From Octopus vulgaris (Eukaryota), in contig OX597837.1 of the NCBI GenBank assembly GCA_951406725.2, positions 23,684,001 to 23,748,000 on the forward strand: a stretch of DNA of 64,000 nucleotides, read 5' to 3'. This document shows positions 1-64,000 of this stretch, piece after piece (position 1 is the first letter of the stretch; each line of letters starts with the position of its first letter). The translations under genes were made by a program, and so were the position numbers. The notes beneath the pieces are model-generated. The model was given only the letters and a program-made list of their open reading frames with translations, searched no databases and was not told where the DNA came from.

Positions 1-639
1 CTGCCCTTTGGCAAGGTATAGTACCTGTCCAGCCACGCTGCCTGGGATATAGGGAGATCATGGGATTGCAGCATGGTGGATTGAAAAGCAATAGAAGAGC
101 TCAGCTGAGCCAGCAGTGCTTCTTACATTGATGCTCAGGCGGAGGAATACTAGAAGATTGTCAGAATCACTAAGCTCTATCAAGTGAGTAACTGTGACAC
201 ATCCATATGGGCAGCATGCATGGTTGTGTAATGAAAGATTCATTGTGATTCAAGCTCCCAATCAAATTCCTAATAATGGAATCGGATGGCGACAGAGAGT
301 CCTGTGAATCTGTGAAAGCAGTGAAAAAAAAAAGCCTCAGGAAAATCTTGGTCAAACAAATCTATACCTTACTTACTTAGGATACCTAATCCTCAAAGGA
401 AAAGCCATTTTGCCCATCATCTAGATCCATCGTTGCAATTTTCTTTTCATGGATAGAACCCAATCCTGTGTCCTCCTTCAGGTTGTTGATAAATGTCAGG
501 CAAACTGTCCCATGCTTGTTGTCAAGTGGTGGTGCCTGACCCAAACAAGCAAGAAAAGGTGAGCATCAAAACAATGATGATGCTTGTCATCATCATTTAA
601 CATCCACATTGCCAATGTTGGTGCCACTTAGAAACCATC

Positions 640-886
640 CAGTCCACACTGTAAAGTGGTTGGCATTTGGAAGGGCATCCAGCTGTTAAAAACCATGCCA
701 AAACTGACCTCACCTGTCCTGGTGCCACATAAAAAGCACTTAGCTCTCTCAGCAGGGTGGTTGGTGCTAGGAAGGGCATCCAGCCATAAAAACCATGCCA
801 AAACAGACACAGAAGCATGGCACAGGCTCCTGTCAAGCCATCCAACTCATGCCAGCATAGAAGGAAGATGTTAAACAATGATGATG
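640..886 (+). mobile_element. RTE LINE 3' UTR fragments (two partial tandem copies) ending in (GAT)n
   Basis: GTGGTTGG...GGAAGGGCATCCAGC motif twice, then CCATCCAACTCATGCCAGCAT...TTAAACAATGATGATG, as in the RTE tail at 17980-18777. Confidence 0.7.
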
Positions 887-2139
887 TTCCATATTGGCAT
901 AGGTTGGATGGTTGGACATGACCCAAGGACTGCATTGCACTCCAGTGTCTAATCTGGCTTGGTTTCTGACAGTTGGATGCCTTTCCTAATACCAACCACT
1001 TCACAGACTGTCCTGGGTGCATTTTACATGGTACCAGCATTTGTGAGGTCACCGTGCCACACCCAAGACTACGGAACCTGAGATGAGAAAGGGTAGCTTT
1101 ATGCTTGGAGATGGTTAAGGTATGAGAGAAGTGGGTGGGGCATAGGTTTTTGTTGTAGGAGCCACATAGCTACTCACATTTCGAGGAGGGAGTGAGACAG
1201 AATCAGAAATAATTATAAAGAGATAAATAATAGTGTTGGGGTATCTTGGTGGCCCCTCAAAGTGAGAATCACTATTTTTGTAATCTTTATGTCCTGTTTG
1301 TTTCGGCATTAGGACACCCAGTTGCTCAGACAACCGGCACATACCATTTCACCAGCAACAGTGGGAGTACAGGATGACAGTCAGCCAAAACCATCACTAT
1401 GCTGTCTCTCTTCTTTCCTCTCTCTGTGGGGTTAATAATCTTAATCTTTAGTTACAGTTTCTCATTCAAACTACATAATAGGCAGAATTGTCGGATTAAG
1501 ACAGTAGGGTGTTTGAAGGAGATTTGGCAAAAGTGGGTGGGGACAGAGAGAGTAAGAGAGTAAGTGGGTGGGTATTTGCTAGAGTGAATTGTGTTACTTG
1601 TAGTAGTAGTAATTGTAGTAGAGGTAGTAGTTGTAGAAGCCATCTTAGTGATTTTGGTGGTGGTGGTTGTTCAAGTAGTAATAGTACCAATAAGTGCATC
1701 TACAGGAAGGTATGAATAGTGAAGTTGTAGCAGAACTGAATTGTCCAGCTGTGACTATCTTGTGTGTGTGTGTGTATGTTTATGTATGTGTATATGTATA
1801 TATGTAGGCATATGTATGTGTGTGTGTGTGTATGTACACACACACATGCATATATACACACACACAGATACATATATATATGTCGACACAAATAAATCAA
1901 GATGTTTGAGGTCAATAGGTTTGTTTTTGATAAATAAAAGTGAGAATCAATAGGTTTGTTAAGTGTAACGAGATTTTTGTTGGATGTGTTGAAGTTGTTG
2001 TTGTTGGTGGTATGGTGGTGGTGGTGGTGGGCAGTGATGGTGGTGATGGGGCTGTCAAGCAAGACCATCTATGTACACAGCTTTATAATGCTGGTCATCC
2101 GTGTTGTTGCAAGAACACTTCTGCTTGAGACAAAACGCA

Positions 2140-2585
2140 CAGACAAACACACATAAATGCACACTCATATACGAGCACGAGATATGCACATAAACACACT
2201 ATCTCTTTCTCTCTCTCTCTCAAACACACTCACAAAGCCATATGAACACACACATGCACAAACACACGCTCACTTGCAAACACTCTCACAAACACATATT
2301 AATGTACAAATACAAACATACATGCACATGCACAAAATACATACACTCCACACACACACAAACACTCTCAAACACACAAATACATAGGAACATATGAACA
2401 CGTACTAAATACTCATGCATATACACACACACACACACACTCTCAAACGCACACACACGTACACATACTAAATACTCATGCACACACACACACACACACA
2501 CACTCTCAAACGCACACAAATACATAAGAACATACGAACACGTACACGTACTAAATACTCATGCACACACACACACACACACACA

Positions 2586-2618
<33 letters not shown>
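2140..2618. repeat. (CA)n-rich compound microsatellite with an internal repeat (CGTAC..TAAATACTCATGC)
   Basis: Direct inspection. Confidence 0.85.
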
Positions 2619-2620
<2 letters not shown>

Positions 2621-3149
2621 GGTTAACACTGGTCTGCAGTGTTGTTTACAGATTGGTTCTAATTTTAGACACAACGATGTCTACAAGTGGAACCACAACA
2701 TCACCAGCTGTTCCGAACCTTTTACTATCACAAACCATTTTGGAAAATCAATTGCCCTTTGTAACCCTATCCCCAACCCCTCGCTTTTTTTTTTTTTTTT
2801 GTAATATTTAAATAAAAATCAATTTTCCAGACATTGATAGGCACTGACATGGTTGTGTGGTTAAGAAGTTTTTTTTTTTCTGCCACATGGTTTCAAGTTC
2901 AATCTCATCGCGTGGCACTTTGAGCAAGTGTCTTCAACCTTTGTTTCAGAGCAAACATTGCCTTGTCAGTGAGGTGGATAGATGGAAGCTGTGTTACACT
3001 TGCTTGCTTGCTTCATGCTCTTACTTGATGGGAGTGGGGTCATCTCAGATTAGTGGTCCCAGAGACATCATCTTGCATAGACCTGACCAGGTCCACTAGT
3101 GCTATCCATCACTGGTGGTCTCATACCCTTCTGCATCCTCCATATATAT

Positions 3150-3475
3150 CATCATCGTCATCATCATCGTTTAACATCTGTTTTCCATGCTGGCATGGGT
3201 TGGACTGTTCAACTGGGGTCTGGGAAGCCAGGAGGCTGTGCCTGGCCCCAGTCTGACCTGGCAGTGTTTCTATAGCTCGATGCCCTTATTAACGCCAACC
3301 ACTCTGAGAGTGTAGTGGGTGCTTTTTACATGCCATTGGCACAGGGGCCAGAGTAGCTGGCATCGACCATGATTGGACGGTGCTTTTTATGTGCCACTGG
3401 CACGAAAGCCAGTCAAAGCGGCACTGGCATCGGCCACGTTCGGATGGTTCTTTTACGTGCTGCCAGCACGGGGAT
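3150..3475 (-). mobile_element. RTE LINE 3' UTR fragment
   Basis: (CAT)n tail followed by the reverse complement of the RTE tail and its GTGCC-GGCAC hairpin repeats. Confidence 0.8.
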
Positions 3476-3676
3476 CATATATATTTATGTGCAGTTAAAT
3501 ACATGTCCAGTCATAGAGTGACCAATGATTTCACATCCATAAACTGCTTAGCTTTATGGACGACTCCGCAGACTCTATTGACGGAGGGTATATAACCCCT
3601 CTTCAAACCAGAGGTAGGAATCCATTATGGTCAGTATGCTTCTTTTTGGATATATGATCCACTAACGATATATATA

Positions 3677-4068
3677 GGTGTGGCTGTATGGTAAGACGAT
3701 TACTTTCCAACCACATGGTTCCGAGTTCAGTCACACTGCATGACACCTTGAGCAAGTGTCTTCTGCTATAACCTTGGGCTGACCAAAGCCTTGTGAGTGA
3801 ATTTGGTAGACAGAAACTGAAAATAGCCCAGCATGTGTGTGTATGGGGGTGTGGGGAGTGCATGCATGTGTGTGTGAATGTGTTTGTCCCACACCACCTT
3901 TTGACATCTGGTGTTGATGTGTATTCACTTCCATAACTTAGTGGTACAGCAAAAGTGACTGATAAGTACCATGCTTAACAAAAAATAGTGCTGGGGTCGA
4001 TGTGTTCAGCCAAAATTCAAGGTGGTGCTCCAGCATGGCCATAGTCTGAGTGACTGAAACAAGTAAAA
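3677..4068 (+). mobile_element. SINE-A, full length (tRNA-like head, internal (TG)n, CR1-like tail)
   Basis: A box TGGCTGTATGG, B-box-like GAGTTCAGTCA, CORE-like CCTTGAGCAAGTGTCTT, tail GGTGGTGCTCCAGCATGGCC...CTGAAACAAGTAAAA; more than 20 copies in the window. Confidence 0.85.
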
Positions 4069-4192
4069 TATATAGATAACCTTCATGTTGGGGCGAGGTC
4101 ACTTGACCCTGTTATCTCCCCTACTATCCCTCTAGCGTCTAACATCTGACCTCTAACGTTTGACCTCCGATCTCTGACTTCTCCTGAAATCA

Positions 4193-4394
4193 GAACGCCA
4201 TGTTGGATCGTTAGCCCCTAAACGCAATTTTTTTCTCTCCTTGTTTCTTTTCTGTGTATCTTTCTGTTGAAGAGCGTAGGCTCGAAACGTAAAAGACTTG
4301 TTTTATTTCTATTCCTGAGTGCCATACTAATACAATTGCTTGTTTGTACTCCACCTGCCTTCGTCTTTTGTTTATTTTCGTAAACCTTCCCGTT
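4193..4394 (+). mobile_element. Short hammerhead-containing element, family F, probable Penelope-like pLTR (may extend upstream to about 4080)
   Basis: Closely similar direct repeat at 4977-5210; ends in (TA)n; carries a minimal hammerhead motif. Confidence 0.65.
4259..4296 (+). ncRNA. Minimal hammerhead ribozyme variant (PLE type), non-canonical core position 6
   Basis: Stem I TCTTT/AAAGA, core CTGTTGA plus extra A, stem II GAGC-GTAG-GCTC, GAAA, palindromic ACGT stem III, GUA cleavage triplet. Confidence 0.6.
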
Positions 4395-4763
4395 ATATAT
4401 ATGTATATATCAAGTAGTTGTTGCTAGGAAGGGAATCCAGCTGTAGAAACCAAGCCAAAAATTAAGTCAGTAGAAATGAGACGAACGGTTTTCTAGTGAC
4501 TATTTGCTTTTTGTTAATAATGAAATACTAACTCATGTAGTTTACAGGAAACATTAAGAGTATTTCCTAGAACTGATAAGATATCTACCTCTGACTCATC
4601 AACTTGAATTGGCTTAAGTTCCTTGTACCACTTCTCAAGTATGACATGACATCACTTTCTCTTCCATTCCCCTTTTTTAGACATGATTTCCTGAGTGATT
4701 GAAGACATCCTAGAGTAATGTGGACTAAAATGCATAAGATGCACAAAGAGCATATATATATGT

Positions 4764-4940
4764 TCTTTTATTCTTTTACTTGTTTCAGTCTGCAGTCATG
4801 ATGAGGCACCACCTTGGAGAATTTTTAGCCAAATAAATCGACCCCCAGGACTTTTTTTTTGTTGTTGTTCTAAGCCTGGTATTTATTCTATCAGACTCTT
4901 TTTGCTGAACTGCTAATTTACAGGGATGTAAGCACACCAG

Positions 4941-4943
<3 letters not shown>
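4764..4943 (-). mobile_element. SINE-A 3' half
   Basis: Reverse complement of the SINE-A tail, ending at the internal (TA)n. Confidence 0.8.
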
Positions 4944-4976
<33 letters not shown>

Positions 4977-4977
<1 letters not shown>

Positions 4978-5210
4978 AACGGCATGTTGGATCATTAGCT
5001 CCTACACGCATTTTTTTTCTCTCCTTGTTTCTTTTCTGTGTATTTTTCTGCCGAAGAGTATAGGCTCGAAACGTAAAAGACTTGTTTTATTTCTATTCCT
5101 GAGTGCCATACTAATACAATTGTTTGTTTGTACTCCACCTGCCTTCGTCTTTTGTTTATTTTCGTAAACTTGCCTTCGTCTTTTGTTTATTTTCGTAAAC
5201 CTTCCCATTA
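4977..5210 (+). mobile_element. Family F hammerhead element, second copy, with a 29-bp internal tandem duplication
   Basis: Homologous to 4193-4394; inserted in (TA)n; GCCTTCGTCTTTTGTTTATTTTCGTAAAC at 5141 and 5172. Confidence 0.65.
5043..5080 (+). ncRNA. Minimal hammerhead ribozyme variant (PLE type)
   Basis: TTTTT-CTGCCGA-A-GAGT-ATAG-GCTC-GAAA-CG-TA-AAAGA. Confidence 0.55.
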
Positions 5211-5767
5211 TATAGATAACATGCTTGGCTATGAGGATAAGGGGAATAATTCTTTCCTTGGAAACAGTGAGGGTTGGTGACAGGAAGGGCATCCAGCCAT
5301 AGAAAAACCTGCTTCAGTGAACTCCATCTGATTCATTTAAGCATGGAAAAGTGGATGTTAAAAACAGGGATGATGATGATGACAATGATGATGATGATGA
5401 TGATGATTATAATGCATCCGCAGCAGATTTAGAGAGAAAATGGATGGAACTAGCAAGCAAGTTGTGTGAGAGACTGATAGACTTCACAACCATTAATTAT
5501 ACCAGGAAGATTTCAAAACTAAAAGATTTTTGTCTTTGCAACACTTTCACAATTATGCAGTGGACCCTATTTGTGTTACGACCCATTGCTTGGAAACCCT
5601 CTGCCGATAGGCCACCATACACCATAGAGAGCAGGCTTCTAGACAGCTGCTCTGTTGCTTAACTGGTTGGAAAAAGCAGCCAGATTTCCTCAAATCATAC
5701 ATGTTACCTCAAGAAAAAAAAAAAAATTAAAAAGGAAAGACACATTGGGTAATGTAATTCCAGACAC

Positions 5768-5919
5768 TGTGTGGTAAGAAGTTTGCTTCCAGGTTTAATC
5801 CCACTGCATGGCACCTTGTGCAAGTGTCTTCTACTATGGTATCAAAGCCTTGTAAATGGATTTGGTAGATAGAAACTGAAAAAAACTCATATATATCTTA
5901 TGTATATATATATATATAT

Positions 5920-5960
<41 letters not shown>

Positions 5961-6430
5961 GTCTTCTGTGCCGGTGGCACGTAAAAAGCACCAACCAATT
6001 GTGGCCGCTGCCAGACTCCCCTGGCACCTGTGCCGGTGGCACGTAAAAAGCACCCACTACACTCACGGAGTGGTTGGCGTTAGGAAGGACATCCAGCTGT
6101 AGAAACACTGCCAGATCAGACTGGAGCCTGGTGCAGCCTCCTGGCTTCCCAGACCCCGGTCGAACTGTCCAACCCGTGCTAGCATAGAAAACAGATATTA
6201 AACGATGATGATGATGTGTGTGTGTGTGTTTGTCACCCACCCTCGCTTGATAACCAATGCTGGTGTGTTTATGTCACTGTAACTTAGCAGTTTGGCAAAA
6301 GAGACCAATAGAATAAGTACCAGGCTTTAAAAAAATAGTACTGGGGTAGGTTTATTTTGACCAAATTTTCTTTAAGGCAGTGCTCCAGCATGGCCACAGT
6401 CTAATTACTGCAACAAGTAAAAGATAAACG
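5768..6430 (+). mobile_element. SINE-A interrupted in its internal (TA)n by an RTE 3' end
   Basis: 5' half 5768-5890, 3' half 6215-6430. Confidence 0.75.
5962..6214 (+). mobile_element. RTE LINE 3' UTR fragment
   Basis: Two GTGCCGGTGGCACGTAAAAAGCACC units, conserved tail and (GAT)n. Confidence 0.85.
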
Positions 6431-6577
6431 GATATACAAAATGTTGGAATGGTCACAGCTTGAACATCTTTGGTCATATAGGTCTTGCTTAATTGTGAAA
6501 CTGCCTTGAGACTAAACAGCATCAAAATAGCAAACTGTTGGCAAATTCACACACACACACACACATTGTGAGCCACT

Positions 6578-7234
6578 GGGAGATTTAGCTGCTATTTCTA
6601 CATTGTAACTGATCTCAATAGTGGTGTTGGCAGTGGTATTGTCTCTGTTTCTGAGCCCAAGGTCAGTCCTGGTTGATCAAAGATGTGCCTGCTGCCAGCC
6701 AGGTTCATCTGTCATTTTTTAGGGTGCTGTCAATGGCTACATCATCCAGTGTGTCTTTCCTTTCTTTAAGTTTGCAAGGTATAACTTGAGGGAGATTTGG
6801 CTGCTATTTCTGCATTGTGAGTGATTTTGCTAGTGGTTATAACATCAGTATTTTCACTGCTTTTGAGCCCTCTGTGAGCCCTAGTTGATCACAGGAGTGC
6901 CTGCTGCCAGCCAGGTTCATCTGTCATTTTTTAGGGTGCTGTCAAGGGCTACATCATCCAGTGTGTCTATCCTTTCTTTAAGTTTGCAAGGTATAACTTG
7001 AGGGAGATTTGGCTGCTATTTCTGCATTGTGAGTGATACTACTAGTGGTTATGACATTAGTATCTTCACTGCTTTTGAACCCTCTGTCAGCCCTAGTTGA
7101 CCACAGGAGTGCCTACTGCCAGCCAGGATCACCTGTCATTTTCAGGGAGGTATCTATGGCTACATTATCCAACTTGTGTTTCCTTTCTTTAAGATTGCAG
7201 GATACGACTTGAGGGAGATTTGGCTGCTATTTCT
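6578..7234. repeat. 212-bp tandem repeat, about 3.1 units
   Basis: GGGAGATTT(A/G)GCTGCTATTTCT recurs at 6578, 6790, 7002 and 7213 with homologous sequence between. Confidence 0.9.
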
Positions 7235-7529
7235 TGAAGTTCAAGCATCTGCATGAAAGCTTCTTCATTAGCTGTTGTCGTTAATGCTGCTGGTGATGCT
7301 GTAAATTTTGCACTTATAAACAGTAACATCGAAACAAAAAAAAAACGGTGGGGAATAGGTGTGTTATATACCCCCACCCCCTTCCTTTCTAAGCATGCAT
7401 CTTCGTCCTTTCCTTTTATCTTAATTCATTCCTCAACTGAAATTTCAGTAAATTTCAGTCTTTGAAGTCTTATTTTTTTAAAATTTTTCTTAAATATAAC
7501 TTATCTTTATGTTTGTTAAAATTTTTTTT

Positions 7530-7548
7530 TGCACATATGTGTATGTTC

Positions 7549-7579
<31 letters not shown>

Positions 7580-7601
7580 TATATATATATATAAAATATA
7601 C

Positions 7602-7643
<42 letters not shown>

Positions 7644-7768
7644 TTACATTCATATATGTGTGTATTTGTATATATGTATTTGTATTTGTATATATATATA
7701 TATATGTGTGTATGTGTAAATATAGATGTGTGTATGTATATATATGTTCATATACATGTCTGTGTGTC

Positions 7769-7814
<46 letters not shown>

Positions 7815-8110
7815 CATACATATACACACACAAACATACATGCATTTAAATGTATATATTTATATATACATATATATATATATATATATACATACATATA
7901 CACACACAAACATACAGGCATATAAATGTATATATTTATATATACATATATATATATATAGACATCAATACATACATATGTATGTATGTGTGTGTGTGTG
8001 TATATATATATATACATATATATAAATATGTACCCACACACACATACATATATGTATATATAAATGTATGGCTCTGTGTGCGTGTGTCTGTCTGTATATA
8101 TGTGTGTATG
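7530..8110. repeat. (TA)n/(TG)n/(CA)n compound microsatellite
   Basis: Direct inspection. Confidence 0.9.
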
Positions 8111-8387
8111 TTGTTTTTTCTATTTCCTTCTATTTGGTAATGGTAAATAATTAGAGAACCACGTAAGTGTTAACTGTAAAACTTCTTTCACACCATATAT
8201 TTTCACAGTGCATTCACATCAGCTGACAAACATTTGATGTGCTCTTGTTTTAAAGAGTTTATATCTTTGAACGATATAAAAATACCAGAACGATCATGCA
8301 AAAATAGAAAAATAATTACAAACTAGTCTACACACAATCACACACACACACATTCTTTTTTTTTCTGTTTTTTTTTTTTTTTTTTTT

Positions 8388-8836
8388 TTTTACTTGTTTC
8401 AGTCAATTGGATTGTGGCCATGCTGAGGCACCACCTTGAAGGGTTTGGCTGAAATAAATTGACCTTAGTACTTTTGGTTTTTCGTTCTCCTTTTCTTTGA
8501 AGCCTGGTTCTTATTTTTTTTTTTTTTGGTCTCTGTTAGCAAACTGCTCGGTTGCAGGGATATAAACAAAGCAACACCATTTGCTAAGCAGTGTGCATGG
8601 TGAACAAACACAATGTGAATACATACACACATGCACACACGCACACATGCACACGCACATGCACATGCATATATGCGATGAGCTTCCTTCAGTTTCCATC
8701 TCTCAAATCCACTCACAAAGCTTTGGTGAGCCTGGGGCTATAGTAGAAAACGACTTGCCCAAGGGGCCATGTAGTGGAACTGAACCCAAGACCACATGGT
8801 TGAAAAACAAGCTTCTCAACCATACAGCCACACCTA
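8388..8836 (-). mobile_element. SINE-A, diverged full-length copy
   Basis: Reverse complement of tail, internal (CA)n and head. Confidence 0.75.
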
Positions 8837-9032
8837 CACCCACCACACAACCATGCCATGTATTCCTTTATTCTTGTTGTCTTTTATTGGTTTGAGTCAT
8901 CGGATTATGGCCATGCTGTAGCATCGCATTTCAAGGATCTTTGATACTTATGTCAGATCCGGTATTTAGTCTGGTACTTGTTTTTCAATATCTGTTTATC
9001 AAACAGCTATGTTTACCCTTTCTTACATGGAC

Positions 9033-9076
9033 ACATGCTGTTTCAACCTGATTTAGTCTCCTCAGTGGCAAATATC
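9033..9076 (-). ncRNA. Truncated hammerhead copy lacking C17 and the 3' strand of stem I
   Basis: 44 bp identical to 11902-11945. Confidence 0.6.
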
Positions 9077-9102
9077 TCAATGTAACTCAGCACCAAAATA
9101 TT

Positions 9103-10472
9103 TTAAATTCTTTTGTTGCCATATTTCTGTTGAAGTACACTGCCTTTCATTTTTCTGTTGAAGTACACTGCCTTTCATTTTTCTGTTGAAGTACACTGCC
9201 TTTCATTTTTCTGTTGAAGTACAATGCCTTTCATTTTTCTGTTGAAGTACACTGCCTTTCATTTTTCTGTTGAAGTACACTGCCTTTCATTTTTCTGTTG
9301 AAGTACACTGCCTTTCATTTTCTGTTGAAGTACAATGCCTTTCATTTTTCTGTTGAAGTACACTGCCTTTCATTTTTCTGTTGAAGTACAATGCCTTTCA
9401 TTTTTCTGTTGAAGTACAATGCCTTTCATTTTTCTGTTGAAGTACACTGCCTTTCATTTTACTGTTGAAGTACACTGCCTTTCATTTTTCTGTTGAAGTA
9501 CACTGCCTTTCATTTTTCTGTTGAAGTACAATGCCTTTCATTTTTCTGTTGAAGTACACTGCCTTTCATTTTTCTGTTGAAGTACACTGCCTTTCATTTT
9601 TCTGTTGAAGTACACTGCCTTTCATTTTTCTGTTGAAGTACAATGCCTTTCATTTTTCTGTTGAAGTACACTGCCTTTCATTTTTCTGTTGAAGTACAAT
9701 GCCTTTCATTTTTCTGTTGAAGTACAATGCCTTTCATTTTTCTGTTGAAGTACACTGCCTTTCATTTTTCTGTTGAAGTACACTGCCTTTCATTTTTCTG
9801 TTGAAGTACACTGCCTTTCATTCTTCTGTTGAAGTACACTGCCTTTCATTTTTCTGTTGAAGTACAATGCCTTTCATTTTTCTGTTGAAGTACAATGCCT
9901 TTCATTTTTCTGTTGAAGTACAATGCCTTTCATTTTTCTGTTGAAGTACACTGCCTTTCATTTTTCTGTTGAAGTACACTGCCTTTCATTTTTCTGTTGA
10001 AGTACACTGCCTTTCATTTTTCTGTTGAAGTACAATGCCTTTCATTTTTCTGTTGAAGTACAATGCCTTTCATTTTTCTGTTGAAGTACAATGCCTTTCA
10101 TTTTACTGTTGAAGTACACTGCCTTTCATTTTACTGTTGAAGTACACTGCCTTTCATTTTTCTGTTGAAGTACACTGTCTTTCATTTTTCTGTTGAAGTA
10201 CACTGCCTTTCATTTTACTGTTGAAATACACTGCCTTTCATTTTTCTGTTGAAGTACACTGTCTTTCATTTTTCTGTTGAAGTACACTGCCTTTATTTCA
10301 ATGAATTTTGAAAATATGAAAAGTTTAGTGAAAATCATTTTGTCGTTATTAAGCTGTTGTTTGAGACATAAATGAACATGATGTTTTGACGGAAGGTTTT
10401 AATTTAAATAAGAAGAAGTTTGTATCATAGAACCAAGGGCTGCCTCAGGCAGGCTGGTATTAAAAGGGATAA
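9103..10472. mobile_element. piggyBac-like MITE carrying an expanded internal minisatellite
   Basis: Left end TTAA-ATTCTTTT (decayed), right end AAAAGGG-ATAA; 10295-10470 is homologous to the reverse complement of 37838-38395. Confidence 0.55.
9124..10293. repeat. 28-bp minisatellite, 42 units (TTTTTCTGTTGAAGTACA(C/A)TGCCTTTCA)
   Basis: Period 28 measured directly; units counted by eye. Confidence 0.95.
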
Positions 10473-10535
10473 GGTATTTCTTTGTGATGCATCGATTTAC
10501 AGATATGCATGCACACACACACACACACCAAGATG

Positions 10536-10845
10536 CAGGTGTAGCTTCCCAACCATATAGTTCTGGGTTCAGTCCCACTGTGTGGCACCTTGAACAAGTG
10601 TCTTCAACTATAGCCTTGGGCCAGCCAAAGCATTGCGAGTGGATTTTGTAGATGGAAACTGAAAGAAGCCCGTTATAATTATGTGTGTGTATGTACATGT
10701 TTATGGTCCTTTGTATCTTTGTTTGTATCCCACCACCACTTGACGATCGGTATTGGTGTGTTAACATGCCCGTAACTTAGCGGCTCAGCAAAAGAGACCA
10801 ATAGAATAAATATCAGGCTTAAAAATAAGACAAAAGATAAAAGAT
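10536..10845 (+). mobile_element. SINE-A with internal deletions
   Basis: GGGTTCAGTCCCACTG...GAAACTGAAAGAAGCCCG...CAAAAGAGACCAATAGAATAA. Confidence 0.8.
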
Positions 10846-11304
10846 ACATGTATGGTGATTGTCAGCTCACTTTTGAGCATAACCACTTTCACATTGTAGA
10901 CATATGCAATGAGAAAGGTTTGATACTATTCTTAGCTTGATTCCTTTAACACCTACCTAAGCTTGATTTTCTTTTAAGTCTTTGGCAACAAATATGGAAC
11001 ATAATTTGGTTAAGAATCCTCCTGACAATAGTTCCTCCCATGTGCATTTGCCCAGAATGGACAAATTGCACAACATTTTGTCTCATAGAAACATCTCAAA
11101 GACACTTGTATATTAAAATCACCGAGCTCTACTTAGAATACCAGTGGATTTCCAATCACAATGTTTCAAACACATTTGGTTTCTTCAAGGGACAAATACT
11201 TCAGATGTTCTGAGCCAAGCCAATAATACATGTTCTAGAAACATTTATTGATTTGTGCAAAAGTAAGCCAGTGTAGAATTAAAATTAATATACACACTAG
11301 AAAC

Positions 11305-11790
11305 TATTTGAAATCGAAGTCAAATTTTATGACTGGCATCCGTGCAAGTAGAGCGCTAAAAGTACCATATGAGTGTGATCATTGCCAGCACAACAAGCTG
11401 GCTTCCATGCCAGTGGTACATAAAAAACATCATTTGAGCGTGATCGTTACCTGCGTCGCCTTACTGGCACTTGTGCTGGTGGCACATGAAAAAACATTCG
11501 AGCGAGGTCGTTGCTAGTGCTGCTGGACTGGCTCCTGTGCAGGTGGCACATAAAAAGCACCATTTGAGTGTGGCCGTTGCCAGTACCGCCTGACTGGCCC
11601 TCGTGCCGGTGGCACGTAAAAGCACCCACTACACTCTCGGAGTGGTAGGCATTAGGAAGGGCATCCAGCTGTAGAAACTCTGCCAGATCAGATTGGAGGC
11701 TGGTGCAGCAATATGGTTTGCCAGACCTGAGTCAAATCGGCCAATTCATGCTAGCATGGAAAGCGGGCATTAAACGATGATGATGATGAT
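11305..11790 (+). mobile_element. RTE LINE 3' UTR with about five ~65-bp hairpin-bearing units
   Basis: Repeated GTGC(C/A)GGTGGCAC(A/G)TAAAA(A)GCAC units, conserved tail, (GAT)n. Confidence 0.85.
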
Positions 11791-11894
11791 GGGTGTATAT
11801 AACTTTATAATTTATACACAAACATAGAATGCTACTAGCTGTAATATTCTCAAGGAGACTTGTACTTTAAAAACACTGGGCTTCACTCAGTCAA

Positions 11895-11940
11895 TTGCCA
11901 GACATGCTGTTTCAACCTGATTTAGTCTCCTCAGTGGCAA
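11895..11940 (-). ncRNA. Type I hammerhead ribozyme with canonical core
   Basis: Minus strand reads TTGCCA-CTGAGGA-GACT-AAATCA-GGTT-GAAA-CA-GCA-TG-TC-TGGCAA: 6-bp stem I, CUGANGA, stem II, GAAA, stem III, GUC cleavage triplet. Confidence 0.8.
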
Positions 11941-12121
11941 ATATCCCAGGTATACCAGAAATGCTTGTTCTAGTTAAAAAATTGGTGGGCAAAATACATA
12001 CTGATTCGTGTGAAAGCTTGCCAGTTTAGAATTCAACTAATATACATGCTTGAAACAGCCTTCGGTTAAAATACCAGTGTGTAATAAGTTTTATAATGTG
12101 TATATATGTATGTCTGAAAAT

Positions 12122-12285
12122 GATGAGCTGGTGAAGTTAGCATGATGGGTGAAATGTTTAGTGGTATTTCATCTGTTTCTGTGTTGTGAGTTCAAATTCT
12201 GCGCAGGCCAGTTTTGCCTGTCATCCTTTCAGGGCTGGTAAAATAAGTACCAGTTGAGCACTGGGGTCAATGTAATTGACTTAAC
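12122..12285 (+). mobile_element. SINE-C, diverged
   Basis: GAGCTGG...GAGTTCAAATTC...TTTGCCTGTCATCCTTTC...AATAAGTACCAGTT. Confidence 0.7.
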
Positions 12286-12744
12286 TACTCTTGGGTAAGA
12301 GTATAAAAACTGCACCCATCTGCCAAGCTATTTTGAGCCAGGGTGGAAGAGTAGGCTCATCTAACCAGTATGATCTCAAGTTCAAATTCATGGCCTACAC
12401 ATCAGATTGCAGTAGATGAAGGGAACATGCTGAGGCATTCATCATGCAGTGGACTGAACATAGGCAATGCAGTCCAATCCATATGTATGTATAAATGATG
12501 GTATGTTCTGTAGAGTTTTTTTCACTAAATTCTGCTCACAAAGAATTGGTCAGCCTGAACCTACAGTAAGACATTTGTCAGGTGATGTGAAGTTGGATTA
12601 AACAGTTCATAGTTGTGATGCAGCTCTCTTACTTATTTGGTTGTGTTTGCAGCCACATGTGTTGTTATTTTGACCCTCACCTTACCTGCATCCTGCAACT
12701 CAACCCCTGATGGAGCAAAAGTATGATCAAAAATGTTTGTTTTG

Positions 12745-12966
12745 ATATTGATTTCAAATTTTGGCACAAGGCCAGCAAGTTGGTGAGGGGAAAGGCAAGT
12801 TGATTGTATTGACCCCAGCACTTAACTGGCACTTACTTTATCGACTCCTTAAAGGAAGACAAACAAAGTTGAACTCAGCGAAATTTGAACTCAGAATGTA
12901 AAGACTGACGAAATGTCACTAAGCATTTTGCCCGGCATGCTAACGATTCTGCCAATTCGCCACCTT
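12745..12966 (-). mobile_element. SINE-C
   Basis: Reverse complement of the SINE-C head (TAACGATTCTGCCA) and body. Confidence 0.75.
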
Positions 12967-13292
12967 AATGGCTGTTTTAATATTACCATCCTGTCATGTA
13001 AAATGCGTTTTTCTTTTCCTAAGGTATGACTTCAAGAAAATTCTGCTAATATTTCAGCTGGTTGAGCTCTTTCATGGTGATTACAGTTGTAGGAACATCA
13101 CATGAATATTGAGGAAATTGAGAAAGGGAAAGAGTTAGTTTGATCAGGAAGAATGGACCTTGTTAATGCTTTTCAGAATATCGATTCTCTAGATTTCTAT
13201 CCCTTATTTATAAATTCCCAATCTTGTGCTATTTATAAGAAATCATTACTTTCTAGAAGTATAGTTACTCTAAATAAGAAATGACTTGGATC

Positions 13293-13764
13293 ATAACCCT
13301 TTAGCATTCAGATTACTCTGTCAAATGTAATGCTTATTTATTCACATTGTTTTGAATTGATAATATAGTATATTATCCGTGGTGGTAACGAGCTGGCAAA
13401 CTCGTTAAGACAATAGGCAAAGTGCATAACGGCTTTTCGTTTGTCTTTATGTTCTGAGTTCAAATCCCACTGAGATTGACTTTGCCTTTCATTGTTTCGG
13501 GATCAGTGAAATAAGTACCAGTTGAAAACTGGGGCTAACGTAATCAACTTAGCACCCCACTCCCCGAAAATTGATAACCTTGGGCTAAAATTTGATACCA
13601 ATAATATATTATTTGATATCTTCAATATTTTGATGATGGGATCATCATATATTTTTAGAATGACATTGTAGAGCAGGTCTGAGAGGCTAGATCTGGCTGG
13701 TTTGAGTATAAAACAGGTAGAGTATTTGAGCCAGGTGTAGCCAGGTTAAATACTAAATAGTTAA
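13293..13764. mobile_element. piggyBac-like MITE with nested SINE-C (about 13385-13600, +)
   Basis: ATAA-CCCTTTAGCATT ... AATACTAAATAG-TTAA ends; body shared with 34047-34240 and 63801-63913. Confidence 0.65.
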
Positions 13765-13982
13765 TAACCTGTCCAAATCATGCTCGCATCGAAAATGGAT
13801 ATGAAAGGATGACGATAGTGATTGTGGTGATAATGGTGATGATGATGACTGTAAATATTTCTGTTTACCATTGATATCATGGTTTATAGCATTGATTCCC
13901 TAGCAATGGACATGATGCCATAGCTGCCGGGCACAAAGTTCTCATTAACATGATCCACTATTTTTCTTAGTCAATACTCTCT

Positions 13983-14360
13983 CTCTTTAACTTGTTTCAG
14001 TCATTTGACTGCGGCCATGCTGGAGCACCGCCTTTAGTCGATCAAATCGACCCCGGGACTTATTCTTCGTAAGCCCAGTACTTATTCTATCGGTCTCTTT
14101 TGCCGAACCGCTAAGTGACGGGGACGTAAACACACCAGCATCGGCTGTCAAGCAATGCTTGGGGACACACAAACACACACACATATATATATACATATAT
14201 ACGGCAGGCTTCTTTCAGTTTCCGTCTACCAAATCCACTCACAAGGCATTGGTCGGCCCGGGGCTATAGCAGAAGACACTTGCCCAAGATGCCACGCAGT
14301 GGGACTGAACCCGCAACCATGTGGTTGGTTAGCAAGCTACTTATCACACAGCCACTCCTG
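13983..14360 (-). mobile_element. SINE-A, full length, young
   Basis: Near-identical to 32599-32993 and 54043-54472; CpGs retained. Confidence 0.9.
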
Positions 14361-14829
14361 CTGTACTTTTTCCTTGTACTCAGTACTTAAAAGAGTTATT
14401 GGCAGATATTTTTGTGTTAAATAATTGTGATGAAATATTAAAAATAAAGTGGTTATTTTTCAACCACAACTGCAGCATGCATTTCTCTATCCTGTTATTA
14501 TTTTTATTGTATTTGTATTTGTATAACATTGTCCATTTTTTTCCATCCTTGTTTTTGTATACATTCACTGCTTTCTTCCAAGGAATCTAATGCTCTTAGC
14601 TTAGTTTTTCCTTGGGGCTGGCCAGATTGGAGCAATCTCAATTATAATCAGCCGAAATTGCAAGGATAATCTGGTGCTTGACTGAGGAAAGAAAACTTCG
14701 AATGACCCATCCTTGTTTTCCTTGTATCATCTATCTGGATGTTTTGTTGTCTCTTTTTGTATCACCTAGCTGTCCGGATGTTTTGCGTTCTTGTCCCATT
14801 TTGTATTTTTATATATATATTCATGCTGT

Positions 14830-15405
14830 CCTTGGGAAGACACATCAAGCAAAGTGAAATTGCAGTTGTTGCTGATGCTGGTGTTGCATGACCGGCACAT
14901 AAAACGTATCTTTCAGGTATTGAGCCTCTCAGAGGTAAAGTGGTTCAGCTCCTTTCAAATGTTGTGCCTCACCGAGTCAAAGACCGACACCTTAGGCATT
15001 ATGTTGTGCTTGAGAAGAAGACCCATCAAGCCAAGTGATATTGCAGTCATGACAGATACTGGTGTCATGCAAATGGTACCCATGCCAGAGGCACGTAAAA
15101 GCCCCTTTCAAGCATTGGGCCTCATAGAAGCAAGGGCCGCGACCATTTGGCATTATGCTGTGCTTGAGAAGTAGATCCATGAAGTCTAGTAAAACCGCAG
15201 TTGTGGCAGATACTAGTGTCATGCAAATGGCACCCATGCCAGTGGCACATAAAAGTGCCCATTATACTCTCAAAGTGGTTGGCGTTAGGAAAGGCATCCA
15301 GATGTAAAAAACCATGCCAAAACAGACTTGAGTCTGGTGCAGCCTCCCAGCTTGCCAGTCCTTGTCAAACTGTCCAACCCATGCCAACATGGACAACAGA
15401 CATTA
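14830..15405 (+). mobile_element. RTE-derived non-autonomous element with tandemly reiterated ORF-end segment
   Basis: GGCATTATG(T/C)TGTGCTTGAGAAG (ORF end, WHYAVLEK) twice about 210 bp apart, then the RTE tail; related copy at 16110-16470. Confidence 0.7.
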
Positions 15406-15409
15406 CATA

Positions 15410-15558
15410 TACGACAGACTTCTTTCAGTTTCCATCTGCCAAATCCACTAACAAAGCTTTAGTAGAAGACACTTGCCCAAGGTACTGCACAGTGGGACTG
15501 AACTTGGAACCATGTGATTGGGAAGCAAGCTTCTTACCACACAGCCACACCTGCGCCT
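15410..15558 (-). mobile_element. SINE-A 5' half
   Basis: CTTTCAGTTTCCATCTGCCAAATCCACT...CTTACCACACAGCCAC. Confidence 0.75.
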
Positions 15559-16109
15559 GATAGTGTAACATCTGTACATCACTGAATTTAAGTGCCGAAA
15601 GCTTGGACAACACTTTTGTCACTCTCTCAGTTGCCACTGTTGGTTCCAGTGACAGCTTTGCAAGATGACTGGTATTTGAGTGCAAGTTTTATGTCAGAGT
15701 ACCTTCCTCCTAGAAGAGCTGCCTTCCCCATGGCTTTGTCTAAAAAAAAAATTTTTTTAGATAACCAGGAGCCTCTTCTGTAATCGTTGGTTATGGCCAG
15801 TCAGAAAGTGACCATTGGTTTCATGCCTGTAATTGCTCTTAGCTGTATAGGCAAATCATTCGACTTACCAGCTGAAAGCTCATAAATTCTTTCCTAATGG
15901 AGGTAGTCTTAATCAGTGTGGTGGTGAAATAAAAAACGCTTCTGGGAGAGATTGAAATATATCCCTTTGAATGGTAAAAGTTGTGTATAAAAGGTTCAGT
16001 TTATGTATGTTTTCTGTTCACTTATTAACAAGTCAGGGTATTCCATGTTTCCAACATGAATTTATTAACATGAGGGCACTGACTAAACACTTAACATTTT
16101 GAGTGAGTG

Positions 16110-16470
16110 AGTTCCTTTCAAGCGTTTGGACCTCATGGAGGCAAAGTGGCTGAATTCCTTTCAAATGTTGGACCTCACGGAAGCAATGACCAAAACCTTT
16201 GGCATTATGTCATGTTTGAGAAGAAGACCCATCAAGCCAAGCAAAATCATAGTTGTGGCAGATATCGATGTCATGCAAATGGCAACCATACCAGTGGTAC
16301 ATAAAAGCACCTTTTGCACTCTTGGAGTAGTTGGTGTTAGGAAGGACATCCAGCCATAGAAAACCATGCCAAATCAGACTGGATCCTGGCACAGCCTTCC
16401 TGCATGCCAGCCTAGTCAAATTGTCCAACCCATGCCAGCATGGACAACGAACATTAAATGATGGTGATGA
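16110..16470 (+). mobile_element. RTE-derived element 3' end
   Basis: Homologous to 14830-15405. Confidence 0.7.
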
Positions 16471-16564
16471 TAATGAAGGCCCCTTGGACCAAACAAACTT
16501 TTTGGGATTCTTGCCCTCTTGGCCAAGCAAAGTGTGCATCATCCGCTGATGTATATATACACAA

Positions 16565-16715
16565 CAGGCTCCTGTCAGTTTCTGTCTATCAAATCCACTC
16601 ACAAGGCTTTAATCAGCTTGAGACTATAGAAGACTCATGCCCAAGGTGCCACACAGTGGGACTGAACCTGGTACCATGTGGTTGGGAAGTAAGCTTCTTA
16701 CCACACAGCCATGCT
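16565..16715 (-). mobile_element. SINE-A 5' half
   Basis: Reverse complement of the head. Confidence 0.75.
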
Positions 16716-16745
16716 TGCACCTTTTTATAATTTCTATTAAATATT

Positions 16746-16910
16746 ACACTCATGGAGTGGTTGGCGTTAGGAAGGGCATCCAGCCGTAGAAACACTGCCA
16801 GATCTGACTGGGCCTGATGAAGCCTTCCGGCTTCAGACCCCAGTTGAACCGTCCAACCCATGCTAGCATGGAAAACGGACACTAAATGATGATGATGATG
16901 ATGATGATGA
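16746..16910 (+). mobile_element. RTE LINE 3' terminal fragment
   Basis: Conserved tail plus (GAT)8. Confidence 0.85.
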
Positions 16911-17429
16911 TTCTGTTTTTCCAGGTGAAAAAAGAAATGCTGAAATAGACGGATTAAGCATTTTTACGAGAAATATTTAAATTTACACTTAATGATAATC
17001 AAATATTTTCAATTTTATTATTTATTTTATTTTATTTTATTTAGTTTTGTTCAAAACAAAAATCTTATTTTTCAGCTTTGTTAAACAATGTCTGCAAAGT
17101 TTTCTCAGCTTTTGTGCTTAAACTTTATAAATGTTTGAAGGACATTTTCTCTTTCTGTTTTTTTTTCTTTTCTTTTCTTTTGGTTTGTTTTCAACTAGCG
17201 TCTAGTTGAAATTATGTATTCAAACAGACATACGAACATATACACTTTAACATCTTTGCATACATACATATACACACGCATACATACAGATGCATGCATG
17301 CATGGACACACACACACACACACACAGAGCCATGCATAAATATATATCATATGTTAATATATATATATGTACTGTACATACACAAACATACATACTCATA
17401 TATAAATAATAGAAATAAAAATAATAATA

Positions 17430-17788
17430 GTGATTTCAAATTTTGGCACAAAGCCAGCAATTTTGGGGGCTCGGGTAAGCTGATTACATCAACCCCAGTG
17501 ATCAACTGGTGCTTATTTTATTGATCCCGAAACGATGAAAGGTAAAGTCAACCTCAGCAGAATTTGAACTCAGCAGTAGTTTGTCTGTCACTACATTTCT
17601 AAGTAATTCACCTGGGATGCTAACGATTCTGCCAGCTTCCCACCTTACTACTACTGATAATAATGATTTCAAATTTTGGCTGAAGGCCAGCAGTTTTGAG
17701 GGTGAGGGTAAGTCAATTACATCGACCCCAGGACATATTGGCACTTATATGACTGACCCTGAAAGAAGGAAAGGCAAAAATCAACCTT
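17430..17788 (-). mobile_element. Two tandem SINE-C copies
   Basis: TGATTTCAAATTTTGGC at about 17431 and 17663, each followed by the reverse complement of the SINE-C body. Confidence 0.7.
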
Positions 17789-18776
17789 GAGTGGCTGTGT
17801 GGTTAAGAAGTTTGCTTCCCAACCATATGGTTCTGGGTTCAGTACCCCTGTGTGGTACCTTGGGTAAGTATTTCTGCAATTGCCTCAGGCCAACCAAAGC
17901 CTTGCAAGTGGGTCTTTCGTAGACAGAAACTGAAAGAAGCCTATTGTGTGTATGAATATATATATATGTGTGTATATATCATCATTATCATCATCATCAT
18001 CATCATCACCATCATTTAACATTCGCTTTCCATGTTGGCATGGGTTGAACAGTTTGACTGGGGAATGGCGAGCCAGATGACTGCTCCAGGCTCCAATCTG
18101 ATCTGGCAGAGCTTCTACAGCTGGATGGCCTTCCTAATGCCAACCACTCTGAGAGTGTAGTGGGTGCTTTTACATGCCACTGGCATGAGGGCCAGTCAGG
18201 TGGTACTGGCAACAGCCATGCTCAAATAGTATTTTTTACGCGTCACCTACACAAGAGCCAGTCCAGTGGCACTGGCAACGACATTGCTCGAATGTTGTTT
18301 TTCATGTGCCACTGTCACAAGTAAGGTGACACTGGTAACGATCATGCTCGAATGGTGCTTTTTACGTGCCACCAGCACAGGAGCCAGTCAGCGGCCCTGG
18401 CAATGGTCATGCTCAGATGATGCTCTTAGCGCTTCACTAGCATGGACGCCAGTCATGCAGTGCTGTCATTGAATTTGATTTCGATTTCACTTGCCTCAAC
18501 AGGTGTTTGTATGTAGAGTTTAGTGTCCAATGAATGAAAGGTATGCATAAATGGGCTGGTTTCACCACTGGCATAGGCCACGAGTTATAGTCTCACTTGG
18601 CTTGCTGCATCCTCTCAAGCACAGCATATTTCCAAAGGTCTCGGTCACTAGTCATTGCCTTGGTGTGACCTAATGTTCGAAGGTTGTGCTTCACCACCTC
18701 ATCCCAGGTCTTCCTGGGTCTACCTCTTCCACAGGTTCCCTCAACCGCTAGGGTGTGACACTTTTTCACACAGCTG

Positions 18777-18812
<36 letters not shown>

Positions 18813-19020
18813 TATGTGTGTGGTGGGGGTGTCTGTGTTTGTCCCCCACCACAGCTTGACAACTGGTGTTGGTGTGTTCATATCCCTGTTACTTAGTTGG
18901 TTAGACAAAAGTGTCTGATAGAATAAGTACCAGACTTTAAGAATTAATTACTAGACTCGATTCTTCAAGGCGGTGCCCCAGTATGGCCACAGTCTAATAA
19001 CTAAAATACTTAAAAGATAA
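17789..19020 (+). mobile_element. SINE-A split by an RTE insertion in its internal microsatellite
   Basis: 5' half 17789-17945, 3' half about 18830-19020. Confidence 0.7.
17980..18777 (-). mobile_element. 5'-truncated RTE-clade LINE (ORF C-terminus, 3' UTR, (GAT)n tail)
   Basis: Translation SCVKKCHTLAVEGTCGRGRPRKTWDEVVKHNLRTLG...SDRDLWKYAV has the RTE C-terminal GRGRP..W / DR..W signature. Confidence 0.9.
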
Positions 19021-19459
19021 CCAAAGGCAAGTCTCAACATGTATTTATTACTAGTTCCAAAATATACAATTTAACTTGAAAAAAGACATACCATGAAAAC
19101 ACATTGTAAAAAATTTATTGGCTTATATCTGTTTTAATAAATGGTTTGTACATATTTTCTCATGTATTTTATTAGATTTTCCAATTCAGTATTGGTTTTT
19201 AGGTGTTTTTTAAAAATTTTTTATACTTTTGAATATGTTTGCTGAATCTCATGTAAAATTGAATAAATTTGACTGAAGCTAAGGTTTAGATTTTTTTCCC
19301 GTTAATTTTTTAAAACAAGAAAAAAGCTTAAATTGAGAAAGATGTAAATCAAAAATAATACAAGTTTAAGTATGCTTGTACTAAGAAAACCTAAAATATC
19401 TGTTTATTCATAAAAATTTTGCATTTCATTCTTTTTTTTGGGGGGGGGGGGGGGGTTCA

Positions 19460-20087
19460 GTAAGTGTTATTTCCTATTTGCTTCTATCTAGAAAACAAAG
19501 GCAATGACCACCATTCCCTTCAAACTTTGCTTTTGTGACCTGGACACCAATGTCTTGAAACTGACCTATTTTCCATTACATTTCAAACAGATTCAGCACT
19601 GAGTTGCTGAAGCAGAAATACCATTTTAACAAATATTCTGTTCAGTACCACAGATATGCTTGACAGTTGCTTGACCTTAACCACTTGAGCATGTGCCTCA
19701 GTGGCTGACAATACGTGCATCTCTGATGATGAGCAAGAGTAGTTGGGGAGCATCATAGCTGTGTGTTGAGAGTGATTCTTTGTAGGGTTTGAATAAATAT
19801 AACAAAAGCAAAGTTTGAAGGGAATATTAGCCATTTTTTTATAGTTTCTAGGGGTAAGCAAATAGGAAATAACAGTTGCTACCCAAGGACAAAAATCATG
19901 TTACACAGTGAGCAGGAGTAAAGGGGGAGCATCATAGCCATGTGCTGAGAGGGATTCTTTGAGGTTTGAATAGATGTAAGAAAAGCAAAGTTTGAAGGGA
20001 ATATTAGCCATTTTTTCATACTTTCTAGGGGTAAGCAAATAGGGAATAACAGTTGCTACCCAAAGACAAAAATCGTGTTATATAGTG
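19460..20087. repeat. ~78-bp inverted repeat enclosing a LINE-UTR-like fragment, right part duplicated in tandem (~178 bp)
   Basis: 19460-19536 is the imperfect reverse complement of 19802-19882 and 19980-20059; interior 19631-19795 matches the reverse complement of part of 53133-53597. Confidence 0.7.
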
Positions 20088-20687
20088 TTATCATCAGCAT
20101 TATCATCAACATCATCATTATCTTCCTCATTATCATCATAACTGTTGTCATTATCGTCACGACCATACTTTCCATGCTGGCATTGTTTGGATAAGATATG
20201 GCAAGCCAGCATTCTCTTTTACCTTGATTCCACTGCTCATCAGTTGTTTGAAAATGAAACGAAACCATTGAGATAGAGGACATCATCGTTTATGAGAAAC
20301 TCAAACAAATAGTGACAATATAAGGATATATAGAAGCAAACGTTCACACATAAACACACACTAATATGTACACACACTCACATATATATATATATGTATG
20401 TATGTACATTATCATCATCATTTAATGTCTATATTTCATGCTGGCATGTGTTATGTTTATGTATGTCTGTGTGTGTGTGTATCTGTGTGTCTCATCACTA
20501 TTATCATCATTTAATGCTAGCGTGGGTAGGACAGTTTGACAGGAGCCAACCAAGCAGAAACCTGCACCAGGCTTCATGTCTGTTTTGGCAGAGTTTTTAC
20601 AGTTGGATGCCCTTCCAAACACTAACCTCCCAGTAGAGTGTGCATGTATATTTAATGTTATATATTTAATGTAATATATAATGTAAT

Positions 20688-20910
20688 GCGGCGACTGGCA
20701 GAATTGTTAGCATGCCGGGCGAAATGCTTAGCGGTATTTCGTCTGCCGTTACGCTCTGAGTTCAAATTCTACCAAGGTCGACTTTGCCTTTCATCCTTTC
20801 GGGGTCGATTAATAAGTACCAGTTATGCACTGGGGTCATGTAACCGACTTAATCCGTTTATCTGTCTTTGTTTGTCCCCTCTGTGTTTAGCCCCCTGTGG
20901 GCAATAAAGA
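20688..20910 (+). mobile_element. SINE-C, full length
   Basis: TGGCAGAATTG A-box-like, GAGTTCAAATTC B box, central GTCGACTTTGCCTTTCATCCTTTCGGGGTCGAT, tail TTTAGCCCC..GTGGGCAATAAAGA. Confidence 0.85.
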
Positions 20911-20932
20911 TATATATATACATATATATATG

Positions 20933-21134
20933 TGACTGTGTGTGTGTATCGTTGGCGATTTTTTTTTCCCTCATCTTCCCTTCCTTGGACCTTTCCTTTT
21001 TCTATGTTTCTGACGAAGAGCTCTGCTCGAAACGTTAAATCCTCCTTCTTTCTTTCCTTTCCTGAGCGTCCAATAACACTATACTTGTTCCACATCCTTG
21101 CATTGTTGTGTTTTCTCTTTGTTCATGTTTGGAT

Positions 21135-21138
<4 letters not shown>
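20933..21138 (+). mobile_element. Hammerhead-containing element, family G, probable Penelope-like pLTR
   Basis: Same start and end as 42843-43049; TA-rich on both flanks. Confidence 0.7.
21006..21040 (+). ncRNA. Minimal (dimer-type) hammerhead ribozyme
   Basis: GTTT-CTGACGA-A-GAGC-TCT-GCTC-GAAA-CG-TT-AAAT; intact core, GUU triplet. Confidence 0.7.
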
Positions 21139-21178
<40 letters not shown>

Positions 21179-21242
21179 GGAATGATATTATTAAAATACC
21201 ATCATGAGTGGCAAGCGAATTATCAGCTGTACAGGCAAATTA

Positions 21243-21638
21243 ATAAAATATATACATACAATATTAAATATGTACATGTATACACAAGGGCACTACATTA
21301 ACACCGAGCACCTACATCGCTAAAAATAGAAGTCAAAAATACTTCTGAGCCACCGAATAGTCACAAATCTATTACAGACAAGATAGGAAAAAATATCAGT
21401 GAACAACAATAACGTCTTACCTCTACTGGGTCAGAACAAGCATTTACTTGTCCTGACCCAGTAGAGGTAAGACGTTATTATTGTTCACTGATATTTTTTC
21501 CTATCATGTCTGTAATAGATTTGTGACTATTCGGTGGTTCAGAAGTATTTTTGACTTCTGTTTTTAGCGATGCAGGTGCTCATGTAGTGCCCTTGTGTAT
21601 ATACGTACATATCTAATATTCTATGTATACATTTTATA
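21243..21638. repeat. Long fold-back inverted repeat, arms about 198 and 192 bp, 6-nt loop
   Basis: Arms 21243-21440 and 21447-21638; about 11 substitutions and one 7-nt indel by manual alignment. Confidence 0.95.
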
Positions 21639-21697
21639 TGTGTATATATGTGTGTGTGTGTGTGTGTGTGTTTGTGTGCAAGCATGGTTGTGTGGTA

Positions 21698-21922
21698 AGG
21701 CGACGAGCTGGCAGAATCGTTAGCATGCCGGTTGAACTGCTTAGTGGTATTTCGTCTGCTGCTACGTTCTGAGTTCAAATTCCGCCGAGGTCGACTTTGC
21801 CTTTCATCCTTTTGGAATCGATTAAATAAGTACCAGTTACGCACTGGAGTCGATGTAAGAATCCGTTTGTCTATCCTTGTTTGTCCCCTCTGTGTTTAGC
21901 CCTTTGTGGGCAGTAAAAAAAT
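21698..21922 (+). mobile_element. SINE-C
   Basis: GGCGACGAGCTGGCAGAATCGTTAGC...TTTAGCCCTTTGTGGGCAGTAAA. Confidence 0.85.
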
Positions 21923-21925
21923 AAG

Positions 21926-22410
21926 TTGTGTGGTAAGAAGCTTTCTTCCCAACCACATGGTTCTGGTTTCAGTCCCACTGTGTGGCACGTTAGGCAAGAG
22001 TCTTGTACTGTATCCTCGGGCTGACCAAAGCCTTGAGTAGATTTAGAGACTGAAAGAAGTCGTGTATATATATATATATATTTGTATGCCTGTGTTTGTT
22101 CCCCCACCATCACTTGACATCTGATGTTGGTGTGTTTAAGTCCACATAACTTAGCAGTTTGATAAAAGAGACCAATAGAATAAGTACTAGGCTTACAAAG
22201 ACACTTTATTTCAGGTGTAGAAATGAGTTGCAACGTCACTGCTGTCAAGCTGTACCAGTTTTTGTCTTGGATAACATCAGTGGTGTGGAGAGGGGAGGAT
22301 GGTAAGCATGGGTGACAGCTGGTCTTCCATAAACAATCTTGCCAGGACATGTGTTTTGGAAAGGGACTTTCTAGGTGCAATCCCATGGTCAGTCTTGACC
22401 AAAGGGGGTC
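21926..22410 (+). mobile_element. SINE-A (21926-22200) fused to a SINE-B 3' part (22200-22410)
   Basis: Switches at CTTACAAAG|ACACTTTATTTCA from SINE-A to SINE-B sequence. Confidence 0.7.
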
Positions 22411-22419
22411 AATACCCTT

Positions 22420-22468
22420 GTATGTACATATGTATGCATGTATATGTGCATATATATATATATGTATG

Positions 22469-22499
<31 letters not shown>

Positions 22500-48763: not shown

Positions 48764-49042
48764 TGTGTATGTGAGACTGTATGTGTGAGATTGTGTGTGT
48801 GTGTGTGTGTGTGTGTGATTGTGTCAATAAAAAGTGGGTGTAGCAATTGTCTGGGTTGAGATTTGTTCTTGTCTGCATCAAGTAGCACTTTGTCTGATTG
48901 TAGTAGTGGTGGTGGTATTAGTGGTGGTAATAGTTGTGGTGGTAGTAGTAGTAGCAGTAGTAGTAATAGTAACAGTAATAGTAGTGATGGTGGCAGTAGT
49001 AGTAGTTGTTGTAACAGTAGTATTGGTGATAGTAGTACCAGC

Positions 49043-49073
<31 letters not shown>

Positions 49074-49584
49074 TACGTGGTAGTAGTTGTAGTAATAGTG
49101 GTATATGTGGTGGGTTTCTCATTTTGGCCGAAGACCAGCAGTTGTTTTTTTTAGAGGCGGTGTTAGTCGGTACCACTGTCCCTAGTAATTGACTAGTACT
49201 TTGCTTTATTGATCTTGGAGATGGGGGTGGAGTGGGGATGGATGAAAAACAAAGTTTTATCTCCGCAGGATTTTGAATTCAAAGTATAAAAAAGCTCCAG
49301 GCTGAAACATTGCAGGACATTTATTTAAAAGCTCTAAAAATCCTGCTAGCTCACACACACACACACACATAAACAGCTGTTTAAGAATTTGGACCTGGAG
49401 ATCTTCATTTCCAGCGACTTTGAGGGCCACTTCCCTGTGGTGTTGGGCATCAACAAAGAGCCCTCGACTACAACAAGACGACCAAAGTTTAAAAAATTTT
49501 TTTTTTCCAAGGTCTGGGGTCTCCCGCCCTTAAGCCCTAGACCATCACCTAGTCACCCTTACCCGTCTTGTTGCTTAACAACAA

Positions 49585-49925
49585 CGCACACACACAGACA
49601 CACACATATGCACACACACATGCACACACATACACATGCACACACACACATGCACACACATACACATGCACACACACATGCACACACACATGCACACACA
49701 TACACACACACACATACACACATGCACATGCACACACACACACATACACACACATGCACATGCACACACACACATACACATACACACATGCACACACACA
49801 TACATGCACACACACACATGCACACGCACACACATGCACACACACACATGCACACACACACATGCACACACACACACATTCACACACACACTTGCACACT
49901 CATACACACACACTCACACACACAT
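49585..49925. repeat. (CA)n/(CATG) compound microsatellite
   Basis: Direct inspection. Confidence 0.9.
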
Positions 49926-49954
49926 ACTGACACTTTGTTGATTATGATGATGCA

Positions 49955-50244
49955 TGCTCCAGTCGAACAGAACAGCCTGCTCATGAAATTAACACGCATG
50001 CGGCTGAGTACTCCACAGACACGCATACCCTCAGTGTAGTTCTTAGGGAGATTCAGTGTGACAAAGCGTGTGACAAGGCTGGCCCTTTGAAATACAGGTA
50101 CTACTCATTTTTGCCAGCTGATTGAGCTGCAGCATCATGAAAAATAAAGTGTCTTGCTCAAGGATAAAATGCGTCACCAGGAATTGAACTCACTACCTTA
50201 CGATCATGAGCCGAATGCCCTAACCACTAAGTCATGCACCTTCA
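49955..50244 (-). mobile_element. SINE with SINE-B-type head and core and SINE-D-type tail
   Basis: Minus strand GAAGGTGCATGACTTAGTGGTTAG...CTTGAGCAAGACACTT...then GTACCTGTATTTCAAAGGGGCCAGCCTTGTCAC as in SINE-D. Confidence 0.75.
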
Positions 50245-50271
50245 CACACACACACACACACACACATTTGT

Positions 50272-50482
50272 TTGTTGCCCATAGGGGCCTATACATAGAC
50301 GGGACAAACGAGGACAGACAAAGGGATTAAGTCGATTACATCGACCACAGTACGTAACTGGTACTTCTTTAATCGACCCCGAAAAGATGAAAGGCAAAGT
50401 CGACCTCGGTGGGATTTGAACTCAGACAAAATACCACTAAGTATTTCGCCTGGCGTGCTAACGTTTCTGCCACCTCGCCGCC
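50272..50482 (-). mobile_element. SINE-C
   Basis: Reverse complement of head, body and tail. Confidence 0.8.
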
Positions 50483-50485
50483 ACA

Positions 50486-50517
<32 letters not shown>

Positions 50518-50740
50518 TATGAACACACAGACATGCACTCACACACATGCACATACAAACACACACAATGAGTTGTTGGATGGAAACTTGAGGCATATAT
50601 TATGGCCAGTTACTTTTCTCTTGTTTTCCAAATATGGAATGTTTGTAGTCTCATGAAATGCATTCACACACACACATGTACACATGCATTTGGCCCTTTA
50701 GTTTTCAGTTTACTCTGTCGCATGCAATGTTTATTTATTC

Positions 50741-51358
50741 CCTGCGTGAGGAAGTGTCACTGCCTAACTGTGGAAGGAACCTGTGGAAGAGGTAGACCCA
50801 GGAAGACATGGGATGAGGTGGTGAAGCATGATCTTCGAACATTGGGCCTCACAGAGGCAATGACAGGAGATTGAGACCTTTGGAAATATGCTGTGATTAA
50901 GAAGAAGACACGGTAACTAAAGTGAGATCGCAACCATGCATGTCTGGCCCAGCTAAGAGTACCCCTGATGCATCATTTGATAATGATATGCTTGAGAAAA
51001 ACTGTTGAGTCAAGTAAAACCAATATCATAGCTGTGGTCAGCGCTCCCTGACTGGCTTCCATGATGGTGGCACATATAAAGCATGATCCGAATGCGGTCG
51101 ATGTCAGGTCTGCCTGACTGGCTCTGATGCCAGTGGCATGTAAAAAGCACCAACCAAACGTGACTGATGCCAGTACCCCATGACTGGCCTCGGTGCCAGT
51201 GGCATATAAAAAGCACTATCCAAACATGATTGATGCCAGGCTCGCCTGATTGGCTGCTGTGCCAGTGGCATGTAAAAATCACCCACTACACTCTTGGAAT
51301 GGTTTGCGTTAGGAAGAGCATCCAGCTGTAGAAACATTACCAGATCAGATTGGAGACT
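50741..51358 (+). mobile_element. 5'-truncated RTE-clade LINE (ORF C-terminus and 3' UTR)
   Basis: CVRKCHCLTVEGTCGRGRPRKTWDEVVKHDLRTLGLTEAMTGD*DLWKYAV, then hairpin-unit array. Confidence 0.9.
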
Positions 51359-51474
51359 GAATATAGAGGTGGGGTGGAGAATAGAGGAGACATAGAAAGA
51401 AAATCATAGAGATGGTGTCTGGTTTTAGTTTCAGTTTGTGGGACAGACAGAATCTCTCTTATATATATATAGAA

Positions 51475-51641
51475 GACATCGTGAAGTATATTTGCCACTT
51501 AAATGTGGCTAACCCTTAAGGGTGGATGCTCCTCTAGCTTGTAGCCAGCTGGAGGAGGTGTCCTCCTAGGGTTACAAGCTACAGTAGCATCCACCCTTAA
51601 GAGTTAGCCACATTTAAGTGGCAAATATACTTCACGAAGTC
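51475..51641. repeat. Fold-back inverted repeat, 72-bp arms, centre is itself a stem-loop
   Basis: Arms 51475-51546 and 51570-51641 with about 5 mismatches; centre GGAGGA-GGTG-TCCTCC. Confidence 0.95.
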
Positions 51642-51814
51642 GTGCAGCTACTGTTTATACCTCGCTCAGAAATATAAGATATATATATGTACATAGCTGT
51701 CTGCACATGTGTGTGCAAATATTGATACAATGTGTACGTTGCCATTGTTTGTGTGCAGATATGACCTTCATCTTAACATCTGTTTTATCAAGAGCATATT
51801 GGTTATTTTAGTTT

Positions 51815-52284
51815 TAATTGTTATTATCATTCAGTAGTTTTATTTTTATCACATGTTTTCACTGCACTACTGAGCGCAGCACTGTGTGCCTTGGGTATGT
51901 GCTGTGGGTTTTTTTTATTTTTGTTGTTATTATTTTCACTGTATTGAAGGTGCTTTACACAGGATGTGTGCGGTGCCTAGTAGTGCTTTTTTTTTATATG
52001 TTGTATATATTTGTAAGTCCAGGTATTTTGGATGTGTATTTGTATGTTTTTAATCATACCTATGTACCCATTATTGTAGGAATTGTTTCTGCTTTTAGAC
52101 TCCACATTTGGGTTATCTCTATTTCCAGATCTTTGTATTTTGAGTGTTTCTCTGTTTCTTTTAGAGATACATTTTCATCTGTTGGGATTGGTACATCAAT
52201 TAGAAGGCATTATTTTTCTTAATCTCTGACAACTGTATCCAATCTATCAGCTTTGATGTCTCTATCTGTGTGTATTGGCGTATC
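51815..52284 (-). pseudogene. R4/Dong-clade LINE 3' end (RLE endonuclease domain and 3' UTR)
   Basis: DTPIHTDRDIKADRLDTVV..CLLIDVPIPTDENVSLKETEKHSKYKDLEIEITQMW..KALLGTAHIL with in-frame stops. Confidence 0.9.
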
Positions 52285-52327
52285 ATCATCATCATCATCA
52301 TCATTATTATTATTATTATTATTGCGC

Positions 52328-52645
52328 ACTCTTTTACTCTTGTTTTAGTCATTTGACTGTGGCCATGCTGGAGCACCGCCTTTAGTCAAGCAAATCAACC
52401 CCAGGACTTATTCTTTGTAAGCCTAGTACTTATTCTATAGATCTCTTTTGCCGACCCGCTAAGTTACGGGGATGTAAACACATCAGCATCAGTTGTCAAG
52501 CGATGTTGGGGGGACAAACACAGACACACAAACATATACACACATACATACATACATACATATATAAATATATATATATGAAACCGTCCAACCCGTGCTA
52601 GCGCGGAAAACGGACGTTAAATGATGATGATGATGATGATGATGA

Positions 52646-52679
<34 letters not shown>

Positions 52680-52750
52680 GATGGGCTTCTTTCAGTTTCT
52701 GTCTATCAAATCCACTCACAAGGCTTTGGTTGGCCCAAGGCTATAGTAGA
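52328..52750 (-). mobile_element. SINE-A with a short RTE tail (52580-52648, +) in its internal (TA)n
   Basis: Homology to the window copies. Confidence 0.8.
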
Positions 52751-53094
52751 CGAAGGGGGAAGTATTGTTTCAGTTGTGTTTGTTTGTTTGTCTATGGACA
52801 AGATATCTCAAGAACCACTGGACGGATTTGGATGAAACTTTGAGGAATGTTTGGCCTTGTGACTGGCACAAACTGATTAGATTTTGAGTTCGATCCGGTA
52901 CCGGACGAAGATTCTGGATTATTTTCCCTGTTTTTTACTTAGTTTTTGAGAGCAGTCCGGTTCATTTTTAGTATTCTTGTTTGTGATATCAGTCGAGTGT
53001 ATTTCAGATAGTCTCATATTAAAAATCATCTCTGGCTAATCATTGAGAAGAAATTGGTGTTGCCTTGCTGGAGGTTTGCACTCTCTGAGTGCTC

Positions 53095-53097
<3 letters not shown>
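52751..53097 (+). mobile_element. Helentron-associated non-autonomous element (HINE/DINE-like)
   Basis: 5' (GTTT)n block then GATATCTCAAGAACC..GGACGGATTTGGATGAAACTT; 3' subterminal CCTTGCTGGAGGT followed by hairpin GCACTC-TCT-GAGTGC. Confidence 0.6.
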
Positions 53098-53125
<28 letters not shown>

Positions 53126-53132
53126 TATTATT

Positions 53133-53597
53133 ATTGAGTGAGAGAGCAGTGCATGCCATCAAAGTGACACTGGGGTAAAATATACGAAGCCCAGTATACC
53201 CATCGTGACTACCCGTCTGATAAGGGTACACTAGGCACATGCATCACAACCATATGTGCACGAGATGGTGATCTCATATCAAGATAAATAGCGCATGACC
53301 TTGCAGGTGGGGCCCAGTTAGAATTTTCTTCTGATCGAGTAGCCCATCCTGCTCAAAAGGTCCCTGAATAAGGATTGTTTAAAGATGTAGAACGAACCAC
53401 CCATATTTCCAGAGGCGAATTATCCAAACCTCTAAGAATTCCTTTCAACACACGGCTATGATGCTCCCCCACTACTTCTGCTCGTGATCAGAGATGCACA
53501 TATTGTCAGCCACTAAGGGACATGCTCAACTGGTTAAGGTCAAACAACTGACAAGCAGATCTTTGGTATTGAGCAGAATATTTGCTGTAGCCCATCT
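53133..53597 (-). mobile_element. Unclassified retroposon, LINE 3' UTR-like, with (AAT)n tail
   Basis: Sits between (ATT)n tracts; partial second copy at 19631-19795. Confidence 0.55.
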
Positions 53598-53640
53598 TTA
53601 TTATTATTATTGTTATTATTATTATTATCATCTTCCTCAT

Positions 53641-53817
53641 CAAGGTGGTCAAGTTGGCTGAATCATTAGGATGCTGGACAAAATGCTTAGCAGCATTTTG
53701 CCCATCTTTGGATTCCAAGCTTGAAATTCCACCAAAGTTGATTCTGCCCTTCATCCTTTCAGGGTTGATTAAATAACTACCAGTTGTGTACTGGGGTTGA
53801 TGTAATCAAGTAGCCCC
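53641..53817 (+). mobile_element. SINE-C, diverged
   Basis: Homology to the window copies. Confidence 0.65.
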
Positions 53818-54042
53818 ATGTTTTAATGTTTGTTTTTTTGTTCAGTTACAATAAAAACAATTATATATTAATCGGTGGGTTACTCTATACTTTTATAGAA
53901 TACAAATTTATTATTTTTACTGTCAACAACATTCTTGTTTGAGAGTAATATATATGGATGTAATAATATAAATAATATATAAATATATGCATATATACAT
54001 ACATACCTACATGCATATATGGTTACAGGACTATGTATGTAT

Positions 54043-54276
54043 ACTCTATTTTACTCTTTTACTTGTTTCAGTCATTTGACTGCAGCCATGCTGGAGCACC
54101 GCCTTTAGTCGAGCAAATCGACCCCGGGACTTATTCTTTGTAAGCCCAGTACTTATTCTATCGGTGTCTTTTGCCGAACCGCTAAGTTACGGGGACATAA
54201 ACATACCACCATTGGTTGTCAAGCAATGCTAGGGGGACAAACACAGACACACAAACACATACACACACATACATAC

Positions 54277-54309
<33 letters not shown>

Positions 54310-54472
54310 CATATATACAACAGGCTTCTTTCAGTTTCCGTCTACCAAATCCACTCACAAGGCATTGGTCGGCCCGGGGTTATAGCAGAAGACACTTGCC
54401 CAAGATGCCATGCAGTGGGACTGAACCCGGAACCATGTGGTTGGTTAGCAAGCTACTTACCACACAGCCATG
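54043..54472 (-). mobile_element. SINE-A, young full-length copy
   Basis: As 13983-14360. Confidence 0.9.
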
Positions 54473-54559
54473 TATATATGCATATATTTATATTATTTAT
54501 ATTATTATATGATCGAATGCCACAAATCCTTTTCCAAATATGTATGTATATAAGTATGG

Positions 54560-54590
<31 letters not shown>

Positions 54591-54986
54591 TACAAATACA
54601 CATGCATACAAACAATGATGTAGTGGCTGTAGTATAACAGATGCACTATACACATGACACATTATAATCGTATACAATGTTTGGGTGTGCGTATGTTGTG
54701 CATAGCGTGTAGTATTGTGTAAGCATGCATATTCATATTTTTGTTGTTTCCTCCTCGTCATCCTCTGATCCTTAGAGATACAATTATTTCCCCATTTCAG
54801 CAATATTATCAGAAAGTAATCTTTGTGATGAATCAACAGAAATTATAGAGTGGCTAACAAAATACTCTGATCATAATGCATACACATAAGTCCATCTACA
54901 TGTACAAACCTATCTATATTCACATACAATCACACACACACACACGCACACACACACGCACACACACACGCACATGTACTAGTACA

Positions 54987-55225
54987 TCTTTTATCTTTTA
55001 CTTGTTTCAGTCATTGGACTGTGGCCATGCTGGGGCACTGCCTTGAAGGATTTTAGTCAAACTAATCGTCCTTCCCCTCTACTTATTTTTCTTTTGAAGC
55101 CTGATACTTATTCTATATATCTATTTGCTCAACTGCTAAGTTATGGGGATGTAAACAAACCAACCCCAGTTGTCAAACAAAGACATAAAGACAAATACAA
55201 CTTTCTGTCTACCAAATCCATCCAC
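54987..55225 (-). mobile_element. SINE-A 3' part running into a minisatellite
   Basis: Reverse complement of the tail up to TTTCTGTCTACCAAATCCA. Confidence 0.75.
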
Positions 55226-55528
55226 TGTCTCCCTATCCACCAGGTGTCACACTGTCTCCTTATCCACCAAAAGTCATACTGTTTCTCTATCTGCCAGATG
55301 TCACACTGGCTCCCCCTCCACTGTCTCCTTATCCACCAGATGTTGTACTGTCTCCCCATTCACCAGATGTCACACCGTTTCTCTATCCACCAGAAATCAC
55401 ACTGTTTCTCTATCTGCCAGATGTCACACTGACTCTATATCTGCCAGATGTCACACTGGCTCCCTCTCCACTGTCTCCCTATTCACCAGATGTCATACTG
55501 TCTCCCTGTCTACCAAATGTCACACTGT
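55222..55528. repeat. Degenerate 27-bp minisatellite (CTGTCTCCCTATCCACCAGATGTCACA), about 11 units
   Basis: Direct inspection. Confidence 0.85.
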
Positions 55529-56064
55529 TTTGCTTAGCTAGCAAATACCTCTCATTTCTGTATTTTATAACTTTTCAAACAATAGTATTTAAAATTCCTC
55601 ACAGTTTTCTCGTTATTAATTCTGATGAAGTTGAGTTGATTTACAAATTAGTAAGTTTGTTACTGTTTTTCTGATGAAAAATTATAATTGATAATCAAAT
55701 ATCTGTTGTTGTTGTTACAGTTGTTGTTTCTTCATGGTGACTTGCACAAACAAGATTAGCAATTAATCTCTGCATTTAGTTCAGGTTGACTTTACAAATT
55801 TTACCATCTTGGAACTTCATGTGAGTTCTTTAAAATTTTACTCTTTTACTTTTCCTGTTTCTTTTATTTTCTTTTTCTCCATTTCCCTAATTAGAAAGAA
55901 CCTTGCCACAATTTTTTGCTGTTGTTGCTTTTGTTTAGCCCCAGGTTCTATCTGATTGCGTAAACCTATGGCAAAAAACATTCTAACCTTGACTATTTTG
56001 TTAATGCAAAGTGTACTCAGGACTACACTACACTATGTATTTGTCACCTTTTTCAAGCTGGTAC

Positions 56065-56103
<39 letters not shown>

Positions 56104-56105
<2 letters not shown>

Positions 56106-56238
56106 CCTTTCTGCTAAACACACAAAGACTGAAATTTTGGGAGAGGGTACTAGCTAATTACACTAATCCCAGTGTTTTACTGGTACTTAATTTATTGACC
56201 CCAAAAGGAGGAAAAGCAAAGTTGACCTTGGTGGAATT
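56104..56238 (-). mobile_element. SINE-C 3' fragment with (AAT)n flank
   Basis: CTGGTACTTAATTTATTGACCCC..AAAGTTGACCTTGGTGGAATT. Confidence 0.65.
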
Positions 56239-56425
56239 AAGATAAAGGAATCTTGTCTGTTTAATAAAAGGATAGTGTTAACATGTTGTTGTTGTTGGTG
56301 GTGGTGGTGATGGTAGTGTTTGTTCCCAGGTTATCTCTGCTTTATCAGACCTAACTTGTACCATTTGAATAATCACCAATGTACTGGTGAAACTGTGCAG
56401 TAATAGATGTTATACCATCTATACC

Positions 56426-56759
56426 ACATGGCCAAGTGGTTAGAGTATTGAGCTCTCAATCATGAGGTAGTGAGTTCGATTCCCAGGCCGGGCTCTAAGT
56501 TGTGTTCTTGATCAAGACACTTTACTTCACGTTACTCCAGTTCACTCAGCTGTAGAAATGAGTTATGATGTCACCGGTGCCAAGCTGTATTTGCCTTTCC
56601 TCTGGAAAACATCAGTGGTGTGGAGAGGAGAGGCTGGTATGCCTGGGCAACTGCTGGTCTTCTGTAAGCAACCTTGCCTGGACTTTTGCCTAGGAAGGGA
56701 ACTTTCTTGGTCCAGTCTCATGGTCATTCATGACCAAAAGGGGTTTTTACCCTTTTACC
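56426..56759 (+). mobile_element. SINE-B
   Basis: A box TGGCCAAGTGG, B box GAGTTCGATTCC, TTTTACCC tail. Confidence 0.85.
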
Positions 56760-57587
56760 GTTTAATACACATGCTTTAATACACACACACACACTTGATT
56801 TCTGTACAGTTAGACAGAAAGCACTGGTGAACCAGAGCCTGTGACAAAAAGGTACCAAGTGAAGGAATTGAACCTGTGATAACATTGTAGCAAAATAGAC
56901 TTTTTAACTACACAGCCATCATTTGTACCATCTTTGTGTGTATGTATGTGTGTGTACGTTTATTCATATGTGTGCATATATGTGAATGGATTACTGTATT
57001 TTAGTATATGTGTGTGTATGTTTATTTGATGCTGTATCTATATGTGTGGATGTGTGTGCATACATCCATGTTTGTGTATGATTTTTTTTTCATTCACCTC
57101 TGAGTGTGTATGCGTTTATGCATGCACATGGCTCTGTATGTGTGTGGCGTGCTTTTACAGATACCAGCATATATCAATTTATACAAAGAAAGTTCCCTTT
57201 GTTCTGCCCAGATATTCAGATGTTGGCAGCTGTCTGAGACATGCAGGTACCAAATTCTTCACCTCAATACTAGCATCTTGATAAATGAAACCCTGGCCCC
57301 AACCTGTGCATGAAAGCTTAAGACTATATTAGTCACAGGAGAGCCACGAGTTGGAGATATGAGTAGGATATGATATAAATTCCTCATAGTTTAAAACTGT
57401 CAATAGAAACAGGACAATTTATTCATTCTGTGTTGATAACATTTATAACATATACCTTAGCTAAGTTACATTTCGTTCAGGATGTGATACAGATGATATA
57501 TGCATGCATGTGTGTCTATGTCTATGTATAAGTGTTGAACCCGTGTGCATGTGTATATGTGTGAGTGAATATACATATATATTTGTA

Positions 57588-57812
57588 TACTCTTTTACTC
57601 TTTTACTTGTTTCAGTCATTTGACTGTGGCCATGCTGGAGCACCACCTTTTTAGTCGAGCAAATTGACCCCAGGACTTATTCTTTATAAGCCTAGTACTT
57701 ATTCTATCGGTCTCTTTTGCCGAACCGCTAAGTTACGGGGACGTAAACACACCAGCATCGGTTGTCAAGCGATGTTGGGGGGACAAACACAAACACACAA
57801 ACATATACACAT

Positions 57813-57843
<31 letters not shown>

Positions 57844-58015
57844 CATATATACGACGGGCTTCTTTTAGTTTCCATCTACCAAATCCACTCATAAGGCATT
57901 GGTCGGCCCGAGGATATAGTAGAAGACACTTGCCCAAGCTGCCACGCAGTGGGACTGAACCCGGAACCATGTGATTCGTAAGCAAGCTACTTACCACACA
58001 GCCACTCCTACGCCT
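57588..58015 (-). mobile_element. SINE-A, young full-length copy
   Basis: As 13983-14360. Confidence 0.9.
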
Positions 58016-58135
58016 ATGTGTAGGTTGTGTGTTTGGCTACCTTGTTGTTACTGTTTAACCCAAGGTTAAATTCTAGGTGTGACCATCCTGGTTTGTTTTT
58101 GTTTTTGTTTTTTTCTGTGGTCATGTTATCTAATG

Positions 58136-58385
58136 CAGTGGCTTTCAGCCATTTTTTGCCCACAGAACCCCCTTGGTTCCTATTTTATTCTATTGGACCT
58201 CTATAGCCATTCTTTGTATATAAAAATAAAATCTTACTTTATGTTTATAATTAAATATTATTAGGAAATGTATAAAAAACTTTTTTATACATATTTTGTG
58301 TGTTGTAGAAATATAACCAATTTATTGTAGATAAAACCTTATATGGACTTCTAAGGGCCATATGGACCCTGGCTGAGAACCATTG
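58136..58385. mobile_element. hAT (Charlie-like) MITE with 8-bp TSD
   Basis: TIRs CAGTGGCTTTCAGCC / GGCTGAGAACCATTG; flanks ATCTAATG and ACCTAATG. Confidence 0.8.
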
Positions 58386-58594
58386 ACCTAATGTTCTTTT
58401 ATGGTGGTGGTTGGTGGAGCAGGGTAGAAGTTGGTTGAGATTTGGTTGCTATTTCTAGCATTATAGCAACCATGTGGAGGCTCTGTCTTTGGCTATTAAT
58501 GTTCCCGTGTATGTGTCTGTTTGCATCTGTATGTGTATGTGTGTGTGTCATGCGTTTGTATGTGCATATGTTCTGTGTTTATGTCATATTTGGA

Positions 58595-58636
<42 letters not shown>

Positions 58637-58867
58637 TTTATATTGGCGTGTTGGTTGTGTTGGTTCATAGAATTCAAATGAAATGCCTGAGTGACTATTC
58701 CATAGTTGACAATTCACATAATTCAAGTGTTTGGAATGTTGGGGAGAGAGAGAGAGAGAGAGATGGTGTGTGAGGAGAGGGTAGGTGTTAATTTATTGTC
58801 CAACCAAGTCTCTAAGAAAGATATTGAATACATTGAAAATATCCACATTAACTGTCTTTGGTCTCTA

Positions 58868-59712
58868 TCACCACCACCACCACCACCACCATCACCACCA
58901 CCACCATCACCATCACTACTAACAACAACAACAGCAACAATAATGCTTTCTTTACCACCACCACCACCAAGGACAACACAAATAACTCTACCAAGAGCTG
59001 TCACTGATAGTACTTCTACCATTTAGGTTATCTACACCTACGTTGCCACCACCAACAACAACAAATACTCTAACAACACCATCATCACCATCACCACTAC
59101 CACCAACACACAAACCACTAACACCACCTTTGTCACCACCACTACCACCACCACCAACAACAACAACAATTAATTTAACAACACACCATCATCACCACCA
59201 CCACCACCACTGCTGCCACCACCATCACCACTACCACCACTACACCACCAAACCACTAACACCAACACCACTGCTGCCACCACCATCACCACTACCACCA
59301 ACACCATCAAACCACTAACACCAACACCACTGCTGCCACCACCATCACCACTACCACCAACACCACCAAACCACTAACACCAACACCACTGCTGCCACCA
59401 CCATCACCACTACCACCAACACCACCAAACCACTAACACCAACACCACTGCTGCCACCAACACCACCAACAACAACAACAATTACTTTAACAACACCATC
59501 ACCACTACCACCAACACCACCAAACCACTAACACCACCATTGTCACAAACATCACCACCACACCACTACCACCAACACCACCAAACCACTAACACCACCA
59601 TTGTCACAAACACCACCACTACCATCACTACCACCACCACCATCACTACCACTACCACCACCACCACCACCATCACTACCACCCCCACCACCATCATCAT
59701 CACCAGTATCAT
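58868..59712. repeat. (CAC)n-derived repeat with ~59-bp higher-order units (CAAACCACTAACACCAACACCACTGCTGCCACC...)
   Basis: Direct inspection. Confidence 0.85.
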
Positions 59713-60469
59713 CGCTGCCAATAATACCAATACCTCACCCTTATCGATAGCATGTAAGATATATGTGACAAAAATTAACCTTTTCTTGAAATATCCTGAA
59801 ATATATATACATCATTGGTTTGCCGCAAATAACAATGGGGATCGATTTAAGATTTTAGAAGAGTTATTTATAAGCGTTTTTGGGTTTTTTCCCCCCCTTT
59901 TGAAACGCTGGAAAGATCAACAATTTCCTTTCTTTGTCATTTCTTTAAAACTTGGTTAACTTCTCTTCAAATCTGCCTACCCACCACCACACTGGCACCA
60001 TCATCTTTTTCTTTTTCATCTATTGCTATACTCTCTCTTACCCCTGACCCCTCCCACACTGTAAGTGCTAAAGAAATAAATTCTTCCTTCTAAAAGAGTT
60101 TATTTTAGAGACTGGTTGACATGCAGTGTGATTTATTTGCAATATTCTTATATAACGCCGCTATCAATGCAAAGCACGAGCTAAACTCCTGGCGAGCTTC
60201 CAAGTCTGTGAGATAGTTTTCGATCCTGGTTACAACCAGTTCACTTTATTTGGGCCATTAATGTCCATGAGGAGAAACTTTGTGGACATACCCCCCTCCT
60301 CCTATTTTGTATTCTATAACCTCTTGCCCAAATAAAGAATCACAACAATATTGACCCATTAATGGTGAAGTGACAGAAGTCTTCACAAGTCAAACGTTAG
60401 GCTCAGTGCAAAATTTACTCTCTTGTAGTTCACGGTTCTAATTTCAAATTGCAGGAATGGCTAATCATT

Positions 60470-60617
60470 ACCTATTTCTTTATTACCCACAAGGGGCTAA
60501 ACATAGAGGGGACAAACAAGGACAGACATAGGTATCAAGTCGATTACATCGACCCCAGTGCGTAACTGGTACTTAATTTATCGACCCCGAAAGGATGAAA
60601 GGCAAAGTTGACCTCGG
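60470..60617 (-). mobile_element. SINE-C 3' part
   Basis: CCTATTTCTTTATTACCCACAAGGGGCTAAAC...GGCAAAGTTGACCTCGG. Confidence 0.85.
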
Positions 60618-60680
60618 AGGCAAAGTTGACTTCGGGTGGCTAATCATTACCCTTCATCCCTCTTGAGATTGACCAAATAT

Positions 60681-61072
60681 ATCTTTTGTCTTTCGCTTGT
60701 TTAAGTCATTAGACTGAGGCCATGCTGGGGCAGCACCTTGAGGAGCTTTATTCAAATGGATTGACCCCAGTATTTATTTTTGGTAAAGCCTGATACTAAT
60801 TCTATTTGTCACTTTTGCTGAACTGCTAAGTTATAGGGATGTAAACACACCAACACCAGTTGTCAAGTGATGGTGGGTGTCAAACACATACACAAAGACA
60901 GACACACAAACACATATGCACAACAGGATTCTTTTCAGTTTCCATGCCTTTAATCCACTCACAAGGCTTTGGTCAGCCCAAGGTTATAGTAGACATTTGC
61001 CCAAGGTGCCATGTAGTAGGGCTGAACCAAGAGCCATGTGGTTGGGAAGCAAACCTTTCACCACACGGCCAC
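60681..61072 (-). mobile_element. SINE-A, diverged
   Basis: Homology to the window copies. Confidence 0.8.
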
Positions 61073-61189
61073 TTTTGCACCAATACCAGTAATACACAAA
61101 CACCACAAGGTATCTTGTCTATTGCTCCAAGAGTTACAACTGATACTGTTAACTTAGCGAATCATCAAAAGAAAACAATAGAATAATTA

Positions 61190-61300
61190 CTAGAATAAGT
61201 CCTTACAAAGAATAAGTCCTGGAGTTGATTTCTTTGACTAAACCCTTTGAGGTGGTGCTCCAGCATGGACACAGTCAAATGATTGAAACAAGTTAAAGAA
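61190..61300 (+). mobile_element. SINE-A 3' fragment
   Basis: TAGAATAAGT..AAAGAATAAGTCC..GGTGCTCCAGCATGG. Confidence 0.75.
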
Positions 61301-61303
61301 TAG

Positions 61304-61626
61304 ATCCCAGCATCTCCATCAAAATACAAGACCAGATACTGCAACAGCTTGGGTTTCAAGGGCTCATAAGCTCTTCAATAATATCCTTCCAAAATGCCTG
61401 AGAGGCCTGCATAGTGTGGATGTAGGTGTCTCCAAGACAAAACTGGATCTCCTCCTGTCAAGGCTTTCAGATGAGCTTACCTCATGGCAGGAAACACAGA
61501 TGAGGACAGTGGTATCAAATTCCTTTATTCACCAAATGTCACATATCAGAGGAGGTTTCAAATAATGGTGTAGCAGAGTCAACGGTGGTGCCCCAGAATG
61601 ACTGCAACTTTGAAGCTGAAACAGTT
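61304..61626 (+). pseudogene. CR1-clade LINE 3' end (ORF2 C-terminus and short 3' UTR)
   Basis: TRYCNSLGFKG / KLFNNILPKCLRGLHSVDVGVSKTKLDLLLSRLSDE...SNSFIHQ matches the CR1 LFN.LP..LR...FK..LD..L...PDEP pattern; one frameshift. Confidence 0.75.
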
Positions 61627-61674
61627 TATAGATTTAATGGTTTATATATACACACACACACTCACACTTACATG

Positions 61675-61818
61675 ACAGGCTTCTTTCACTTTCCGCCTAT
61701 CAAATCCACTCACAAGGCTTTAGTTGGCCTGAGTCCATTGTAGAAGACACTTGCCCAAGGTGCCACACAGTGGGACTGAACCCGAAACTAGTTGGATGAG
61801 AAGCAAGCTTCTTACCAC
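61675..61818 (-). mobile_element. SINE-A 5' half
   Basis: Homology to the window copies. Confidence 0.75.
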
Positions 61819-61844
61819 TGCAAAGTATTCTATCCAATAGTCTA

Positions 61845-62130
61845 ATCATCATCATCATTTAACATCCATGTTCTATGCTGGGCATGGGTTGGACAGTTTG
61901 ACAGGATCCGCTAAGTTTAAGGACTTTATCATGCTCCACTGTCTGTGTTAGCATGGTTTCTACTGCTGGATGCCTTTCTGTGCGACCAGTATTAATGAGG
62001 TCACCATGCAGCTCACAAGTCTACAAAACCCAAGGAATGGGGTTGCATCCTTCTGTTATGTGGGGGCTAAGGTATGAGAGGAGACCGTTGGAGCACAACA
62101 GAATCTTGTTGTAGGGTAACTTCATGGCTG
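61845..62130 (-). mobile_element. Diverged RTE-type 3' end, related to 890-1170
   Basis: (CAT)n TTTAACATCCATG..GCATGGGTTGGAC..GAGGTCACC..TAAGGTATGAGAG. Confidence 0.6.
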
Positions 62131-62557
62131 CTAACATTTAGGATAGATAATGATTCTGCCAGTTGTCCAGCTTAGTAATACATCAGAATAGATCTAATCA
62201 ATTATATTTCATTAAGCTTCAAATTGATGGCATCTATCTAGTCAGCTAAAATTCGATAATGTTTTTCTTTAATTATAGTATCACATCTGGCGTATGTAGG
62301 ATGAGTTTAGCCCCGGGTCAGTCTTAAACAAGTAGACCAGTGAGGAAAGGCATTCTAGCCATCATTCTGTTTTTATCTTTTCTTCTTTTATCTTTTACTT
62401 CTGAGGGTCAAACAAATTGAACCCAGGACATTTTTTCTTGAAACCTGGTTCTTATTCTATCAATTTCTTTCTTGGCAAACATTTAAGTTACAGGGCTGTA
62501 AACAAACCAACACTGGTTGTCATCCAGTGATGGGGGGGCAGACTCAAAGATATGTAG

Positions 62558-62823
62558 ATATCATGTGATCATGTGACTGATCAGACTATCAGATGTTGTC
62601 ACACATCGCTGGTCACAATGTGTTTTGCATCATTTTGGCCATTGAATGATGCCACCCCACTGGCTAGACAAGCAGGCCAACATTACTCCTTGGTCAATCG
62701 GGATAGTGGAGCAATATGAAATGAAGTGTTTTGCTCCGGAACACAACTCGCTGCCCAGTCTGGGAATTGAGCCCATGATCTAGCAATCGTGAGTGCAACA
62801 GCCTAACCACTAGGCCATACGCC

Positions 62824-62827
<4 letters not shown>
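62558..62827 (-). mobile_element. SINE with SINE-B-type head and a third kind of tail (CACATGAT repeats)
   Basis: Minus strand GAAGGCGTATGGCCTAGTGGTTAGG...GTTGTGTTCCGGAGCAAAACACTT, then unrelated 3' sequence. Confidence 0.65.
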
Positions 62828-62882
<55 letters not shown>

Positions 62883-63068
62883 AATTATTTGACAGGCTTC
62901 CTTCAGTTTTTTTCTATTGATGATATATACATAAATACAATGGAGTTCAATAGAGATTTTTGTCTCCAAAATTCACTCACAATGCCTCAGGCATCTAACA
63001 GCTACAGTAGGAGACACTTGCCCAAGGCCACAATATGGGACTGAACCTGAATCTACATGGCTGAATGG

Positions 63069-63399
63069 GAGACCCCCTTTGGTTATGAATGACCATGGGA
63101 TTGCACCTAGAGAGTTACCCTCCGAGGTACAAGTCTAGGCAAGGTTGTTTATGAATGCCCAGCACTCTCTCATGCATACCAGCCTCCCCTCTTCACACCA
63201 CAGATGTTATCCAAGGGAAAGGCAAAGGCCAATACAGCCTGGCACCAGTGATGTTGCAACTCATTTCTACAGCTGAATGAACTGGAGCAACATGAAATAA
63301 AGTGTCTTGCCCAAGAACACACAGCCTGGTCTGGGAATCTAACTCACAACCTCATGATCATAAGCTCGACACTCTAACCACTGAGCCATGCACCTTCAC
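63069..63399 (-). mobile_element. SINE-B
   Basis: Reverse complement of 38927-39273. Confidence 0.85.
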
Positions 63400-63800
63400 A
63401 TGGCTAAGTATTGAACCTTTTAATCAGGAAAATAAATTGATGTCCTTGATTCGAGGAAACAAAGACTGCTTTAACTTTGGGAGATAGTTTGAGCTAAATA
63501 AAGGCCCTGGAAGTCTCAGATTACCATATTCCTTATAGAATACATTGTGTTACATATTCAGAATAATTTTGAAAATAATGAAGAATTTGGAGGAATTTGG
63601 TAAAATGACTTTTTCTTTGCTGTGGAACCATGTCAGTGACAAGGTTACAATTTTGCAATGAATATTTTGATATGTCATGAAATAAATTTAAATTTAAATT
63701 GAATTTAACAACTTTATCTGTTATTAATTATCTGGAATGGCTTCACCAATGTAGAATTATTTTATTTCACATTTTGTGCTTGGAACAGAACTAAAAAGGT

Positions 63801-63913
63801 TTAACCCTTTGCTATTTAATCCAGCCATATCTGGCTTAAATATTCTACCTGTTTTTATGTTAAAACTGACCACTTCCAACCTCTCACACCTACCCTACAA
63901 TGTTATTTTAAAG
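63801..63913. mobile_element. piggyBac-like MITE end
   Basis: TTAA-CCCTTT..., reverse complement of the 3' part of 13293-13764. Confidence 0.65.
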
Positions 63914-63916
63914 ACA

Positions 63917-64000
63917 TACCGGTGGCACGTAAAAAGCACCAACTGATCATAGTTGTTGACAGCCTCCTCTGGCCCCTGTACCGGTGGCATGTAAAAAGCA
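63917..64000 (+). mobile_element. RTE 3' UTR hairpin units, cut by the window end
   Basis: CCGGTGGCACGTAAAAAGCACC-type unit twice. Confidence 0.75.

Follow-up and report, generated by a model that had tools for sequence, protein, structure and literature searches.

The window, meaning the whole stretch of 64,000 nucleotides that was analysed, is rich in repeats, which have a cephalopod-like look. The features surrounding a short hammerhead ribozyme fragment and its nearby partner are as follows.

8867–9032, minus strand: 3' part of an old SINE-like repeat, apparently the host of the insert; its A-rich tail points towards 8867, and its identity to the in-window consensus is 70%
9030–9032, plus strand: GAC, bases that belong to the host repeat and at the same time complement the GUC cleavage triplet; a 3-nt junction microhomology that may have acted as primer
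9030–9079, minus strand: hammerhead fragment with stem I 5' strand, CUGAGGA, stem II, GAAA, stem III and GUC; C17 = 9030
9080–9097, no strand assigned: right flank, either the SINE-like repeat resuming or a decayed stretch in which the hammerhead family continues; a high-copy element interrupts it from about 9098
11086–11320, minus strand: unit A, the more decayed second unit, identical to unit B at 150 of 223 positions (67%), with its hammerhead core mutated
11329–11826, no strand assigned: dispersed repeat of about 500 bp inserted between units A and B; the tandem period is about 256 bp once it is removed
11840–12084, minus strand: unit B, a decayed retrozyme-like repeat unit with a hammerhead, showing gaps of 8 bp and 10 bp beside the ribozyme relative to unit A
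11895–11940, minus strand: intact-core type I hammerhead, the likely donor, with stem I of 6 bp, stem II of 4 bp including two G-U pairs, and stem III of 3 bp with a 3-nt loop; C17 at 11901

The bases 9033–9076 are identical to 11902–11945 at 44 of 44 positions, as an earlier note on this DNA had stated, and at 46 of 47 when the match is extended to 9079. The two copies are spaced by 2,869 bp (about 2.9 kb), and they represent the only exact repeat of at least 22 bp lying 1–10 kb apart in the 64-kb window when tandem arrays and multi-copy families are excluded. The minus-strand order that had been described, from the stem I 5' strand through CUGAGGA, stem II and GAAA to stem III, is indeed present in 9030–9079. 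Here the minus strand reads GAAACA-GCAUG-UGUC, in which a 5-nt loop closes stem III and C17 comes next, at 9030. Loop III is 2 nt longer than that of the partner at 11895–11940, which otherwise has the same sequence less one AC, and it is presumably this AC, lost or gained in loop III, that makes the exact identity stop at U16.1. The earlier note had placed the end of homology at U16.1, which did not hold up, since the fragment possesses its own GUC at 9030–9032. Read in this way, the fragment ends at C17, within a 3-nt microhomology. As the GAC at 9030–9032 is common to the host and to the complement of GUC, the breakpoint is fixed only to within 9030–9033. It had also been claimed that C17 and the 3' strand of stem I are replaced by unrelated sequence. 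The 3' strand after C17 is missing (the nearest UGGCA is 171 nt downstream); C17, on the other hand, is retained at 9030, and the sequence occupying the place of the missing strand is the old SINE-like repeat.

The partner at 11895–11940 contains every core base, together with the whole type I set (CUGANGA, GAAA and NUH core, stems I–III, open stem I). It was the sole hit of a type I descriptor in the window, with an expectation of 0.025 per 64 kb estimated from 40 resampled sequences; a looser CUGANGA-GAAA pattern search counts overlapping matches and was not taken as a statistic. The Rfam model Hammerhead_1 (RF00163) matches 11895–11940 over its full length with 32.2 bits against a gathering score of 34 (E 2.4e-5 in a 3.5-kb search and 4.3e-4 in the whole window), and at the gathering threshold the Rfam search gave no match in the whole window. 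In the folding model, the catalytic fold of the 46-mer has a predicted energy of -4.2 kcal/mol, compared with -9.4 for the minimum free energy (MFE) structure. Nor does the hammerhead stand out in MFE folding (z 0.67 for the 61-mer and 0.21–0.77 overall), and the stem III region is predicted to self-pair as a dimer at -6.6. Because the predicted catalytic fold is not the MFE and the stem III loop has 3 nt, self-cleavage of 11895–11940 is considered only putative.

Other hammerhead-like and repeat features are scattered over the window. Two 88% identical copies on the plus strand (20942–21189 and 42850–43098) include CUGACGA...GAAAC hammerhead-like cores at 21010 and 42918 and continue for about 150 bp past the core; we take this pair to be Penelope-LTR-like (PLE-type). 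Two further plus-strand copies, 94% identical and 784 bp apart (4193–4385 and 4977–5169), have a decayed hammerhead-like core and each end near a TA run, and these presumably belong to a second Penelope-LTR-like family. A single CUGAUGA/CUGACGA...GAAA motif occurs on the minus strand at 35650–35705, with no second copy in the window and no full hammerhead scored by the descriptor. Moreover, near-perfect inverted repeats of 160–220 bp, MITE-like or foldback, lie outside the multi-copy families at 21350–21537, 43142–43364 and 51479–51637.

Parts of unit B were found in 10 of 24 sequencing runs, none of them recorded as RNA, and the contigs of four runs (X1, X2, X6 and X9, from three studies and labelled A, B, A and D) were compared over 8925–9135. 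X1 or X6 may be the source data of the window, and X6–X10 contain small shares of the words. The layout of units A and B fits a tandem unit of 150–450 bp bearing a type I hammerhead, and the two can be regarded as a decayed retrozyme-like element of a new low-copy family, which by a rough estimate has 20–40 loci. The summed depth over the core amounts to 23, 26, 25 and 40 times single copy in the four runs, a depth sum being no copy number. Most of the other family pieces listed (32 of 310) differ from the 44-mer at 4–6 of 40–45 positions, and 7 of these 32 align gap-free from 9030. From such alignment limits, rather than from letters, the longer loop III spacing of the fragment appears to be a form present elsewhere in the family. 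At another locus, two hammerhead cores of the same family stand in one contig (joint 9067 to 9030; X1, X2 and X6), forming a second tandem element. This locus matches 9030–9067 with 0–2 listed differences, of which the 0 (X1) conflicts with the contig structure and is not relied on. Unit A itself gave no descriptor or Rfam match to a hammerhead, and the class of active retrozyme, which by a preprint definition has a complete hammerhead in at least two consecutive units, was rejected in view of its mutated core. A third tandem unit around the fragment was rejected likewise, the profile of units A and B hitting only 9031–9080. The Pfam scan of four segments from 10949–12026 revealed no reverse transcriptase (RT) or GIY-YIG endonuclease frame, which speaks against a Penelope-like element here; none of the 150 segments scanned (of 219) rose above the Pfam cut-off for a host gene or RT frame. 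One sub-threshold zf-RVT match at 33003–33332 on the minus strand (E 0.0017, 19.4 bits, cut-off 27.5) is a possible LINE remnant. A metagenome scan for a 27-base core gave no matches.

On the side of C17 the fragment adjoins the SINE-like repeat. The profile of 19 in-window copies of this repeat matches 8880–9011 (E 2.6e-11), and 9023–9032 fits the next profile columns up to the junction (11 bits, p about 2e-4), where the consensus reads GGGGAC, then GTAAAC. The host repeat is in register up to the left junction, and it plausibly resumes at 9080. It is identical to the consensus at 97 of 138 positions (70%), as compared with 79–95% for the 19 profile copies, and is far older than an insert identical to its partner at 44 of 44. 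A young SINE-like copy has an A-box-like and B-box-like head on its minus strand. For the right flank, the anchored fit of 9080–9097 gives p 0.002–0.056 for 16 SINE copies, p 0.002 for unit A and p 0.12 for unit B. With the SINE and the unit A continuation fitting equally, the right junction can be read either way, and a microhomology there is plausible but decayed. Depth jumps from 9093–9101 in the contigs of the four runs. Further on, a 28-bp minisatellite of 42 copies with 97% matches extends over 9120–10298, starting 43 bp from the fragment; its left edge (9101–9134) is a high-copy stretch that in X1 reaches about 150 times single depth. No other contig of at least 85% over 8925–8964 was found in the four runs. 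No poly(A) stands at the C17 end of the fragment, and around SINE and fragment together there is no target duplication beyond GAC (p 0.66). A retrocopy made by LINE-type target-primed reverse transcription (class 1 TSIP) was rejected, the fragment having no target-site duplication (TSD) of at least 5 bp and no poly(A) tail. We also rejected the idea that a SINE had entered an intact hammerhead, whose other half would then lie past the SINE tail; the anchored fit for this is weak (p 0.03–0.33).

The fragment is present in all four runs, and X6 and X9 each span the stretch in a single contig, so it is not an assembly artefact. Neither an empty allele nor a joint skipping the insert was seen in any of the four. 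The exact 44-mer forms a separate contig in X1 with a depth of 110.7 against 57.3 for single copy (ratio 1.9), fitting two loci, and in X2 its contig has a depth of 55.7, fitting one haplotype at each place. Among the matches listed, the partner 2.9 kb away is the closest to the fragment in a family of roughly 20–40 loci. All four runs also contain a form with one difference over 9033–9077, probably the other allele of the partner. A second allele in X2 (depth 17.9) shows 11 differences and a gap over 8988–9135 (148 bp), with at least two differences inside the 44-mer (9048 and 9075) and strong divergence from 9018 onward. The divergence of this allele is sharply clustered, the adjoining 242 bp being common to both haplotypes. 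As regards the ends of family copies, the best-supported loose ends (24 of 124 listed) run on as stem I 3' strand and family flank, and those with the best support fall at 9033 (4 contigs, X1) and 9039 (7–12 contigs per run), being consensus lines with an agreement of 0.53–0.72. Plotting of copy endpoints, proposed earlier as a check, was in this way carried out in part, and no pile-up at C17 was seen among the best 24 of 124 loose ends and 32 of 310 pieces.

We consider it somewhat probable that the insert of about 47–50 bases came into the older SINE-like repeat while a break was being repaired, through a template switch to neighbouring DNA that was primed by microhomology. Breakage of the old repeat would have left a 3' end in GAC, which annealed to the donor 2.9 kb off at the GAC opposite the GUC triplet and was extended for about 50 nt along it. 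The copy would then have rejoined the host at a second short match, the family and unit A having CAGAC/TGT just past 9079, where the host consensus resumes ACGTAAAC. Later the neighbour may have lost AC from loop III, or the copy may have gained it by slippage. The DNA-level templated insertion, which the earlier note had named as its alternative, accordingly comes out as the likelier one, on account of the GAC microhomology and the local donor. DNA templating explains the locality, the microhomology and the lack of poly(A) and TSD, and under it the end at the cut site follows from junction microhomology, not from ribozyme activity; the family ends that run on past C17 also count for it. Insertions that were templated by nearby DNA in the germ line and have microhomology at their junctions have been described, at least in the accessible parts of PMC8421209 and PMC2943611. 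Several points weigh against DNA templating. The end at C17 is a coincidence at a cost of about 1%, since the two strands together offer 154 GAC sites within 5 kb, 69 of which also have a second match further downstream, and just one of them is the site used. The templates described in the accessible part of PMC8421209 are mostly within 100 bp, as against 2.9 kb here. In addition, the pre-insertion site comes from the repeat profile with no empty allele in the four runs, and the right flank fits unit A as well as the SINE. With a second locus matching 9030–9067 at 0–2 listed differences, the neighbour as sole donor is not proven.

The main claim of the earlier note was that the 5' cleavage product of the hammerhead had been reverse-transcribed. 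Local DNA templating should use a donor as near as 2.9 kb, but a copy retrotransposed in trans would be very unlikely to land so close to it, which leaves only a version in cis viable. In it, a minus-strand transcript self-cleaved at 11901, its GUC 3' end paired with a broken GAC end 2.9 kb along in the same strand direction, and reverse transcription then copied about 50 nt into the break. We regard this as unlikely, although much of the geometry agrees with it, even more closely than had been claimed: the fragment corresponds to the 5' product and, read in its own register, terminates at C17; the donor has kept its core intact; GUC and GAC pair terminally as priming on a cleaved end would leave them; and DNA templating would yield a C17 end by chance in only about 1% of cases. 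Breaks can be patched with reverse-transcribed RNA, leaving microhomology but neither TSD nor poly(A), as class 2 TSIPs indicate in the portion of PMC5110952 at hand. According to the same portion, however, such insertions draw on distant donors, and in break repair RNA oligos fell orders of magnitude short of DNA. Moreover, the GAC is also the host's own, no host gene turned up to supply a transcript (0 of 150 segments above the Pfam cut-off), the predicted MFE is not the catalytic fold, and this is a single case with no series of C17-ending copies among the best 24 of 124 loose ends. Two further readings concern the history of the flanks. The divergent X2 allele suggests an older insert or gene conversion, and it is conceivable, while quite unlikely in our estimation, that 9030–9097 is an old truncated family copy abutting a 5'-truncated SINE, whose core was overwritten from unit B with the 44 bp as conversion tract. 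Consistent with this, 9077–9097 is in exact register with unit A (anchored p 0.002), the X2 second allele diverges strongly from 9018 and has T at 9048, probably also present in the partner's one-difference form, and the 31 bp that follow the SINE tail bear a weak resemblance to unit A (p 0.017–0.03). On the other hand, the profile of units A and B finds 9031–9080 and no more, neither past the tail nor between the interrupting repeats; the sequence that follows the tail scores 19 against unit B, like other SINE flanks (4 of 22 at 19 or above), and part of it repeats the neighbouring SINE head. These tests were post hoc, and the SINE junction at C17 is left unexplained by conversion. Finally, we judged as very improbable a chimeric retrocopy, in which ligation or a template switch joined cleaved hammerhead RNA, bearing a 2',3'-cyclic phosphate, to a 5'-truncated SINE RNA and the pair was co-inserted like U6/L1. 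Strand and order are those of U6/L1, with the processed RNA end first and then the retroelement 3' part with its tail, and in the accessible text of PMC6789731 RtcB joins cyclic-phosphate RNA to 5'-OH L1 RNA. The ages of the two parts, however, do not match, the SINE being 30% off consensus and the hammerhead 44/44 (chance 8e-4 at even 15% divergence); there is no target duplication around the pair (p 0.66), and the SINE may resume on the far side of the fragment.

Taken together, the locus represents a new low-copy retrozyme-like family along with one insertion that is most likely a scar of DNA repair, and as far as the DNA itself can tell, the fragment, a single case, does not prove ribozyme cleavage. 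On the best reading it is an ordinary local repair scar. A GUC triplet supplies microhomology, which has to be controlled for wherever copies end at hammerhead cut sites. If the cis RNA reading were true, the insert would preserve, in the germ line of an animal, the trace of ribozyme cleavage and of repair on an RNA template; it would be evidence at the sequence level that one hammerhead of this genome was active in germ cells and that repair used its product as template. That reading would also bear on the role of hammerheads in PLEs and retrozymes, whose function is called unclear (PMC8557442); in one PLE studied in vitro, the part of the report available (PMC11167929) describes reverse transcription as starting internally, hammerhead cleavage as dispensable, and no RNA-seq reads ending at the cut site.

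No insert ending at a hammerhead cut site is described in the literature searched, in which subscription articles and supplements were barely covered; nor does the octopus hammerhead literature contain one, judging by titles and abstract openings, and the accessible portions of the retrozyme papers PMC7229834 and 10.64898/2026.07.22.740005 describe no short insert of this sort. The non-LTR retrozymes of animals, as these same portions present them, resemble the octopus units in the type I hammerhead, the tandem unit (about 256 bp, published range 150–450 bp), the low GC and the non-coding nature, as well as in having dispersed relatives, here including one contig with two cores. The octopus units are unlike them in being decayed, split by a 500-bp repeat, of low copy and with only one intact core. 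Penelope-like elements (PMC11167929 and PMC8557442, in part) share the type I hammerhead and are a proposed RT source for moving retrozymes, whereas the octopus locus has no RT or endonuclease frame, and PLE copies end where RT starts internally rather than at the cut site. In the U6/L1 chimeric retrocopies, so far as the available text of PMC6789731 goes, an RNA end with a predicted cyclic phosphate is similarly joined in sense to a retroelement 3' part, but the two parts here differ greatly in age (70% versus 100% identity) and no TSD flanks them. Class 2 TSIPs, in the section of PMC5110952 consulted, are likewise patches with microhomology, without TSD or poly(A) and with a possible RNA origin; their donors are distant, while the closest donor here is local, with no empty allele in four runs. 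For MMB-TI (PMC8421209) and SD-MMEJ (PMC2943611), again on partial texts, the template lies within about 100 bp as opposed to 2.9 kb and its end is not a ribozyme cut site as it is here, but the octopus insert is like theirs in being short, drawn from nearby DNA, joined by microhomology at least on its left side and free of poly(A) and TSD.

Follow-up and report, generated by a model that had tools for sequence, protein, structure and literature searches.

In a stretch of 64,000 nucleotides from the Octopus vulgaris genome (contig OX597837.1; hereafter the window, in which positions are counted from its first letter), two copies of a repeat that carries a hammerhead motif are each followed by a (TA)n tract, a short spacer and a long fold-back hairpin. 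Do the repeat and the hairpin travel together as one composite mobile unit, with self-cleavage setting the 5′ end of its RNA, or have several elements that target (TA)n piled into the same tracts? At the first locus, the repeat (G1; 20933..21138, + strand) is followed by a 40-nt (TA)n tract (21139..21178), 64 nt of non-palindromic sequence and hairpin H1; at the second, the repeat (G2; 42843..43049, + strand) is followed by a 37-nt (TA)n tract (43050..43086), 55 nt of non-palindromic sequence and hairpin H2. A further (TA)n tract lies 5′ of G1 (20910..20931). The order that the original prediction had assigned to both G copies is present at both loci, at the coordinates predicted.

Self-comparison of the 64-kb window recovered only these two copies of G, an approximately 206-nt repeat. 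They share 88% identity over 201 columns, with 19 substitutions among the 196 aligned positions of the shared body, 16 of them transitions. Each copy holds one hammerhead core on the + strand (21010-21032 in G1 and 42918-42940 in G2). Judged by the features of minimal hammerheads of Penelope-like elements (PLEs) listed in the accessible part of Cervera and De la Pena (2014; PMC4209133), which G matches, the motif in G1 (21006..21040, + strand) is a minimal type I hammerhead made of a 4-bp helix I, the core, an extra A, a 4-bp helix II and a palindromic, loopless helix III; its predicted cut falls after 21036. Both copies carry the CUGANGA and GAAA boxes around helix II, an unpaired nucleotide between 9 and 10.1 just before that helix, the G10.1-C11.1 pair, a palindromic 15.2-16.2 segment and a helix I of 4 bp (4-5 bp in the description; one G-U/G-C change separates the copies). 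Like G, the published minimal motifs are mostly single and dispersed, whereas helix II spans 7-8 bp in the Schistosoma families as against 4 bp in G (PMC4209133, in part). In G2 it is reduced to 3 bp by an A at 42933 that breaks one pair; at this position 86% of the depth in sequencing run X1 carries the pair-restoring G, leaving helix II intact in the family majority. The predicted hammerhead therefore stands as one core per G copy, but in the form of a minimal motif without a helix III loop, and Rfam returned no family at gathering score in the window, hammerheads included, and no hammerhead at E≤10 over either G locus. Elsewhere, a hammerhead-core-like pattern match at 35678-35705 (− strand) lacks clear helices and probably arose by chance.

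To which class of repeat does G belong? From the start of the core to the 3′ end of G, where (TA)n begins, there are 129 and 132 nt in the two copies. This distance fits the ~100-200 nt of EN+ PLEs and resembles that of Hydra PLE hammerheads (PMC8557442, part of supplement table S2). In the Poseidon PLE of Anolis carolinensis, PAc, the hammerhead likewise lies ~100 nt from the element end; the PAc ORF begins inside the hammerhead (PMC11167929), whereas no reading frame is open in G1 and G2 alike. A coding role for G or the hairpins was rejected, the one open frame of G1 being lost in G2. Of the A and B boxes that tRNA-derived SINEs carry at the 5′ end, a consensus for the B box gave no match in G on either strand. 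Animal non-LTR retrozymes share with G an approximately 200-nt non-coding unit and a type I hammerhead, and for them too dispersed monomers occur and a PLE origin has been proposed (PMC7229834; bioRxiv 10.64898/2026.07.22.740005, sampling three insects and a coral; both in part). Retrozymes are, however, defined in these sources by tandem units and mostly have canonical hammerheads, whereas G has the minimal motif and is a monomer at both loci, with no tandem G units. The apparently very high abundance of G and the 5′ boundary common to both copies give it a look that is closer to a SINE than to a randomly truncated element. Scans of metagenome contigs and viral contigs with G patterns gave no match. 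A literature search whose scope ended short of subscription papers and Repbase found no earlier description of G in Octopus, and the words 'hammerhead' and 'ribozyme' are absent from the accessible main text of Bonar et al. (2026; PMC13282606). For a minimal-hammerhead repeat, G seems unusually abundant, and it is likely a solo pLTR or 3′-end derivative of a PLE. Among other repeats of the window are tandem arrays at 9120-10298 (a 28-nt unit repeated 42 times, 97% matches), 37074-37552 (a 23-nt unit, 21 times) and 6578-7234 (a 212-nt unit, three times).

If hairpins were parts of a G-based unit, they would be found with G. Of the 15 local inverted alignments in the window self-comparison, three are compact near-perfect hairpins. 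H1 (21243..21637) has arms at 21243-21440 and 21447-21637 with 180 matches, 11 mismatches (191 aligned positions) and one 7-nt indel; the arms of H2 (43142..43364), at 43142-43248 and 43258-43364, match at 105 of 107 positions, leaving 2 mismatches. The third, H3 (51475-51641), has arms at 51475-51556 and 51561-51641 with 75 matches and 5 mismatches; around its loop the structure has less regularity than in H1 and H2. Folding z-scores were -38.7 for H1 and -26.9 for H2 (100 and 200 shuffles, none of which folded as well). The three units share one anatomy, namely (TA)n, arm, loop, arm, one-sided extension and (TA)n, with a degenerate TA/TG run on the far side of H1. The extensions, which we take to be tails, measure 64 nt in H1 (21179..21242, putatively − strand), 55 nt in H2 (43087..43141, putatively − strand) and 37 nt in H3 (51642-51678, the whole unit being 51472..51678 on the + strand). 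H3, which serves as the control case, is flanked by (TA)n on both sides and has no G nearby. The coupling suggested by the original prediction thus survives in part: both G copies have a hairpin in the same orientation, but one of the window's three hairpins has the same hairpin-and-tail form without G, which supports independent insertion.

As had been claimed, H1 and H2 are unrelated, sharing no sequence in blastn searches (word size 6, E≤1), and self-comparison found no further copies of either within the window. Rfam gave only sub-threshold microRNA-precursor matches on H1 and H2; these reflect the long stems only, and a microRNA-precursor reading of the two hairpins was dismissed. Looser inverted pairs are present at 27551-27866 and 37970-38745, and at 43567-44041 two inverted copies of another SINE family surround (TA)n, being 76% complementary over 478 nt.

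The copy status of each layer was examined at locus 2 by comparing the contigs of four public runs with 42345-43560 at 84% likeness. Summed contig depths are rough and yield no copy number; they are used here only to show very many copies. The left flank of the locus was represented by a single contig without differences, at a depth of 47 in run X1 and 35.7 in X3 (about 6 in X7). In contrast, summed depth over the body of G rose to 2.0-5.5 million (X1) and 2.0-4.6 million (X3), that over the bin of the 55-nt spacer was 208,185 (X1), 168,612 (X3) and 11,995 (X7), and that over the H2 bins was 67,000-597,000 in X1. Coverage of the spacer and the H2 arms thus exceeds that of the flank thousands-fold, which marks both as parts of a repeat family. 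Variant tables confirm very many copies of the arms, with one substitution present in 22, 44 and 26 contigs and one insertion in 24, 18 and 8 contigs of X1, X3 and X7, respectively. The spacers had originally been called unique; for the 55-nt spacer this holds within the window only, since it is repeat-covered in all three of these runs. The 167-nt mid-copy repeat that forms the next layer of the stack (43373..43539, unstranded, between two (TA)n tracts) had coverage in each of the four runs. Run X13 (organism E), in which G, the SINE and this repeat had coverage, the tail and H2 next to none and the single-copy flank none at all, was not used as evidence, since missing coverage proves nothing.

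These depths bear on the idea that the hairpins are local inverted duplications of single-copy host DNA formed when G inserted. Such an origin would account for H1 and H2 sharing nothing and for the lack of further copies in the window. However, H2 and its spacer are multi-copy, with many variant contigs, which rules this origin out for H2, and H3 has no G beside it; for the hairpins as a set we give the idea almost no credence.

Two details of the coverage concern the internal structure of the H2 family. Going inwards along the arms, summed depth over the two drops about 2-3-fold. One weak X3 contig (depth 186, short side 24 nt) links 43221 to 43282, nearly symmetrically about the hairpin axis, a junction that may be what is expected of a copy with an earlier turn-around and a shorter fold-back. 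The peak depth of G exceeded that of H2 by rough factors of 9.2 (X1), 5.6 (X3) and 13.7 (X7). Joints that skip G or the hairpin unit were not seen among the 15 joints listed (178 more are unlisted), and, because the comparison passed over the (TA)n that separates G2 from the spacer, contigs bridging G and the tail are unreadable.

Relative ages offer a second line of evidence. Co-insertion of G2 and H2 would leave the hairpin arms differing about as much as two G copies do. The H2 arms carry 2 differences in 107 positions, as against 19 in 196 between G1 and G2 (Fisher p=0.009). The 6 listed differences of G2 from the family majority likewise translate into about 6.4 expected H2 arm mismatches under co-insertion, for which the probability of 2 or fewer is 0.046. 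Arm divergence in H1 (11/191; p=0.18) and in H3 (5/80; p=0.48) did not differ from that between the G copies. H2 looks younger than G, a result that is supporting and not decisive, because arm-to-arm repair or subfamily structure within G could mimic the gap. In a composite the hairpins would always accompany G and be of equal age with it; in the window, H3 stands without G and H2 has the lower divergence, with H1 indistinguishable from G.

How surprising, then, is the adjacency itself? Both G copies have a hairpin, tail first, within 105 nt across their 3′ tract. With uniform choice of tract, the chance that three hairpins reach both G 3′ tracts is p=0.0015 among all 64 TA tracts, 0.011 among the 24 tracts of at least 16 nt and 0.067 among the 10 longest pure tracts (at least 30 nt), or 0.006-0.23 if either flank of G is counted, and the fact that both tails face G lowers these values by a further factor of 2-4; all are post hoc figures from one window that was chosen for the pattern. 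The (TA)n tracts of G are among the longest pure ones, and a preference for long pure (TA)n would enrich hairpins near G without any co-mobility. The other side of G shows a similar adjacency, as each G copy directly follows the 3′ end of a member of one abundant SINE family (20683..20914 and 42576..42842, both + strand, the latter differing in its 3′ part; the shared part of this SINE occurs 13 times in the window, two of them here), which suggests that stacking is common here. We presume that the copy upstream of G1 belongs to a MetaSINE-like family. The full stack at locus 2 reads SINE, G2, (TA)n, tail and H2, (TA)n, the 167-nt repeat, (TA)n and SINE, and further short units between TA tracts, among the 20 inserts listed, lie at 44812-44927 and 46322-46531 besides 43373-43539.

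The same evidence must be weighed for a composite in which G and the downstream hairpin are co-mobilised, by read-through or template switch, such that G carries unrelated fold-backs and the ribozyme sets the 5′ end of the RNA. The tail-first hairpin at both G copies, with its nominal p of 0.0015-0.067, is what such a unit would produce; G is several-fold deeper than H2, leaving room for many partner families, and the intact helix II of the family majority would suit a working ribozyme. Against it stand H3 without G, the lack of relationship between H1 and H2, the spacer, which forms part of the hairpin repeat and is directed at G, and the younger look of H2. Cleavage also provides little help. 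In the accessible part of PMC4209133, a lone minimal motif showed no detectable cleavage in vitro and dimers cleaved at a low level, and by analogy the single-copy hammerhead of G is not expected to cleave. No hammerhead core was found in H1, H2 or H3 on either strand, which leaves the hammerhead of G without a second motif in the module to dimerise with, and when the entire module is folded, helix I pairs with a probability of at most 0.04. In the system of Frangieh et al. (2024; PMC11167929), hammerhead cleavage needs the PLE protein and insertion is independent of that cleavage. The composite with a self-cleaved 5′ end, as first proposed, therefore fits poorly, and we judge co-mobilisation improbable; the alternative offered alongside it, in which the same tracts took in several elements that target (TA)n, agrees with the evidence.

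Which elements would these be? In the accessible text of Craig et al. (2021; PMC8557442), PLE insertions are highly 5′-truncated, often with an adjacent inverted truncated copy, and have a 30-40 bp tail at one end; Naiad and Hydra elements show a (TA)n bias, with families of both in Octopus according to the supplement, and Naiads lack a hammerhead. Head-to-head inverted PLE junctions, with an optional tail, are also described by Arkhipova et al. (2013; PMC3846280, in part). H1, H2 and H3 share with EN+ PLE insertions such as Naiad and Hydra the head-to-head inverted truncated copy (PMC8557442, in part), seen in all three as a palindrome whose polarity is our reading of its form, as well as a putative tail on one side and the (TA)n target, the insertion site of Naiad, Hydra and Neptune. 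The 37-nt extension of H3 lies within the published range of tail lengths, which those of H2 (55 nt, seen to be repeat-covered) and H1 (64 nt) exceed. The hammerhead that hammerhead-bearing PLE clades have in their terminal repeat is missing from H1-H3, and so, if these are PLEs, they would be hammerhead-less like Naiads or cut short. The three hairpins match no Octopus consensus end in the accessible part of PMC8557442: on comparing G and H1-H3 with the published Naiad/Chlamys/Hydra supplement by exact 10-11-letter motifs and visual check, in which line breaks and divergence can hide matches, 11 of 12 motifs were absent and one matched by chance inside an ORF. G and H1-H3 thus behave as PLE stubs in their anatomy, while their membership by sequence is putative.

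A PLE insertion of recognisable sequence is nevertheless present nearby. At 44812..44927 (− strand), 1.4 kb from locus 2, a 116-nt stub of a Naiad 3′ end (Naiad_Obim / Naiad_Ovul) sits between two (TA)n tracts. By eye, it differs from Naiad_Obim by ~9 substitutions and one 4-nt insertion (about 90% identity), and it ends where the Naiad consensus ends, before (TA)n, with no inverted partner. Its position between (TA)n tracts supports a pile-up of PLEs. In the O. vulgaris assembly, 190 PLE families account for 6.83% of the sequence (Bonar et al., 2026; PMC13282606, in part), and several stubs per 64 kb are to be expected from that share. Pfam detected no RT or GIY-YIG ORF in the window among 129 of the 252 frames of at least 70 aa, the remainder being low-complexity and in some cases redundant. 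Two Pfam matches lie under the cut-off, a weak zf-RVT match at 33003-33332 (− strand; E 0.0017), possibly a decayed LINE fragment, and a weak 7TM match.

The hairpins might also have inserted separately from G as non-autonomous fold-back DNA transposons, MITE-like elements with a TA target and one asymmetric end. Their long, near-perfect inverted arms end at TA, and they have neither a hammerhead nor a match to published Octopus PLE ends. Inside (TA)n, a TA target-site duplication would be indistinguishable. The window also holds a 210-nt unit between TA runs at 46322-46531, a possible MITE with short inverted ends that we take to be Tc1/mariner-like. The inverted repeats of MITEs normally extend to both termini, whereas in all three hairpins a single side bears an extension of 37-64 nt, which lies within the (TA)n boundaries and is repeat-covered in the case of H2. 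Many TIR and MITE families have recently been active in O. vulgaris (PMC13282606, in part). The fall in H2 depth towards the loop and the contig with a shorter fold-back also speak against a fold-back transposon, and we regard this origin as unlikely, if less so than co-mobilisation.

Taken together, these results point to G and the hairpins most likely being separate insertions into the same (TA)n, a reading that we hold with reasonable, not full, confidence: hairpin and spacer together are likely a head-to-head PLE stub, and G likely the solo hammerhead end of another PLE. The PLE origin of G and H1-H3, the order of insertion and the target preference are inferred from these observations. 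The PLE PAc offers a mechanism for tails and for priming on two strands in AT-rich DNA, as its protein, acting on AT-rich DNA in vitro, both cuts the two strands and extends them, and the tail corresponds to the sequence that separates two RT start sites (PMC11167929). According to this model, a PLE protein would nick both strands within a (TA)n tract, and reverse transcription would be primed from two nearby start sites on the PLE RNA. The truncated ends of the two short cDNAs would then join, giving an arm-loop-arm structure with the 3′ ends outward, and the stretch between the two RT start sites would remain as a tail on one side only. The long pure (TA)n left at the 3′ end of the abundant G would make a good landing site for such a later insertion, the hairpin tails would be turned towards G, with the two 3′ ends opposed, and self-cleavage would have no role in building the module.

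What follows for the biology of the octopus depends on the reading. A stack of PLE-type stubs is in itself ordinary, and the loci are most likely genomic debris of a known kind and not a new composite element; were the composite reading true, it would be a new mobile architecture. A more far-reaching version, in which G is an abundant carrier co-mobilised with many unrelated fold-backs, and cleavage, aided by another G transcript or by a PLE protein, frees RNAs whose 5′ end is defined and whose stem is perfect over 100-200 bp, is more doubtful still than simple co-mobilisation; if true, it would be a mobile dsRNA factory feeding octopus hyper-editing or small-RNA pathways. In the accessible text of Porath et al. 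(2017; PMC5625713), the share of loci able to give near-perfect dsRNA is exceptionally high in the octopus (4.4e-3), as is its level of hyper-editing very high, and the repeats involved are not assigned. In the window, which was picked for its hairpins, and with BLAST settings that differ from those of that study, 107 of 12,790 50-nt tiles pass a similar dsRNA test, 74 of them in H1-H3. Given this share and the dsRNA richness of the octopus, PLE fold-back stubs could be a main source of octopus dsRNA.
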